DNA of 64,000 nucleotides from Methanobacteriota archaeon (lineage in GTDB: Archaea > Thermoplasmatota > Thermoplasmata > SG8-5 > JAGLSY01): NCBI GenBank assembly GCA_020696385.1, contig JAEHCQ010000008.1:1-64000 (forward strand), in the 5' to 3' direction. The notes beneath the pieces are model-generated. The model worked only from the letters and a program-made list of their open reading frames with translations. It was not told where the DNA came from and searched no databases. The translations under genes were made by a program, and so were the position numbers. Of this stretch, positions 1-64,000 are shown one piece after another. Within the stretch, counting starts at the first letter, position 1; each line of letters opens with the position of its first letter.

Positions 1-666
1 TCGGAAGAACAGCCAGATGTACTGGAATTTGAAGGATCGCGATCGGATATCGGTATCACACAGGATCCACTGGATGGATCCAGTTTAATAGGCGTGAATC
101 TGGCTGTCGGGACCATCATCGGGATATTCCGCGGAAGTGTTCTTGTGCCTGGCCAGGAGATGATCGGGGCCATGTACGTTCTTTATGGACCACTCACAAC
201 TCTCACTTACTGCCTGAAGAAAGGTGTTCATGAATTCGTGCTGGATCCCAATGGGGAATTCGTTCTGCAATCCGAGAATATTCGCATTCCGGATGGCAAG
301 ATATTCGCGCCAGGAGCGATTCGCAAGAAGTATCTGGATGGCCACCTGAAGTGGATCGAGGCCCTGGAAGCCGATGGCTATAAAATTAGATTCAGTGGTT
401 CCTTTGTTGCTGATGTTCATCAGATCCTGCATAAAGGCGGGGTGTTCACATACCCTGGCATCGTGGGGAGCGAGCAAGGTAAGCTGAGATTACTATTCGA
501 GGGAAACCCAATGGGCTTCATCGTGGAGCAGGCAGGAGGCGCGACCAGTGACGGTCACCGCAGTCTGCTTTCGATACAGCCAGATGGAGTCGCCCACCGC
601 GTGCCGATATATGTGGGCGGGAAGAAAGAGATCAATCTTATTGAGAATATTAATGGAGATGTGTGA
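1..666 (+). CDS. fbp: Class I fructose-1,6-bisphosphatase (5' end outside window)
   Basis: Frame 1 is open from base 1 (SEEQ...QDPLDGSSLIGVNLAVGTI). DPLDGSS, RFSGSFVADVH and GKLRLLFEGNP are class I FBPase motifs. Confidence 0.93.
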   Translation, partial: SEEQPDVLEFEGSRSDIGITQDPLDGSSLIGVNLAVGTIIGIFRGSVLVPGQEMIGAMYVLYGPLTTLTYCLKKGVHEFVLDPNGEFVLQSENIRIPDGKIFAPGAIRKKYLDGHLKWIEALEADGYKIRFSGSFVADVHQILHKGGVFTYPGIVGSEQGKLRLLFEGNPMGFIVEQAGGATSDGHRSLLSIQPDGVAHRVPIYVGGKKEINLIENINGDV

Positions 667-1802
667 TTATGTACGAGCCAATACCCGGAGATGTGATGTT
701 CCGCGCTCTCAAGGATAAGAGCGCGATAGTCATGGCTGTCAATGCCCGAACGACCGTGGGAGTCGCCGAAGGAATATTCCGAGCTGCTAAAGACTTGGAT
801 TCCGCAGTGATATTCGAGATAGCCAGGACCGAATGCAATCAAGATGTGGGATACACTGGAATGACCCCTGGTGATTATGCCGAGAGGATCATGGCCGCGG
901 CTAAAAAAGTGGAATTCGACATGTGGTCCCTGCATGCGGATCACATCACGGTGAAGAAGGGCGATGCCGCGGATATCGTCAAAACAAAAGAACTGATAGA
1001 CGCGCAAGTAGATGCGGGCTACACCTCATTCGCGATAGATGCATCCCACCTTTTTGACTTCCAGGGCGGTAATCTGAGGGAGGAATTGGCGCTCAATATC
1101 GACGTGACCACGGAACTGGCCAAGCACATAAAGATGCGAATGGGCGATAAGCCATTTGGTCTCGAAGTGGAAGTTGGCGAGATAGGAAAAGAGGACTCGC
1201 AAGGCAAGGTGGTTACCAATCCCGACGAGGCAGTTACTTTCATAAAAGCACTTAATGAGAACGGTGTATTCCCGCAAGTACTGGCCATTGCCAATGGGAC
1301 ATCTCATGGCAATGTGTACGACGCCCAGGGAAATATCATGGAGCAGGTGAGTATCGATATCGATCAGACCAAGGCAGTGGCAGCTGCGCTTCGCGATGCT
1401 GGATCCGATGTCAGGATCGCCCAGCATGGGATAACTGGCACACCCCGCGAACTCATCAACACACTCTTTCCAAAAGGCGACATAATCAAGGGAAATGTCG
1501 CGACTTTCTGGCAGAACCTGATGTTCGATGTACTTCAGGTCTATGATCCGGAACTGTACAAGGAAATGTGGAACTGGACGATGGACAATTATAGAGCTAA
1601 AAACCCGGGAAAGAAAGACAATGAGATATGGGGCAAGAACGTGAAACAGGCGATCAAGCCCTTCCACGATCGCCTTTACTCGCTTGACCAGGACGCGCTG
1701 GACACCATCGAGGCTCTCTCGTACGCTGAAGCCAGGATATTCTTCAGATCATTCGGTTCCGCTGGTACTGCCAGCATAGTGAGAAAAGCAATGGAGGGAT
1801 AA
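663..1802 (+). CDS. fba: Class II (metal-dependent) fructose-bisphosphate aldolase
   Basis: HADH, DASH, EVEVGEIG, NGTSHG and AQHG motifs; overlaps the fbp stop; precedes tpiA. Confidence 0.9.
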   Translation: MIMYEPIPGDVMFRALKDKSAIVMAVNARTTVGVAEGIFRAAKDLDSAVIFEIARTECNQDVGYTGMTPGDYAERIMAAAKKVEFDMWSLHADHITVKKGDAADIVKTKELIDAQVDAGYTSFAIDASHLFDFQGGNLREELALNIDVTTELAKHIKMRMGDKPFGLEVEVGEIGKEDSQGKVVTNPDEAVTFIKALNENGVFPQVLAIANGTSHGNVYDAQGNIMEQVSIDIDQTKAVAAALRDAGSDVRIAQHGITGTPRELINTLFPKGDIIKGNVATFWQNLMFDVLQVYDPELYKEMWNWTMDNYRAKNPGKKDNEIWGKNVKQAIKPFHDRLYSLDQDALDTIEALSYAEARIFFRSFGSAGTASIVRKAMEG

Positions 1803-1803
1803 G

Positions 1804-2472
1804 ATGAAAACACCTATCATCGCGATCAATATGAAAACCTATGAGCAATCTTGCGGAGAGGCTGGCATCAATCTGGCCAGCCTTTGCCAGGAGATCGCGG
1901 AGGAAACAGGCGCGAATATCGCTATCGCGCCTCAACAGACCGATCTGGCTCTATTCGCCATTGATCTTGACATTCCTATTTTCGCCCAGCACATTGACAA
2001 TGCCAAGCAGGGCAGTTCGACCGGTCGTATCACACCAGAGAACATATGGACCATCGGTTGCGCTGGCTCCCTTATCAACCATTCGGAATACAGGATAGAT
2101 TCGGATGATGTTCGTCTACTTGTTCAGAAATGCCGCAATCTGGCATTGACCAGCATCGTCTGTACAAAGGATGCTGTGGAATCCAGAGCATACGCGGAAT
2201 TCAAGCCAGATTTCATCGCGGTCGAGCCACCCGAACTAATTGGCGGAGATATTTCAGTGACCTCTGCAAAACCAGAGGTCGTTTCCGATTCTGTCAAGGA
2301 AGTGAAAGAGGTCGCGCCAGACGTCAAGGTCCTATGCGGAGCGGGAGTGAAGAATGGCCAGGATGTGAAGATGGCCATCGAGCTTGGCGCGGAAGGAGTT
2401 CTGCTGGCTTCGGGTGTTGTCAAGGCTGAGGATCAGAGGGCTGTGCTGTTGGATCTGGTTAGTGAATTGTGA
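1804..2472 (+). CDS. tpiA: Triosephosphate isomerase, archaeal type
   Basis: INMKTY, NHSE, AVEPPELIG and LASGVVKA motifs; 222 aa. Confidence 0.96.
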   Translation: MKTPIIAINMKTYEQSCGEAGINLASLCQEIAEETGANIAIAPQQTDLALFAIDLDIPIFAQHIDNAKQGSSTGRITPENIWTIGCAGSLINHSEYRIDSDDVRLLVQKCRNLALTSIVCTKDAVESRAYAEFKPDFIAVEPPELIGGDISVTSAKPEVVSDSVKEVKEVAPDVKVLCGAGVKNGQDVKMAIELGAEGVLLASGVVKAEDQRAVLLDLVSEL

Positions 2473-2570
2473 GCGAGCTACCTCCGAGCGAGCAGTGAAG
2501 TAAGGCTAACGATCATTTACATTTTGACGTTTAGACCAAAAAACCTTTATCTCCCTAATACCAATCAGCC

Positions 2571-3515
2571 TTGATGTCAAAGGTCAATGGGGCGAAAGTA
2601 GCTATCGAGACTTGCCTTAACGTGAAAAAAGGCGAGCGAGTTCTTATTTTAACAGATACTTCTAAGGAATCCATAGCCGAAACCCTCTACCAGGCCGCGG
2701 TGGAAGCCGGAGCCATGACCGTTCTCACAAAAATACCGGAGATCACCCTGGACGGTCAGGAGCCTCCCATGGCGGTGGCCAAGATGATGAGGGACATGGA
2801 CGTGATCGTGATAACCACGGAAATGAGCATGTCGCACACGGCCGCACGCAGGCGAGCGTCAAAGGCAGGGGCGAGAATTGCCACCATGCCAGGCATCACC
2901 GAACACATGCTGAATGAAGGCGGGATGACCGCGGATTTCAAGGAGATACTGAAGACCACGCGCAGGGTGGCCAGGAAACTGAGAAAGGGAAACGAGCTCG
3001 TGATTAAGACCGAGCTTGGGACCGATATTTCCATGAGCATCAAAGGCAGAACTTGGGTGTCTGAGGACACAGGCATCTGCAATAAGAAAGGAGATTTCAC
3101 CAATCTGCCAGCTGGAGAGATGTTCATATCACCACTTGAGGGTAGTGCGAAAGGGGTGATCATGGTCGATGGCAGCTTTATTGATCCTTTATTGAATCCT
3201 GTGAAGGTCAATGTCAAAGACGGTTACGCAACCCGGATAGTGGGCGCGCATGATGTGGTCAAGGAACTGAACAAGGGCGGGAAGACCGGGCGTAATATCG
3301 CGAAGGTCGGTATCGGCCTCAATCCGGAAGCGAAGATAATCGGCAAGATCCTGGAAGATACGAAAGTTCTGGGCACTGTCAATATCGGCTTCGGGGACAA
3401 TTCCATGTTCGGAGGCAGAGTGAAGTCCAAAGTTCATCTGGCCGGTATAATCAAGAATCCGACCTTGGTAATAGACAATGTGATAGTTATCAAGGACGGC
3501 GAGCTGAAAGTTTAG
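2571..3515 (+). CDS. Aminopeptidase M29/COG2309-family homologue, probably lacking several metal ligands
   Basis: CLNVKKGERVLI, RIATMPG, NLPAGE and GIGLN...KVLGTV.IGFG...H are family-like; several ligand positions are substituted (see findings). Confidence 0.8.
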   Translation: MMSKVNGAKVAIETCLNVKKGERVLILTDTSKESIAETLYQAAVEAGAMTVLTKIPEITLDGQEPPMAVAKMMRDMDVIVITTEMSMSHTAARRRASKAGARIATMPGITEHMLNEGGMTADFKEILKTTRRVARKLRKGNELVIKTELGTDISMSIKGRTWVSEDTGICNKKGDFTNLPAGEMFISPLEGSAKGVIMVDGSFIDPLLNPVKVNVKDGYATRIVGAHDVVKELNKGGKTGRNIAKVGIGLNPEAKIIGKILEDTKVLGTVNIGFGDNSMFGGRVKSKVHLAGIIKNPTLVIDNVIVIKDGELKV

Positions 3516-3545
3516 AGTCGTCATCAATGTACAGGAGAGGGGAAA

Positions 3546-4820
3546 GTGGATAGTAATATAGGATTGGAAGTTAGGAGATTGCTCACCAAAGAGCTTGGGA
3601 ACCTTGGGATCAAGACACTCAATGAGCAATGCGATGAATTGGGGATCAAACCAGAGCTACTGAAGCCAAATGACCTGGCATTGATATCAAGCAGGATGGC
3701 CAGGGCACTGCGGTCGCATGTGGGAGACGAGAAGGCCCAGAAAGTGGGGAAGGACATCCAGAAGATCAAGCTATTATCTGAATTGGGGGCATTGGGCAGG
3801 AACGACCCTGGCTATGAGAGAAGGCTTCTTGACATACATTCCCGGATCGCCAGTCTATGCTATTCCGCCAATGATTGGGACGAGGCCTTCGAGCATTATG
3901 AGAAGGTGAGAAGGCTGTGCAAGAAGCTGGGGGACGACCTCAAGCTGGGGGAGGCCTACAATGCCATCGGATACATACATGTCAGCAGAAGCGACTGGGA
4001 CGAGGCTCTAAAGTATTTCGAGTTGAGCCATGAACTCGCTGTCAAGATCAACCGCCCTCTGGGAATGGCTGAAGCTCAGCGAGGCTTAGGGTACGTGAAC
4101 TGGAGGATATCAAAATATGAAAAAGCTCTGGAGTATCTCAGCCAGGCGATGGAGTTCGCCAATACCTCGGAGGATTCCAGGACCCAGGGGCTCGTGAACC
4201 TCGAAATGGGTTTGGTCTACAATGAGATGGGAGAACTCTCCAAGGGTCTGGAATATTTCACTGCCAGCTTGGGATATTTTCAGGAGATAAACGATTATGA
4301 GCAGATGGCAAGGGCCTATAACAATATCGGCGACACCCACATGACCAAGAAGGAGTGGGAAAAGGCTCTGGAATATCTGGACTTCTGCATGGAGATAGCC
4401 GAGAAGTACAATATCATCAAGTTCAAGGGATGGTGCAAGATGAACAAGTCAGAATGTTTGTCTGGACTCAACCGACCGGATGAGGCAATACCGGAGCTGG
4501 AGCAGGCCCTGGAATTGTTCGAGAGCATTGAGGACGTGATGGGCATATGCTATGTCTATCGGAACTTCGGGCTTGCCAACCGGCTTTTGAAGAATTATGA
4601 TCTGGCCCTGGAATATTTTGAGAAGTCCGAGAAGATCAATGACATGCTGAAATCCCCTTTCAATTCAGCTTTGCTTTATCTGGACTGGGGCTATCTTTAC
4701 CGGGATATGGGGAAGAAGGCGGATGCCAAGAAGATGATCACCAAGGCCACGGATATATTCAGAGATGTGGACGCCAGTCACTGGCTGGAACAGGCAGAGA
4801 ATGCCCTGAGTAAAATTTGA
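3546..4820 (+). CDS. TPR-repeat protein with a small N-terminal helical domain
   Basis: Many TPR units (AYNAIGYIH..., AYNNIGDTH..., ALEYF); about 70-aa non-TPR N-terminus. Confidence 0.88.
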   Translation: MDSNIGLEVRRLLTKELGNLGIKTLNEQCDELGIKPELLKPNDLALISSRMARALRSHVGDEKAQKVGKDIQKIKLLSELGALGRNDPGYERRLLDIHSRIASLCYSANDWDEAFEHYEKVRRLCKKLGDDLKLGEAYNAIGYIHVSRSDWDEALKYFELSHELAVKINRPLGMAEAQRGLGYVNWRISKYEKALEYLSQAMEFANTSEDSRTQGLVNLEMGLVYNEMGELSKGLEYFTASLGYFQEINDYEQMARAYNNIGDTHMTKKEWEKALEYLDFCMEIAEKYNIIKFKGWCKMNKSECLSGLNRPDEAIPELEQALELFESIEDVMGICYVYRNFGLANRLLKNYDLALEYFEKSEKINDMLKSPFNSALLYLDWGYLYRDMGKKADAKKMITKATDIFRDVDASHWLEQAENALSKI

Positions 4821-4923
4821 TATTGATAATTTTACATAAGTTATTGATGGGCCTTGGCTTACTGCTAACTATATCATTAAAGCATGAATTAAACAGTTAT
4901 TAATAAGCGAAGTTTATTCAAGT

Positions 4924-5475
4924 ATGTATGGGCAAGGTGGACATCATATGAATCAACCGATAAGCCAATTACCTCCTGCTGTAGCGAATACGATATTATT
5001 GGATCCTGGAGAACAGATAATGATAACATGGGATTTCTCTCAATCTAAATATGTGGGCTCGAATTCAAACTCTGGACGGGGATATTTGGTATTGACCAAT
5101 AAACGAGCATTGTCAATTCATTCTCAGGGATTATTGACCACTTCTTATAAAGTGATATTGAATATGACCCTGGACAAGATAAATGATCTACGAACTTCAA
5201 GTGGCTTCATGAGCAATGGACTTATTGTAATGGGAACTCTTTATACAATTCTGAATCCCGATGTGGCTAAAAACTATATCAATAATGCGAGGGTTGAATT
5301 CATGAAGAACGCTCCGCCCCCGCCGGCACCCGAAATGCCCACACCTCCTACAATATCACACTATGTTAGAGAGAAGGAAGTGACAACAAGAGAGGTCGTG
5401 AAGATCCGATGCCAGTTCTGTGGATGCTTATTTGATGAGGTAATTGATAAGTGCCCAAGCTGTGGAGGCCGCTAA
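4924..5475 (+). CDS. PH-like domain protein with Pro-rich linker and C-terminal zinc ribbon
   Basis: GYLVLTNKR PH-like motif; PPPPAPEMP linker; CQFC...CPSCGG. Confidence 0.7.
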   Translation: MYGQGGHHMNQPISQLPPAVANTILLDPGEQIMITWDFSQSKYVGSNSNSGRGYLVLTNKRALSIHSQGLLTTSYKVILNMTLDKINDLRTSSGFMSNGLIVMGTLYTILNPDVAKNYINNARVEFMKNAPPPPAPEMPTPPTISHYVREKEVTTREVVKIRCQFCGCLFDEVIDKCPSCGGR

Positions 5476-5598
5476 TATTCAGGCAGTAGCGATTTAGATC
5501 GCAAATTCACACTATTCGGGGATAGGGAACGTGTACGAAGTTAAATAAGTGAGAAGTACGTTTCACCTACTTACTTAGATATAAATGAAGGTGATAAT

Positions 5599-5976
5599 TT
5601 GGGATTATTAGATGCAGTATTAGGAAATGCAGGAGCTGTTAGCCCGCAAGAGTTAACAAATGAATATGGAACATTATTGACCGACGGTGAGATCATCGAG
5701 GTCGGATTTAGAGTGATAAGGGATACTTTTGTTTTCACTAACAAAAGATTGCTCCTTGTTGATAAGCAGGGGATTACTGGGAAGAAAGTGGAATACAAAT
5801 CAATTTTGTATAAAAGTATTTCAAGATTCAGTATTGAAACAGCAGGGACCTTTGACATGGATGCGGAGTTGAAAATTTGGGTATCAAGTGAAGCAATACC
5901 ATCCATAAGCAAGACCTTCAATAAGAAAGTCAATATATACGACTTACAAAAAGTGTTAGCTAATCATCTATTGTGA
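5599..5976 (+). CDS. Bacterial-type PH domain protein (YvbH/bPH_1-like)
   Basis: RDTFVFTNKRLLLVDKQGITGKK...SIETAGTFDMDAELKIW; visibly AT-richer than neighbours. Confidence 0.85.
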   Translation: MGLLDAVLGNAGAVSPQELTNEYGTLLTDGEIIEVGFRVIRDTFVFTNKRLLLVDKQGITGKKVEYKSILYKSISRFSIETAGTFDMDAELKIWVSSEAIPSISKTFNKKVNIYDLQKVLANHLL

Positions 5977-6071
5977 GCTCCTGGCCTATAATGGATTAAT
6001 GCATTTGGCTAAGTCCAAGATTTATAACAATATAGAGGATATGAGGTTAGATGATACTAGATCATTTTGCC

Positions 6072-8498
6072 TCAGAATCCTTTCAGGCTTTCCTTTAACC
6101 TTGAGAGTTCATCTTGGCGCTTTCTCCAGGCATCTTCCTTGTCAGTGAGGGCTTTCTCTCTATCATCCAGTTCCTTGAGGCGATCCTTCATCTCCACTTC
6201 GACTTTATCGCGGAGCTCGTCCTCTTGCTTTTCCAATTGCCATTCCCTGGCAGTCATCTTATCTTCCTTCGCCTGCAGGAGTTCTTCCCTTTCTTTCAAT
6301 TCGGAATTATAGTTTTCTAATTCCTCGCGCTCGTCCATGACCTTGGCTAATTCTGTTCTTATCGAGCCGAGCTTGGCTTCTGCCTCGGCTTCCTTCTTGG
6401 CCAGTTCTTTTTCTTTAGCCTTTATTTCGGTATTGGAGAGTTTGATATCCTCATCCTTCTTTGAATGTAATTTATGTTTTTTGGCCTCTTCGCGCTCTAA
6501 TTTCTTTTTCTCTGTCTCGAGTGCTTTTTCTGCTGTTGCCAAAGTGGAATCTCTGTCATCCAGATCCTGCTCTCGTTCATCGAGCAGAGAAGATGTCTTT
6601 CCGAGTTCCTGGAATCTGCTGTCCAACTCGGCTTTTATTCCCTGAAGTCGAGCTTCTTCTCCATCCAGTTCTTCAGTTCTGAGATTTAAATTAACTTCAA
6701 TTTCTGAAAGTGATGTTTCTTGCTCGTCCAGCTTCTTCGACCTGCGATCGAGCTTTCTCAATTCGTCTTTCGCGATCTTCTTCTGCTCCTTGTCCTGGGT
6801 GACCAGCTCGGCTTCTCGATCTTCAAGGCGGTCTTCTTTTTGAGTGGCCTTTTCATCTCTCTTCTTTATTTCCGCGGCTTTCATTTCCAGCTCTGTTCCG
6901 AGGTCTACTAATTCTCCGAGGCGCTTGTCCAGTTTCTGGAAGTCGCGCTTGGCCTGCCGGTCCTTCTTTCGAAGGTCGGCTTCCAGGTCTTTCACACCTG
7001 CTTCCAGTTTCTCAAGGGCTATTGCCTCACTCTTGAGCCTATCTTCATCCGCGTTTATGGCCTTCTCACGCTTGACGAGCTCCCTCTGGATATTCCTTAA
7101 TGACTTCTTCTCGTCCTTCAGGGCTTCGGACATTTCATTAGTACGTTTCTCAAGTCCTCCCAGCTTTCTCAACTCCTTGTCGAGCTTCACCCGGTCTGCG
7201 TCAAAGGTCTTGCGCGCGTCCACGAAAATTTTCATGTCACGCTCGAGAGAGATCCTTTCAGCTTCCATCTCCTCTCTTTCTTTAGTAATTGATTCGGATT
7301 CGGATTCAAGTGATCTTGAATCCGCCTCGATGGCCTTCTTCTCCTTAGCCAGCCTCCGTGATTCAAGGCCAATATCCTTCTTTTTCGTGGCCAATTCCTT
7401 CTCCAGATTTTTCAGTTTTGTCTCTAATTTCTTAACCAGATCAGCTTTCTTATTTACCTCGCCAGCCTCTGTCTGCACTGATTTCGCCCTCACCAGAAGA
7501 TCCTTTTCAATCTTCTGGAGATTGTCCTCGGTCTTCAGAAGATCTGTTTCTTTCTTCACGTATTCGGTTATCTTTGATTCCAATTGGGCGCTGGCCTCAT
7601 TCTGTCGGTTTGTTTCTTCCGAAATGTCCTTCCAGATAGATTCCAATTCCGCTCTCTCATTTGCCACGATGGCCTGAGTTCGCCTGATATCATCGCTTCT
7701 TGCGTCGATGTCAGATTCTTTTCGTGAAAGTAATGCTTCCTTGGCCTCGATGTCAGACTCTTTCTTGGAAAGCAGTTCCTCCATCTTGAGGAGATCCTCT
7801 TCCTTGGCTTCGAGCTTCATCATCTCCACTTTTCTTTCTGCGAGTGCTACGACATCTTCCTCTGTAAGTCCGTCCTTTCTATTGGAATTTGAATAATGCT
7901 TCAGAAGGGCCACGGAGCCTGTTTTAACCGACTCTAATTCTCCCTTTAGCTTGTCAATGGTCATCTGCCTAGACAGAGCCTCTTCACGCTCTACGGCCAA
8001 TTCCCGCGATCTTTTGGATAGTGACACTTCGGTGTTCTGGAGATCGCGTTCTCTTCTCGCTTCGTTCTCCATGGATTTTCTTTCCTGGGCGATCCTGCCC
8101 TTCTCCTCATCCTTGACCTGTCCCATGATAATGTCGAGGTCGAGCTCATCCGGAGAGAGTGCAGATTCCTGGTACTGGTCCCTGATATGTGTTATAGAAA
8201 CACTTGATGATTTGTAAGAATATGAATGGATCTCGAGGATACAATCTTCTTTGATCGAGTCGCGAGCGACCTCCAGGACTGCGTCGATCCCGTGCTCGTC
8301 ATCGCTTGCGGAATGGGATGCCAGTATCGGACTTCCCTTTCTGAATACGATGTGTCCGATGGAAATACTCCCTTCCCTAACATAGCTGGTCTTGATGAAG
8401 CCATCTATTCCCTGGCTGTCAAATTCGCCAATAAGGTCATTCAATGCGGTTTCGTTTCCAAATGCTGTTTTGAGGATTCTTCCACTGGGCAGTCTCAT
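6072..8498 (-). CDS. Long coiled-coil protein with N-terminal DUF2226-like domain
   Basis: N-terminal MRLPSG...GFIK...GHIVFRKG globular domain, then over 600 aa of E/K/R/L heptad-rich sequence; no Walker A. ATG 8498 preferred to TTG 8519. Confidence 0.75.
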   Translation of the reverse strand: MRLPSGRILKTAFGNETALNDLIGEFDSQGIDGFIKTSYVREGSISIGHIVFRKGSPILASHSASDDEHGIDAVLEVARDSIKEDCILEIHSYSYKSSSVSITHIRDQYQESALSPDELDLDIIMGQVKDEEKGRIAQERKSMENEARRERDLQNTEVSLSKRSRELAVEREEALSRQMTIDKLKGELESVKTGSVALLKHYSNSNRKDGLTEEDVVALAERKVEMMKLEAKEEDLLKMEELLSKKESDIEAKEALLSRKESDIDARSDDIRRTQAIVANERAELESIWKDISEETNRQNEASAQLESKITEYVKKETDLLKTEDNLQKIEKDLLVRAKSVQTEAGEVNKKADLVKKLETKLKNLEKELATKKKDIGLESRRLAKEKKAIEADSRSLESESESITKEREEMEAERISLERDMKIFVDARKTFDADRVKLDKELRKLGGLEKRTNEMSEALKDEKKSLRNIQRELVKREKAINADEDRLKSEAIALEKLEAGVKDLEADLRKKDRQAKRDFQKLDKRLGELVDLGTELEMKAAEIKKRDEKATQKEDRLEDREAELVTQDKEQKKIAKDELRKLDRRSKKLDEQETSLSEIEVNLNLRTEELDGEEARLQGIKAELDSRFQELGKTSSLLDEREQDLDDRDSTLATAEKALETEKKKLEREEAKKHKLHSKKDEDIKLSNTEIKAKEKELAKKEAEAEAKLGSIRTELAKVMDEREELENYNSELKEREELLQAKEDKMTAREWQLEKQEDELRDKVEVEMKDRLKELDDREKALTDKEDAWRKRQDELSRLKESLKGF

Positions 8499-8734
8499 AT
8501 TGATCCATTTCCCGGCCAAGTCAATACGGATAATATCAACTTGGACGCAAGTGTGATAATACCTGACCTTTATAATATTTTGTCGTACGTGTGTGTGATG
8601 TATCAGAAAATACTTTTATGCTTTCCCACTATCCTGGTTATGTCCCATGATGAAAGTAGGAAAACTGAGTTTCTGAAAAGAGGCTGTGATTGACCCTATG
8701 AGTGCTGAGGACGACTTTATTTATTATTGTTTGA

Positions 8735-9343
8735 TCAAATCAGCGGAGAATCCACCCCATATTCATCCATCAGGTCCATCAACCTCTCACGAACCCGGGG
8801 GAACCAGTTTTCTGAGTTAGGTTGCTTCCTTATCTCTATCTCGATAGTGTTCCAGTCCAGCTCGGTCTCAGCGATCCTGGACATATCCACCAGATCCTCG
8901 TCCCTCATCGTGATGGATTTGAACAGGAAGATGTCCTCGGCAGACATCGCATGCACTGTGAGATTGTCGAACTCTAGCTTTGCCCGAGCTCTCTGCATCA
9001 TATCTTTTGACAGTATCAGGCCATTGCAGACCTGTTTATAGAATATGTCCAACCTTATTCCGTCTTGATTCTCAAGGATATGCTGAGGCCCCAATTGGAC
9101 ATATTCTGCTGATTTATCAGATATTGTCTTCATGCCTGCCTTCTCTGTTGCAGCCATGAACCTCTTCAGGTTTTCATCGTTGTCGAATACAATGTCCACA
9201 TCAAATGTGATTCCCTTGTAGCCGCGAAGAACCATGGCCAGGCCACCGATCAGGTACACTGTTGTTTCAGCTTCAAGGTGCTTGGAGATATCTTCCAGTA
9301 CAGGCATCAGTTCATCTTCGCCATATTTCTTTCTCTCTGTCAT
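8735..9343 (-). CDS. Nucleotidyltransferase (DUF6036/AbiEii-like), putative type IV TA toxin
   Basis: YLIGGLAM...T.DVDIV polbeta-type NTase motif and EDIFLFK; coupled to the upstream HTH gene by an ATGA overlap. Confidence 0.75.
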   Translation of the reverse strand: MTERKKYGEDELMPVLEDISKHLEAETTVYLIGGLAMVLRGYKGITFDVDIVFDNDENLKRFMAATEKAGMKTISDKSAEYVQLGPQHILENQDGIRLDIFYKQVCNGLILSKDMMQRARAKLEFDNLTVHAMSAEDIFLFKSITMRDEDLVDMSRIAETELDWNTIEIEIRKQPNSENWFPRVRERLMDLMDEYGVDSPLI

Positions 9344-10191
9344 CCACTCACCAACTCCTTGATAACCGTCTTCTTCCCATACTTGCCGGCATAGGCAAAG
9401 AATGCTTCATCATTCAGATGCCTAAGTCTTTGGCTTATGAGTCTTTTTATTCGGGGATTGTAAGGGTCAACGAACAGAGCCTGCATAAATGCTTCTTCTT
9501 CAGATATTTCAATATCTTCATGCCCATAGTAATAGTAATTCTGGGTGTGGGCCAAACCAGACTTGAGTTCACCCAAGCGAGTGAGGCCAGCTGGAAGGGC
9601 ATCCTGGTCCTCGAGCTTTGTGTTCATTGAGAACATGAACTCATCCCTCCATTGCCAGACTATGACAGCCTCCGGGTATTTCTCCCTCATTAAACTGAGA
9701 TTCTTATGTTCATTGTATTTTCTCAGAAAGTCTGAAAGAAGTTTGAACCTCGGGTTCAGTTGATAATTTGACTTGTCTTGTAGAGCCACACCCATGCGCT
9801 TCCATCTTGGAAGGAGGCCTTTGACTGTTCTTAATGATAACGAGGTTCTTGTGGCTAATTCTTTCGCAGAATAGCCGGGCTTTAGTAATAATGGCAATAT
9901 TGCCAGGCCAGAGCCTGAGAACAATGTCTCGAGATTGAGCATCGGTTGCTCTGCTATCAGCAAAGATAGAGATTCTCCCAAGGGGGTCTTTGAAAGATAA
10001 ACAAGCTTGTGAGTTCCTTTTCTTTCTTTTGTTACCAGGCCCATTGCTTCCAGATGTTTCACCAACTCGGACACATGGTTCGTGGACTTTGATAGGTCTG
10101 AGGCAAGCTCGGACAGGGTGAGATATCTGCCCTGAAGTGTTTGTAATAACCGGACCTCGGTTTTTCTCAAAGACCATCTTGTTTCTTTCAT
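9340..10191 (-). CDS. Tandem winged-HTH protein, putative antitoxin/regulator
   Basis: LTLSELASDLSKSTNHVSELVKHLEAMGLV and a second HTH YSAKELATRTSLS; ATG 10191 preferred to the longer ORF. Confidence 0.7.
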   Translation of the reverse strand: MKETRWSLRKTEVRLLQTLQGRYLTLSELASDLSKSTNHVSELVKHLEAMGLVTKERKGTHKLVYLSKTPLGESLSLLIAEQPMLNLETLFSGSGLAILPLLLKPGYSAKELATRTSLSLRTVKGLLPRWKRMGVALQDKSNYQLNPRFKLLSDFLRKYNEHKNLSLMREKYPEAVIVWQWRDEFMFSMNTKLEDQDALPAGLTRLGELKSGLAHTQNYYYYGHEDIEISEEEAFMQALFVDPYNPRIKRLISQRLRHLNDEAFFAYAGKYGKKTVIKELVSG

Positions 10192-10627
10192 GTGAGTGCA
10201 AGAAAACCGAGATAGTATATAAGGACTTCGGTTATTTTGCACTGATATTCTTAATTATTAAGAAATGTAATACTTATAGTATTACATTTATTTTACCCAG
10301 TACCGTATATTATAAAATAATATACGGGTAGTGGACACATATTTATTTCGTTATATAGTAAGAGGACAGTTCATCACGTGTATTTCCCCTCTTCTTTTTG
10401 TTCAGCATTCCCTGGCTCTGCATTATTTTTCTGTAATTGGCTGTGAAGCAAAATATCTTTGTTCGAACCCTTCTCTATTATATACCACTACCAGTTAGCT
10501 GCGCTTCCGCATCTACTCGGGAGAAAGGGCATCTGGCAGTATATCGAACACATTGTTCGAACATTTCGCTTTTTCGTTGGCAATCACGCTTGGTTGTCCA
10601 GGTGCTTGAAATCAAGAGGCGAAATAA

Positions 10628-12208
10628 ATGAAAACATTTGAAGAGCTTGGCTTAACCAGTACTCTACTTAGGTCGATCGACATGCTGGGGTTCAAAGAAC
10701 CAACAAAGATACAGAACGATTCCATACCATATATTCTGAAAGGATATGACCTGATCGGAGAATCCGAAACAGGCTCCGGGAAAACATTGGCCTTCGGCTG
10801 CGGGATCATTGAAAAATGCACCCGAGATGGGGGCGTGCAGGCACTTGTTCTCACTCCTACAAGGGAATTGGCAGACCAGGTTAAGAATGCGTTGAAAGAG
10901 ATTACTTTCAAACCCCGATTGAACATCGTCGCTGTCTTTGGTGGAACTTCCATAAATAATCAAATTAAAAACCTCAAGCGAGCGAATGTCATTGTCGCCA
11001 CACCTGGAAGGCTTCTGGACCACATTGATAGAGGAACAGTCGATCTCAGCCATGTGAAATTACTCGTCATGGACGAGGCAGATCGCATGTTCGACATGGG
11101 GTTCATCGACGATGTGAAGAAGATCATTAGACAATGCCCGGGCAAGCGTCAGACCTTATTCTTTTCAGCCACAATTACCAAGGAAGTGAAAAAGCTGGCC
11201 AACCAGCACATGGTGGACCCGAAAATAGTCCATGCGGGAAATATCGTGGACCCGACCAAGCTCAAGCAGATCACTGTCAGAGCCTCCAAGAATAAGAAAT
11301 TCTCGCTTTTAACTCATATCCTCCAGAAGGAAGAAAAGCCACTGGCAATGGTGTTTTGCAATACCCGCCATCTCTCGGATTATGTGGATAAGAATCTGCG
11401 GTCCAATGGAATTAGAGCGGCTGCGATCCATGGAGGGCTTACTCAGAACGCGCGTCTCAAGGCGATTAACAGGTTCAATTCCCATGAAGTGAATGTCCTG
11501 GTTTGTACGGATGTGGCTGCCCGTGGACTCAATATTAAAAACGTGTCCCATGTGATCAATTACGATATTCCACAGGACCCGAACGATTATGTTCACAGGA
11601 TCGGCAGAACTGCAAGGGCGGGGGAATCCGGCCAGGTCATTAATATTCTGACGAACTTTGACAAGAATTATATGAAAAAGATTCAGTGGGAGAACAAGAC
11701 CTTCACCATGGAAGATGTGGAAATTAATAATTTCAAAGAAGCGAAGATCACTGCCAAGATGGAGCAGGGTGGCAGGGATCGCGGAGCAAGATCGGGGTCC
11801 CGATCTAGCTCTGGATCGGGCAATAATTGGAAGAGTAATAACAATAACAATAACAATAACAATAACAATAACAATAACAATAACAATAACAATAACAATA
11901 ACAATAACAATAACAATAACAATGGTGGCGGTTCCAGAAATTACCAGGGAAAGCACAAGAGCGGGAAATCCGATGGAGACCGAAGCTTCAAACCAAATGG
12001 TGATAAGCCCAAATCTCCGGATTATAGAACAAGATCCGGCGGATACAAAGGCAAATCCAGTGGGAATTACAAGGGAAAGCCAAGTGGTGGTAAGTCTGGA
12101 TCTCCGGATTACAGAAAAAGATCTGGCGGATATAAGGGTAAATCTGGTGGGAATTACAAGAAAGGTGGCGGCGGCGGGGATCGGTCTTCGGGCCCCAAGA
12201 GCGCGTGA
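10628..12208 (+). CDS. DEAD-box RNA helicase (CshA/DeaD-like) with low-complexity C-terminal tail
   Basis: Q motif PTKIQ, ETGSGKT, PTRELA, TPGR, DEAD, SAT, ARGL and HRIGRTAR. Confidence 0.96.
   Translation: MKTFEELGLTSTLLRSIDMLGFKEPTKIQNDSIPYILKGYDLIGESETGSGKTLAFGCGIIEKCTRDGGVQALVLTPTRELADQVKNALKEITFKPRLNIVAVFGGTSINNQIKNLKRANVIVATPGRLLDHIDRGTVDLSHVKLLVMDEADRMFDMGFIDDVKKIIRQCPGKRQTLFFSATITKEVKKLANQHMVDPKIVHAGNIVDPTKLKQITVRASKNKKFSLLTHILQKEEKPLAMVFCNTRHLSDYVDKNLRSNGIRAAAIHGGLTQNARLKAINRFNSHEVNVLVCTDVAARGLNIKNVSHVINYDIPQDPNDYVHRIGRTARAGESGQVINILTNFDKNYMKKIQWENKTFTMEDVEINNFKEAKITAKMEQGGRDRGARSGSRSSSGSGNNWKSNNNNNNNNNNNNNNNNNNNNNNNNNNNNNGGGSRNYQGKHKSGKSDGDRSFKPNGDKPKSPDYRTRSGGYKGKSSGNYKGKPSGGKSGSPDYRKRSGGYKGKSGGNYKKGGGGGDRSSGPKSA
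11837..11923 (+). repeat. (AATAAC)14.5 in-frame microsatellite encoding 29 Asn
   Basis: Perfect hexamer array read directly. Confidence 0.97.
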
Positions 12209-12349
12209 AGGTCGGAATTCCAAGCTACACGAGATTTGAAGAAATAGCTTTTAAGAACACACACTCTACGGAAGAGTACATGTGGCAAAAGCTCAATGAG
12301 GGCTCCCTAACTCTTAGGGTTCATATTCAATAATCAAAGCACAGAGTGA

Positions 12350-13075
12350 GTGTTGATGAAAACAAAACAACTGAAAATCGAGGACATCGAGATCGATGTC
12401 CTATTGAAGAATATCAAGAACATCCACCTCAGTGTCCACCCTCCGAATGGAAGAGTGCGCATATCCGCTCCTTCCCGCACTAGTCTGAAAACTCTTCGCC
12501 TCTTCGCGATCTCCAAGCTGGCCTGGATCAAGAAGAAGCAGAGGAAGATGCTGGAGCGCCCTCGGGAAACTCCTCGCGAGTATTTGGATCTCGAAAGCCA
12601 CTATGTGTGGGGAAAACGATATACATTGAAAATTGTGGAAATCGATAAGCCTCCATCTATTGAATTGAAGCACAGCGATATGCTCTTGCAGGTGCGCCCT
12701 GGGGCGGATACCAAGAAAAAGCATGCGGTTGTGGAGGCTTGGTATCGAGAACGACTCAGAGAGGCTGCCGTGCCATTGATCGCCAAGTGGGAGATCGAGA
12801 TGGGTGTGAAGATGGAGAAGTTGTTCATCCAGCGCATGAAGACCAAATGGGGCAGTTGCAATACCACCGCGCGGAATATCCGCCTCAATACGGAGCTCGT
12901 TAAGAGGCCGCGCGAGTGCCTGGAGTATGTTGTGATCCACGAGTTAGCTCATCTATTGGAACCCCGGCATGATGCTCGTTTCTATGCATTGGTGGGGCAA
13001 TATATGCCCGATTGGAAAGTGTATAAGGATATGCTGAACCAGGGGGGGTTGGGGGATGGGGACTTGGGGAAATAG
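12350..13075 (+). CDS. YgjP/DUF45 (SprT-like, M48-related) metallohydrolase
   Basis: KNIHLSV.PPNG.VRISAP, MKTKWGSC and YVVIHELAHL (HExxH). Confidence 0.9.
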   Translation: MLMKTKQLKIEDIEIDVLLKNIKNIHLSVHPPNGRVRISAPSRTSLKTLRLFAISKLAWIKKKQRKMLERPRETPREYLDLESHYVWGKRYTLKIVEIDKPPSIELKHSDMLLQVRPGADTKKKHAVVEAWYRERLREAAVPLIAKWEIEMGVKMEKLFIQRMKTKWGSCNTTARNIRLNTELVKRPRECLEYVVIHELAHLLEPRHDARFYALVGQYMPDWKVYKDMLNQGGLGDGDLGK

Positions 13076-13088
13076 CATGAGGCTGAAT

Positions 13089-13907
13089 TCATAGGTATGT
13101 CTTCTCTTTCTCTCCTTTCACCCCGGCCACCAGTTCGATATAGGGCTCGATGGAGCTGGCAAATATCTTGCCTAAAAGGACTTCCTCCACCTGGAAGAAG
13201 CCGACTGACTCTTTCATGGCCACATGTATCCTGATGGGCCTTTTCTCCCCTTTGCAGATAGTGACCTTGCTGATCGCCGAGCTAGAATATTTGTGGATAT
13301 CCCCGACTTTCGATTCGGTATGCATCATCATGGGAATTCGGGCCCTGCCCAGCTCCATATCGCACCCATCGGAGACGAGGATAATTCCCGCTTCCAGGGA
13401 GAGGGTCTTCTGATTGCCCATATGCCCGGTTATCCCCTCGATTATGAGCGAGCGTATGACCACTTTCTTCTCCAGATCGTCACCATACAGATCGTCCAGG
13501 AACCTCTGAATTATCGGCATCGCCAGTATCGCCGATGCCTGCTCGTGATTGTCCCTACCAACGGACATACCGATATCGTGTAAACAGGACGCCATCATCA
13601 CCGCCACCCTGGAATCCTGGTAGGAACCGATTCCCTCCACTTCCAGCGTGGTCTTGATCCCGGCCTCGTGCAGCAGATCCAACAACAGGATCGAATTCAG
13701 CATCACCTTGCGCATGTGTACGGGCCCATGGTCATTGAAATTGAGTCTTTTAATAGAAACCGAATTCGCATAATCCTGAATATATTGGACTTCCTTATCC
13801 TCCAGCAGGGCCTCGGCTATCCTGTAAGACAGAGTTCCTTGCTCCAGCTGGGCGAATATCTTCTTGTGGACCTGCGACTGCTTGGGGGATTTGTGCTTGG
13901 GAGACAT
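13089..13907 (-). CDS. HD-domain phosphohydrolase
   Basis: DHGPVH, LHDIG, H...H and SDGCD metal-binding pattern. Confidence 0.85.
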   Translation of the reverse strand: MSPKHKSPKQSQVHKKIFAQLEQGTLSYRIAEALLEDKEVQYIQDYANSVSIKRLNFNDHGPVHMRKVMLNSILLLDLLHEAGIKTTLEVEGIGSYQDSRVAVMMASCLHDIGMSVGRDNHEQASAILAMPIIQRFLDDLYGDDLEKKVVIRSLIIEGITGHMGNQKTLSLEAGIILVSDGCDMELGRARIPMMMHTESKVGDIHKYSSSAISKVTICKGEKRPIRIHVAMKESVGFFQVEEVLLGKIFASSIEPYIELVAGVKGEKEKTYL

Positions 13908-14024
13908 GGTATCAGGAGAGAATTGGCGGGAGGGGGTATAAGGGTTTGGGGGGGGTGTTGGCTTTTCTTATAACAATATTAATATCGTAAGAATCTCTCT
14001 TGGTTTTATCTGAGAGAGGGGAAA

Positions 14025-15389
14025 ATGCAAGCTTCATATGATAAAACAGATCCAGAATCGATAAAGGCCTATGCTCAGGAGTTAATAGGTAAATCTCTAT
14101 ATGAAAGCATATCGATTGACCTGAGCGAGGTAAACACAACGAACAAAGGAAATCTTGGACAAATCATCGAAGATTTTTATTTTCATTATAATCCAAATTC
14201 TAATAAAGGGCCAGATTTCTTAGAAGCTGGAGTAGAACTTAAAACATCCCCTTTGAAGAAACTGAAAAATGGTAGCTTTGTATCAAAAGAGCGTCTTGTA
14301 CTGAACATAATTAATTATGATGAAATGTATGAAGAAACATGGGAGCAAAGTAGTTTTTTATCAAAGAATAAATTACTACTTTTAATGCTCTATCTTTGGG
14401 AGGAAGATAAAGGTATACTGGATTATATCTTTAAATTAGCTGATCTATGGGAGTTCCCAGAGCAGGATCTAAAGATCATCAAAGATGATTGGATGAAAAT
14501 CTTTCAAAAAATAGATGATGGAAAAGCTCATGAACTTTCGGAGGGAGATACATTATTCTTAGGTGCTTGCACAAAAGGGAGTTCGTCAAAGGATCTAAGG
14601 ACACAGCCAAAGTCAGACATTTTAGCAAAGCAAAGGGCTTTGAGTATAAAGCAGAAATATCTCAATTTCATGATCCATGAACTGGCCAATAGGTATTATG
14701 GGCCAGAAGCTAAACAAAAAATGGGGTATGAGTTCGAACGAATAGTAAAGAGCATCGACGAATATAATGAAGGAGAGACCCTTGAAGGTCTCGTACAAAG
14801 AAGATTTGAACCATATTTTGGTAAAAGTATAGCGGATCTGAAAGCTGAGTTCGACCTTAATTTCTCACCTCGAAGTAAGCATAAGGCATATTTGATCACA
14901 AAGGGAATACTGGGTATTAGCTCTGAGAAAAAGATAGATGAGTTCGAGAAGGCCGATATTGAGATAAAGACAATAGCCCTTGAGAGCACTGGCACACTTA
15001 AAGAGAGCATGTCATTCCCTCATATAAGATATAATGATATCATCCATCAAAAGTTCGAGAACTCACCCATTTATGAGAAGTTGACAAAACGATTCTTTTT
15101 CGTCATATTCCAAAAGGATGATAATGGCATTAAGAGATTGAATAAGATCATGTTCTGGACCATGCCCAAAAAGGACCTAGATACATATAAAAAACTGTTC
15201 AATGATACAAAGAAGAAGATCAATGATGGCGATTATGAGAACTTCATTAAGATATCTGATGGTGTTGTAGGTCACATTAGGCCACATGGTCGTGATAAAC
15301 AAGACCTGATGGAAACACCACAAGGGACAAAAGAGATTAAAAGGTGTTTCTGGCTTAATTCAAAATATGTTAAGGAGCAGATTAAGTAG
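14025..15389 (+). CDS. Sau3AI/MutH-family restriction endonuclease
   Basis: NKGNLGQIIE, PDFLEAGVELKTSP and HELSEGDTLFLGACTKG; second MutH-like half (ADIEIKTI...ESMSF); AT-rich. Confidence 0.9.
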   Translation: MQASYDKTDPESIKAYAQELIGKSLYESISIDLSEVNTTNKGNLGQIIEDFYFHYNPNSNKGPDFLEAGVELKTSPLKKLKNGSFVSKERLVLNIINYDEMYEETWEQSSFLSKNKLLLLMLYLWEEDKGILDYIFKLADLWEFPEQDLKIIKDDWMKIFQKIDDGKAHELSEGDTLFLGACTKGSSSKDLRTQPKSDILAKQRALSIKQKYLNFMIHELANRYYGPEAKQKMGYEFERIVKSIDEYNEGETLEGLVQRRFEPYFGKSIADLKAEFDLNFSPRSKHKAYLITKGILGISSEKKIDEFEKADIEIKTIALESTGTLKESMSFPHIRYNDIIHQKFENSPIYEKLTKRFFFVIFQKDDNGIKRLNKIMFWTMPKKDLDTYKKLFNDTKKKINDGDYENFIKISDGVVGHIRPHGRDKQDLMETPQGTKEIKRCFWLNSKYVKEQIK

Positions 15390-15391
15390 TG

Positions 15392-17035
15392 TTATTTATT
15401 CTTGTTAACTTGTTCTGCAACATAATTACAGGCATATACCCCGGCCAATATCCTAATTGGAATATCATCCTTATTCATGATTCCCAAAGCAGGGCCAGAT
15501 GATCCCAATGTCTTTCCATCGAACTTCTCTGATGGATAGTGCTTATCGACAAGTTGTTTCATTAATTCAAGGGCTTCTTCAGGACCTAATTTATTAGATT
15601 TGGACCTACGGCAATAAATCTTCTGGAACATTCCAGCACCAGGTAACTTTCCTTTGAAGGATTTTATAACATCATCTTCGAATTGTTCGAATCCATTAAT
15701 GAACCTTGACATGAACATTCCCCTTAGATGTTCTTGATCGATAGTACACCATTTTGCAGCTTTACCAGTACTCGTATGTAAGATACATGTCCAAATAACC
15801 TTCTCATTTTCGAAATCAGATTCTCGATTACTCAGATCCACCCGGAAACCATTTACCTTGAGATATGGTATATGCATTGAGAACTTGGCATTTTGCCTTC
15901 TGGGTTTTGGATCTCGCTTTACATAAGATCGGCCAGTGAGGTCAATGTTAGGAATTGTTCTAGGAAGGTCAATGAATTTTTCAGGTATCTCTAAACCTTC
16001 TTTTTTCAAAATAGACTGAGCAATCGCCCGCGACATCATTGGACATACTGCGTTACCAACCAATTTGTACTTAGAAGATTCACTATTCCCCTGAAATTGA
16101 TAGGTTATTGGAAATGACATTAAGCTTGATACTTCTCTTATTGTTGGCATCCTATAGGATATGTACTCATCACCATCTTTTCTGCCTCCAAATATCATAG
16201 CTTCTCTTGTTGAGGCGGAGCGAGTGGCCATTATCGTCCTGCTTGGTCTTTCCATATTCTCAGGGAAGGACATTTTCCCCATGAATCCTTGATCACGTTT
16301 CAACCGTAAGGCATTCTTCCATTCGAACTCCTCGATAGTGGTATCATAGAAGTGGTCTGTTAGGGCTTCCCGTTTGACAGTGAACCCATAGCAAGGGTCC
16401 TTGATCCGTGCTACATCTGAACCGTTCAGTGGGTCTTTCAGACATTTCAATACCTTAGATATAGTGACCCATTCATCCTTTTCATGAACTTTTTCTGGCA
16501 ATGGGTAATTCCCACCGAAGAACCGCGTCCTTGTCTGTGGAGCTCCATAATATGCAGCATTCATAACTGCTCTCGTTGACATTTTTAATGCAGTCCTCTT
16601 ACCCCCAGGTAATCCAAGTTCCTCAAAAGTATACTTCTCTTTGATATGTGGTTCACTCAATGGAACATTCTCCAATACCCAGTACTTCAAAATACTGCCC
16701 TTTTTATTCATTTTATAAGCTACTATTCTAAGGTATGCCTCTATCAGTTGTAGGCCAAGTGTCTTGTCAGCTTTACCAGCCTTATTAGAGCCTGAAAAGG
16801 CAACACATGGTGGAGAGCCTATCAACACCTCAGTATCTGGGATTATCTCATCAATCTTTTCAGGAGTATCCAGCTCTAAGATATTCATTTGAGAATGTTT
16901 GCATTTTGGATGATTAAGTTCATGAGTTTCTATTGCGGGACCCCAGAGATCTAGAGCGAACACTACATCAAATCCCATTTGACGGAACCCCTCGGAGAAG
17001 CCACCAGCGCCACAAAAGAAGTCGGCTACTTTCAT
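15392..17035 (-). CDS. DNA (cytosine-5) methyltransferase with long C-terminal extension
   Basis: Motifs I (DFFCGAGG), IV (GSPPC), VI (ENV), VIII (QTRTR) and X (GNAV); convergent with the endonuclease. Confidence 0.93.
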   Translation of the reverse strand: MKVADFFCGAGGFSEGFRQMGFDVVFALDLWGPAIETHELNHPKCKHSQMNILELDTPEKIDEIIPDTEVLIGSPPCVAFSGSNKAGKADKTLGLQLIEAYLRIVAYKMNKKGSILKYWVLENVPLSEPHIKEKYTFEELGLPGGKRTALKMSTRAVMNAAYYGAPQTRTRFFGGNYPLPEKVHEKDEWVTISKVLKCLKDPLNGSDVARIKDPCYGFTVKREALTDHFYDTTIEEFEWKNALRLKRDQGFMGKMSFPENMERPSRTIMATRSASTREAMIFGGRKDGDEYISYRMPTIREVSSLMSFPITYQFQGNSESSKYKLVGNAVCPMMSRAIAQSILKKEGLEIPEKFIDLPRTIPNIDLTGRSYVKRDPKPRRQNAKFSMHIPYLKVNGFRVDLSNRESDFENEKVIWTCILHTSTGKAAKWCTIDQEHLRGMFMSRFINGFEQFEDDVIKSFKGKLPGAGMFQKIYCRRSKSNKLGPEEALELMKQLVDKHYPSEKFDGKTLGSSGPALGIMNKDDIPIRILAGVYACNYVAEQVNKNK

Positions 17036-17186
17036 AGACCCATTATTGCCAAGTTCATTTATATGTCTATCTGTGGCGACATACCCTATCTACGCCAATA
17101 TAACTCTCAAATGATGTTCCACATAATCATCATATTGGGGATATCTGAGAAAGATATTTATAGTCAATATCTATGATTATTTAGCT

Positions 17187-17327
17187 ATGGAATTAGACAA
17201 ACAAAAGATAATGGAAGAAGCACTCGGTGTGGACATTATCACCCAGGAGCAATATGATATGGGTTTTGATGAATTATATGGAATCGGTATACTTGATGAT
17301 TATATAATTAAAAATTTTATTTCATAG
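17187..17327 (+). CDS. Possible 46-aa ORF or gene fragment (MELDKQKIMEEALGVD...)
   Basis: ATG-to-TAG ORF translated by hand in the AT-rich island; no motif. Confidence 0.3.
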   Translation: MELDKQKIMEEALGVDIITQEQYDMGFDELYGIGILDDYIIKNFIS

Positions 17328-17346
17328 GTCAAATAATGCAATAGGC

Positions 17347-17862
17347 TCATCCAACTATCCTTCTCCACTCATCTATTGCGCTCTCAACCTTATCATCCCC
17401 AATAACACCCACAAACTCTAATCCAGGCATTTGTTTTATTACCTCATTTATTAATTTAATTTGCTTTGGTCTATGAGAGCCAGGTTTGTTCATCACTTCA
17501 TTTTTTACAACTAATAAAAATGAGAGTTTTGATATTGGTCTTAATTCTCCATTTCCGATCTTATAATTATTGCATAAACTAATTGCTTTTGAAACACCCA
17601 GTAAATGTTTTGGTTGAAGAGACCTCTCGATCTCAATGGCGAGATAATGGTCGTCCTTATGGGCTAAAATATCTGGGTCGGCCAAATGAACTTTAATAGG
17701 ATGGTTGTCAGATATATGATAAAAATGTATATCGTCATCCTCGCCATGGGAATTAATTGGTTCCAAGCTAAGCTTTTTCAAATAATTGAAAATATTTATG
17801 CGTATTTCTTCATGCTCTACAGATTCATTATCCACTCCACCACCGCCTTCATCCCCCCACAC
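17347..17862 (-). CDS. Hypothetical protein, possible PD-(D/E)xK-like nuclease fold
   Basis: EHEEI...ADPDIL...LAIEIE pattern; AT-rich; true start uncertain. Confidence 0.55.
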   Translation of the reverse strand: MWGDEGGGGVDNESVEHEEIRINIFNYLKKLSLEPINSHGEDDDIHFYHISDNHPIKVHLADPDILAHKDDHYLAIEIERSLQPKHLLGVSKAISLCNNYKIGNGELRPISKLSFLLVVKNEVMNKPGSHRPKQIKLINEVIKQMPGLEFVGVIGDDKVESAIDEWRRIVG

Positions 17863-18475
17863 AAACCATCCTCGTCTGCTCCCCCCATCCCTGGTATTTG
17901 AGGAACCTTCTTGTGGAATATGTTTCTGTGCGGCCTGTTTCCGGATTGTTTAAAATCACCTTGCCATCCATGATGCCAGTGACAACCACCCAATGCGGAA
18001 TGCCGATAAACTCGCCCATTAATTTTGAGGAGATGAGAACGATAGGATGGGTTCCACGCTCCAGCTCGGCGCGAATATGCGTTAATTCAGTTTTTATCAC
18101 AATTTCTTCTATTCCGAGTTTCCTTGCTTCGGCTTTCTGGGCCTCGAAATGCCTGGTCATGGCTTTCACATTTAATGATGGAAAATGTTTCAACACTCCT
18201 TTGATGAATCCAATTCCATCCCCATTGGCATAAACCCGTGCGCTGTATCCTTTCTTCAATGCCCCCAATGCGAGACCGTAAGCGCTGGTGGCCTTTGACT
18301 CCCCCAGGTTGGCATCATTCCAAAGAGCGACTTCCAGATCAAGATCCAAAGAAAGGTTCGGGTCAAGAGAGCCGAGGACCATGACCAGGGATGCTGGACC
18401 GCACGAGTAACCGTATGATTGTTTGTAGAGTGGGATTCCGGATTTGATGGTTTGGTCCGTGGAGTGATGTGCCAT
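17849..18475 (-). CDS. Peptidase C39-like protein (DUF3335-like)
   Basis: YKQ...SCGPASL.M (Gln/Cys), HWVVVTG (His) and NNP. Confidence 0.8.
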   Translation of the reverse strand: MAHHSTDQTIKSGIPLYKQSYGYSCGPASLVMVLGSLDPNLSLDLDLEVALWNDANLGESKATSAYGLALGALKKGYSARVYANGDGIGFIKGVLKHFPSLNVKAMTRHFEAQKAEARKLGIEEIVIKTELTHIRAELERGTHPIVLISSKLMGEFIGIPHWVVVTGIMDGKVILNNPETGRTETYSTRRFLKYQGWGEQTRMVCVGG

Positions 18476-18572
18476 GACAGATACTTATGAACGGCTGGTT
18501 TTTAATCATTGCCCTGATGAAGCAGATCGGATCAATAGATCTCCGTCCCCCCAAAACCATTATATACTCTAA

Positions 18573-18608
18573 ATCCTATTATTGGGACACACGTCCTATA
18601 TTTAGGAC
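18573..18608. promoter_or_regulatory. Two tandem palindromic operator-like boxes upstream of the HTH-MNT gene
   Basis: ATCCTAttatTGGGAC (18573-18588) and GTCCTAtattTAGGAC (18593-18608), 20-bp period, just downstream of TTATATA at about 18560. Confidence 0.55.
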
Positions 18609-18617
18609 AAATGCAGA

Positions 18618-19214
18618 TTGGTGATAAATATGAAACTCCACAACATACTGGACGATATGCTGGACTCCAAGTCCAAGATCAGGATCCTGCGTTTGCTATT
18701 TCGTTTTCCTGAGAGAGAATTCACCGAGAGAGAGATCGCCAGAATGATCAAGATGAGCCCGAACACGGTCAATCTGGCATTGAACGATCTCCGGAAGACC
18801 AATGTGTTCCTTTACAAGCGCATAGGAAGAACACACTCATACAGATGCGATCCAGATTCCGTCCTGTTCCCTTTGTTCAAGGAACTCTTTGGGGGAGAGA
18901 GGGGGATGCGGGATGAGTTGATATCCTTCTTAAAAGATGGATCGGAGGGGGTTGGCACATGCATATTGTTCGGTAGTTTCGCAAGAAATGAAGAGAGATT
19001 CGACAGCGATCTGGATATCCTTATAATAACGGAGAATAAGACGAATGCCGAGGCTAGGGTCGAGGAACTGGCTGGAGACCTGGCAAGACGCTTTTCCATC
19101 ACCCTCGCACCGATCATATTCACTACGGGAGAACTGGAGGAAAAGAGACATAAAGGATTTGTCAAGGAAGCTCTTTCAGAGGGCGAGGTCATTGTAGGGC
19201 AATCCATACCCTAG
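18618..19214 (+). CDS. wHTH + minimal nucleotidyltransferase (MNT) antitoxin
   Basis: N-terminal HTH (FTEREIARMIKMSPNTVN); GSFAR...DSDLD (GS-x10-DxD). Confidence 0.88.
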   Translation: MVINMKLHNILDDMLDSKSKIRILRLLFRFPEREFTEREIARMIKMSPNTVNLALNDLRKTNVFLYKRIGRTHSYRCDPDSVLFPLFKELFGGERGMRDELISFLKDGSEGVGTCILFGSFARNEERFDSDLDILIITENKTNAEARVEELAGDLARRFSITLAPIIFTTGELEEKRHKGFVKEALSEGEVIVGQSIP

Positions 19215-19278
19215 AGATGGAATACTTTCACCCTCCCCTTCTTTCGATTTATATACCCTTTTAGACTATTCTATTCAG

Positions 19279-19683
19279 ATGGCCGAGATAAGAACCAGGG
19301 CTGTGGATCGCCACATGTTCAAGAATTATTTGAAGAAAGCAGATGAGCACTACAAAGCCATGGAGAGCAGTTATAATGCGGGATTACAGACGGCTTGTGT
19401 AGTGAATGCGATCCATTGCGCCATAAACTCCACCGATGCATTGACTGTTTTCTATCTGGGGTTCAGGCATGCTGGTGATAGGCATCAAGATGCTCTTCAG
19501 CTCCTTCAGAAGCTGGACATAGATAAACATGAACTCCGATCAAAGAGCCAGCAACTCTCATCCCTTCTATCGATCAAGAATATGGCAGAATATGAAGAAC
19601 GATTGATGGATGATGGAGATATGGAGAATGCCAGAAAAGCATGTGGAAGATATTACTCCTGGGTGAAAGAGAAATTAGATTAG
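19279..19683 (+). CDS. HEPN-domain protein (MNT-HEPN pair)
   Basis: YLKKADEH...AIHCAI...DAL...H...KNMAEY helical HEPN pattern; follows MNT. Confidence 0.82.
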   Translation: MAEIRTRAVDRHMFKNYLKKADEHYKAMESSYNAGLQTACVVNAIHCAINSTDALTVFYLGFRHAGDRHQDALQLLQKLDIDKHELRSKSQQLSSLLSIKNMAEYEERLMDDGDMENARKACGRYYSWVKEKLD

Positions 19684-19733
19684 ATATTTGATCACCCCTA
19701 CCAATCTCAGGCTCCCGCCAGAATCGAGTACGA

Positions 19734-20105
19734 TCACTCCAAAACCACAACAACAACCTCATCAGTGGCTTCCTTGCCTGCACCGTCCGTGACCGTGAGG
19801 ACCGCCCGGTACTCGCCAGGCCCTCTGAAACTGAAGCTGATGCTCTCACTATGGATGAATACTGTCTCGTTCCCATTCTCCACCATCCACACGAATGATG
19901 TAATGCCTTTGTCATCCGATGAGGCCGAACCGTCCAGGATCGCGCGCTCTCCGAATGTGATAGTTATATCGGGGCCAGCGTCTGCGATGGGGTCTTCCTT
20001 GTCCGGGAAGATATTCAGGAGTTCGGGAGGAAGCAGTAGGAGTGTTAATATCAATACCACCACTATGACCCCTATTACCCATGGGAGCTTATTTTCCTCG
20101 TCCAT
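19734..20105 (-). CDS. Membrane-anchored PKD-domain protein
   Basis: N-terminal TM; PIADAGPD...LDGSASSDD...W...PGEY...LTVTD. Confidence 0.82.
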   Translation of the reverse strand: MDEENKLPWVIGVIVVVLILTLLLLPPELLNIFPDKEDPIADAGPDITITFGERAILDGSASSDDKGITSFVWMVENGNETVFIHSESISFSFRGPGEYRAVLTVTDGAGKEATDEVVVVVLE

Positions 20106-20282
20106 AATGATTGTTATATAATTCGACGATATAAGATTTATGGAACACGCAGATCCACTAAAATATTCTGGTAGAGCGCCCTGATCCTAATCCTTGGTCA
20201 ATGCCTTAGCCAGATCCATGAGGATGCCCTCGATAAAGTACTGAAACCCGCCATTTACACCGCGTCTTCCTTAAACTTCAAT

Positions 20283-20317
20283 TGTCACAGTAAATGTCAC
20301 AGTAAATGTCACAGTAA
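20283..20317. repeat. 3 x 12-bp tandem repeat TGTCACAGTAAA overlapping the fic stop codon
   Basis: Read directly; third copy is 11 bp. Confidence 0.85.
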
Positions 20318-21358
20318 CTCATAGTAACGGGTTGGGTCGGTCTTGCTCTTTGCCACTTCCCTGGCCAGCCCCGCATCCACAAGGATCGCAAAATCACGTT
20401 GCACGGTTCTTCTGACAATATCCAATTCTTGTCTGATATCATCAACAGATGCTTTCTGATTTTCTAAAAGGTACATCAGGATCATTTCCTGGCGTTCATT
20501 TAATCGAGCCTTCTTCGCCTTCTCTATAATAATTTCTTTTTTGATGGTTGCTTCGCCCCTGTTTTTGACGTCAAGCATCTGAACCTTCAATCCATCAATG
20601 AAATATTCAAGCCACGGAGTCAGATCCATGTCTTCTTGTCTTACAGATTGTATTGCGCGATAATAACCTGGCCTACTTGTATCATATAATTCAGAGAGGG
20701 AAAATAACCTCTTGAAATCATAGCCCTTCGAGTAAAGGATCAATGTGCAAAGTACCCTGGCAGTTCTGCCGTTCCCATCTATAAATGGATGGATGTCAAC
20801 GAACTTGTGCTGGGCAATACCAGCAACCAGGACATGGGGAACATCACCCACATTATTGAGCCATTCGACAAATTCCTTCATGAGACCAGGAACGTTCTCT
20901 GGGTCTGGTGGAGTGTAAATTATCTCCCGTGTAGCAGTGTTAACTACATAATTCTGTACTTTTCTGTATTGCCCCGGCTCAAGTGTTCCTCCTCTGACAT
21001 CCTTTACAAGAATATGGTGGACGTTCTTTATCAGACCCTCGGTTATTTCGGTTTTCTTATCCAAATAATCGGATACAAAATCCATAGCCTCTTTATAATT
21101 CAAAAGTTCCTGAAGGTCATCTGGTCGCACATTATCAACATGCTCTCCGGTTAGTATTAATTGAGCCTGGTCCAATGTCAATTCTGTGCCCTCTATGTGT
21201 GTTGAATGATGGGCTTCAAGGATAAGAGCCTCGCTCTGCATCTGGATTATCCAATCATCATTCAATTTGGCGGCATCAAGGAATCCTCTGGCTCGCTCTA
21301 TTTCAAGAAGGGCATTATTAATCTTATTGCTGATTGTGAATTTCGGCTTGAATACCAT
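20309..21358 (-). CDS. Fic-family protein with C-terminal HTH
   Basis: HPFIDGNGRTAR Fic motif; STHIEG inhibitory motif; C-terminal RRTVQRD HTH. Confidence 0.93.
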   Translation of the reverse strand: MVFKPKFTISNKINNALLEIERARGFLDAAKLNDDWIIQMQSEALILEAHHSTHIEGTELTLDQAQLILTGEHVDNVRPDDLQELLNYKEAMDFVSDYLDKKTEITEGLIKNVHHILVKDVRGGTLEPGQYRKVQNYVVNTATREIIYTPPDPENVPGLMKEFVEWLNNVGDVPHVLVAGIAQHKFVDIHPFIDGNGRTARVLCTLILYSKGYDFKRLFSLSELYDTSRPGYYRAIQSVRQEDMDLTPWLEYFIDGLKVQMLDVKNRGEATIKKEIIIEKAKKARLNERQEMILMYLLENQKASVDDIRQELDIVRRTVQRDFAILVDAGLAREVAKSKTDPTRYYELL

Positions 21359-21487
21359 ATTCTGTCCTCATAAGTATAACAGTTGTTTGCTCTTAAATTT
21401 TGGTATTTGAGTGTGACATATCAGCCCTCACCCAACAACCCCCCACAACCCGCTCCCCATCCCATCCCCCAACCCCATACCACACCT

Positions 21488-22255
21488 TCACCCCCCACTC
21501 ACCAGAAGCTGGATAGCCATGAACACCATCAATCCTATGAACAGATATCGGAGCTTATTCGGCTTAATGTGAGTGGCGACATAAGCTCCTGCAATGACTC
21601 CAACAGCCGCAGCCAGTCCCAGTATGATTCCAAGTTGGAAATCCACATAGCCTCCAGCTCCGTAAGTGGCCGTGGCCGCGATATTGGAGAGCGTGATGAT
21701 TATCTGTGAAGTTCCAATTCCAATAATCAAGGGCTGTTTGAAAACATAGACAATGACAAGGGTTATGACAATGCCCAGACCAGCTCCAACAATGCCGATG
21801 AGAACCCCACACACGAACCCCAGCCCGAGGCCCAGAAGGATTATTCTTCTATCGACCACGAAGTCCTGGATCGAGCCAGGCTTTTCCTCCTTAAACCGCT
21901 TGTCGAAGAACATGAAAGCTATCATGACCAGCATGTAGAGCGCGAATATCTTCCTCAATAATCCCTGGTCCAGAAGTATCGCCACACTGCTGCCCGCCCA
22001 TGCTCCCAGGATGGCGGGAATTCCCATGATGACGCCCAGCTTTCCTATTACCACTCCCGCTTTCTTGTAATTGTAGCAAGCTGATGCCGAGTCTATCAAG
22101 AATATCAGTCTGCCAGTCCCGAAGGCCATCAATGTCCCCATGCCACTCAGAACGAGCGCGGGTATCATGATGAAGCCGCCACCACCGCCTGTGGCATCCA
22201 GGAAGCCGGCAAAGAGCGCGATCGCGATTAACATGACCAGGGTGAAAGGATCCAC
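21488..22255 (-). CDS. TauE/SafE (sulfite exporter family) membrane protein
   Basis: GFLDATGGGGGFIMIP and second repeat GIVGAGLG...IGTS; about 8 TM. Confidence 0.85.
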   Translation of the reverse strand: MDPFTLVMLIAIALFAGFLDATGGGGGFIMIPALVLSGMGTLMAFGTGRLIFLIDSASACYNYKKAGVVIGKLGVIMGIPAILGAWAGSSVAILLDQGLLRKIFALYMLVMIAFMFFDKRFKEEKPGSIQDFVVDRRIILLGLGLGFVCGVLIGIVGAGLGIVITLVIVYVFKQPLIIGIGTSQIIITLSNIAATATYGAGGYVDFQLGIILGLAAAVGVIAGAYVATHIKPNKLRYLFIGLMVFMAIQLLVSGG

Positions 22256-22380
22256 GCGAGGTGGAGTTGTGTGGATGGATTTAAATCATATGGTTATTGG
22301 AACCAGGTCACCACTTGCCACGGATGAGGTGTCATTCAGGATCGAGAAGATCATGGAGATGAAATTCCAGAGTTAGCCAA

Positions 22381-23151
22381 TCATCCATCTCCCTCAAGCT
22401 CTTCAAGCTCCTCCACATCCTCAATATAATCAAAACTCACCTCTTCCTCCTCACCCACACCATCCTCCGGGCTCTGATCCGGGTCGAGAGCAGCCGCTGA
22501 CTTCATCAACAGCCTCGTGGTGAAGAATACCATGATCACGGTCCCGATGACCACCATCATTATCGCGGGCAACACCCATGCTGCTCCTTCCACCGAGTAG
22601 GTGGAATAATACCATGAACCTAGATTGTCATTATCATCCAGATAGGCGAGATCCTCACTCGGAGTGGAGACGCGCGCCCACATGGTGTACTCGCCTCTGA
22701 ATTCCGGCGTCCAGGTGATGCTCGCGGTCGCGGTCTCGTATGGCTGGACAACACTGGTACTCCATTGAGACATGTGGATATCCGTACCATCAGCCTCCTT
22801 GATGTAGAAGTCCACGATCACATTCACAGCCACATCCGGCCCATTATTGATGATGTCAACCGATATCGTGGTAAGCTGTCCCGCAGCGCCTGTCTCGGGA
22901 CTGAATGAAAAGGAGGCGGTCTCAAGAACCATGTTGGTTGTGAAATACGCCCTCGTGCCAGCTCCGTCATTCTCATAGGTACAAACTGGTTCCGTATTAG
23001 GTACCTGGACCATGATAAGAGAGAACAATGACACAATGCATATGATCAGCGTGATAGACTTCGTACTTCCACCTCGTATCCCAATCCCCGCACTGATATT
23101 TGATGTTTCTGATATCTCCGCAACCGCAACCCTTTTCAATGTAGCCCACAA
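22381..23151 (-). CDS. Membrane-anchored CARDB/Ig-like domain protein
   Basis: Hydrophobic N-terminal segment; VDIINNG...VDFY...WTP...GEYTM; C-terminal TM and acidic tail; start uncertain. Confidence 0.65.
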   Translation of the reverse strand: MWATLKRVAVAEISETSNISAGIGIRGGSTKSITLIICIVSLFSLIMVQVPNTEPVCTYENDGAGTRAYFTTNMVLETASFSFSPETGAAGQLTTISVDIINNGPDVAVNVIVDFYIKEADGTDIHMSQWSTSVVQPYETATASITWTPEFRGEYTMWARVSTPSEDLAYLDDNDNLGSWYYSTYSVEGAAWVLPAIMMVVIGTVIMVFFTTRLLMKSAAALDPDQSPEDGVGEEEEVSFDYIEDVEELEELEGDG

Positions 23152-23190
23152 TCCACTAATGACAATAATACAAACGATCGGGGAAGTGAA

Positions 23191-23454
23191 ATGGAAGGAA
23201 TTACACCACCACCAGCAACAATACCATGGCCAACATCAATGCCAATATCATCAACTCCACCAACAATCGATGATCTGATACTGGATTTGGAAATGACAAA
23301 ATTCAAAAGAAAATCCGAATGCTGGATATTATGGGGTATACTCACATTGGTCTTCAACTTCATATTCTCATTGATAATCATCGTCGGAGGCGTGCTCATG
23401 AATGAAGATCGTGAGGAACTGAAAAGACGGAGGGAACTGCTATGGAGAAGGTGA
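23191..23454 (+). CDS. Small membrane protein (paralog of next gene)
   Basis: DLILDLEMTKFKRK..W followed by a hydrophobic stretch. Confidence 0.55.
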   Translation: MEGITPPPATIPWPTSMPISSTPPTIDDLILDLEMTKFKRKSECWILWGILTLVFNFIFSLIIIVGGVLMNEDREELKRRRELLWRR

Positions 23455-23759
23455 ACTCGGCAAGTGACCTGACATTCGATCTAAACCTGCAAAAGTACAA
23501 AAGGAAATACCAGTGGTGGATGATAGTCGGGATCACTCTGTTCGGCTTCGGATTATTCATGACCGCCATAATCTTGTTTGATAGTTACTCGAACTTCACA
23601 TGGATAATAGTGATCTACTTACTGCCATTTATGATCACATCCACCCTGCTGATCATTGGAAGTCTCATCATGCGGCAGGATCATATTAAGTTTAAAAGAT
23701 TGAGGGGAACACTATATTCAGACCAGGGTCAGGGAAGTAGTGACTGGCTGCGCAGGTAA
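23442..23759 (+). CDS. Small 2-TM membrane protein
   Basis: DLTFDLNLQKYKRK..WW followed by two TM helices; overlaps the previous gene. Confidence 0.6.
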   Translation: MEKVNSASDLTFDLNLQKYKRKYQWWMIVGITLFGFGLFMTAIILFDSYSNFTWIIVIYLLPFMITSTLLIIGSLIMRQDHIKFKRLRGTLYSDQGQGSSDWLRR

Positions 23760-23769
23760 ATGAATAATA

Positions 23770-23809
23770 TTGAAAAATAAAGTTGATGGCCTGGCTTTCA
23801 CCAGGCCAT
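23770..23809 (-). terminator. GNRA-capped hairpin plus T-rich tail at convergent gene junction
   Basis: Minus strand ATGGCCTGG-T-GAAA-G-CCAGGCCAT then CAACTTTATTTTT. Confidence 0.6.
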
Positions 23810-23821
23810 ATTCCCAAGATA

Positions 23822-24397
23822 TTAGCACCCGTCCATCGAGAACTTCTTCCTGCCACTGCTGAACCACCATATTGCCCCCAAAGTCAGGGGTATGGCTGCC
23901 ACCAGGAGCACGACCATGATCACCCAAAGGCCAGTATCCACCACGTAGTCAAAGGACCATGTGGAGATGGGGGTGTCCCAATTGCCGTCCCAGTACACCT
24001 TCAGGATGAACAATACCTGGAAGATGAAGGAGAAAGCATTGCCGGCCTTGGAGGACTTGGAATCCCAATCGAAGATCCCCGCTATCCTGTATTCCTTTCT
24101 ATACTCCTTAGGAAGCTTCTTCCACCATAGGGCCCATGAGGCTATGCAGATCGCGGCCACAGGTATTCCAACAAGTAGAACTTCCCAGAACGCAAGGTGT
24201 ATGAGGAAGTCAAAGATATTGCCGACCGACCAACCACTGAGTGCTGCTGGGACATCTCCATTTGCCTGAGCTTCGTGAGCATACCAGAGGAAGACCGTGA
24301 CAGCTCCTGCGACCATGAGCAAGGCGGCCAGTATCCAGACGCTGACCATCTTCCAATGCCTTTTCATGAATTTCTTTCCTGTATTGTCACTTCCCAT
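23822..24397 (-). CDS. Hypothetical 4-TM membrane protein
   Basis: Trp-rich TM segments; GGAGGTG RBS before ATG 24397. Confidence 0.7.
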   Translation of the reverse strand: MGSDNTGKKFMKRHWKMVSVWILAALLMVAGAVTVFLWYAHEAQANGDVPAALSGWSVGNIFDFLIHLAFWEVLLVGIPVAAICIASWALWWKKLPKEYRKEYRIAGIFDWDSKSSKAGNAFSFIFQVLFILKVYWDGNWDTPISTWSFDYVVDTGLWVIMVVLLVAAIPLTLGAIWWFSSGRKKFSMDGC

Positions 24398-24398
24398 A

Positions 24399-24806
24399 TC
24401 AGGCACCTCCCTGGGCACGGGCCACATAATCCGTGTAATTCAAGAACATGCCAAGATCCTCGGATGCCTCATTATCATACTTGCTGTACGATACTGCACC
24501 GCCTATCAAAGCTATGGGCCAGCATATGATTGCTACCAACACACCTCCGATAAGTCCTAGATCAGTGGCTTTCGCCTGGACCTCGATATCCATGTAGGTG
24601 TTTCCCTCATGCTCGTGGACATTGACCGCGAATTTCCTTCTCAGTCCGATCTGGGAATCAAAGGTCTCGCCCTGTATCCTGTAAGGGGACATCCTCGAAA
24701 CACTGAAGCCCTGCTTGGACCAGTAGTCGCAAATGGGTGCATAAAGGCGATCAGCCTTTATGCCATTGTACATCCTGTATTCTTTCTTCTCGAACAAGTT
24801 CATCAC
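24399..24806 (-). CDS. Hypothetical membrane protein
   Basis: In operon, overlapping the upstream stop; one hydrophobic hairpin. Confidence 0.65.
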   Translation of the reverse strand: MMNLFEKKEYRMYNGIKADRLYAPICDYWSKQGFSVSRMSPYRIQGETFDSQIGLRRKFAVNVHEHEGNTYMDIEVQAKATDLGLIGGVLVAIICWPIALIGGAVSYSKYDNEASEDLGMFLNYTDYVARAQGGA

Positions 24807-25675
24807 CTCGGGGGGTATGGGTAGGCATATCCATTCTGCTGGTCATTGCCATTCTTCTTGAACTCGTCACGGGCCAGTAGGAGAATGATCAATGCAACTA
24901 TGGCCAATATGGTGCCGAGTCCGAACCCGAATGAGAATATTCCAAGTATGGCTCCGGTTATTGCCAGTGCGTACTTCTGTGTCTTGAGGGCATAATATCC
25001 GCCGATGATGGCGAATATCGCGCATATTGAGAAGATAAATCCAAAGAAAACAATGAGTGGGCCCATGCCTTCGATAGTGAAGTTGCCGTCCTCAGAGCCG
25101 TAGATATAGGTTCCGCTCCCTTCTGTCAAGGTGAAACTTAGTTCAGTATCATCGTAGATTAATGTTGTGGATCCCATGACCTCATTCGAGCTGGAGCTGT
25201 CCTCCATTATGAAGAGATGACGTTCTATTGTATTGTAGCCTTCCTTCTCAATAGTTATGATCTTTGCTCCGCCAGGTACACCCAGCAACTGATAATAGCC
25301 AGTTGAATTCGTCAATACGTAGAGATGTGTGTCCTGAACAGTGATCGTTGCATTCTCAATGGGCATATAGTCGGGCCCAGGTCCATTAACATATCCACTA
25401 ATGTCCACTTGACCTCCGACCATGTCCAGGTTCCCATCACCGATGATGAAGAAACCGCCAGCCATCATGATCACTCCCATGATCAGTCCCAGTATCCCGA
25501 CTACGATCAGTAGACCGCCAGCCGTCCTGGGCTTATCACTCTTCGTCCTCCTTGGAGGTGGAGGAGGATAATATTGGTAATTGTAGCCGTACGGGGGTTG
25601 CTGAGGCTGTGGAGGAGCCTGTGTATGGGTCTGCTCCTTTGCTTCATTCTCTGTATTTGTATTATTATTATCCAT
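24803..25675 (-). CDS. Membrane protein with carboxypeptidase-regulatory-like (prealbumin-fold) domain
   Basis: P/Q/Y-rich N-terminus, TM, PIENATITV...TNSTGYY.L.GVPGG...KEGY, C-terminal TMs. Confidence 0.72.
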   Translation of the reverse strand: MDNNNTNTENEAKEQTHTQAPPQPQQPPYGYNYQYYPPPPPRRTKSDKPRTAGGLLIVVGILGLIMGVIMMAGGFFIIGDGNLDMVGGQVDISGYVNGPGPDYMPIENATITVQDTHLYVLTNSTGYYQLLGVPGGAKIITIEKEGYNTIERHLFIMEDSSSSNEVMGSTTLIYDDTELSFTLTEGSGTYIYGSEDGNFTIEGMGPLIVFFGFIFSICAIFAIIGGYYALKTQKYALAITGAILGIFSFGFGLGTILAIVALIILLLARDEFKKNGNDQQNGYAYPYPPR

Positions 25676-25676
25676 T

Positions 25677-25829
25677 TTATATCACCCTTAACTTGTTGAT
25701 ATCTGCTGTGAAGCCCAGTACGGAGGACAGGTATTCCGCGCTGCCCCTGAACATCCTGGGATTCGGTATTTCGTTCGATCTGCTAGCTCCATTCCCGTTT
25801 TGGGTTATTTGATATTTGTCGTTCATCAT
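25677..25829 (-). CDS. Putative 50-aa protein heading the operon (not in ORF track)
   Basis: AGGTGA RBS; MMNDKYQITQNG...INKLRVI*; stop lies 1 nt before the next ATG. Confidence 0.45.
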   Translation of the reverse strand: MMNDKYQITQNGNGASRSNEIPNPRMFRGSAEYLSSVLGFTADINKLRVI

Positions 25830-25955
25830 TTGACTCACCTATGATGAAGAATGGAGCTAATCGATATATAAGCTAAAGAACAAGTTTGACTAAAAAGAGT
25901 TTCACAAGTTTCTTTCGATAAGTTTTAAATACAATGAAGGAGGAATTTGGTCTGA

Positions 25956-27167
25956 ATGAAGTCTGAAGGATTTCCCAAGCATTTCTCATTAAGGCACTGG
26001 GTAGAGGGACCTCTTGAGGGAATGATGGACCTATCCCGGGATGTGGAGGACTACAGATCACGATTACAGACCATACTCGCCCTGAGCACGATGGTCATGG
26101 CCTCCTTCTTCGTTCTTTTGTGTACTTTTATGATCATGGATGCGTGGAGTATAGTATCCGCCTTGCTCAATTCCACTCTGCCTTCTGATACGGATATGCT
26201 ATTGACATTGATAGCACTGGCCCTGCTTTTCATGGCCCTATCCTTCAGCACGGCCCTTCTGACCCTCCATGTGTGGAGGTATGTGAGGGTGATGCTCAAG
26301 AGGTTGGAGAATGTTGAGGAGCTCTTTGGCATGAGTGGGGATATTGAGCCAGAAATTGAAGTGGAAGAAACTGATGTGGAGGACAGTAAGAAAGGACCAC
26401 ACACGGGGCTCTTCAATCTCCTGGGAGCGTCGGAATCCTTCACCAAGGGCCTTGTCCAGAACATGCCGCAGGTTTCCAAGCAGATGAAGCTCGTCAGAAC
26501 AATGCTCTTCATCATGCCCCTGTACTATCTTAGCATGAGGTTCCTCCTTCCATTGATATTCATGGGCGAGGTAGAAGCCATCCCCTCCAATTCCATAGAC
26601 ATCATGCTGGACATACTGGCCATAGCATTATCATTGCTCGCGATCCTTGCCGGGCTTTTCATGATAGAAGCCCACAGGTTCATGGAGGTCCTCTATGCAA
26701 GGATGAGCTTCATGGAGAGCGTGAACAGCGCATCCATCCCCATGATACCAGAAGCGGTCTCTTCCAGGGAAAGTTTGGTGCAATATGTGAAGAACTCGGG
26801 CAAATGCTATGGGGGCATTAAAGCCAGTACTTCGGGTGATGGCATCATCCATCACACTTCAGATGAATGTGTCGTCCTGGCCATCGAGGCTTCCGAGCCC
26901 CTGACCGTGGACCTTGTGAAAAGGTTCCATGAGAGATCCAGGCAGGCAGTGAAGAAAGCATGCCCTGAGCCTTCCAAAGGGCGGTTCATGATCCTATACA
27001 CTGAGGAAAGTGGCTTGGCCGAGGATATTGGGGAAGATGTTTCCGACTACATACTGGCCAACCCTGTGATAATGGGTCGTGGCCCGGGCGGAGGCAGATC
27101 AGAGACAGTCATACAGTTGATCATTGAGGAGGAAGGAGCCTACGGACTGTTCCCCTTCGTGGAGTGA
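25956..27167 (+). CDS. Hypothetical 4-TM membrane protein with soluble C-terminal alpha/beta domain
   Basis: Two pairs of TM helices; coupled to the downstream wHTH gene by a GTGA overlap. Confidence 0.7.
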   Translation: MKSEGFPKHFSLRHWVEGPLEGMMDLSRDVEDYRSRLQTILALSTMVMASFFVLLCTFMIMDAWSIVSALLNSTLPSDTDMLLTLIALALLFMALSFSTALLTLHVWRYVRVMLKRLENVEELFGMSGDIEPEIEVEETDVEDSKKGPHTGLFNLLGASESFTKGLVQNMPQVSKQMKLVRTMLFIMPLYYLSMRFLLPLIFMGEVEAIPSNSIDIMLDILAIALSLLAILAGLFMIEAHRFMEVLYARMSFMESVNSASIPMIPEAVSSRESLVQYVKNSGKCYGGIKASTSGDGIIHHTSDECVVLAIEASEPLTVDLVKRFHERSRQAVKKACPEPSKGRFMILYTEESGLAEDIGEDVSDYILANPVIMGRGPGGGRSETVIQLIIEEEGAYGLFPFVE

Positions 27168-27571
27168 GTGTTATGACGGACGGGGACAAAAGAAGATACA
27201 AAAGCTGGGAACTCTACTCCTGCCTTGCCCTGAATCGACTCGCTGGCGAGCTTAACATCGATATTTATCAAAGCAATATATCCGAGGTACTGGACAAGAT
27301 ATTCGAAGATGGGGTGCCCAGTATTCCGAAGGTGGAGATATCCTTCGAGATCAAGTCAAACCATCAAATGACGAACAAGGTTCTCAAAAAACTTGAGGAT
27401 GATGGACTGGTGGCTCTGGAAAAGGATGATAGAAAATACAATATCTCCATCACGAAGGAAGGGGTGATGTATCTGAGAAGGTTCAATGCTTATTTCGTTC
27501 ACACTTACAATGACATCATCCAGGATCATTACAGATATCGGCAGGTCCCACGCTGGTTCGAGATAGAATGA
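27164..27571 (+). CDS. Winged-helix DNA-binding protein
   Basis: KVEISFEIKSNHQMTNKVLKKLEDDGLV...Y.ISITKEG pattern. Confidence 0.7.
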   Translation: MSVMTDGDKRRYKSWELYSCLALNRLAGELNIDIYQSNISEVLDKIFEDGVPSIPKVEISFEIKSNHQMTNKVLKKLEDDGLVALEKDDRKYNISITKEGVMYLRRFNAYFVHTYNDIIQDHYRYRQVPRWFEIE

Positions 27572-27611
27572 TAATAATGATAATAATGATAATAATATCA
27601 AAAAGTTAATG

Positions 27612-27653
27612 AAATCAAAAGGTAAAGTTGATGGCCCGGTTCACACCGGGCCA
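27612..27653 (-). terminator. GNRA-capped hairpin plus T-rich tail at convergent gene junction
   Basis: Minus strand TGGCCCGGT-GTGA-ACCGGGCCA then TCAACTTTACCTTTT. Confidence 0.6.
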
Positions 27654-27688
27654 CATTAATTGTTTTTTTAAGTTAAAGTAATTGAACA

Positions 27689-27826
27689 TCACTTTCTCTT
27701 GTTGAAACAGTCGCGGCAATATACTGGCCTGCCTTCTGTTGGTTTGAAAGGTACTTCTGTTTCCTGATTACACTCTGCGCATACGGCTTTGTGCATTTCG
27801 CGTGGTCCTCTGTCGTTGTATCCCAT
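27689..27826 (-). CDS. CxxC-x17-CxxC zinc-ribbon small protein (45 aa, not in ORF track)
   Basis: MGYNDRGPREMHKAVCAECNQETEVPFKPTEGRPVYCRDCFNKRK; GAGGTG RBS. Confidence 0.88.
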   Translation of the reverse strand: MGYNDRGPREMHKAVCAECNQETEVPFKPTEGRPVYCRDCFNKRK

Positions 27827-27998
27827 TGTCTTTACACCTCCCTGGATGTATAAATCACCAATCATGTGAAAACAGTTAACAAAGAAACCTTTACTAATCG
27901 CCCAATATGATGTATCTGATTGAATGGGAGTAGCTCAGGGAGTACATAATGGTTCCTACTGTTTTTATCATAATAAACCAAGAAATGACATTGATAGC

Positions 27999-29702
27999 CT
28001 AAATAAACCCGATCCAGTTCAGTGCCAGTACGACAAAGGTACACACGAACACAGCAGGCACTGTGATGATTATACCGATCTTGGCCAGTTGTTTGGCCGT
28101 GATATGGCCAGATGAGTATATCAGAGTTATTGGCGGGGTTCCTATCGGCGTGATGAAAGATAGCGACAGCACAAGGGCGACAGGAAGCACCATTATCCTC
28201 ATGTCCTCCCCCATGGCATTCGCAAATGCCATGAGGATCGGGATGAATATGGCCGCACTGGCCGTATTGCTGAGGAAATTGGAGATCCCGACCACGACAA
28301 AGGCGATAAGCAGTATGATGACCAGAACTGGCATGCCGAAAAATACGTCAAACAGGCCGGATGTGATCCAATCCGCGGCTCCTGTTTTAACTATCGCGTC
28401 TCCAAGTGCCAGACCTGCTCCGATGATAAGGAACACTCCCCAAGGCACTATCCTCGCATCCTCCCATTTCATTGTTCCAGTGACAAATAATGCAACCGTG
28501 GCCAATAAGCTCACGATAGCCGAGCTCATGAAGCTGGATGGGAACCCGAACAATTCGCCAATGCTGGCCCCTGACACCCAGAAGACGATGGTGAAAGCGA
28601 AGACGGTGAGTGTTTTCTTCTCCCCGCCAGACATCGGGCCCAGTGATTCATATCCCTCTTTCAAAGAATCGATATTCACTGTAACCTCTGGAATTGGGAT
28701 CACCTTGAGAATTATCTTCCAGGTCATGAATAGCAGAATGAAGGATGTCGGAATTCCGATTATCATCCAGTCGATGAAGGTCCACGATCCCTGCTCGGCG
28801 AAGATGGCGGAAGCCACCGCATTGGGAGCGGAGCCGATGACCGTGCCCAGTCCCCCGATAACAGCTGCGAAGCCGATTCCCAGAAGAAGCAAAGTGGTCA
28901 GGCGCTTGGAGCTTTCCTTGTCCTCGACAGTGGCGGAAAGACTTATCGCGAAGGGAGCCAGCAAAGCGACAGTGGCGGTATTCGATATCCACATCGACAG
29001 TATGGCGGATACCAGCATCATCGATAGTAATAATTTATCGATCTTGCCCTCGGACTTTATCAGGAAGGGATACAGCATCCTCTTGTCAAAGCCTGTTTTG
29101 TGCACGGCTCCCGCGAGCATCACGCCACCCAGTAAAAGATAAACAACTGGATTGGCAAATGGTAAAAGAGCCTCGCTGGTCTCGAATATTCCGAAGGCAG
29201 TTAGAAGAACTGGCACCAGCAGGGCAGTGACCGGAAGCGGTATGGCTTCGGTGGTCCAGAGTAGGGCGACCCCGACGAATATGGCGAGGGACATGTGGGC
29301 TTTGTAACTGATGCCCAGGGGAAGAAGTGCGAATATGGTGAATCCGGCCAGAGCCAGAAGCAATTTCCAGGAATTCCTTGCCGGCGCGGACATCTTGTTC
29401 AGGAACTTGAATACCGAAAAGGGTTTGACACTGTAGATCAGATGAAAATGATGGCCGCCTTTGGATTTATCCAACAAATGAAAATGGCCATCCTTTTCCC
29501 GGTGGGGTAGGTGGATAAGGTGGTCCTTGTGCTTTTTCGTATCAGAATTGGAAAATGATTCATCAAGAATCGGTTTCTTGGAATCTGGGTCATCGAGATT
29601 CAACTTCTCGGAAGGCGATACATCGATCGGCTTCTCGGAAGGCGATACATCGATCGGCTTCTCGGAAGGCGAACTGGCCTCATTCCCATCTTTCCCATCC
29701 AT
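27999..29702 (-). CDS. DASS/SLC13 sodium:anion (dicarboxylate/sulfate) symporter with His-rich N-terminal extension
   Basis: LWTTEAIPLPVT, SMWISNTAT, GSAPN, SNTASAA and PIGTPP motifs. Confidence 0.9.
   Translation of the reverse strand: MDGKDGNEASSPSEKPIDVSPSEKPIDVSPSEKLNLDDPDSKKPILDESFSNSDTKKHKDHLIHLPHREKDGHFHLLDKSKGGHHFHLIYSVKPFSVFKFLNKMSAPARNSWKLLLALAGFTIFALLPLGISYKAHMSLAIFVGVALLWTTEAIPLPVTALLVPVLLTAFGIFETSEALLPFANPVVYLLLGGVMLAGAVHKTGFDKRMLYPFLIKSEGKIDKLLLSMMLVSAILSMWISNTATVALLAPFAISLSATVEDKESSKRLTTLLLLGIGFAAVIGGLGTVIGSAPNAVASAIFAEQGSWTFIDWMIIGIPTSFILLFMTWKIILKVIPIPEVTVNIDSLKEGYESLGPMSGGEKKTLTVFAFTIVFWVSGASIGELFGFPSSFMSSAIVSLLATVALFVTGTMKWEDARIVPWGVFLIIGAGLALGDAIVKTGAADWITSGLFDVFFGMPVLVIILLIAFVVVGISNFLSNTASAAIFIPILMAFANAMGEDMRIMVLPVALVLSLSFITPIGTPPITLIYSSGHITAKQLAKIGIIITVPAVFVCTFVVLALNWIGFI
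29604..29672. repeat. 27-bp in-frame tandem repeat (SPSEKPIDV, about 2.5 copies)
   Basis: CTTCTCGGAAGGCGATACATCGATCGG twice plus a partial third copy. Confidence 0.9.
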
Positions 29703-29751
29703 GCTGACCTGTATTGTCAAGCAACTAAATAAAATATGACTTCAATTCAAC

Positions 29752-29767
29752 TTCAATATTTATTGAA
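29752..29767. promoter_or_regulatory. Palindromic operator-like box TTCAA-N6-TTGAA
   Basis: TTCAAtatttaTTGAA between divergent DASS and MFS genes; same box upstream of the ArsR-like gene. Confidence 0.55.
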
Positions 29768-29838
29768 CTATTGATACAATATATAAGTCAATAAGTTATT
29801 ACCCATGTATAGTAATATTTGAAAATAGGAGAAGTTAC

Positions 29839-31242
29839 GTGACAGAGAAAGTGGATGAGGCAAAGAACAATGCAAAGGGCATGAGGACCTTCACCATGGT
29901 GTGGCTTGGCCAAATGGCCTCCATGCTGGGCTCGTCGATGACCATGTTCGGTCTTATGATCTGGGCATGGGAAAAAACAGGGGTGGCGACAGCCCTGGCC
30001 CTCATCGGATTCTTTGGATTCGCGCCCGCTATTCTCATGACTCCCATAGCGGGTCATTTCGTAGATCGCTGGAATAGGAAATTGACAATGATCTTCAGCG
30101 ACCTGGCCGGAGGCATTGGGACCATCATGATACTGATCCTTTACAATGCGGAGATCCTGGAGATCTGGCACCTGTATGTTATCGCGGCCTTCATTGGAAT
30201 TTTCACTTCCTTCCAGTTCCCAGCCTATTCAGCCGCTGTGACCATGATGATAAACAAGAAGAATTACGGACGAGCGACTGCCATGACAGGTATAGGGCAT
30301 TCGATCGCAAGTATATTCGGACCCATATCCGCAGCTTTCTTCATCGTGTTCATCGGGATCAAAGGCATAATGATGATCGATATTGCCACTTTCTGCCTGG
30401 CAATCGGCATACTTCTATTTGTCAAGATCCCGCAGCCGAAGATAGCGGAAGACATCGGCCAGGGTATCAAAGGCATCTTCAAAGACGCGGTTTACGGTTT
30501 CAAGTACATATTCAGTAAGAAGCCATTATTCGGACTTCAGATGACGTATTTCACGACCAATTTCTTTTCCAATATGAGTATGATCCTTCTGGCGCCCATG
30601 ATACTCGCGGTAACAGCCAGTAATGAGATCGAACTTGCCTCGGTCATGGCAAGTGCGGGAATCGGTGGACTGGCTGGTGGAATAACCATGACGATCTGGG
30701 GTGGTTCCAAGGAGAAGAAGATACTGGTGATAATGAGCGTGATCGCCATCGAGGGCACATGCCAGATGTTCTTCGGTTTGGGATCCGAGGTCATCGTGTG
30801 GTCGATCGTGGGATTCATTCTTGGCTTCTCGGGACCCTTCGTAATGGGATCGAGCCAGGCCATCTGGCAATCCAAGGTCGAGCCCAATAAACAGGGTAGG
30901 GTCTTCGCCGCGCGCGGTTTCATCGCCATGGGTGCGGGCGCTGTGAGTATGGCGATGGCAGGACCACTGGCTGATCTTGTCTTTGAGCCATCCATGACGG
31001 GCGGAGGATTACTTGGAGAAACATTCGGCTGGCTACTTGGCACGGATGTGGGTTCTGGAATGAGATTGATGTTCCTGCTTTGCGGCATGGGATCAACCCT
31101 CACGGCCATCACCGCTTACAGCATAAAGAGGGTGAGGAATCTGGAGACGCTTGTTCCGGACTTCGACGAGCTTGAGCATGATGAAGAGGGAAAAGAAGGC
31201 GAGGATCCTGTGTGTGATGATGAACATGCGAGATCTGATTAA
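29839..31242 (+). CDS. MFS transporter (DHA3/MefA-like efflux)
   Basis: FTMVWLGQMAS.LGS, GHFVDRWNRK and QGRVF motifs; about 12 TM. Confidence 0.9.
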   Translation: MTEKVDEAKNNAKGMRTFTMVWLGQMASMLGSSMTMFGLMIWAWEKTGVATALALIGFFGFAPAILMTPIAGHFVDRWNRKLTMIFSDLAGGIGTIMILILYNAEILEIWHLYVIAAFIGIFTSFQFPAYSAAVTMMINKKNYGRATAMTGIGHSIASIFGPISAAFFIVFIGIKGIMMIDIATFCLAIGILLFVKIPQPKIAEDIGQGIKGIFKDAVYGFKYIFSKKPLFGLQMTYFTTNFFSNMSMILLAPMILAVTASNEIELASVMASAGIGGLAGGITMTIWGGSKEKKILVIMSVIAIEGTCQMFFGLGSEVIVWSIVGFILGFSGPFVMGSSQAIWQSKVEPNKQGRVFAARGFIAMGAGAVSMAMAGPLADLVFEPSMTGGGLLGETFGWLLGTDVGSGMRLMFLLCGMGSTLTAITAYSIKRVRNLETLVPDFDELEHDEEGKEGEDPVCDDEHARSD

Positions 31243-31243
31243 A

Positions 31244-31283
31244 TTGAACTTCAAAATATCCTGAAGTTCAAGTATTTTTGAAC
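31244..31283. promoter_or_regulatory. Tandem TTCAA-N6-(T/C)TGAA boxes upstream of ArsR-like gene
   Basis: TTCAAaatatcCTGAA (31250-31265) and TTCAAgtatttTTGAA (31267-31282); also a 10-bp inverted repeat at 31244-31271. Confidence 0.55.
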
Positions 31284-31322
31284 AAGTCCAGGCTGTTAAA
31301 TAGACTTAAGAACATATGAGTT

Positions 31323-31637
31323 ATGTCGAGGAACGATAACATGAGCAAAGAATTTGACTATGACTCCTGGCAGGCGAAAATGATCGCCCTTGAACTAGCC
31401 AATGAAGTAGGTAGGGCCATTCTCAAAAGTCTTGCTGATGACCCGAAGACCGCGAGCCAGCTATCAAGAGCTTTGGAAATTCCATTGCCAACGATACTGT
31501 TCCATATATCCCGGCTGGAAGAAGCCGGGGTCGTGGTGTCCAAAAAAGCACTGGGCAAACGTTTGCGGGAAGTAAAGGTGTATAGCGTGACCTCGACCCA
31601 GATAGTATTCAATATAGGGAGTGATGAAAATGGATAA
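31323..31637 (+). CDS. ArsR-family HTH transcriptional regulator
   Basis: LANEVGRAIL..L...PKTASQLSRALEIPLPTILFHISRLEEAGVV. Confidence 0.85.
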   Translation: MSRNDNMSKEFDYDSWQAKMIALELANEVGRAILKSLADDPKTASQLSRALEIPLPTILFHISRLEEAGVVVSKKALGKRLREVKVYSVTSTQIVFNIGSDENG

Positions 31638-32553
31638 AAAGGAGATTAAGAGACTGGAAAAGGAGCGCGAGAAGCTCGAGGAAGCAAGAGAAAAGCTCGA
31701 AGAAGAACGAGAAAGGCTCGAAGGAGAAAGGGAGCGCATGGAAGCAGAGCATGAAAGAATGGAAGAAGAACACCAGCGCGTACATGACCAGGAGCATTCT
31801 GAACATGAGGACCATGAAGGAAAAGGCCATCGTAAGAAGAGAGTGGTCACCAGCAGGGATGAGCTTACCCCTGAAGAGCAAAAGAAGTTGGATGAGGGCC
31901 TCAAGAAGATGGATGAAGGCCTGAAGAGGATGAACGAGGAACTGAAGAAGATAGATTTCGACTCGTTCAATATGGACAAGTTCCATGAAAAGATGGACCG
32001 CGCCCAGATCAAGATAGATCTGGCAATGGAAGGCATCGATGAAAAGATAGAGAACTCGATATCTGGCATTGAACCAGACCTCAAGAATATTGATATCCGA
32101 ATTGAAAAGGTGACGAAGAATGTCGGTGTCCTGAACCTCCAGAACATAACCCTGGAAGAACTGGAACAGATGGGCGAGATCAGGAACAGCGGTGTGATAA
32201 TCGCACCCGAAGAATTGATTGGAAAGATATCGGCCAAGATCACAAAGAATGTTGGTGCCATCGTTCCCTACAAGAAGGGATGGAGACTCTATTCCGGTCA
32301 CACGAAGATAGACAATTCCATGCTGGAAGCACTGGATGAACCTATAGAGTTCATACAGACTGGACACCTGGAATTCAATGACGATGTGGATGCCAAGCTA
32401 TTGAAGAAGATGATAAAGGGCTTCAATAATTACGGGCATATATCCGCATCCGATGAGATATACGGAACCGTGATGGCCAAGTGTCTGGAGAACAGTGGAC
32501 ACATCAGCAAGAAGAGTGATGACGACGACGACGACGATGATGATGACGATTGA
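31621..32553 (+). CDS. Hypothetical protein with charged coiled-coil/His-rich N-terminus and poly-Asp tail
   Basis: Long ORF overlapping the ArsR stop; repeated N.G.I motifs in the C-terminal half. Confidence 0.7.
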   Translation: MMKMDKKEIKRLEKEREKLEEAREKLEEERERLEGERERMEAEHERMEEEHQRVHDQEHSEHEDHEGKGHRKKRVVTSRDELTPEEQKKLDEGLKKMDEGLKRMNEELKKIDFDSFNMDKFHEKMDRAQIKIDLAMEGIDEKIENSISGIEPDLKNIDIRIEKVTKNVGVLNLQNITLEELEQMGEIRNSGVIIAPEELIGKISAKITKNVGAIVPYKKGWRLYSGHTKIDNSMLEALDEPIEFIQTGHLEFNDDVDAKLLKKMIKGFNNYGHISASDEIYGTVMAKCLENSGHISKKSDDDDDDDDDDD

Positions 32554-32568
32554 TCGTCGAAGTGAATG

Positions 32569-32594
32569 ACAGAGGCCGTGCCCAAGGCCTCTGT
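32569..32594. terminator. Hairpin downstream of ArsR operon
   Basis: ACAGAGGCC-N8-GGCCTCTGT. Confidence 0.45.
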
Positions 32595-32786
32595 TCCCAT
32601 AGATAAAAGGGAGCCTTTACCTCCGGCTCCCCCACCCTTTTCTTTAAGATCTATCCAGATACCAAAGAATATGCTCAATATAGCAAGCAACGAGAGGTCG
32701 ATGCAAAAAGACCCCTCATCTTTTACTACTACAATTTACGGAAAAGCATTTAACATGAGAACATCATTCCATTGGATAGGGTTATC

Positions 32787-34070
32787 ATGAATTGGCTTGG
32801 AATTCTACTGGTATTCTGTTCATTCATAGCACTGGCTCACTTTGTTTTCATCGTCAAGTACGCGGTCAGGACAGAGCTGGTGATATCCACAGCCTTTTTC
32901 ATCCTACTGATGGCCATCGGGCTTTTCTCATGGGCGATGATGACCACGCTAAGAGGAAGTGGTGGATATGACCCATGGCTCAATATCGCATATCTCTGTT
33001 CATTACTGGCCTTTCCAATTTTGATATACATTTTCATTCAAAGGGCGGACAGCCAGTCCTTCATCGTCACCCAGGTCAAAGGCAGAATTCTGCTTTTCTT
33101 CCCCGTGATGGTCCAGCTCATCGCCCATTATGTACTTCCCACTGGCCCCTCGAAGTTCATGGACACTGCCTTCATGATCGGGTGGCTGGGAATAACCCTG
33201 ATGATCTGGTATAGATTATACAAGAAAACTCATGAATTCTCATCACACATATTGAAGAATCAGATGGAGTTCATGCTCTCCTCCTTCTTCGTCGTGCTTA
33301 TTTACGATCTAATAATCATTTTTCTGATATTGTCACCATACAGCATCGTCCAGTATGGTTTCATCTACGCGATAGGGCTCACGGTCGCATTGCTGAATAC
33401 CGTGCGTGGGATTGTGAAATATCAGCTGGACACCGGGATCGAGCTCTTCTACAGGCATGGTCTTATCCTGATGGTACGCTCGATAATCACACTCACTATT
33501 TTCATCATAATGGAGGTCGTGATACTTTCCTTCGTTCAGGACATGGGAGATTATTCCCACATACTGGTCAGTGCGGGTATCATGATAGTTATAGTATTAT
33601 CCATCAATATGATAAACGACTTCTCAACGACCATTGTGGAGAGCATATCTCCGGATCTCAAGTGGAGAGAATCACAGATAAAGGAGATATTCGTGATAAT
33701 GGACAGTGGATTGGTATTGGGCCATGCCAGCCATTATTCCAACGAGGAAGTGATAGACAAGGACCTTGTCGGCGGCATGCTATCTGCTATCCAGAACTTC
33801 CTGACAGAGGCCTTCGATGCTTCAGAGAAGGAAACACTGAAGTCCCTGAGAATGGGGGATATGAGCATGCTCCTGGAACATCACAAGAGTATCTCCATCG
33901 TGGTATTGTTCAATGGATTTGAGGCCAGGGAATTGAGGGTGGATATCAAAGGACTTTCAAAGAAGATCCACGAAGAGTTCGATGATATCATCAAGGAATG
34001 GAATGGCACCATGTCGGAAGTTGCTGGCATACAATCGATCATTGATGAGTTCATGGACAGTAATGAATGA
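32787..34070 (+). CDS. Multi-TM (about 9) receptor-like protein with C-terminal longin-like domain
   Basis: 7 TM ending GIVKYQL (HisKA_7TM-like) plus 2 TM, then IFVI..SGLVL...DKDLVGGMLSAIQNF...LRMGD..MLLEH...WNG domain; no kinase H-box. Confidence 0.72.
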   Translation: MNWLGILLVFCSFIALAHFVFIVKYAVRTELVISTAFFILLMAIGLFSWAMMTTLRGSGGYDPWLNIAYLCSLLAFPILIYIFIQRADSQSFIVTQVKGRILLFFPVMVQLIAHYVLPTGPSKFMDTAFMIGWLGITLMIWYRLYKKTHEFSSHILKNQMEFMLSSFFVVLIYDLIIIFLILSPYSIVQYGFIYAIGLTVALLNTVRGIVKYQLDTGIELFYRHGLILMVRSIITLTIFIIMEVVILSFVQDMGDYSHILVSAGIMIVIVLSINMINDFSTTIVESISPDLKWRESQIKEIFVIMDSGLVLGHASHYSNEEVIDKDLVGGMLSAIQNFLTEAFDASEKETLKSLRMGDMSMLLEHHKSISIVVLFNGFEARELRVDIKGLSKKIHEEFDDIIKEWNGTMSEVAGIQSIIDEFMDSNE

Positions 34071-34178
34071 TGAAAATACTGTAACTTGGATTTACAGCAT
34101 TAACACAATTAAGATAATGGCCCGGATGCATGTATACAATTTTTATATCAATAATCCAATCAGGGTGATGGGAGAACA

Positions 34179-35084
34179 ATGGGCAATAGGGAAATAATAA
34201 TCAAGAAGATAGTTTTGCTTGGAGATTCGTCAGTAGGTAAGACCAGTCTTATCAGACGTTTTGTTCAAGAGCAATTCAGTGATAATTATATCAGTACTAT
34301 TGGAGCCAAGGTCTCGAAGAAGGTCGTGCCCGCCTCTTTTGAAGGCGAGGATTTCGATGTCAAGATCATGGTCTGGGATATCATAGGTAGCAAGGGATAT
34401 CTCTCCACCCAATCCAAGCACATTGCCGGAGCAGATGGCGCCATCCTCGTGGTGGACCTTACAAAACCAGAGTCCATGAACAGCCTTGAAAAGTACTGGA
34501 TACCTCTTTTAAAGGAGGTCACGGGCGGAATATTGCCATCCCTTCTTTTTGCAGGTAACAAGAAGGACCTGGTAGAAAGCCAGGAAGAGATCGATATGAT
34601 GACGCAGATGTTCAAGGAATTGGAGTCCAAGTACTGCGATGATATCGAAAAACGTGTTGAAGGAGGACATGCTGGCTCATTATTGACAAGTGCCAAGACA
34701 GGTGAGAATGTCGAGGACGGCTTCTACAACCTGGTCATAAGCATGCTGGCTGCCAATCCCGAGATGGATCCAATGCACAGGCAGATCGGTGTTTCCAAGG
34801 CAAAGAGCATCTACGAGACCGATGAGAGGAAGACCACGAGATCCGTGATGGACCTTATAGTCGTTGATTTGCCACACCTTGTCAAGGCCACCAATAAATC
34901 CACGGAGATCCTGCAGGATTGCATCGCTAAGCTGGGCTTTTCAAAGGACCTTCCAAAACCAAAAGACGTGCGTAACTTCATTGATTGTGTATTATTCTCA
35001 GCTTCCAAGGCAGGAGCCGATAAGGAAGAGATCGAGAAATACAGAAAGAAGTGGATGAAGCCCCTGGGCAAGATGGGATTATAA
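34179..35084 (+). CDS. Ras/Rab-like small GTPase with C-terminal helical extension (copy 1)
   Basis: G1 GDSSVGKTS, G2 STIG, G3 WDIIG, G4 NKKD and G5 TSAK. Confidence 0.92.
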   Translation: MGNREIIIKKIVLLGDSSVGKTSLIRRFVQEQFSDNYISTIGAKVSKKVVPASFEGEDFDVKIMVWDIIGSKGYLSTQSKHIAGADGAILVVDLTKPESMNSLEKYWIPLLKEVTGGILPSLLFAGNKKDLVESQEEIDMMTQMFKELESKYCDDIEKRVEGGHAGSLLTSAKTGENVEDGFYNLVISMLAANPEMDPMHRQIGVSKAKSIYETDERKTTRSVMDLIVVDLPHLVKATNKSTEILQDCIAKLGFSKDLPKPKDVRNFIDCVLFSASKAGADKEEIEKYRKKWMKPLGKMGL

Positions 35085-35100
35085 ATTTAGAGGTTAAATT

Positions 35101-36003
35101 ATGCCAGTTGATGAAACTATTTTGAAAAAGGTCGTCCTATTGGGCGAGTCCGCCGTGGGCAAGACCAGCCTGATAAGGCGATTCGTGGATGACCAGTTCG
35201 ATGATGATTATATCAGTACCATCGGGGCCAAGGTCTCGAAGAAGGTAGTGCCAGTGAGTTTGCAGGGTAATAATTATGAGGTCAAGCTCATGGTCTGGGA
35301 CATCATCGGTAGCCAGGGATATGAATCGACACAATCCCGACATATAGCCGGGCTCAATGGCGCGATACTTGTCGTGGACCTCACAAGACCCGAGACGGTC
35401 AAGATACTGGAAGAATACTGGATACCATTGCTTACCGAAGTGTCCGGCGGAGTTCTTCCCACCGTGCTGTTCGTTGGTAATAAGAACGATCTGGTATCTG
35501 ACAAAGAAGATATCGAGGACATGGTCCAGAACCTCAAAGGACTGGAATCCAAATACTGCAAGAACCTCGACCTGAGAAAGGAGAGCGGATGCGGAGGCTG
35601 GCTACTCACAAGTGCCAAGACAGGGGCGAATGTGGAAAAGGGCTTCGAGAGCCTTATCAGGGGGATGGTGGTGGAACACCCGTCATTCGATCCTCTGAAC
35701 AGGCAGATGGAAGAGGTCGTCGCAGAGGGAATATATGCGATATCGGACCGCGAGACCACGCGCTCCGTTATGGATCTCATTGTCATCGACATGCCATTTA
35801 TCATGCTTTCAACCGATAAGTCCACCCAGATACTTCAGGAAGCGATCCTGGAGCTCGGTTTCTCCAAGGACAGGCCAACACCCCAGAATGTACGTGATTT
35901 CACAGATCTGGTTCTGAAGAAGGCAGCGGATGCGGGAGCCAAGCCAGACACAATAGAAGAGTACAGAAAGAAGTGGCTGGTGGAGATTGCGAAGTTCGGA
36001 TAG
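35101..36003 (+). CDS. Ras/Rab-like small GTPase with C-terminal helical extension (copy 2)
   Basis: G1 GESAVGKTS, G2 STIG, G3 WDIIG, G4 NKND and G5 TSAK; colinear paralog of copy 1. Confidence 0.92.
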   Translation: MPVDETILKKVVLLGESAVGKTSLIRRFVDDQFDDDYISTIGAKVSKKVVPVSLQGNNYEVKLMVWDIIGSQGYESTQSRHIAGLNGAILVVDLTRPETVKILEEYWIPLLTEVSGGVLPTVLFVGNKNDLVSDKEDIEDMVQNLKGLESKYCKNLDLRKESGCGGWLLTSAKTGANVEKGFESLIRGMVVEHPSFDPLNRQMEEVVAEGIYAISDRETTRSVMDLIVIDMPFIMLSTDKSTQILQEAILELGFSKDRPTPQNVRDFTDLVLKKAADAGAKPDTIEEYRKKWLVEIAKFG

Positions 36004-36061
36004 TTAAAGAGTTGAGAGTTCGTAGAGTTTATGTTTAACTGGGTGTAGCGGTGTTAATTAC

Positions 36062-36124
36062 AAACTCCATAAACTCCATAAACTCCATAAACTCCACAAA
36101 CTCCACGAACTCTATAAACTCAAT
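36062..36124. repeat. 7 x 9-bp degenerate tandem repeat (AAACTCCAT)
   Basis: aaactccat x3, aaactccac x2, gaactctat, aaactcaat. Confidence 0.9.
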
Positions 36125-36125
36125 A

Positions 36126-37172
36126 TCAGCAAATCCTCGGCACAGGGTCACCTATCGGTGGCTCCACAACTCGGCGGCCACCGACAATCGTGGTCATCAG
36201 AACACCTTTAATCTCGCTACTGGCCTGTCCGATTATACTGGCGTCCTTTCCTTCAGGTGTCGCTCGGAGTGCGGTCAATACCTCATCTGCTTTCTCAGGA
36301 GCCACGGCCATGACCGCTTTTCCCTCATTACCGATCTCAAGAGGATCGATACCCAGAAGACCGCAGGCAGTCCTCACGCCTGCGTTTATTGGAATTAGAG
36401 ACTCGTCGATCTCGATGCCCACACCGGATTTATCAGCAAACTCGTTCAGAGTATTGGCCAATCCGCCTCTTGTTGGGTCCTTCATTGCCACGATACCGCC
36501 AATAGCCAGTGCCTTCTCGATCATGTGATTTAGGGAGCAGACATCGCTCACGATATCCGATTCAAAACCATAGCCATCACGGCATGATAGAACCGCAATG
36601 CCGTGGTCGCCCACTGTGCCGGATACAATTATTTTATCCCCGGGTTTGACATTGGAATCCTTCAGCCAGCGTATGTGAGTGTGACGGATATTCTTCAATA
36701 TTTTAATATTAGTATCCAGCCAGTGCGATCGAACGCCTATTCCGGAAGTTGTGACTATCAGCTTGTCGGCCGCCCCTCGCTCCACGACCTTGGTATCTCC
36801 GGCCATGATAGGAACTCCAGCCAGCTCGCTGGCCTTGGCGATGCTGTCCATCACCTTCTCAAGAACCTCGGATTCCAGGCCTTCTTCAATCACCAGGCTG
36901 AGAGCCAGTGCTACCGGGCGCGCGCCCATGACGGCGATATCATTCACGGTTCCCGCAACAGACAGGGAACCGATATCCCCGCCTGGAAAAAATAGAGGTT
37001 TGACGGTGTGGCCGTCGATGGTGAATACGATATCATCTATAATTCCGGAATCATCCAGTGCGGAAAGTGGAACATCGCCCACATCGCCTTTCAATTTGGG
37101 AAGTATGTAAGTCTCTAACATCTCCCGCATCTTGTCTCCGCCAGCTCCGTGTGACATCAGTAATTTTGACAT
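36126..37172 (-). CDS. hypE: Hydrogenase maturation carbamoyl dehydratase HypE
   Basis: HGAGG, FFPGGDIG.L.V.GTVND, GDTKVV, DPTRGGL and C-terminal PRIC; ATG 37172 preferred. Confidence 0.95.
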   Translation of the reverse strand: MSKLLMSHGAGGDKMREMLETYILPKLKGDVGDVPLSALDDSGIIDDIVFTIDGHTVKPLFFPGGDIGSLSVAGTVNDIAVMGARPVALALSLVIEEGLESEVLEKVMDSIAKASELAGVPIMAGDTKVVERGAADKLIVTTSGIGVRSHWLDTNIKILKNIRHTHIRWLKDSNVKPGDKIIVSGTVGDHGIAVLSCRDGYGFESDIVSDVCSLNHMIEKALAIGGIVAMKDPTRGGLANTLNEFADKSGVGIEIDESLIPINAGVRTACGLLGIDPLEIGNEGKAVMAVAPEKADEVLTALRATPEGKDASIIGQASSEIKGVLMTTIVGGRRVVEPPIGDPVPRIC

Positions 37173-37339
37173 AGTGGATCTCTCCATTTCATATTGAGAT
37201 ATTGAATGTTCGAATTTAATTCGCACATTCAATCACCTGATAGGTGGATTGGGATGGTGGATATTAAATTTGTGCGGTTAACCGCTCATCAAGGCGAACA
37301 TTTAAAACTACTATCACGATTCCCAACCCGGTGAGATAA

Positions 37340-38434
37340 ATGGAATCCAGAATAAAGAGAATCTACGAGAAGTGCGAACACGATAAACCAGATATAGTTG
37401 TACTGGCCAATGCCACAGACCCCATGCTGGACAAGACCTTTTTCTACGCAACAGGGCTTGGAAATTCAGGGGTTTTCGAAGGCTCGTACGTATTCTGCTT
37501 CCCGGACGGAAAGGTGGAGATGGTCACCTCCATTCTTGAGGAAGAAAGCGCGAAGAAAGGCGACTTCCCGGTTCACACCTTCATGACCCAGGATGAGAGG
37601 AAGGAGAAGATCGAAGGTTATCTCAAGGGCGTGGATTCAATAGGTATCAATGCAAAGGAGCTTGTTCACGCGCAGTATATGTTACTAAAGGAACTGGCAC
37701 CACAAGCGGAATTCATCGACATGTCCAAGGCAGTTAGGGATGCCAGGGTGGTCAAGGATGAAGCCGAGATCGAGACCACAAGGATAGCTTGCAGGATAGC
37801 CAGCGAGGCAGCCGAGGAGATTATTCCATTCATCAAACCAGGTGTTAAAGAGAGTGAGATCGCGGCTGAGCTGATCTACCTGATGCAGAAGAGGGGAGCC
37901 AATGGACCTTCATTTGACAGCATAGTGGCCTTCCAGGAGAATTCCGCAGAGCCGCATTACCGTGCTGGTGACCGTGTGCTCAAGGATGGCGAGTTCGTTC
38001 TGATGGACTTCGGAGCACTTTACAATAGATACGTTTCAGATATTACAAGGACTTATTTCATGGGCCAGCCCAATGAGAAGCAGAAGAAGATATACAATAC
38101 GGTTCTGGAAGCTCAACTGGCCTCACTGGATATGATCAAGGACGGTGCCAAGGGCGCGGATGTACACAATACCGCGGCCGAGATAATCAATGCCACCGAA
38201 TTCAAAGGCAGATTCACACATGGACTGGGGCACAGTATCGGCCTTAGTGTTCACGATGGCTCAGGGCTTTCGCCAGCAGTTGATATCACATTGAGGGAAA
38301 ATATGCTATTCACAGTTGAACCTGGCATCTACATACCAGGCTTCGGCGGTGTGAGGATCGAGGATGATGTCGTTGTCAAGAAGAACGGTGTCGAGATCCT
38401 GACAACGGCCAGTAAGGAACTAATAACAATTTAG
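37340..38434 (+). CDS. Xaa-Pro peptidase (M24B, prolidase-like)
   Basis: DFG..Y..Y.SDITRT, HGLGHSIGL.VHD, TVEPGIY and GVRIEDD. Confidence 0.93.
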   Translation: MESRIKRIYEKCEHDKPDIVVLANATDPMLDKTFFYATGLGNSGVFEGSYVFCFPDGKVEMVTSILEEESAKKGDFPVHTFMTQDERKEKIEGYLKGVDSIGINAKELVHAQYMLLKELAPQAEFIDMSKAVRDARVVKDEAEIETTRIACRIASEAAEEIIPFIKPGVKESEIAAELIYLMQKRGANGPSFDSIVAFQENSAEPHYRAGDRVLKDGEFVLMDFGALYNRYVSDITRTYFMGQPNEKQKKIYNTVLEAQLASLDMIKDGAKGADVHNTAAEIINATEFKGRFTHGLGHSIGLSVHDGSGLSPAVDITLRENMLFTVEPGIYIPGFGGVRIEDDVVVKKNGVEILTTASKELITI

Positions 38435-38508
38435 ATACATCGATCCCTACCCAAACCAGGAGAAGCTCCGACCTCCCAATATCAGAGATTCTCCATATAT
38501 GAACGGGC

Positions 38509-38961
38509 TCATCTGTTCCTTACCACTCTCTTCATGCGATCCGATCTTGCTGGCTTTGGTCTTTTGATTGGAGTGACTCTCTCAAATATCTCCAGTATGT
38601 AGCTCAGCATGCCGAACAAGGCAAGGGCAAATGCTACCCCGGTCATAAGAAGCCCGGTGATCTCCATGGGTACGATTCCAAAAGTCCCGAGGAGGGAGAT
38701 GAAATATATCACCAGGGCTCCTTTAACAAATATCAATACAGTATTCGGAATGTCACAGTTACTGCTTCTAACTGGCCTTGACATATTTATTAGCAGGTAA
38801 CCGACCCCGAACAACATGGATATGGATACTGTGGTTATGCCGAATATGATCAGGCCAAGATTGTCCAATAATCGGAAATGCCATAGGCAAACTAACATGA
38901 TTATCACCATGTAGCCGCGTACAAGCACCTTCAATACAGGGGGAATCTTGAGTTTTTTCAT
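38509..38961 (-). CDS. Hypothetical 4-TM membrane protein
   Basis: Four hydrophobic segments from ATG 38961. Confidence 0.65.
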   Translation of the reverse strand: MKKLKIPPVLKVLVRGYMVIIMLVCLWHFRLLDNLGLIIFGITTVSISMLFGVGYLLINMSRPVRSSNCDIPNTVLIFVKGALVIYFISLLGTFGIVPMEITGLLMTGVAFALALFGMLSYILEIFERVTPIKRPKPARSDRMKRVVRNR

Positions 38962-39034
38962 CCATATCACTAATATTAATAATGACTGGAGCGGTATATA
39001 TGCGTGGTGTGGTGATGACCGGGGAATGCACCAA

Positions 39035-39066
39035 CACACCATTGGAAAACTATAGCCAATGGTGTG
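39035..39066. repeat. Perfect 11-bp inverted repeat
   Basis: CACACCATTGG-N10-CCAATGGTGTG. Confidence 0.85.
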
Positions 39067-39077
39067 GTGTGGGGCAT

Positions 39078-39217
39078 TAACCAATATCCCAGTATTATCT
39101 CAGTTGTGGTTCAAACCAATATCTCAGTATTTTCTCAGTTGTGGTTCAAACCAATATCTCAGTATTTTCTCAGTTGTGGTTCAAACCAATATCTCAGTGT
39201 ATTCTCAGTTGTGGTTC
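39078..39217. repeat. 4 x 35-bp head-to-tail tandem repeat (no spacers)
   Basis: AAACCAATATCTCAGTATTTTCTCAGTTGTGGTTC; copies 2 and 3 identical, copies 1 and 4 slightly diverged. Confidence 0.95.
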
Positions 39218-39402
39218 GTGTACCATGCATTGTGCCCTATTTTGCACATCAATATTAAATATGGTTAACTTTTATTCGTTATTTTATATATTAACTAATG
39301 TTAAATTTAAGCGCACTTGCATATAAAAGTATCGCATATATTTATATACATCATTAAGCAAAGCTTTAAATATATAATGCGCAATCCCTAAACGGTGTTA
39401 AC

Positions 39403-40410
39403 ATGACGGTCAAAGTTGCCATTAATGGCTACGGGACAATTGGTAAGCGTGTGGCCGATGCGGTCACAGCTCAGGACGACATGGAAATTGTCGGTGTGGT
39501 AAAGAGAAGACCATCTTTTGAGGCCTTCGATGCAGTGAAGAACGGTTACAAATTCTATGCAGCTGCCGAGGAATTCATTGAGGGGTTCAGGCAGGAAGGC
39601 ATTGAGCCAGCAGGAACTCTTGATGATCTTCTTGACATAGCGGACATAGTTGTGGACTGCACTCCCAAGAAAGCCGGATACAAAGCCCTTTATGAAAAGA
39701 AGGGAGTTAAAGCTATCTGGCAAGGCGGAGAGAAGCACGACCTCACAGGCTTATCCTTCAATTCCTTCTCCAACTACGACGATGCTATTGGAGCAGATTT
39801 TGCAAGGGTCGTTTCCTGCAACACAACTGGATTGTGCCGAACACTCTGGCCATTGGAAAATGAATGGGGAATAGAGAATGTTCTCGGTGTCATGATCCGA
39901 AGAGGAGCTGATCCATGGGATTCGAAGAAAGGCCCAATGAATGCGATCGAGCCAGTTCTGAAAGTACCATCCCACCATGGCCCGGATGTCATGACGGTCA
40001 TGAAAGGATTGGATATTCAGACCACGGCTGTCGCTGTTCCATCCACCCTCATGCATTTACACTCTGTCGTGGTCAAGTTAAAGAAGAATGTCCCAACACA
40101 GGAGGTCCTCGACCTCTGGGAGAGGACGTCTAGGGTCATGTTCGTTGAAGGCAAATATGGAGTCAAATCCACAGCCCAGATCATGGAGATCGCCAAGGAT
40201 TCAGGAAGAAAGAGATCGGACCTGTTCGAAATAGCTGTTTGGAAGGATGGAGTCCATGTCGTTGGAGACACACTGTATTATTATCAAGCAATTCACCAAG
40301 AATCAGATGTCATTCCTGAGAATATCGACTGTATAAGAGCGATGTGCAATATCGAGAATGACAAGTGGGCCAGTATTGAAAAGACCAATAAGGCTCTTAA
40401 CCTGGAGTGA
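39403..40410 (+). CDS. gap: Glyceraldehyde-3-phosphate dehydrogenase, archaeal type II
   Basis: NGYGTIGKRVADAV, VSCNTTGL, PSHHGPD and HQESDV.PEN. Confidence 0.97.
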   Translation: MTVKVAINGYGTIGKRVADAVTAQDDMEIVGVVKRRPSFEAFDAVKNGYKFYAAAEEFIEGFRQEGIEPAGTLDDLLDIADIVVDCTPKKAGYKALYEKKGVKAIWQGGEKHDLTGLSFNSFSNYDDAIGADFARVVSCNTTGLCRTLWPLENEWGIENVLGVMIRRGADPWDSKKGPMNAIEPVLKVPSHHGPDVMTVMKGLDIQTTAVAVPSTLMHLHSVVVKLKKNVPTQEVLDLWERTSRVMFVEGKYGVKSTAQIMEIAKDSGRKRSDLFEIAVWKDGVHVVGDTLYYYQAIHQESDVIPENIDCIRAMCNIENDKWASIEKTNKALNLE

Positions 40411-40414
40411 TAAA

Positions 40415-40759
40415 ATGAAAACACCTTGCGAATTCTCAATGTGGTATGTGGTTCCTTACATCAGAAGCCGTGTTGCACAATCAATGGTAACCGATCTTGG
40501 CATGAAACAAGCTCATGCGGCCAGGAAGCTGGGTGTCACGGATGCCGCGGTCTCACAATATCTCTCTGGCAAAAGGGCGAAGACAGAGATGGATGAAGAA
40601 TGGCTTCTGGAAGAGATCCGAGTAACCGCCAAAACTATTTCCTTAGCAGAGGAAAATACAGAGGTAGGTAAAGAGATCTGCAGGGTGTGCAAACTTGTCC
40701 AGGACTCCAATTTCATAGAGAAGTTGAACTCCGGAGCCTCATGCGGCCGCTGTCCTTGA
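40415..40759 (+). CDS. HTH transcriptional regulator (COG2522-like)
   Basis: PCE...VVP.IR...QAHAARKLGVTDAAVSQYLSGKR...CRVC. Confidence 0.85.
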   Translation: MKTPCEFSMWYVVPYIRSRVAQSMVTDLGMKQAHAARKLGVTDAAVSQYLSGKRAKTEMDEEWLLEEIRVTAKTISLAEENTEVGKEICRVCKLVQDSNFIEKLNSGASCGRCP

Positions 40760-40874
40760 TATTCCATAAAAGATATTGAGAATGATACGATCGACTCGAA
40801 GCTGATAATATCGCTTCGAGTTTTCGGTTATAGCTATATATCAGTTATACATGGGCCATTTCGGAGTTACTTAG

Positions 40875-41084
40875 ATGAGCGAAGTAGATATATCAGTGAT
40901 CATAGGAGATGAAACCAGAACTCTCAGAGTTCCAACTGGCTCCCTGGTCGAGGATGTCATAAAAGCATGCGACCTCAATGTATCGGCTCAGATCGTTCTA
41001 AGGAACAAAATACCAATTCCAACAGATGATCCAGTGCTGGAAAATGATGAGCTCAGGATCATCGAGACATTCTCAGGAGGCTGA
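40875..41084 (+). CDS. Ubiquitin-like sulfur carrier (SAMP/ThiS/MoaD family)
   Basis: 69 aa beta-grasp size with C-terminal SGG; next to E1-like and thiolase genes. Confidence 0.88.
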   Translation: MSEVDISVIIGDETRTLRVPTGSLVEDVIKACDLNVSAQIVLRNKIPIPTDDPVLENDELRIIETFSGG

Positions 41085-41087
41085 AAT

Positions 41088-41744
41088 ATGAGTGATGAGC
41101 AATCTGATATGAAAGGCATAATGCTGCTATCCGGAGGGATCGATTCCCCGGTGGCCGCGATGATGATGCTGGACAGAGGCCTTGATCTCATATTGCTGCA
41201 TTTGGACAATCGCCCTTTCACAGATGACCGCGAGTTCAATAAAGTAAAGAGGCTGGCAGCCAGGCTTTCCGAGCTGGCTGGTCGTGACCTCCCCTTCTAT
41301 GTCGCCAAGCACGGTTTGCTTGCGCAAGCTCCTACTGCAAAGGCCTGCGACAGACATTATCACTGCATCCTTTGCCGAAGAACGATGTTGAGAGTGGCAG
41401 AAAGACTGGCAAAGCAAGAAGGAGCTACATCCATAGTCACTGGTGAATCCATGGGCCAGGTCGCGTCCCAGACCCTGAGGAATCTCGCGGTCGAGGAGAA
41501 TGTTGTCAGCATACCCATACTTCGACCACTTGTCGGATTGGACAAGACAGAGATAATCGAAAGGGGCAGGAATTTCGATACTTTTGACATATCCATATCA
41601 TCTGGCCTGTGCTGTACCATCGTGCCAGAAAAGCCATCCACCATGGCGAGATTGGAGAAGATAGAGGAAGAAGAAGCAAAGCTGGATGTGGATACCATGA
41701 TCGACGCACTCATGGACAGCATGGAACTCTTGAAGATAGAATGA
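41088..41744 (+). CDS. ThiI-like PP-loop sulfurtransferase, catalytic domain only
   Basis: SGGIDSPVA, CILCRR, TGESMGQVASQT, RPL.GLDK.EI and CC; no N-terminal THUMP region. Confidence 0.85.
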   Translation: MSDEQSDMKGIMLLSGGIDSPVAAMMMLDRGLDLILLHLDNRPFTDDREFNKVKRLAARLSELAGRDLPFYVAKHGLLAQAPTAKACDRHYHCILCRRTMLRVAERLAKQEGATSIVTGESMGQVASQTLRNLAVEENVVSIPILRPLVGLDKTEIIERGRNFDTFDISISSGLCCTIVPEKPSTMARLEKIEEEEAKLDVDTMIDALMDSMELLKIE

Positions 41745-41847
41745 GTTGTAGAGTTTATAGAGTTACAAATTGTTGGGTTTCCGCACACTTGAGTTTATAG
41801 AATTCTTAGAGTTAACTCAATAAAATCTAATAAACTCAATAAACTTT
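41742..41847. repeat. Degenerate GAGTTTATA/AAACTCAAT repeat cluster related to 36008-36124
   Basis: tagagtttatagagtt and ttgagtttatag, then aactcaataaa and aaactcaataaact in opposite orientation. Confidence 0.65.
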
Positions 41848-41870
41848 TAAGCTCATAGAACATATTACCT

Positions 41871-42659
41871 TTGATGATCATCAGGGACAAGGAAAATGAC
41901 AGGTACAGTCGCCAGACATTGTATCACAAGGTCGGATGTGAAGGCCAGGAAATGCTTATGGATTCCAGGGCTTTGGTCATAGGCGTCGGAGCCCTGGGCG
42001 GCAATATCGCCAATCTCCTTGCCAGGTCTGGCGTGGGGAATATTCTACTTGTGGACAGGGATAAAGTAGAACTGAACAACCTTCAGCGCCAGCTCATATT
42101 TGACGAGACAGACATAGGCAAGCCAAAGGCCGAGGTCGTGGCCAGAGAGCTGAAGCAAGCTAATACATCCATCAAGATAGAAGGAAGGGTCATGGAGGTT
42201 GATGCATCCAATATCCACGAGCTCATCAAGGAAGTTGACATTGTCCTTGACGGTACGGACAATGTTAAAACTCGATTTCTGATAAATGACGCTTGCGTCC
42301 AGCTTGGCATACCGTGGGTTTATGGCGGGGTTGTCAAGGCAGAGGGCATGACCATGACGATCATTCCAAAGACCACGCCATGCTTAAGATGCATACTCCC
42401 CAATATACCAGAGCCAGGATCCACGCAGACATGCAATGAAGTAGGCATTCTGAATGGAATTCCCGCGGTCGTGGCATCGCTTCAAGCCACAGAAGCCCTG
42501 AAGATCTTGATGGGAAAAGAACCATCAAAAGGACTGGCCTTGATCAATATTTGGGACAGGAAGATGGAGATCGTGGACATCGAGAGAAATCAAAACTGCC
42601 AGTCATGCGGGGATGGTGCGATTGACCAGACGGCATCAGCAGATTGTGGAGGCGAATGA
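41871..42659 (+). CDS. ThiF/MoeB/UbaA E1-like adenylyltransferase
   Basis: RYSRQ, GVGALG, D.D.VELNNLQRQ, DGTDN..TR, CLRC and CQSC. Confidence 0.93.
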   Translation: MMIIRDKENDRYSRQTLYHKVGCEGQEMLMDSRALVIGVGALGGNIANLLARSGVGNILLVDRDKVELNNLQRQLIFDETDIGKPKAEVVARELKQANTSIKIEGRVMEVDASNIHELIKEVDIVLDGTDNVKTRFLINDACVQLGIPWVYGGVVKAEGMTMTIIPKTTPCLRCILPNIPEPGSTQTCNEVGILNGIPAVVASLQATEALKILMGKEPSKGLALINIWDRKMEIVDIERNQNCQSCGDGAIDQTASADCGGE

Positions 42660-42938
42660 ATGGAATTCATGATGGTCAAGACCTGTGAGGCAGATGCTTA
42701 CGATGCGATCCCGAAGAATCTGGCCAGGGTGAATATCAGCAAGGCGATCGAGGAACTGACGAGCGCCGGGTACGAGTTGATAGTAGATGCGGGTGTGATG
42801 TGCGTGATCATGAAGGACGAGCTGGAGTATCAATTGTTCTCCAGTGGTAGGATTCTCATGAAAACTCCAGACCTGGACACGGCGGAGAAAGGCGCCGATG
42901 CTCTTTTTGCCAATCTTGGTCCAGCATTGAAGGCCTAG
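42660..42938 (+). CDS. Small protein resembling the C-terminal extension of long ThiF/MoeB proteins
   Basis: Starts right after the E1 stop; C..DAY...YQLFSSGRILMKT.D...A pattern. Confidence 0.6.
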   Translation: MEFMMVKTCEADAYDAIPKNLARVNISKAIEELTSAGYELIVDAGVMCVIMKDELEYQLFSSGRILMKTPDLDTAEKGADALFANLGPALKA

Positions 42939-42969
42939 AGAATTGATCATCAAAATATTCGATATATCA

Positions 42970-43935
42970 TCACTCCACATTCACATTCTTGTTTATCGTC
43001 CTTCTCATCGATAATAACATAGGATGCATGTGTTTTCTCCAGAATTTATTGCCAAACAGGTTCGCGGTCTCGAAATCCGCGTGAATGAGAGGAATATCAT
43101 TGGCCAGGCAATGGTCACTGATGCTTTTCAATAAGCCAATCCCGATCCCCATGCTCCTGTACTCGGGCTTGATGTAGATCCCGATCAGGTCGATCATACC
43201 ACAGCCAGCCACAGAAAGATCGATGGTATCATTATCTTCAGCCACGCTCATATTGATGAAGCCAACTGGCTTATCGCCATCCCACGCGATGAAGACATTG
43301 CCATCCGAGATGATGTTCAATATCGCAATCTCGGAGATCCTTTCCCTTCTCAGAAAGAGCGGGGCGGAGCGATAGAAATCCCTTGTCTCATCGACAAGCT
43401 CGTGCAGGACCGCGACATCATCACTGGAAGCCCTCGTGATATCGATATCCGGATTACCTTCTACATCCACGATTGGTTTGGAGAAGACATCGACCAAATA
43501 AGAGCCAAAGCCCAGATCGAACAGCATCCTTTCCAATTCCTTGTCATTTGAAAAGATGGTCCACATGTGATTGAATATATTCTGTTTCACCCATTCCTGA
43601 GACACACTGGCATACAGTGAGTGGTATACATCCTGCTTGAACTCCTCAAGGGAAGAATGCCCCATAGTGGGACAGAAGGCCGAACTCTCGCCATTGAAGT
43701 CAAATACATCATAGCACAGGTATCCGATCAGTTCATTACCTGATCGGGCTGCCAAAGCTCTGCCAGCATCCACTCGGGATATCAGAAATTCTTCGATATC
43801 CCGATTCCCCTGCCGCCATGTATCAGGGAAATTGTCATTATTTCCACAATATCTCTCGTACTGGCTACAGAATATCTCAATGGCTCTATCAATATCTTCC
43901 TTCTTCATCTGATCGATCTTGATATCGCAAGTCAT
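42970..43935 (-). CDS. Tandem GNAT N-acetyltransferase
   Basis: IYIKPEYRSMGIG motif A; TAATG coupling with the upstream gene gives ATG 43935. Confidence 0.85.
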   Translation of the reverse strand: MTCDIKIDQMKKEDIDRAIEIFCSQYERYCGNNDNFPDTWRQGNRDIEEFLISRVDAGRALAARSGNELIGYLCYDVFDFNGESSAFCPTMGHSSLEEFKQDVYHSLYASVSQEWVKQNIFNHMWTIFSNDKELERMLFDLGFGSYLVDVFSKPIVDVEGNPDIDITRASSDDVAVLHELVDETRDFYRSAPLFLRRERISEIAILNIISDGNVFIAWDGDKPVGFINMSVAEDNDTIDLSVAGCGMIDLIGIYIKPEYRSMGIGIGLLKSISDHCLANDIPLIHADFETANLFGNKFWRKHMHPMLLSMRRTINKNVNVE

Positions 43936-44858
43936 TATTGAGACGCCCCATCCAGTTGCTCCACAAGATCGCATGCCTTGCATAATTTGCCCATGCTCGG
44001 CTCCCCGCATTTCTCACAATCTATAAGGTTGGCTGGCTTGAAGGCGCTCTTGAGCGGGACCTTCAATTTCTCATAACTGGAAAGAATGGAATGGCGCGTG
44101 CCCGGGGTCACATCTTCCAGGTTCGCCATCAACTTCACGAACTCGCCACGATGTGCGCGGTAGGCGTATGGACATTCATCGCCCAGGATGTCCATTTCCT
44201 CGATTATCGCGTACAGGGCGCATTCCTCTTCAGGTATCATGCGCAATGGGAGTATTCGGGGTATTAAGCCCGGTTGTGGCCGATCATGCGGCCCAAGTCT
44301 TGCCAGACGTTCGACGTCTCCCCGGCAGATGTTCATCAATATGCTGCCAGCAGTGTCATTAAGATTGTGACCAAAGGCTATCCTCGTGGCTTCGATAGCC
44401 TTGCAGGCCTTGTTCAGAGCCTGGCGACGGAAGACTCCGCAATAGGTACAGGGTACCGTATCGGGATCCTTGGCAACAGCCTCGTCCAGTGTGTATCCGA
44501 AAAGATCTTTAAAACTGATGATATCAAGAGGAATGCCTAAAGACTGGCATTCCTTTTTCGTGGCTTCCAATCCCTTCTCACGGTAGCCGACAATTCCCTC
44601 ATCCACGATAATGGCGTGAATGTCGATCCCGCTTCTTGGGTGAAACATACCACGTAGCAGACGGAGCATCACCATACTGTCCTTGCCACCAGAAACTGCA
44701 ACGGCCAGCTTGTCACCGGCTTTCATCCTGCCGCTAGACTTCACTTCTTTGGCCATTCGCTTTACGAAGAATTCCTTGAAGTGATTGCTGCAAAGATGCT
44801 GGCTGCTATACCTGACGAATATCACCGATGGCTTTCCGCACCTGGAACAGGGTATCAT
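43935..44858 (-). CDS. tRNA 2-thiolation protein (TtuA/Ncs6/NcsA family)
   Basis: CSRC..C..H zinc finger, SGGKDS PP-loop, CTYCGVFRR, GHNLND, ECPY and C-terminal CEKC..CKAC. Confidence 0.92.
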   Translation of the reverse strand: MIPCSRCGKPSVIFVRYSSQHLCSNHFKEFFVKRMAKEVKSSGRMKAGDKLAVAVSGGKDSMVMLRLLRGMFHPRSGIDIHAIIVDEGIVGYREKGLEATKKECQSLGIPLDIISFKDLFGYTLDEAVAKDPDTVPCTYCGVFRRQALNKACKAIEATRIAFGHNLNDTAGSILMNICRGDVERLARLGPHDRPQPGLIPRILPLRMIPEEECALYAIIEEMDILGDECPYAYRAHRGEFVKLMANLEDVTPGTRHSILSSYEKLKVPLKSAFKPANLIDCEKCGEPSMGKLCKACDLVEQLDGASQ

Positions 44859-44888
44859 CGAACTTGGATTATGATGTGAGGTTTAAAT

Positions 44889-47654
44889 CTATTGTTTGGT
44901 ATCCTCGACATCGATAGTCGTATCTGGATATGTGACCTCTTCAGTCACTTTAGAGTCAGACTCATCAATGGTTTCCTCAGCCGATGCATCATTTACTGGC
45001 TCGGACCCCTTACCTTTCATTTTCCAGATAACCAAGACCACTATGACCACCACTACTCCGATGATCATGGCGAGCAGCAGTGTGTTATTGCCATTATTAT
45101 CATCATCGTTGGTGTCGTCATCATCAGTGTTGTCATCACCTGGCAGTCCATCTGCAACCTCATAGGAAGTGGCATCTGTAAGTGATAATTCATTCCCCCA
45201 GTCATCGAAGGCCACTATCTTGTAATAAGGAGTGGAGCCAGGACTTGTATCAGTGAAGGTACGAGCACCAGCTGTGACATTACCGATCTCCGTGTATGTT
45301 CCGGTTTCCGAGTCCGCTCTGTAGATCCTGAAGCCAGCCAGATAGTCTTCCGCAATGTAATTCCAATCGATCTGGACATCGCCATCATCCAAAGGTGTCA
45401 GAGTGATATCCTGAACTTGTGAAGGGGGCAAAGAGTCCTTCACAAAGAGCTCGGTCATGACATCCGTGGGTGTGGCATACAGACCACTGCCATCGATGGC
45501 CGTGAAGAAGTAAGAATACTCACCAGCTGGCAGGTTCAATATATGGCTGTATAATATCGGAACCGTGATGTCAATGCCAGGCATTGTGGACATATTGAAA
45601 GGACTATCAATTATCTCATTCCCACCCTTCAATATGTGGAGTTTTGGCTCACCGATATCTGGAAGATACCCATCATCCCAATATAAGATGCTGAATAGGT
45701 AATTTGTATTTATGTCTCCCACATTTGGATGCAGACCATCTGCATGATCTGTATCCGAAGGCCAGATAAGCTCAGGAGGCGTATTCATTCGATATGGCAC
45801 AAGAAGCTCAGTGGCCGCTACATCCAGACCGGGATATGTAGGGTCGTCCCACGCATACATATAAAGGTCATATCCTCCGGCAGGCCAGCCAGTCGTGTTA
45901 ATGGTGATAGTGAAGTTCTCCACGGATGAGTCCAGCGCATCATCCGCGATACCAGATATTGCAGTCGACCACTTATGCTGGCCTACAGTGACATTGACAC
46001 CTCCGATATTCGAATTACCAGTCATATTATCAATGATCGTCAATCTGTAAGTCAGGCTCGAACTACTGGAACCGAGCTGTTTGGTCGTCGATATTGGATT
46101 TATCTCAGGAGGAACATCATCCAGGACGGTCAATTCCGCATGTTCTGAAGCGGAATTATTGTAATTGAAAGCAGAATCCCAGCCATGTACATGATACTCG
46201 AAAAGCCCAGCTTCGACAGGTGCTGGCACACTTCCACTTAGGCTCTCTTCCGTGCTGGTAGGGATATTATCCAGGGTCATATCGATTGATGATCCCCAGT
46301 TGTCCACACCAAGCGTGAAGTTCGCCCCTTCGATGTCCGAATCACCCAAGCCAGTATCATTCAGGTAAGCGGATAATGTAATGTTAATCTCGGACACATT
46401 GCTGAGCAGGTATGTCAGTTCAGTCTGGCCATTGACAAGCACATCGGAGATCGCGGGTGCCTGCTGATCCGTGGATATCACCAGTGTGGCCTTGGCCACT
46501 GGTGTGGAATTGAAATTATCAGCGGTATCATTTCCATAAACATAGATATCGAAGGAACCAGGCAGCATTGTGGTTGTGTCAATGCTGGCCGTCACATCCT
46601 CTGAATTTGAATCAAAGCCACCATCCGAGGCGACCATTGGCAGACTGCCAGTCCAATTCTGGTATCCGATGGTGTAATTGGCATATTTGATATTGGAATT
46701 TCCAGTTACAGAATCATTGAGCTTGGCAGTCAGTGTCACCGAGGTTCCTGGATAAACACCCTTGCTTGCCAGACCATCCAGAAGTACATTGGAGATATCT
46801 GGAGCGATATCATCAATGATCTCCAAAGTAGCGAATTTCTCGGTATTGGTATCATTGTAATTACTGTACTCATCCCAACCGTAGGGATAATAAGTGTAAA
46901 TTCCAGCCTCGATCGGCTTTGCCAGTTGTATTTCAAAGTTCTCGGTCGAGCTGTCCAGTGTGTCCAGAGGAGGCAAGGTCGTACCTGGCCAATTTTTCGA
47001 CCCCTTGGTGAAATTGGCGCCAGCTATATTGAAGCCACCACTGGCCACATCGGAAAGCGTCGCACTCAGCCATATGTCTGGGATGGCGGAGAGCATGTAC
47101 TGTCGAGTAGGCTGGCTGTTTATCTGGGCACCCATTATCCACGGTGCTTCATTATCCGGGATGGATTCTTCAATAGTATACGAATTGACGTTCCAGCCGT
47201 CAAGAGATGCTGTTCCATCTCCATCTGCAGCCAAGCCAGCCACATCTATATTGACTGAGCCAGTATGTCTGGAAGGTGCGGTCCAATCTATCAGCCATGT
47301 GCGGGTTGCATCCCCATTATGTGTGGCCTGCTTTCCACTTACCTGGACATCGGAATCACCACTGAAAAGAGTGCCTTCAGATATTTCCAGGCTAAAGCCG
47401 CCCTGGGTGGTGATGATCGCACTGGCTACAGTGATGGTAAGCGAATATGTCTGATCCGGAACATATTCAGCAGGCAGTCCGGTGATATCCACACTGACAG
47501 TGGGATCCGAAGTCCCGTGGCAGCTTCCACCACCACAACTTGTGGCATTGCCCATTTTTCCTGCAGTATATGCACTGGCTGGAAGAACCGCCATAATGCT
47601 TAATGCGATGATCACTAAAATTGCCTGGCCCTGTTTCTTGCTGATGCTGAACAT
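44889..47654 (-). CDS. Cell-surface protein: Reeler/choice-of-anchor-V-like N-terminal domain, repeated Ig-like modules, C-terminal TM
   Basis: Signal peptide; SCGGGSCH...P.EY.P.QTY...WTAP; four related modules (G.S.I.GAN.T.G...W); FN3-like unit; TM and acidic tail. Confidence 0.78.
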   Translation of the reverse strand: MFSISKKQGQAILVIIALSIMAVLPASAYTAGKMGNATSCGGGSCHGTSDPTVSVDITGLPAEYVPDQTYSLTITVASAIITTQGGFSLEISEGTLFSGDSDVQVSGKQATHNGDATRTWLIDWTAPSRHTGSVNIDVAGLAADGDGTASLDGWNVNSYTIEESIPDNEAPWIMGAQINSQPTRQYMLSAIPDIWLSATLSDVASGGFNIAGANFTKGSKNWPGTTLPPLDTLDSSTENFEIQLAKPIEAGIYTYYPYGWDEYSNYNDTNTEKFATLEIIDDIAPDISNVLLDGLASKGVYPGTSVTLTAKLNDSVTGNSNIKYANYTIGYQNWTGSLPMVASDGGFDSNSEDVTASIDTTTMLPGSFDIYVYGNDTADNFNSTPVAKATLVISTDQQAPAISDVLVNGQTELTYLLSNVSEINITLSAYLNDTGLGDSDIEGANFTLGVDNWGSSIDMTLDNIPTSTEESLSGSVPAPVEAGLFEYHVHGWDSAFNYNNSASEHAELTVLDDVPPEINPISTTKQLGSSSSSLTYRLTIIDNMTGNSNIGGVNVTVGQHKWSTAISGIADDALDSSVENFTITINTTGWPAGGYDLYMYAWDDPTYPGLDVAATELLVPYRMNTPPELIWPSDTDHADGLHPNVGDINTNYLFSILYWDDGYLPDIGEPKLHILKGGNEIIDSPFNMSTMPGIDITVPILYSHILNLPAGEYSYFFTAIDGSGLYATPTDVMTELFVKDSLPPSQVQDITLTPLDDGDVQIDWNYIAEDYLAGFRIYRADSETGTYTEIGNVTAGARTFTDTSPGSTPYYKIVAFDDWGNELSLTDATSYEVADGLPGDDNTDDDDTNDDDNNGNNTLLLAMIIGVVVVIVVLVIWKMKGKGSEPVNDASAEETIDESDSKVTEEVTYPDTTIDVEDTKQ

Positions 47655-47742
47655 GAATACCCCTCTTGATCGATGAAAGATGGTCTAAGGTAATATCCTT
47701 TCCCCATTATTTGGGAGCAAATAGAAGTGATCAGCTGCTGAT

Positions 47743-50700
47743 TCACTCGACCTCATCTTCGAGTCCAGTCTGCTCCGGCTCTGAATCCATTGATTCAGCC
47801 GGAGCGGGTTCTTCTGCTTCAGGTTCTTCCACAGGTTCTTCCATTGGTTCTTCCATTGGTTCCTCGGTGGTTCCTTCAGCTACCGGCTCATCCTTCTTGC
47901 CCTTTCCCTTCATTATAAGAAGGAGAGCAATTACACCGACCACGACGAGTATGAGGATGATGTATAGCCAGTTATTGGCGGGATCATCTTCATCATCAGC
48001 ATCATCATCGGGATCGTCATCCACATCTTCCACGATGTCATCCAGAATCAGATCCGTGGTAGAATCATCTGCTGTGTAGCCGTCATTCCACTCATCTGGA
48101 GCTCCGTCATTATCAGCATCCACGGAGGCCGCGGGGTCGGTCGGGAATGCATCACCATTGTCGCCTGTTCCGTCACCATCTGTATCGGTATCTTCCGTGG
48201 AATCTGATGGGAAGGCATCGGCATTGTCTCCAACACCATCACCGTCTGTGTCTGCGGTCTCATTGGCATCTGTTGGGAAAGCATCATCAGCATCTGGCAC
48301 GCCGTCATCATCTGTATCGGTAGGAACTACCTCGGCCCCAACCGTGTCATCCAGAGGATCCAGATCATCAACATCCAGAACTCCATCGCCATCATCATCA
48401 GGGTCCTCATTGTTGCCAATACCATCACCGTCTGTGTCCACGGTCTCATCAGGATCCGTCGGGAAGGCATCGTCTACATCTGGCACGCCATCTGCATCGT
48501 CATCGGTATCCGCATTGTCACCGATGCCATCATCATCGGTGTCTGTGTCTTCAGTTGGATCTGTTGGGAAATCATCCTCGGAATCAACCACGCCATCACC
48601 GTCATCATCACCATCTATGCCATCATGGTCACCATCGCCATCCGTGTCCAGTAAGAACAAGAGTGTGGCATTATTGTAGGCGATTCCACCATTTCCATCA
48701 CTCACACTGACACTGACATTGTAATAGCCTGCATCTGTTTCACCGGGATTCCCCGTGAACTCGCCAGTGACTGGATCGATATACATCCAGGATGATCCTG
48801 ATGTCAAGGTCCATGTTAGAGTATCATTTGTATCAGCATCAGTGGCTGTGAAGTTCATCGAGAAATTACTGCCTGTGTTAAAGGTTGATTCTGAGAAGCC
48901 ATTTGTCATGACTGGCAGGTCATTGACCCCAGTTATCGTGATGGTGACCGTGGCATTGTCAAATCCGCCATTGCCATCATGGATCATGTAGGTAAAGGTG
49001 TCAATCATACTCTCGCCAACACCCAGTCCCTGATATGTTGCATTATCATTCGTTAGGTAAGTGAATATGCCATCTGGATTTACGACCATATTGATACCAT
49101 TGGCAGTAACTGGATCATTGCCAACTACCTGATATATATCGGATGTATCGGGGTCATTGTCATTGGCCAGAACACCAGAGCCTCCTGCCACCAGAACAGT
49201 ATCCTCATCGATCGTGTATGCGTCGTCGACCGCTATTGGCATGTCATTGACACTTATCACTGTGATATTGACAGTGGCTGTATCTGTTCTCCCATTGCCA
49301 TCAGATATTGTGTAGTTGAAGAAGTCTGCTCCGAACCAATTTGCATCTGGCTCATAGGTCACATTCTTGCCAGCATCTATTATTACGACTGCTCCATTGA
49401 CACCCTGTGTCACACTTATTATTGTTAGATCATCACCATCTGCGTCGGTATCGTTGGCCAATACATCTATCGTATTGACACCACTGTCCTCAGTTGTCAT
49501 GTATGTGTCATTCGCCGCGATAGGTGGTGCATTGATGGTAACAATGCTCGTAACATCATTATTGGTCATGTCTGGGTCTGTAGTAGTGGATACAGAAGTT
49601 CCAGCCAGGTCGAATGTACCACTTTCATTGGCAGTTAAGTTGATCTGCAGACTGGCTGTTTCTCCATTTATCAAGGACACTATTGCCCATGACAGGCCAC
49701 CTTGCCACAAGATCGTGTCAGATGTTTGATTATTTCCCAGATATATCACATCATTCCCACTTCCCATTAAAGTGACATTGATATTCGCTGCATTGTTTGG
49801 GCCATCATTGGTGATGTTCGCGTAATATGTCACCGGATCACCAACATTTACAAAAGATGAAGCTAACTCCACAGTTAAATTAAGATCTGCTGATGGAGTT
49901 GCGGGAGTTGGGCCAACTGCCTGAAGGAATGGGTATGTATTTGTCTCATAGATGCCCCAGATAGTTGTGAAGTCCCAGTTCGTGAAGGTTGGCTGGAGCA
50001 TCATTTCTGAAGTTGTCTGGTCGATTCCACCAGCACTGGTTGCCCAGCCGGATGTTTCAGTGTCCCAATGACAGTCCGTGATGGTGCTAGCCCAATTGAC
50101 CCCTGCAAATCCGCCGGTCTCAGTATTACCAGTTACCAGACCAGTTGAGTAAGCATTCGTCAATGTGCTGGCTCCAGTGTGATTTCCAACAAAGCCACCG
50201 ACCCTGTAATTTCCAGTAACATCACTGTGGCTGTAGCTGTCGATTATATCACCATCTGCTGCCATATGTCCATTATGACCAACAAAGCCACCGACATTGT
50301 ATCCGGAAGCTGTCACGGTACCATCTGAATAACTTCTCTCAATGAGTCCTGTGTTACGACCGACAAAGCCGCCGAGGGTTCCACTTCCAATGACATCACC
50401 ATGCGCACTGGAGTTCTGGATAACTCCCAGACCCAGATTCTCACCAGCAAGACCGCCTACCCATGAATGTAAATCGGTCACTCCAGTATCTCCATAAGCA
50501 GAGCACCAGACTATTGTGCCTTCATTTCTGCCAACAAGCCCACCGATATAATTTCCAGCACCAATTACGGTACCATAAGCAGAGCTGTTAGTCACCATTG
50601 CACCAGGATTGATATACGCTATGAGGCCACCAACATTGAACTTACCTCCACTGACATTTCCATATGACTCACAGAAGGAAACTGTGGAAGATGACAATAA

Positions 50701-53700
50701 TCCGATAAGACCACCAGTGTTAAAATAATTCTCGCTTGTCCCTGCCATATTGTAAACATCACCATAACTTGTAGAATTGGTAACTGGAGCATCACATAAT
50801 CCAATTAGACCACCAGTATTGTTCTTGTAACCGATCACAGCCCCATTGAATTCACTGCTCTCAACAGATCCAGCTACAAGCCATCCGATAAGACCACCAA
50901 CGTTATCGCCAGTTCCATTGACAAGACCGTGTGATTCTGAGCCTATAACGGTTCCTTGTGAATATCCGACAAGGCCACCAGTATTTCCAACCCCTGTTGC
51001 ATTGGCATAGGAGAAACACGCATTCACAGTTCCGCCGTCCAGTGTTCCGATAAGGCCGCCGACATCCGTTGTGCCCGATCCAGATACGTTCTTGAAAGAT
51101 GTGCAGTTATTGATTGAGCCTGAACTGTCGTAACCGACTATTCCTCCGACATAATCTATTCCTGTGACATCAGCATACGATGTGCTGCCATTGACATATC
51201 CATATCCGGAGGAGCCGTCATTGTAGCCAACGATGCCACCAACGCAGACATCGGTTGAGCTCACAACCCCATAGTTGATGGAATCATGTACTGATCCATA
51301 GCTCTGGCCTACAATACCGCCAGCCGAATTATCTCCCTGTACTGGGCCGTAATTGATGGAGTCTGCGACAATTCCATAATTGTCACCCACGATACCACCG
51401 ATGCCCATTGTCCCCCCGAGGGTGCAGGTCACATTACCATGGTTCTCTACAAGGGTGATATTTCCATCATTGTAACCTGAGAAACCACCAATATAATTGC
51501 TCGAGCCTGAAACCGTCCCAAAGGACTGGCTATCGTAGATGAAACCATAATTGCGCGAACTGAATCCACCGATCCAACCGGTACCTGTGGTATTTCCAAA
51601 GGCCTGGCAGTCGATTATCTGTCCAGTGCCATAGTTCATGCATACGAAACCACCGTTCTCATTCCCACCAGTGACATCTCCAGATGCTGAACAATTGATG
51701 ATGGTCCCGCTGTTCTCGGCAATGAAGCCAGCCATTCCAGGTCTGGTTCCACCGTCAACGATTCCTGATGCCCAGGAATCACGTATGATACAATTATTCT
51801 GTAGCAGGCCAGCAAATCCTCCGGACAGGCTTCCGCCTAAAGAGAGAGCTATGTCTCCGGTCGTGGTGCAATTTGCCACAGTACCGCTGCTCATCATTCT
51901 TCCGACCACTCCTCCGGTATTGTCCCTGCCAGTTACATCTCCGGTATTGTGGCAATTGGAGATGCTAGCACTGGTGCTGACACCCACGATACCACCACAG
52001 ACATCACTGGAGGAATGGATGTCACCAGAATTATTGCTCCAGGATACATGGCCAATGCTCAGTTCTCCCACGACACCAGCAACATTGTTATCCGATCCTG
52101 ATATTATGCCAAAATTAGTGCAATCAGTTACATTGCCCTCATCCATCCTGCCGACAATTCCTCCTACAGAACCCCATCCAGTTACATTTCCATATGATGA
52201 ACAATTCTCAACTTCGCCATTAACGGCAAATCCTACAATTCCTCCAACAAGATAGAGTGGAGAATATACATCACCATAAGAAACTGAATTCATAATTATG
52301 CTATCAGCCTCTGTTGTGATTCCTACAATTCCTCCGATCCAGCCTGTATTGTTACTACTTACATTACCATAGGATATGCAATTATTAATTGTTCCATGCC
52401 CTAATTCACCAACGATCCCACCATTCATAGAGCCATAGCCAGTTATTTTACCATATGAGACACAGTTTTCTATGATACCTCCGCCGCGGTTATCTCCTGC
52501 AATTCCTCCAACACTCCCCCAATCTGTATCTGTTACATTTACATTCGCGGTACAGTTTTTGACTCCACCACTACTGATAAGGCCGACAATTCCACCACCC
52601 CATAAGCTACTACTGGTCACTGAACCATTAGAATGGCAATTATCTATAACAGAGTTACTCACGCACTGGCCAGCAACAATTCCTACACTTTGATATCCCG
52701 AAATATTAGCTCCCATAAGGTTAAGGTCCCCAACATAAGCCCCCCAGATTATGCCAAATAGACCATTGAAAAATTCATTCTGGCGGTCTATGAATATATA
52801 ATTGATATTGTATCCACCCCCATCCAGGCTCCCAGAGAAGGGGATTGTATTATTACCAACTGGCATGAATCCTTTTCCCCCATTACTGGCATTGGTCCCC
52901 CACATCTGGGTTGCTTCACTCGTATCGCTCACATCAATATCACTGACCACTTCATAATCTGCTGCCAGGTCCATCTGCATGAGTTGAAGTTCGTGTGAAT
53001 TGGTAATCTTGGTATCGTATTCCCATCTGAGGAAGGGTCGTGTATCGTTCTCCCACATTATCCAGTCATTGGTGAAATCCCATCCAGCTCCTGTGTATGT
53101 TGCCTCGGTAAGCGCCTGGGCGGTCGTGATGCCGGTTCCACCATCACTGGCTGCCTGGCCACTGGTATCAGTGTCCCAGAAGCAATTGATAATGTTGGCA
53201 CCATTATTGTTATCATCTGCAACAAGACCGCCAACAGGTGTGGATGTGGCAGTTATCTGGCCAGTGCTGTAACAATTTATAACATTAATTACGGCGCCAG
53301 TATTCGATCCTATCAAACCACCGACATATTCATCACCAGTGACAGAACCAGTGCTGTAACAGGCCCCTATGTTCCCATCAAGACTGGAACCAACAAGACC
53401 GCCAATAAAATCGCCACCTGCCGAGCCAGTACCAATGATCTCGCAATTTGCATAGCAGTCATAAACAGCCGCCATGGTCCATCCGGTTATACCACCGACA
53501 TACTGCTCTCCCCTGAGTGTGCCAGTGACATAGCAATCCATGAACATGCCCTCGCTAGCTCCGGCAATTCCAGCTATCCAGCCACCACCTGTTATGTTCA
53601 CATTCACAAGGCCGAGGCTCTGAACATCAAATGTGCTATCAGTGAACCCGAACAGGCTGTTGTAATTGTCACTGGGCCGGTTGATATAAAGATTGGTGAT

Positions 53701-55032
53701 CGTGAATCCCTGGCCATCAAAGGTCCCCTCGAACTTGGCCGTATTTATACCGATCCTATCGAATCCTCCTACCGAGGCAGGACTTGTCCCCCACATACTG
53801 GCAGGGTCTACAAGGTCGTCCATCACAATATCATTCATCAAAGTGTAATCCGCAGCTAGTGAGGCGGCGTTCATCTTCATCATCTGTAGCTGATGAGTAT
53901 TTCTTATTTCAGTATCCCACTCCATCCTTAGGAAGGGTCTTGTATAACCATCGACCATCCACCAGATCGTTCCAAAGTCCCAGCCACCATAACTTGCCTG
54001 AGTCATTGCCTGGGCGGTTGTAAGCCCAGTCTCTGGTCCTGCTGATGTTCCCAATCCAGACGTGTCAAGGTCCCAGTAGCAATTGGTCACTGTGCCGCTT
54101 GGTAAGTTACCTATAAAGCCACCACTGGTCCCACCAGTCGCACTGCCAGTGCTGTAGCAGTTCTCGATGGTCGTGCTACCTGTTTCCTGCATACTACCCA
54201 CGAATCCACCAACAAAATCGAACACAGCCTCGGCATCTCCCAACGCATATGAGTCATATATATCGCCAAAGTTGGAGCCAGCGAACCCGCCAACATAGGA
54301 TGAGGAGCTGTATACGCTTCCTGTGGCATAGCATCGGCGAATTTCACCAGTAACCTGATTAAAGCCAACAAGGCCGCCATTTGCCTGACTGCTTCCAATG
54401 ACATCCGCCTGGCTGTAGGAATCAAATATCTGGTTATGGTTATTGCCAACCAGACCTCCTACATAACCATCCGTGCCTACAACATTTCCGCTAGAGGAGG
54501 ATGACGTTATTGGACCAGCGGATGATTGGCCTACTAGACCACCTACACTTTGGGCTCCGAAAACCTCTCCAGAGACCATGCAGTTGTCTATAGCCCCATC
54601 ATTCTTGATACCCACAAGACCTCCTACCCAGTCATCTCCGGTTATGTCAACATCTACAAGATTGAGATTCCAAACGAGGGATCCAGTCGTCATGATGGAT
54701 ATCAATCCAACAAAATTCTCTGTTGGCCTGTTCATGTAAAGACCTGATATCGTGTAATTCTGACCATTGAAAGTACCTGCAAAGCCTCCTATGGTATCAA
54801 AACCCTGGCCCCCATTCCAGTTGACGGTTTCCGAGGCATCGATGTCATTCATCAGAATATGATCCTGGTCCCTGTGGCCATTGATATCCTGCAGGTCAGC
54901 AAGTGTGAATATCTGGTAAAGGGCTCTACCCTCATTCCCATCATCCTTACCCTGAACATCGTTCCCTATCATGATGATAAAACTACTGGCTATAAGCATG
55001 GCGCATATCAATATAGTGGATATTTTCCTCAT
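47743..55032 (-). CDS. Giant (2429 aa) cell-surface protein: GLUG-type repeats, DUF11, cadherin/Big_9-like domains, TSP3-like Ca-binding repeats, TM
   Basis: Dozens of VGG(L/I)VG repeats; ADL...TN.GP..A; N..P.A.ND...ED; DTDGDG.GDN.DAFP.D repeats; C-terminal TM. Confidence 0.88.
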   Translation of the reverse strand: MRKISTILICAMLIASSFIIMIGNDVQGKDDGNEGRALYQIFTLADLQDINGHRDQDHILMNDIDASETVNWNGGQGFDTIGGFAGTFNGQNYTISGLYMNRPTENFVGLISIMTTGSLVWNLNLVDVDITGDDWVGGLVGIKNDGAIDNCMVSGEVFGAQSVGGLVGQSSAGPITSSSSSGNVVGTDGYVGGLVGNNHNQIFDSYSQADVIGSSQANGGLVGFNQVTGEIRRCYATGSVYSSSSYVGGFAGSNFGDIYDSYALGDAEAVFDFVGGFVGSMQETGSTTIENCYSTGSATGGTSGGFIGNLPSGTVTNCYWDLDTSGLGTSAGPETGLTTAQAMTQASYGGWDFGTIWWMVDGYTRPFLRMEWDTEIRNTHQLQMMKMNAASLAADYTLMNDIVMDDLVDPASMWGTSPASVGGFDRIGINTAKFEGTFDGQGFTITNLYINRPSDNYNSLFGFTDSTFDVQSLGLVNVNITGGGWIAGIAGASEGMFMDCYVTGTLRGEQYVGGITGWTMAAVYDCYANCEIIGTGSAGGDFIGGLVGSSLDGNIGACYSTGSVTGDEYVGGLIGSNTGAVINVINCYSTGQITATSTPVGGLVADDNNNGANIINCFWDTDTSGQAASDGGTGITTAQALTEATYTGAGWDFTNDWIMWENDTRPFLRWEYDTKITNSHELQLMQMDLAADYEVVSDIDVSDTSEATQMWGTNASNGGKGFMPVGNNTIPFSGSLDGGGYNINYIFIDRQNEFFNGLFGIIWGAYVGDLNLMGANISGYQSVGIVAGQCVSNSVIDNCHSNGSVTSSSLWGGGIVGLISSGGVKNCTANVNVTDTDWGSVGGIAGDNRGGGIIENCVSYGKITGYGSMNGGIVGELGHGTINNCISYGNVSSNNTGWIGGIVGITTEADSIIMNSVSYGDVYSPLYLVGGIVGFAVNGEVENCSSYGNVTGWGSVGGIVGRMDEGNVTDCTNFGIISGSDNNVAGVVGELSIGHVSWSNNSGDIHSSSDVCGGIVGVSTSASISNCHNTGDVTGRDNTGGVVGRMMSSGTVANCTTTGDIALSLGGSLSGGFAGLLQNNCIIRDSWASGIVDGGTRPGMAGFIAENSGTIINCSASGDVTGGNENGGFVCMNYGTGQIIDCQAFGNTTGTGWIGGFSSRNYGFIYDSQSFGTVSGSSNYIGGFSGYNDGNITLVENHGNVTCTLGGTMGIGGIVGDNYGIVADSINYGPVQGDNSAGGIVGQSYGSVHDSINYGVVSSTDVCVGGIVGYNDGSSGYGYVNGSTSYADVTGIDYVGGIVGYDSSGSINNCTSFKNVSGSGTTDVGGLIGTLDGGTVNACFSYANATGVGNTGGLVGYSQGTVIGSESHGLVNGTGDNVGGLIGWLVAGSVESSEFNGAVIGYKNNTGGLIGLCDAPVTNSTSYGDVYNMAGTSENYFNTGGLIGLLSSSTVSFCESYGNVSGGKFNVGGLIAYINPGAMVTNSSAYGTVIGAGNYIGGLVGRNEGTIVWCSAYGDTGVTDLHSWVGGLAGENLGLGVIQNSSAHGDVIGSGTLGGFVGRNTGLIERSYSDGTVTASGYNVGGFVGHNGHMAADGDIIDSYSHSDVTGNYRVGGFVGNHTGASTLTNAYSTGLVTGNTETGGFAGVNWASTITDCHWDTETSGWATSAGGIDQTTSEMMLQPTFTNWDFTTIWGIYETNTYPFLQAVGPTPATPSADLNLTVELASSFVNVGDPVTYYANITNDGPNNAANINVTLMGSGNDVIYLGNNQTSDTILWQGGLSWAIVSLINGETASLQINLTANESGTFDLAGTSVSTTTDPDMTNNDVTSIVTINAPPIAANDTYMTTEDSGVNTIDVLANDTDADGDDLTIISVTQGVNGAVVIIDAGKNVTYEPDANWFGADFFNYTISDGNGRTDTATVNITVISVNDMPIAVDDAYTIDEDTVLVAGGSGVLANDNDPDTSDIYQVVGNDPVTANGINMVVNPDGIFTYLTNDNATYQGLGVGESMIDTFTYMIHDGNGGFDNATVTITITGVNDLPVMTNGFSESTFNTGSNFSMNFTATDADTNDTLTWTLTSGSSWMYIDPVTGEFTGNPGETDAGYYNVSVSVSDGNGGIAYNNATLLFLLDTDGDGDHDGIDGDDDGDGVVDSEDDFPTDPTEDTDTDDDGIGDNADTDDDADGVPDVDDAFPTDPDETVDTDGDGIGNNEDPDDDGDGVLDVDDLDPLDDTVGAEVVPTDTDDDGVPDADDAFPTDANETADTDGDGVGDNADAFPSDSTEDTDTDGDGTGDNGDAFPTDPAASVDADNDGAPDEWNDGYTADDSTTDLILDDIVEDVDDDPDDDADDEDDPANNWLYIILILVVVGVIALLLIMKGKGKKDEPVAEGTTEEPMEEPMEEPVEEPEAEEPAPAESMDSEPEQTGLEDEVE

Positions 55033-55116
55033 ATAAATCCCTCAATTTATCCTATGGGGAAGTATATCCTATTAATGGCATTAATAAATATGTATAATAT
55101 GTTCGCTCGGGCTTAT

Positions 55117-55157
55117 TTTACTTGAATCTTATAGTCTCAACATTGAACTCATCATCC
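55117..55157 (-). repeat. Diverged duplicate of the last 13 codons of the RHH-proteasome-alpha gene
   Basis: 36/41 identity to 55254-55294; encodes DDEFNVETIRFK* versus DKEFNVETIRFK*. Confidence 0.85.
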
Positions 55158-55254
55158 GGAAGCCTTTTCTTTTACGCTCATTGTGCTGGCTCGGGCTCCA
55201 AAAGAACAAGTATTCCATTGCAAAAGAAAAATCGCCCTCACCTGCTCATTCGCT

Positions 55255-55983
55255 TTACTTAAATCTTATAGTTTCGACATTGAACTCTTTATCCTTGCCA
55301 AGAATTGTCGGAATGAGCTTGCCCGCATCCCGGATCATCATCTTCTTGTACTTGCCAGCCAGTGTCTTCATATGAGCCTCCATGCCATCCCCAATGACGG
55401 CGGCTGTGAACTCTGTCGCAGTTCCACTTGGATCAATAACAAATAGCCTTGGATGGTCGAAGTTCGTCGCAATGAGAAGACCCACTCCCAGTGGCCTTAC
55501 ATCCTTTTTTATTGTGTGCGACCAATAAATCTCTTTTATGGTGAAAAGCATATCATCCACATTCTTGAAATCCTTGTTTCGAAGCTGGTTCAATATCATG
55601 GAGCCATCCATTGCCAGACCTGCTGTTCCTATCATGACCTTATCGGATAATCTGTGGATCTTCATCGGAGACATCATTAGTGAATTGCCAGCCTTGGCAG
55701 ATATGTCCTCAGATGCCATTAAGATACCATCTGTGCATATTATTCCCATGACACTGGCTCCGCGCTTCACACTTTCCCTGGCGTACTCGATCTGATGTAT
55801 GCGGCCTTCGGGCGAGAAGAAATTATCAGTGTCATAGCCCTTGGATATCGGGCCTATGGTATTCAGGAATTGAACGATCGCCGCTCTGGCTAGCTCTGCC
55901 TTATTTCCGAACATCCCGCTCTTTATCACCATGTCCAGATAGTTATCTACCTCATCTGGAATTACAACCCTTAGCTCTGACAT
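55255..55983 (-). CDS. Ribbon-helix-helix domain fused to divergent proteasome alpha-subunit domain
   Basis: aa 1-42 LRVVIPDEVDNYLDMVIKSGMFGNKAELARAAI..FL (RHH pattern), then GYD...FSPEGRIHQIEYA, RPLGV.LL and LF.IDPSG (alpha-subunit signatures); AGGGGT RBS before ATG 55983. Confidence 0.82.
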   Translation of the reverse strand: MSELRVVIPDEVDNYLDMVIKSGMFGNKAELARAAIVQFLNTIGPISKGYDTDNFFSPEGRIHQIEYARESVKRGASVMGIICTDGILMASEDISAKAGNSLMMSPMKIHRLSDKVMIGTAGLAMDGSMILNQLRNKDFKNVDDMLFTIKEIYWSHTIKKDVRPLGVGLLIATNFDHPRLFVIDPSGTATEFTAAVIGDGMEAHMKTLAGKYKKMMIRDAGKLIPTILGKDKEFNVETIRFK

Positions 55984-56137
55984 CTTCAATACCCCTTGTT
56001 GATTTATACATATCATCCGCCAAAACGGACTTTTAACGTATGATAACAGTATGTTAGATGTATTATATAAGGATTTGTGCCTAAAATTGAAAAAATGAGA
56101 TAATGTTTTGGATATCGAACTTGTATAGTAGTGACCA

Positions 56138-56353
56138 TTACCCGGATATGATAGCGCCAACCCTCTGTATCATATTGGGATACAGATCCGCGGGTACGTT
56201 TTCAGGTCCTATCGCCTCCGCCACCATATACCGGGCACATTGAGTACTATCCCCCATACAATAATTCTTCTTGTATAACTGTGCCATCCCAGGTTTATCG
56301 GCCATCCTGTCATTGAAAAATGGGCAGGCTTCCAACATCTTACATTCTGACAT
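56138..56353 (-). CDS. Small 4-Cys protein (C-x5-CPFF...YC...CARY...DLYPN), copy 1
   Basis: 71 aa from ATG 56353 with GGGTGA RBS; paralog of 57593-57826. Confidence 0.8.
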   Translation of the reverse strand: MSECKMLEACPFFNDRMADKPGMAQLYKKNYCMGDSTQCARYMVAEAIGPENVPADLYPNMIQRVGAIISG

Positions 56354-56489
56354 AATATTCACCCTCGCTCTTCCTATGATACATAATTGATTTTTAGATA
56401 TAAATAAATTCCTAATTGTGCATAAACTCACACAAACCGAAATAATGAAGACACGAAAATTTATCAGCATTTACTGTATAACGGGGTGT

Positions 56490-57506
56490 ATGACGGGTGA
56501 AGGAACGACAAATGCGAAGGAAACCGTATTCGCCAAAATTATCAAGATAAAAAATGATCTGGTATTCGTAGGCAGTTTCCTCTTTGATAACTATCGCACA
56601 GTAGTGATGAAGATGGGATATGGAGGAGAGGTGGAATGGCTGCGATTGTTTGGAGAAGGGGAGAAGGATCATGAGGGACAGAATGTAGCTGCCCTGGGCG
56701 ATGAATTACTGGTATGTGGCTGCTGCGATGGAATAGCAGACCCGAAGGGAGGAAGTGGTTGGAAAGCCTATCTGATGAAGCTGGATGCGAATGGAGAAAA
56801 GGTCTGGGAAAAGATATTCGATTGGGGAACCAGCGCCTGTGCTTATTCTGTAGTGACCAATAAAGAATATATCTATTTATTTGGAGAGGTAAGACAAGAA
56901 TCGGGGAATACTGATGTATTCCTTCTGAAGCTGGATGGACAGGGCGATGTGATCTGGGAAAAGCAATTCAATTGCGGTCTCAATGTCATGGCCAGCGGCC
57001 TGGTCATTGTGAATGATATGATGATCATAGGTGGAAGCCACAAGACCCCGGAAGGTTGGAAGTTCAAACACTGGAAGGTGGATGAGAATGGCGAGATAAT
57101 ATGGGAGAAATATTTTGATGATCTGTGTATAATGCACATGGGCACCCTGAAAGATGATATCCTGCTGGCTGGCCAGAAAGGAGTGGAGACCTTCCTCATG
57201 AAAATGAGCCAGAATGGAGAAATGCTGTGGGGCGGACTATTTGGCATTGGCATAGCCACTTCGGTCAAAGCCTCAGGGGAGAATATCCTGATGGCTGGTG
57301 ATGCTGTTGTTGATGGGAAGAATCGACCATCCTTCTTCATAGTGGATGGACAAGGTGATATCAGGGTCCAAAGAATATTCGATAGAGATGGATACTTCGA
57401 GGCGGTCATTGGAATAGATAAAGGCCATGTACTGAGTCTTCAAAAACCAAAGCCAGACAATCATGCGGTGATAGTTGTTCTGGATGATAAGGGAGATCCT
57501 CTTTAG
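56490..57506 (+). CDS. Beta-propeller repeat protein
   Basis: Repeated (L/M)KLD..G..(V/I)WEK blades; ATG 56490 has a GGGGTG RBS. Confidence 0.75.
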   Translation: MTGEGTTNAKETVFAKIIKIKNDLVFVGSFLFDNYRTVVMKMGYGGEVEWLRLFGEGEKDHEGQNVAALGDELLVCGCCDGIADPKGGSGWKAYLMKLDANGEKVWEKIFDWGTSACAYSVVTNKEYIYLFGEVRQESGNTDVFLLKLDGQGDVIWEKQFNCGLNVMASGLVIVNDMMIIGGSHKTPEGWKFKHWKVDENGEIIWEKYFDDLCIMHMGTLKDDILLAGQKGVETFLMKMSQNGEMLWGGLFGIGIATSVKASGENILMAGDAVVDGKNRPSFFIVDGQGDIRVQRIFDRDGYFEAVIGIDKGHVLSLQKPKPDNHAVIVVLDDKGDPL

Positions 57507-57592
57507 ATCAGAGAATTGAAGCTACCAAATCGGATCGGAGAATTAAAAAAATCATGAGCATTCAGGCCACATATTATGGATATCGATCACCA

Positions 57593-57826
57593 TTATTTCG
57601 TGGAGATCAGCTCCTTGGCTCTATTGATCATATTTGGATAAAGATCTGATGGAGCATTTTCGAGTCCAAGTGCCTTGATCACCATGTATCTGGCACAGAT
57701 ATTATAACCACCATTACAGTATTTCTTCTTGTACATTACCGCGATGCCTGGCCTGGCCACCAGCTCATCCGTGAAAAAGGGGCATTTTTCTGTGATCTCA
57801 CACTCAATTATCCTATGTTCAGACAT
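57593..57826 (-). CDS. Small 4-Cys protein, copy 2
   Basis: CEITEKCPFF...YC...CARYMV...DLYPNM. Confidence 0.8.
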   Translation of the reverse strand: MSEHRIIECEITEKCPFFTDELVARPGIAVMYKKKYCNGGYNICARYMVIKALGLENAPSDLYPNMINRAKELISTK

Positions 57827-58158
57827 GTTCTCCCTCTAAATTAACTATTGTTAACGTTGTATATAAATTTTATGGTAATTGGCCAACAATGAAATGGTGG
57901 AAATATTCAAAAAAATACCGCCATTGGAGTAAATACTAAAATTAAAATATAAATAATACCGTATTAGCTCTTCTAATCGCGTAGAAATATACCGAATATA
58001 TGCAATTAGAACCTCATCAATATAATTTAACTGAACTCAAAGCCAAATTAGGCTTTGAGAGTTTGAGGTTATGGCCTTCAATTTAAATTTCAGGTCCTTT
58101 AGAATCTGTAATTTAAACGATCATTTTAATACCAAGAATCTATGCCCCTTTTGATACT

Positions 58159-59448
58159 ATGCCGGCAAAAGTAATACTTGGTACGCAGTGGGGCGATGAA
58201 GGCAAAGGAAAGATCACGGATCTTACAGCCGATGAGGCGGAGATGGTTGTGCGTTTCCAGGGAGGGAATAATGCTGGCCACACAATAGTTATCGATGGCC
58301 AGACCTTCAAATTGCACCTCGTGCCATCCGGAATTCTCAGAAAGGATACTATCTCGGTCGTGGGGAATGGAGTTGTTCTGGACCCAGCAGCTTTCCTCAA
58401 GGAACTGGACCAACTGAAAGAGGGAAATGTCGAGATGGGACAGCTTAAAATTTCAGATAGATTACATGTCATTATGCCGTATCACCGCACGATCGACGGC
58501 CTTGAAGAGGCGGCCAAAGGAAATCTGGCTGCCGGAACCACCAGGCGTGGCATCGGCCCCTGTTATTCGGACAAGACCGCTCGCTTCGGCTTGCGAATGT
58601 GCGATATGATGGATCCCGAAGCTTTCATGCATAAACTGAAAGTCGCATATCCACTGAAAGCCGGCTATATCAAAGCACTGGGTGGGGAAATCGAGCAGAC
58701 CATGGATGAGATATTCGAGGAATACATGACTCTCGCAGACAGGCTGAGGCCGTATGTTTGCGACGTGTCGGTTCTGATAAACGACGCTCTGGACCAGGGC
58801 AAGAATGTGCTCTTCGAGGGAGCGCAGGGAACCCATCTGGATATCGATCATGGTGTTTACCCGTATGGGACATCCTCATCCACGATCACCGGTGGATGTC
58901 TAATCGGGACTGGAGTCGGCCCAAAGCGACTTGACAAGGTTATTGGAATTGTCAAGGCATACACCAGCCGTGTAGGCACTGGCCCCTTCCCCACTGAGCT
59001 TTTCGATGATATTGGAGAGCATATCGCTGACAAAGGCGGCGAGTTTGGAACCACCACTGGCCGAAAAAGACGTGTCGGATGGCTGGACCTCGTCATGGTG
59101 GAATATGCAGTTCGTGTCAATGGGCTGGACAGTCTCGTGATAACCAAGTCCGACGTACTGGCCGGCATGGACGAGATCAAGATCGCCACACATTACAAGC
59201 TGGATGGTAAGGACATCCATCATTTCCCTGCCAGTATGGCGCAGGTGGAGAAATGTGTTCCTCAATACCACACGATGGCTGGCTGGCCTGACCTGAAAAA
59301 GGAAGAATGGGATGCCATCGCGAGTAAAGGACGCGATGGGTTACCAGAAGGCCTGGCTGCTTACATCACTTTCATAGAAGCGAACCTGAAAGTTCCTGTT
59401 GAGATCGTATCTTATGGACCTGGACGAGAAGAGAACATCTACCTGTAA
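58159..59448 (+). CDS. purA: Adenylosuccinate synthetase
   Basis: QWGDEGKGK, GGNNAGHT, EGAQG and GTTTGRKRR. Confidence 0.98.
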   Translation: MPAKVILGTQWGDEGKGKITDLTADEAEMVVRFQGGNNAGHTIVIDGQTFKLHLVPSGILRKDTISVVGNGVVLDPAAFLKELDQLKEGNVEMGQLKISDRLHVIMPYHRTIDGLEEAAKGNLAAGTTRRGIGPCYSDKTARFGLRMCDMMDPEAFMHKLKVAYPLKAGYIKALGGEIEQTMDEIFEEYMTLADRLRPYVCDVSVLINDALDQGKNVLFEGAQGTHLDIDHGVYPYGTSSSTITGGCLIGTGVGPKRLDKVIGIVKAYTSRVGTGPFPTELFDDIGEHIADKGGEFGTTTGRKRRVGWLDLVMVEYAVRVNGLDSLVITKSDVLAGMDEIKIATHYKLDGKDIHHFPASMAQVEKCVPQYHTMAGWPDLKKEEWDAIASKGRDGLPEGLAAYITFIEANLKVPVEIVSYGPGREENIYL

Positions 59449-59459
59449 TAGGAACAAAA

Positions 59460-60035
59460 CTACCTTAGATTCCTGTCAGAATCCTTGATGAAGAAGGTTT
59501 GAACCAGTGCTCCGAATATGAATATTCCAATTCCGGCCAATGCCGCCATCCAGGGATCAGATTGCATGGTCGCGCCCTCTCCAAGACCAGTATCTTCCAT
59601 AAGTATGACGAATACCGCGAGTCCGGAGAGAATTCCTCCAATGAGGGCTGTAACCACTGCTATGAGATCATCCATGTAATAGTATGATAATCCAAATACG
59701 ATGAAGAACACGATTATCACGGGGATCCACCAGCCAGCGCCTCCAATGAAGTAGACGATCCCGGCTGCCAGAACTCCCATTATGAGGGCGAGAGCGATCT
59801 CCACCAGGGAACCAAAGAGCCAGGAACCGAATATGCCGCCGATGAAGCCGACTATCATGGCCATCCACCAATCCCAGCCCATGATGAAGGATGCGAAGAA
59901 GTAAGCGAGGAACCAGCCGATGAAACCACCGATTATCGACATCATGGATTCCCACATTGCCCTTCCGAAGAAGGCCAGCAATAATCCCACACCTAGTAAT
60001 ATCAGACCCAGTATCAGTAAAATTCCTTCAGCCAT
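59460..60035 (-). CDS. Gly-rich multi-TM membrane protein (DUF4203/TM7S3-like)
   Basis: LAFFG...GF.G...TAL.GG...Q pattern; about 7 TM. Confidence 0.7.
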   Translation of the reverse strand: MAEGILLILGLILLGVGLLLAFFGRAMWESMMSIIGGFIGWFLAYFFASFIMGWDWWMAMIVGFIGGIFGSWLFGSLVEIALALIMGVLAAGIVYFIGGAGWWIPVIIVFFIVFGLSYYYMDDLIAVVTALIGGILSGLAVFVILMEDTGLGEGATMQSDPWMAALAGIGIFIFGALVQTFFIKDSDRNLR

Positions 60036-60195
60036 CTTTTCACCACCACTTTAGCAATGTATTGTCGCGGTGGCATATAAAATTAAGGGGTAATATGAAC
60101 ATCAGAGTCTGAATTATCTACCATCCTTCGAGGGTGGGTTGTATTCGATAAATATTCGTGGCGGGGGCGGAGCCAGGTGGGAGTGGGACGAGTCC

Positions 60196-60828
60196 TTATT
60201 GAGTACCCTCAACCCTTACCTCGCCAGTATCCTTATCCACATGCACCAGGCCAGCGGCGAACCACTGAACCACCATTGGTAGAAGCACATGCTCCTTTGC
60301 AAGTACTCGGGATTGCAAAGTTTCGGGAGTGTCGTCAGATAGCACCGGGATCTCCAATTGGCCAATGACCGGGCCGCCATCCACCTCTTCACTCACGAAG
60401 TGAACCGAGCAGCCAGACATCTTTTTTCCAGACTCCAGAACAGCTCGGTGGACATTGAGACCATGAAATCCTGGACCTCCGAAATCCGGCAAAAGTGATG
60501 GGTGGATATTGATTATCTTCCACTCGTATTTGTTTACAAAATATGGCGTGAACATACGGATGTACCCAGCCAGAACTATCAGATCAATATGATGCTTGTC
60601 GATTTCCTCCGCGACAAGCTTCTCATGCTCCTCGCGGGACATGCCACGGTGGTTGATGAGCACGGATTCCGCGCCATGTTTCTTTCCACGCTCCAGGGCA
60701 TACGCTCCCGGATTATTGGCAATTACAAGAGTGACCTTGCCATCAATGTCACCATCCTCGCAAGCGTCTATTATTGCCTGAAGGTCAGTTCCACCACCAG
60801 ATGCTAATACACAGATATTGAAGCTCAT
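60196..60828 (-). CDS. purN: Phosphoribosylglycinamide formyltransferase
   Basis: LASGGGTDLQA, LAGY, INIHPSLLP and SVHFV...D.GP. Confidence 0.96.
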   Translation of the reverse strand: MSFNICVLASGGGTDLQAIIDACEDGDIDGKVTLVIANNPGAYALERGKKHGAESVLINHRGMSREEHEKLVAEEIDKHHIDLIVLAGYIRMFTPYFVNKYEWKIINIHPSLLPDFGGPGFHGLNVHRAVLESGKKMSGCSVHFVSEEVDGGPVIGQLEIPVLSDDTPETLQSRVLAKEHVLLPMVVQWFAAGLVHVDKDTGEVRVEGTQ

Positions 60829-61003
60829 CAGGACACCATAATGCGAGTTCGTTTAAATCAATTTTGCATTATTTCGTAATAATATGGATAATATATGGGG
60901 CAATATATGGAATAATATGCAAAAATGTATATGTCTTTGATAAAAAAGTTTTATATCCTATCGTGTATTTAGGCTTCAAGCTTGTAAATGGGGAGGCCAT
61001 TTT

Positions 61004-61741
61004 ATGTTCAAGGCAAAGGTAAAACCGGAAGTATTGAAAGAAGTGATAGAGATCATAGCCACACTGGTGGACGAAGCGAAGTTCTCGGTAGGAAAGACTG
61101 GATTAGTTATCAAAGCAGTCGATCCAGCCCATGTTGCCATGGTGGAGCTTAACATCAGCAAAGGCGGTTTCGAAGAATACAAGGCAGATGACAATGAGCT
61201 CGGTGTGGACATAGACAAGGTCAAAGAGGTTCTGAAACTGGCCAAGCCAGGTGATGAGATCACCATGGAGCACGACGAGGAGAAGAGCCAGATGGTCTTC
61301 AAGGTCGGAAATATCACAAGAAGGATGAGCCTGGTGGACACCACAGGGATCTCAGATCCAAAGGTTCCAAATCTCACATTGCCAGTTATTGTCAGCGTCA
61401 GAACACAGGAATTGAGGCAGGGCATAAGGGCATCTGAGAGCGTCAGCGACCACATTGCTTTGACAGCGACCCCGGATGGCTTCGAGATGGCATCAGAGGG
61501 AGATACTGATTCTGTTGATCTCAAGCTACCAAAGGACTTGTTGGAAAGCCTGGAATGTAAAGAGGAAGTTCGCAGTCTTTTCCCACTTGATTATTTCTCA
61601 AACATGATCAAGGCCATCAGTACGGGTACCGCGGTCACCATGAGGATGGGCAATGACTATCCTGTGAAGATCGAATTCTCCATAGCGGATGGAAAAGGAG
61701 AAGTAACTTACCTGCTGGCTCCGAGGATCGAATCTGATTAG
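61004..61741 (+). CDS. pcn: DNA polymerase sliding clamp PCNA
   Basis: AVDPAHVAMV and YLLAPRIE; 245 aa. Confidence 0.96.
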   Translation: MFKAKVKPEVLKEVIEIIATLVDEAKFSVGKTGLVIKAVDPAHVAMVELNISKGGFEEYKADDNELGVDIDKVKEVLKLAKPGDEITMEHDEEKSQMVFKVGNITRRMSLVDTTGISDPKVPNLTLPVIVSVRTQELRQGIRASESVSDHIALTATPDGFEMASEGDTDSVDLKLPKDLLESLECKEEVRSLFPLDYFSNMIKAISTGTAVTMRMGNDYPVKIEFSIADGKGEVTYLLAPRIESD

Positions 61742-61764
61742 GCCATTGGCCTCGGCACTGAATA

Positions 61765-61790
61765 ATGCTCGCTTAAAAATGAGCGAGCAT
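61765..61790 (+). terminator. Hairpin after pcn
   Basis: ATGCTCGCT-N8-AGCGAGCAT followed by T-rich sequence. Confidence 0.55.
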
Positions 61791-61885
61791 ATTTCCTATT
61801 GTAATAATTTTTATTATTCTAACTTAACATAAGATCGTGCAAGACACCGCATAGTTTTTAACTACCCAATTTATTATCCACTCAC

Positions 61886-64000
61886 ATGGAAGAGCCTATA
61901 TTGCACAATTTTCAACTTATTGGTCGAAAAGAGGAAAGGTCTGCATTTCAAGACCTTCTTAGCAGAATGGTGAAAGGAGAAGGAAGCACTCTTCTTGTTT
62001 CTGGAGAAGCAGGCATAGGTAAATCACGACTTATCGAAGAATACCGGAGGTGTGCGAATGAACATGCCAGGATACTGCACGGTTCTACAGATTCTAGCTC
62101 ACTCATACCATTTGAGATTTTCGCCAGGGCACTTGAAGGCATATCAAACCAACCAATTTTTCGTAAGCAGGAACATACATCTTTCTCGCATGTGTTTGCC
62201 GTGGATGGAGCAGGACTCCTACTAGCCCAGGCATCCTCAGAAGACTATGAACTGGATGCGGATATATTTGCAGGCATGCTCTCGGCAGTCCAGGGATTTG
62301 TCAGAGATTCGTTCGATCTCAGTGATGGAAAAAAATCAGGTCTTGGCAGGCTTGAATATGGTGATAAGAAGATCATAATGGAGCATGGCCAGCATATTTT
62401 TCTAACTGCAGTCTTCGATGGTGCTGAGCACAAAGATATGAAACAACTAGTAAAGGAAACCGTCAAGGCCATCGAGAGCGATCATGGCGACATACTCGAA
62501 TCCTGGTCCGGGAACATGGAGAAAATCAGGCCAATTGAAGTCATGGTCAATTATCTAGCAAATATCAAATTCCTTGTGAAGCAGAAGCTGGAGGGAGCTA
62601 CACTTGAGACAGAAAGGCTCAGGATAGCAGGCCAGATATTGGAAATTGTAACAGAACTGTCAAAGGAACAACCAGTGCTTATTCTGTTGGAGGACCTTCA
62701 CTGGGCAGAGGAATCATCCCTTTTCGTTCTGAACTTCCTGGCCAGGAACATCCGAAATGAGAGGGTCATGATACTTGGAACCCTGAGACCAAATGAGAGC
62801 CAGATACTTGATACAAGGCTTGAGAAAATGATAGAAGATGATCTTATCATTGAACAGAAGCTTAATGCTTTGAGCTCTGAAGAGGTCGTTTCCCTGGTAT
62901 CGGAACTATTCGCTGAAAATGATCTAACGGAAGATTTCATAAAGATGCTGGCTGGAAAATGCAAGGGCAATCCATTCTTCATCATCGAGCTTCTTGGACA
63001 GATGGTCGATGAAGGTAGCATAGGAGAGAAGAATGGAAAATACACCCTACTTAGCAAGGAATATTCCATCCCCAGCTCCATAGAGGATGTGGTACATCGT
63101 AAGCTGGAGAGGCTGGAGCCAAATGAGATCGCACTTGTGGAATATGCATCATGCATAGGCCTTCAATTCGATAGGGGCATAATGAACTCCATCCAGATCA
63201 TTCCAGACATATCTTCCACCCTGGATAAATTGGCCAGCACCAGGATATTCATTACCTATGATGATCATATCGAGTTCAGCCACGCCCTGTTCCAGGATGT
63301 GATATATCAGAGCATGGGGAGCAGATGGAGATATGCCTATCACAAGAATCTTGGCGATCATTATGAAAAAAATCATAATCAGAACCTTGATAATGTCATA
63401 TATGAACTGGCCAGGCATTATTCGAATAGCAAAGAACACTCAAAGGCATTCGATTATTGTATCATGGCCGGAGAGAAAGCAGAGTCTGAGTTTGCTCCAG
63501 AACAAGCATTGGAATTGTATAGATCCGCCCTTTCCGCCCATAGAAATCTGAGACAAAACACCCGCGAGGAGACAACTGTCGATCTTCTGGAGACAATAGG
63601 GGATCTCCTGGATCTGGTCAGTGAATGGGATAATGCCCTCCATATGTACGATGAGGCTTTCGGTATATCTAATGATAAGATAATCAAGGCCAGAATGCTC
63701 AGGAAAATGGGTGATGTCTATGAGAACAAGGGTGATTTCGATAAGACCTTGAAGGTTCTGGATGAGGCAAAGACCCTATTAGATGACAAGGCTTCCGATG
63801 AATATGCCAGGATATGTCACCTTGAAGGAGGCATATATGGTAAGAAAGGTGAACGGGAAAAAGGACTGGCTATCTTACAGGAAGGACTTGCCATATTTGA
63901 GGAGAAAGGCGACTCTCCCAGAGATATAGCGATAATTCTGAGAGCTATTGGTCTCTTCCATCTGCGTCTTGGCCAATTTGATCCTGCACTTGATAATTAT
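61886..64000 (+). CDS. STAND-class (AAA_16-like) ATPase + TPR protein with inserted longin-like domain (3' end outside window; absent from ORF track)
   Basis: Hand translation gives LIGRKEE, Walker A GEAGIGKS, Walker B ILLEDLHWA, GNPFF, IPSSI and FSHAL, then TPR-like helices; no in-frame stop seen before the window end. Confidence 0.88.
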   Translation, partial: MEEPILHNFQLIGRKEERSAFQDLLSRMVKGEGSTLLVSGEAGIGKSRLIEEYRRCANEHARILHGSTDSSSLIPFEIFARALEGISNQPIFRKQEHTSFSHVFAVDGAGLLLAQASSEDYELDADIFAGMLSAVQGFVRDSFDLSDGKKSGLGRLEYGDKKIIMEHGQHIFLTAVFDGAEHKDMKQLVKETVKAIESDHGDILESWSGNMEKIRPIEVMVNYLANIKFLVKQKLEGATLETERLRIAGQILEIVTELSKEQPVLILLEDLHWAEESSLFVLNFLARNIRNERVMILGTLRPNESQILDTRLEKMIEDDLIIEQKLNALSSEEVVSLVSELFAENDLTEDFIKMLAGKCKGNPFFIIELLGQMVDEGSIGEKNGKYTLLSKEYSIPSSIEDVVHRKLERLEPNEIALVEYASCIGLQFDRGIMNSIQIIPDISSTLDKLASTRIFITYDDHIEFSHALFQDVIYQSMGSRWRYAYHKNLGDHYEKNHNQNLDNVIYELARHYSNSKEHSKAFDYCIMAGEKAESEFAPEQALELYRSALSAHRNLRQNTREETTVDLLETIGDLLDLVSEWDNALHMYDEAFGISNDKIIKARMLRKMGDVYENKGDFDKTLKVLDEAKTLLDDKASDEYARICHLEGGIYGKKGEREKGLAILQEGLAIFEEKGDSPRDIAIILRAIGLFHLRLGQFDPALDNY

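What the first reader, a model, noticed from the sequence alone, without database searches (positions are those of the whole stretch)
55255..55983. Ribbon-helix-helix DNA-binding domain fused to a proteasome alpha-subunit
Seen: 42 N-terminal residues have the CopG/Arc/MetJ pattern (beta-strand LRVVIP, helix, SG.FGNKAELARAAI). They are joined directly to the alpha-subunit N-terminal signature (GYD...FSPEGRIHQIEYA) and a shortened, divergent alpha body (RPLGVGLL, LFVIDPSG). Established: alpha N-termini form the 20S gate in heptameric rings, and RHH domains bind DNA as dimers. Inference: this could be a transcription factor that senses proteasome assembly or PAN/HbYX activators, a DNA-tethered alpha ring, or a gate-plugging alternative subunit. 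No beta subunit or canonical psmA neighbours are present, so it is probably a repurposed paralog.
Basis: partly seen in the sequence, partly recalled or inferred. Interest (0 to 1): 0.8.

Follow-up and report, generated by a model that had tools for sequence, protein, structure and literature searches.

The report
DNA-binding domain fused to proteasome alpha paralog
An archaeal gene joins a small DNA-binding domain to a spare copy of the proteasome's gate-forming alpha subunit, the fusion is conserved in two archaeal phyla, and its promoter carries what looks like the protein's own binding sites, so it may link gene control to the protein-degradation machine.

Summary
Window 55255-55983 (-) encodes a 242-aa protein. 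Residues 1-45 model as a ParD/CopG-type ribbon-helix-helix (RHH) domain. A conserved six-residue linker joins them to the alpha-subunit N-terminal signature and a divergent, shortened alpha body.

- **Paralog status:** it is a third proteasome-family gene; canonical alpha and beta lie on other contigs.
- **Conservation:** the fusion is real. It occurs in 20 of 41 related genomes and in record titles from Thermoplasmata, Aciduliprofundum and Bathyarchaeia. The N-terminal codons are under strong purifying selection.
- **Promoter array (new here):** TAC(A/G)T boxes at an exact 11-bp period, ending in an inverted copy, lie between the TATA-like box and the start codon. 24 of 26 family loci have this, against 6 of 1739 background upstream regions.
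- **Operon link (new here):** in one family, 11 of 11 genomes place a PAC2 proteasome-assembly-chaperone paralog with an HbYX-like tail directly downstream.
- **Constraint:** the RHH and H0 parts are conserved, but the alpha body evolves much faster than canonical alpha.

Best reading: an autoregulated DNA-binding protein that uses the alpha fold for assembly or partner binding. DNA binding and proteasome contact are inferred, not shown. No description was found in the literature searched.

The parts
55255..55983 (-). CDS of the RHH-alpha fusion protein (242 aa plus stop), P0001
   Evidence: full-length relatives
55849..55983 (-). Residues 1-45: ribbon-helix-helix-like domain (strand 3-8, helix 10-21/22, loop G23-x3-N27-K28, helix 28-43)
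   Evidence: Invariant M1 E3 R5 P9 D13 G23 K28 A29 E30 R33 A35. PDB profile hits to ParD: 3kxe E 1.3e-3, 7b22 E 1.9e-3. AF2 pLDDT 88.8. The top 8 Foldseek hits are all ParD/PrpA RHH chains, TM 0.76-0.85.
55837..55854 (-). Residues 44-49: conserved linker GPISKG between the RHH domain and the YD motif
   Evidence: alignments A1 and A3
55774..55836 (-). Residues 50-70: alpha-subunit N-terminal signature / H0 helix, with Y50, D51, P58, Y67
   Evidence: Pfam PF10584 E 3.6e-8. Invariant or nearly invariant columns. Role of Tyr8/Asp9/Pro17/Tyr26 from passages of PMC6696185.
55312..55770 (-). Residues 72-224: proteasome-fold body, alpha type, shortened and divergent
   Evidence: Pfam PF00227. Foldseek to alpha subunits, E about 1e-17, TM 0.65-0.69. 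Body identity to relatives is much lower than for canonical alpha.
55992..55996 (-). Shine-Dalgarno-like AGGGG, 9-13 nt before the ATG
   Evidence: GGAGG/GGTGG at the same place in relatives
56016..56062 (-). Operator-like array: four direct half-sites at an 11-bp period, the last forming the inverted repeat TCCG-N6-CGGA. Half-sites: TACAT 56058-62, TACTG 56047-51, TACGT 36-40, TCCGT 25-29; inverted arm at 56016-20.
   Evidence: conserved in 24 of 26 family loci against 6 of 1739 background upstream regions
56063..56070 (-). TATA-like box TTATATAA directly 5' of the array
   Evidence: a TATA-like box directly 5' of the array is visible in the relatives' upstream sequences

Best explanation
The gene encodes a member of a conserved, so far undescribed archaeal family. 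A ParD/CopG-type ribbon-helix-helix DNA-binding domain is fused through a fixed six-residue linker to the N-terminus of an extra alpha-type 20S proteasome subunit, exactly where the gate tail normally sits. Most likely mechanism: RHH dimers bind the phased TAC(A/G)T boxes, one box per helical turn and ending in an inverted pair. These boxes lie between the TATA-like box and the start codon of the protein's own gene, so binding represses it. In one family this would also repress the co-transcribed PAC2 chaperone paralog. The alpha-type body, whose H0 helix and Tyr/Asp/Pro/Tyr cluster are retained, supplies subunit-subunit contacts for cooperative assembly. It may also bind proteasome-system partners (canonical alpha or the dedicated PAC2 paralog), which could draw the protein off the DNA. 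Shown: the fusion, its conservation, its paralog status, the RHH-like fold, the promoter array and the PAC2 operon. Inferred: DNA binding, repression, and any contact with the proteasome.
For: Architecture: Pfam alpha signature and body; alpha fold. N-terminus: ParD hits by profile, E 1.3e-3 and 1.9e-3; Pfam RHH_1 in 2 of 11 and ParD_antitoxin in 3 of 11 family N-termini, best E 5.7e-6; a 48-aa model at pLDDT 88.8 whose top 8 Foldseek hits are all RHH antitoxins, TM 0.76-0.85, rmsd 1.0-1.7 A. The ribbon shows hydrophobic residues at positions 4, 6, 8 alternating with invariant E3 and R5.

Conservation: 20 of 41 related genomes; 25 loci with titles from Thermoplasmata, Aciduliprofundum and Bathyarchaeia; 9 of 10 long representatives are fusions. 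In a quick tree all 31 fusion rows fall on one side of a branch against 15 canonical alphas (SH-aLRT 92).

Operator: the array or palindrome lies within 120 nt upstream in 24 of 26 distinct loci, against 6 of 1739 ORF upstream regions of the own genome. The three-box pattern gave 22 hits in 12 of 41 genomes. All 12 carry the gene, 12 hits lie directly upstream of it, and none fell in the 21 genomes without the gene. The reversed control gave 11 scattered hits. In four Bathyarchaeia genomes ATCCAT-N4-ATGGA occurs 5 times in all, 3 of them at this gene's promoter, with 0 control hits.

Proteasome link: a PAC2 gene (PF09754, E 2e-43) ending in ...VMYG lies directly downstream on the same strand in 11 of 11 family-f4 genomes that carry the fusion. 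Y50, D51, P58 and Y67 are invariant or nearly so.

Constraint pattern: against G007 the RHH domain is 82% identical, the H0 part 78% and the body 42%, while canonical alpha is 76%.
Against: No experiment or structure shows DNA binding. The window's own 45-residue N-terminus gets no Pfam family by itself (0 families). All RHH sequence matches are weak, and the Foldseek E-values for the short model are only 0.38-2.8. The array could be the site of another factor. No such array lies before psmA, psmB or the PAC2 genes of the own genome. None was seen in the 12 psmB and 8 psmA regions fetched from relatives (upstream of the called start; some starts are uncertain and one region is cut short). So regulation of the core proteasome genes is not indicated. 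In the own genus the PAC2 paralog is unlinked (G000:C11). Five fusion-bearing genomes (G004, G006, G008, G033, G040) lack that paralog. The Lys66 equivalent is kept here (K107) but lost in the operon-bearing family. The YD-to-Pro spacing is one residue shorter than canonical. The fast-evolving body argues against a full set of ring and beta contacts. A twofold RHH dimer does not fit simply on a sevenfold ring.
Confidence: 0.5

Rival explanations
1. It is a plain transcription factor. The alpha-type body has been recruited only as an oligomerisation or ligand-sensing domain and no longer touches the proteasome system. The PAC2 operon in one family would then be just a regulated target.
For: The body evolves far faster than canonical alpha in the same genome pairs: 42-43% against 75-76% identity, with longer branches. 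The short form has lost a loop and the C-terminal helix. The Lys66 equivalent is not conserved. Outside family f4 the gene stands alone among changing neighbours. The promoter array fits an autoregulator.
Against: The H0 helix and the Tyr/Asp/Pro/Tyr cluster make neighbour contacts at the gate of alpha rings (passages of PMC6696185). They are the most conserved part after the RHH domain. A dedicated PAC2 paralog with an HbYX-like tail is co-operonic in 11 of 11 f4 genomes. The Bathyarchaeia-type long form keeps a complete alpha body.
Confidence: 0.25
2. It is an alternative structural alpha subunit of the 20S particle. Its N-terminal domain acts as a protein plug or cap over the gate, or as a docking module, and does not bind DNA. 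The promoter repeats would belong to another regulator.
For: The domain is attached exactly at the gate tail, six residues before the YD motif. The gate cluster residues are conserved. A PAC2 chaperone gene lies next to it in family f4. The model has the alpha fold.
Against: The domain's closest solved relatives are DNA-binding RHH antitoxins. It keeps an invariant Arg and Glu on the outward face of the ribbon. The near genome-unique phased repeats track this gene across two phyla. The body is under much weaker constraint than a canonical ring subunit. It scores far below the NCBIfam alpha equivalog cut-off, 106 against 287 bits.
Confidence: 0.15
3. The conserved inverted repeat acts as an RNA hairpin in the 5' leader that masks the ribosome-binding site, rather than as a DNA operator.
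For: In Bathyarchaeia the 3' arm ATGGA overlaps the GGAGG site. Some arm changes are compensatory, for example TCCG..CGGA in the own genus and TCCAT..ATGGA in L019.
Against: Several loci have uncompensated arms, TACAT...ACGTA, in L008, L011, L013, L014 and L018. A hairpin does not explain the 2-5 upstream direct repeats at an exact 11-bp period, which start at the TATA-like box. It also does not explain the same array far from any start codon at second sites.
Confidence: 0.07

Closest known systems
Archaeal 20S proteasome alpha subunit (PsmA; solved examples 3h4p, 1pma, 6he5, 1j2p)
   Same: Pfam alpha N-terminal signature and proteasome fold. Best PDB sequence hits E 1.7e-24 to 1e-19. Foldseek TM 0.65-0.69. 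Tyr/Asp/Pro/Tyr cluster present.
   Different: It has 45 extra N-terminal residues forming an RHH-like domain where the gate tail lies. It is only 31-33% identical to the genome's own alpha and sits below the NCBIfam equivalog cut-offs. It lacks a loop and the C-terminal helix, has a YD-Pro spacing one residue shorter, and evolves several times faster. It is an additional paralog, not a replacement.
ParD / CopG-Arc-MetJ ribbon-helix-helix DNA-binding domains (7b22, 3kxe, 8c24, 7ycv)
   Same: Strand-helix-loop-helix pattern. Profile hits over strand to helix B. Model superposes at rmsd 1.0-1.7 A. Phased repeats of one helical turn in the promoter, as RHH repressors typically use (recalled general knowledge).
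   Different: There is no toxin partner and no antitoxin C-terminal tail. It is fused to a proteasome subunit. Sequence similarity is marginal, and the window's own domain has no Pfam hit. The closest sequence relatives are uncharacterised stand-alone proteins of 48-75 aa.
PutA and NikR (N-terminal RHH domain fused to a functional or sensor domain; autogenous repressors). Recalled, not tested here.
   Same: An N-terminal RHH domain followed by a large non-DNA-binding domain. The idea that the second domain's engagement elsewhere controls operator occupancy.
   Different: The second domain here is a proteasome alpha paralog. No homology beyond the RHH fold is claimed.
CdrS of Haloferax volcanii (stand-alone RHH regulator)
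   Same: An archaeal RHH transcription factor with a link to proteasome genes. ChIP-seq sites lie upstream of psmB, panA and cdc48d (Table 1 passage of PMC8406309).
   Different: CdrS is a small stand-alone protein next to ftsZ2. The window's genome has its own RHH gene upstream of an FtsZ-like gene at G000:C11, which matches the fusion's N-terminal profile only weakly, E 0.0028. So the fusion's domain is not that ortholog.
PAC2 family / archaeal PbaA and PbaB proteasome-assembly-chaperone homologs
   Same: The operon partner in family f4 is PF09754 (E 2e-43) and ends in an HbYX-like M-Y-G. PbaB acts as a proteasome activator, and PbaA pairs with an unannotated partner protein (abstracts of PMC3605417 and PMC6992696).
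   Different: The partner is a lineage-specific third PAC2 paralog, found only in families f1 (genus g1) and f4. It is not in the window. In the own genome it lies on another contig.

Membership tests
Proteasome alpha-type subunit (Pfam PF10584 + PF00227) | Alpha N-terminal signature (YD...FSPxGR..QxEYA, H0 helix) | tested here: met
   PF10584 residues 50-70, 33.4 bits against cut-off 27.7; the columns are invariant in the family
Proteasome alpha-type subunit (Pfam PF10584 + PF00227) | Proteasome (Ntn-hydrolase) fold of the body | tested here: met
   PF00227 79.8 bits against 22.4; AF2 body pLDDT mostly 87-96 (dips to about 71 at residues 91-110); Foldseek to alpha chains E about 1e-17
Proteasome alpha-type subunit (Pfam PF10584 + PF00227) | Alpha rather than beta type | tested here: met
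   NCBIfam alpha models 112 and 106 bits against 42.7 bits for the beta model; 33% identity to own alpha against 20% to own beta
Canonical archaeal PsmA (NCBIfam TIGR03633 equivalog) | Score above the equivalog cut-off | tested here: not met
   106.3 bits against cut-off 287.35; NF003075 112.3 against 219. The genome has a separate canonical alpha at C22.
Canonical archaeal PsmA | Open-gate cluster Tyr8, Asp9, Pro17, Tyr26 with canonical spacing | tested here: inconclusive
   Y50, D51, P58 and Y67 are present and conserved, but the YD-to-Pro spacing is one residue shorter. The residue roles come from passages of PMC6696185.
Canonical archaeal PsmA | Lys66 of the HbYX / activator pocket | tested here: inconclusive
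   Present in this protein (K107 aligns with K66 of the genome's alpha). In other family members it is replaced by G, C, Q, R or E.
Canonical archaeal PsmA | Assembly into heptameric rings on beta rings | not testable with these tools
   No multimer test of this size was possible.
Ribbon-helix-helix (CopG/Arc/MetJ, ParD-like) domain | Sequence match to RHH family models | tested here: inconclusive
   Window's own 45 aa: 0 Pfam families. Relatives: RHH_1 in 2 of 11 (best E 5.7e-6) and ParD_antitoxin in 3 of 11. TIGR02606 E 0.053. PDB profile: ParD E 1.3e-3 and 1.9e-3.
Ribbon-helix-helix (CopG/Arc/MetJ, ParD-like) domain | Strand, helix A, G-x-x-x-[NS]-K loop, helix B topology and fold likeness to solved RHH domains | tested here: met
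   AF2: extended 1-9, H10-21, H28-47, pLDDT 88.8. Foldseek ranks 1-8 are all ParD/PrpA RHH chains, TM 0.76-0.85; rank 9 is the regulator Reg576. E-values are weak (0.38-3.6) because the query is short.
Ribbon-helix-helix (CopG/Arc/MetJ, ParD-like) domain | Intertwined homodimer | tested here: inconclusive
   One complex job was run and gave no verdict; see Tried and rejected.
Ribbon-helix-helix (CopG/Arc/MetJ, ParD-like) domain | Sequence-specific DNA binding to repeated sites | not testable with these tools
   Only indirect evidence: a conserved phased repeat array in the gene's own promoter.

The most novel reading that the evidence does not exclude
The protein is a feedback sensor of proteasome assembly, an alpha-type subunit that is also a repressor. 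While free it sits on phased operator boxes and shuts off its own gene, and in some lineages a dedicated PAC2 chaperone. When drawn into alpha-ring-type assemblies with canonical alpha or captured by the PAC2 paralog, it leaves the DNA. This would be the first transcription factor built from a proteasome core subunit, and an archaeal counterpart in logic to the eukaryotic Rpn4 feedback (Rpn4 is recalled, not tested). A bolder variant is a proteasome-like ring tethered to specific DNA sites.
Probability: 0.2. Interest if true: 0.9.

Novelty: new variant of a known kind. Interest (0 to 1): 0.72.

Why it matters
Alpha-subunit N-termini form the gate of the 20S proteasome. A folded DNA-binding domain placed exactly there, conserved across Thermoplasmata-type and Bathyarchaeia-type genomes, is not part of any described proteasome or proteasome-homolog family that I could find.

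How archaea regulate proteasome genes is largely unknown. A self-regulated protein that is half repressor and half core subunit, and in one family is co-transcribed with a dedicated assembly-chaperone paralog, gives a concrete and testable entry point. The predicted operator is short and defined, the protein is small, and the partners (alpha, beta, PAC2) are known.

If the alpha body still forms ring contacts, the family also poses a structural puzzle: twofold RHH dimers on a sevenfold ring. If it does not, it is a clean case of a proteasome subunit re-used as the effector domain of a transcription factor.

Tried and rejected
**Homodimer prediction.** Full-length protein with alignment A1, two copies. 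The result was no verdict (score 0.14, mark 0.42, controls not run). It is no evidence either way.

**Expression.** The look-up of sequencing runs on window 55100-56300 listed no run and no RNA holder. It is no evidence either way, and read laying was therefore not used.

**Regulon search.** I looked for the array before psmA, psmB and the three PAC2 genes of the own genome. I also looked in 12 psmB and 8 psmA regions fetched from relatives; some called starts there are uncertain and one region is cut short. No 11-bp phased array was seen. G000 and G002 psmB promoters have TACAT boxes at other spacings, which I do not count. So I dropped the idea that the core proteasome genes share this operator.

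**Second sites.**
- G000:C46:161789-161850 is conserved before a 184-aa gene in three genomes of the genus, but not in genus g7.
- Sites in G002 and G003 lie next to a pheS-like gene.
- Sites in G010 and G013 lie about 600 nt before gyrB.
- There are no Rfam families there.
- The 184-aa protein has no Pfam or NCBIfam family. An Atlas lead to TIGR02265/DUF2378-like clusters is only a lead.
- These sites gave no coherent regulon.

**Other readings rejected.**
- The TTG start at 56160.
- Orthology of the N-terminal domain with the CdrS-like gene next to ftsZ.
- The RNA-hairpin reading of the palindrome, judged less likely (see rivals).

**Tree.** The careful run did not finish in 288 s. Only the quick tree is reported. 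Four representatives (P0100, P0107, P0118, P0139) were left out because my motif filter did not find their YD...FSPxGR string.

**Literature.**
- Searches found no paper describing an RHH-proteasome alpha fusion.
- Fuchs et al. 2021 (PMC8665760): I read the outline and part 1 of 2 of the Results. A term search gave 0 occurrences of ribbon, RHH, DNA-binding, Thermoplasmat and Bathyarchae.
- Its supplementary cluster map and the other papers' supplements could not be seen and might list the family.
Full report
**What is there.** On the minus strand, ATG 55983 to stop 55255 encodes 242 residues (P0001).
- Pfam places the alpha-subunit N-terminal signature at residues 50-70 (33.4 bits, cut-off 27.7) and the proteasome domain at 72-224 (79.8 bits, cut-off 22.4).
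- NCBIfam's archaeal alpha models match at 112 and 106 bits, far under their cut-offs of 219 and 287. The beta model scores 42.7 bits. A ParD-family antitoxin model touches residues 6-36 at E 0.053.
- The best PDB sequence hits are archaeal and eukaryotic alpha subunits (3h4p E 1.7e-24). None reaches further N-terminal than residue 43.
- An AF2 model built on 25 family members (pLDDT 84) has an alpha-type body. Its best Foldseek matches are alpha chains (E about 1e-17, TM 0.65-0.69).
- Compared with the genome's own alpha, the body lacks about 9 residues after helix H1 and the C-terminal helix.

**It is an extra paralog.** The genome (2.28 Mb, 94% complete) has three proteasome-family genes: a canonical alpha on C22 (208 bits), a beta on C44 (204 bits), and this one (80 bits). 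The fusion is 33% identical to the former and 20% to the latter. Four other fusion-bearing genomes, two of them Bathyarchaeia-type, also keep canonical members beside it.

**The fusion is conserved and translated.**
- A word-indexed search gave 74 proteins with E <= 0.001 among 642 candidates. The clusters P0002-P0045 cover 98-100% of the query at 44-96% identity. Further groups of 236-245 aa and 266-278 aa match at 33-43%.
- In 41 related genomes, 20 have a match that starts at residue 1 or 2. The other 21 match only from about residue 43-54, which is their canonical alpha.
- A profile of the N-terminal 45 residues alone found 86 representatives at E <= 0.001 among 1.84 billion proteins. Of 10 long ones checked, 9 carry both alpha Pfam families behind the domain. 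Of 10 short ones (55-74 aa), 3 have weak RHH_1 or ParD matches.
- A scan of species-representative genomes returned 25 loci. Their record titles name Thermoplasmata, Methanomassiliicoccales, 'Methanobacteriota', Aciduliprofundum and Bathyarchaeota/Bathyarchaeia MAGs.
- The Bathyarchaeia type is a long form (274-281 aa) with a complete alpha body including the C-terminal helix.
- A quick tree puts all 31 fusion bodies on one side of a branch against 15 canonical alphas (SH-aLRT 92, not starred). The careful search did not finish.
- The first 45 codons differ from L008 by 25 synonymous and 3 non-synonymous codon changes.

**Is the N-terminus an RHH domain?**
- The family invariants are M1, E3, R5, P9, D13, G23, K28, A29, E30, R33 and A35.
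- Hydrophobic residues at positions 4, 6 and 8 alternate with E3 and R5, as in a DNA-reading ribbon.
- With stand-alone relatives added (A4, 27 rows), the PDB profile search puts ParD antitoxins first (3kxe E 1.3e-3, 7b22 E 1.9e-3, 8c24 E 0.049). CopG/Arc/MetJ-family antidotes follow at E 0.13-0.39.
- The 48-residue model (pLDDT 88.8) has an extended N-terminus and two helices.
- Its eight best Foldseek matches are all ParD/PrpA RHH chains (TM 0.76-0.85, rmsd 1.0-1.7 A). The E-values are only 0.38-2.8 because the query is short.
- The window's own domain has no Pfam hit. Among 11 family N-termini, 2 match RHH_1 (best E 5.7e-6) and 3 match ParD_antitoxin.
- I take the fold as RHH-like with good but not conclusive support.

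**A conserved array in the promoter.**
- Upstream of every family gene inspected there are TAC(A/G)T boxes at an exact 11-bp period. The last box is followed 4 bp later by an inverted copy. The array starts directly 3' of a TATA-like box and ends before the Shine-Dalgarno site.
- In the window the parts are as follows:

| Feature | Window coordinates |
|---|---|
| TTATATAA (TATA-like box) | 56063-56070 |
| Box TACAT | 56058-56062 |
| Box TACTG | 56047-56051 |
| Box TACGT | 56036-56040 |
| Box TCCGT | 56025-56029 |
| Inverted arm | 56016-56020 |
| AGGGG (Shine-Dalgarno-like) | 55992-55996 |

- Counting a palindrome T[AC]C[AG]T-N4-A[CT]G[GT]A or an 11-bp direct pair within 120 nt upstream gives 24 of 26 distinct family loci, against 6 of 1739 ORF upstream regions of the own genome. 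Of those six, only this gene and one other look convincing.
- A three-box pattern gave 22 hits in 12 of 41 genomes. All 12 carry the fusion, and 12 hits lie directly before it. The 21 genomes without the fusion had none. The reversed control gave 11 scattered hits, 7 of them in those 21 genomes.
- In four Bathyarchaeia-type genomes ATCCAT-N4-ATGGA occurs five times in all, three of them at this gene's promoter. The control gave 0.
- Related genomes are not independent, but the array follows the gene through changing neighbourhoods and across two phyla.
- Boxes one helical turn apart, lying over the stretch between the TATA box and the transcription start, are what a cooperative RHH repressor would use. 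That is established knowledge of the family, recalled. That this protein is the binder is inference.

**Link to the proteasome system.**
- In all 11 genomes of family f4 that carry the fusion, the next gene on the same strand is a PAC2-family protein (PF09754, E 2e-43; NCBIfam 'proteasome assembly chaperone family'). The gap ranges from a few nt of overlap to about 12 nt in the five loci where ORF ends were read. The protein ends in ...VMYG, an HbYX-like tail.
- It is a third, lineage-specific PAC2 paralog, at least 59% identical among its members. It was found only in those 11 genomes and in the four genomes of the window's genus, where it is unlinked (G000:C11:322441-323184).
- The other five fusion-bearing genomes have only the two general paralogs.
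- Elsewhere the fusion gene stands alone among varying neighbours.
- Tyr8, Asp9, Pro17 and Tyr26 stabilise the open gate, and Lys66 anchors activators (passages of PMC6696185). Their equivalents Y50, D51, P58 and Y67 are invariant or nearly so, with one residue less between YD and Pro. K107 (the Lys66 equivalent) is present here but replaced in many members, including the operon-bearing family.

**Where the constraint lies.** For the same genome pairs:

| Compared with | Canonical alpha | RHH domain | H0 part | Rest of body |
|---|---|---|---|---|
| G007 | 76.3% | 82.2% | 77.8% | 42.0% |
| G010 | 76.3% | 75.6% | 74.1% | 42.6% |
| G014 | 75.0% | 84.4% | 74.1% | 43.2% |

The body therefore does not carry the full set of constraints of a ring subunit that contacts neighbours, beta subunits and activators. 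The first 72 residues do carry strong constraint.

**Reading.**
- The best-supported explanation is an autoregulated DNA-binding protein whose effector part is an alpha-type domain.
- Its tie to the proteasome system rests on the PAC2 operon and on the retained H0 and gate cluster.
- I put 0.5 on this, 0.25 on a plain regulator with no remaining proteasome contact, 0.15 on a non-DNA-binding structural alpha variant, and less on the palindrome being an RNA hairpin.
- No array was found before psmA, psmB or the own genome's PAC2 genes, so control of the core genes by this operator is not indicated.
- There is a precedent for an RHH-proteasome regulatory link. The stand-alone RHH regulator CdrS of Haloferax volcanii has ChIP-seq sites before psmB, panA and cdc48d (Table 1 passage of PMC8406309). 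The fusion's domain is not the CdrS-like gene of this genome, which lies before an FtsZ-like gene on C11.

**Novelty.**
- Sources name these proteins 'hypothetical protein', 'peptidase' or 'proteasome alpha subunit'.
- Five full-text searches found no description of the fusion.
- The survey of new proteasome homologs (PMC8665760) has no occurrence of the terms ribbon, RHH or DNA-binding. In the part of its Results that I read, it selects candidates by conserved active-site residues.
- Its supplements could not be seen.
- I rate it a new variant of a known kind: a known subunit type with a new, conserved DNA-binding head and its own operator.

Noticed in passing
G000:C46:161789-161850 (+), outside the window: A second, fuller copy of the array (five direct boxes at 11 bp plus an inverted one) lies 65-130 nt before a 184-aa ORF (C46:161917-162471). 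Orthologs in two other genomes of the genus also have it; genus g7 orthologs do not. The ORF has no Pfam or NCBIfam family, and an Atlas lead points to TIGR02265/DUF2378-like clusters.
   Followed up: partly
L050 (G010:C134) and L052 (G013:C19): Arrays of 3-5 boxes plus inverted copies lie after a PKD-domain secreted protein and about 600 nt before gyrB. That stretch has no ORF of 60 aa or more in the expected direction and no Rfam family.
   Followed up: partly
L045 (G002:C11:139377) and L046 (G003:C199:2008); G000:C22:29307: A three-box array at 11-bp period lies between a small Cys-rich protein gene and a pheS-like gene (winged-helix N-terminus, class II core), upstream of a TATA-like box. 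The own genome has a two-box version.
   Followed up: no
window 47743-55032 (-): Directly downstream of the fusion gene lies a 2429-aa predicted surface protein. It has many G-G-[LIF]-[VI]-G type repeats, Asp-rich calcium-binding-like repeats and a C-terminal membrane anchor. Related giants follow the fusion gene in two other genomes of the genus (cluster c7).
   Followed up: no
window 56138-56470 (-) and 57593-57826 (-): Two small paralogous Cys-containing proteins (shared CPFF...PG...YKK.YC.G....CARYMV...P.DLYPNMI) flank a 362-aa beta-propeller-like protein (56418-57506, weak SBBP-repeat match). The small proteins have no Pfam family; only the first (56138-56470) was also scanned against NCBIfam, with no hit.
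   Followed up: partly
window 58159-59448 (+): Adenylosuccinate synthetase (purA-like; named by eye from its MPAKVILGTQWGDEGKGK start, no family search was run) lies within a few kb of the fusion gene in 8 of 15 loci compared, across two families. This is probably conserved local gene order rather than function.
   Followed up: no
G000:C11:182714-182830 (-) (L130): A tandem-RHH protein of 142 aa lies upstream of an FtsZ-like gene on the same strand. The arrangement resembles the cdrS/cdrL-ftsZ2 locus of haloarchaea.
   Followed up: no
G000:C44, upstream of psmB (about C44:1590-1620); also G002: The psmB promoter of the own genome and of G002 has TACAT boxes right after the TATA-like box, but at 8- and 6-bp spacings. 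They are absent in G001 and G003 and were not counted as an operator.
   Followed up: partly
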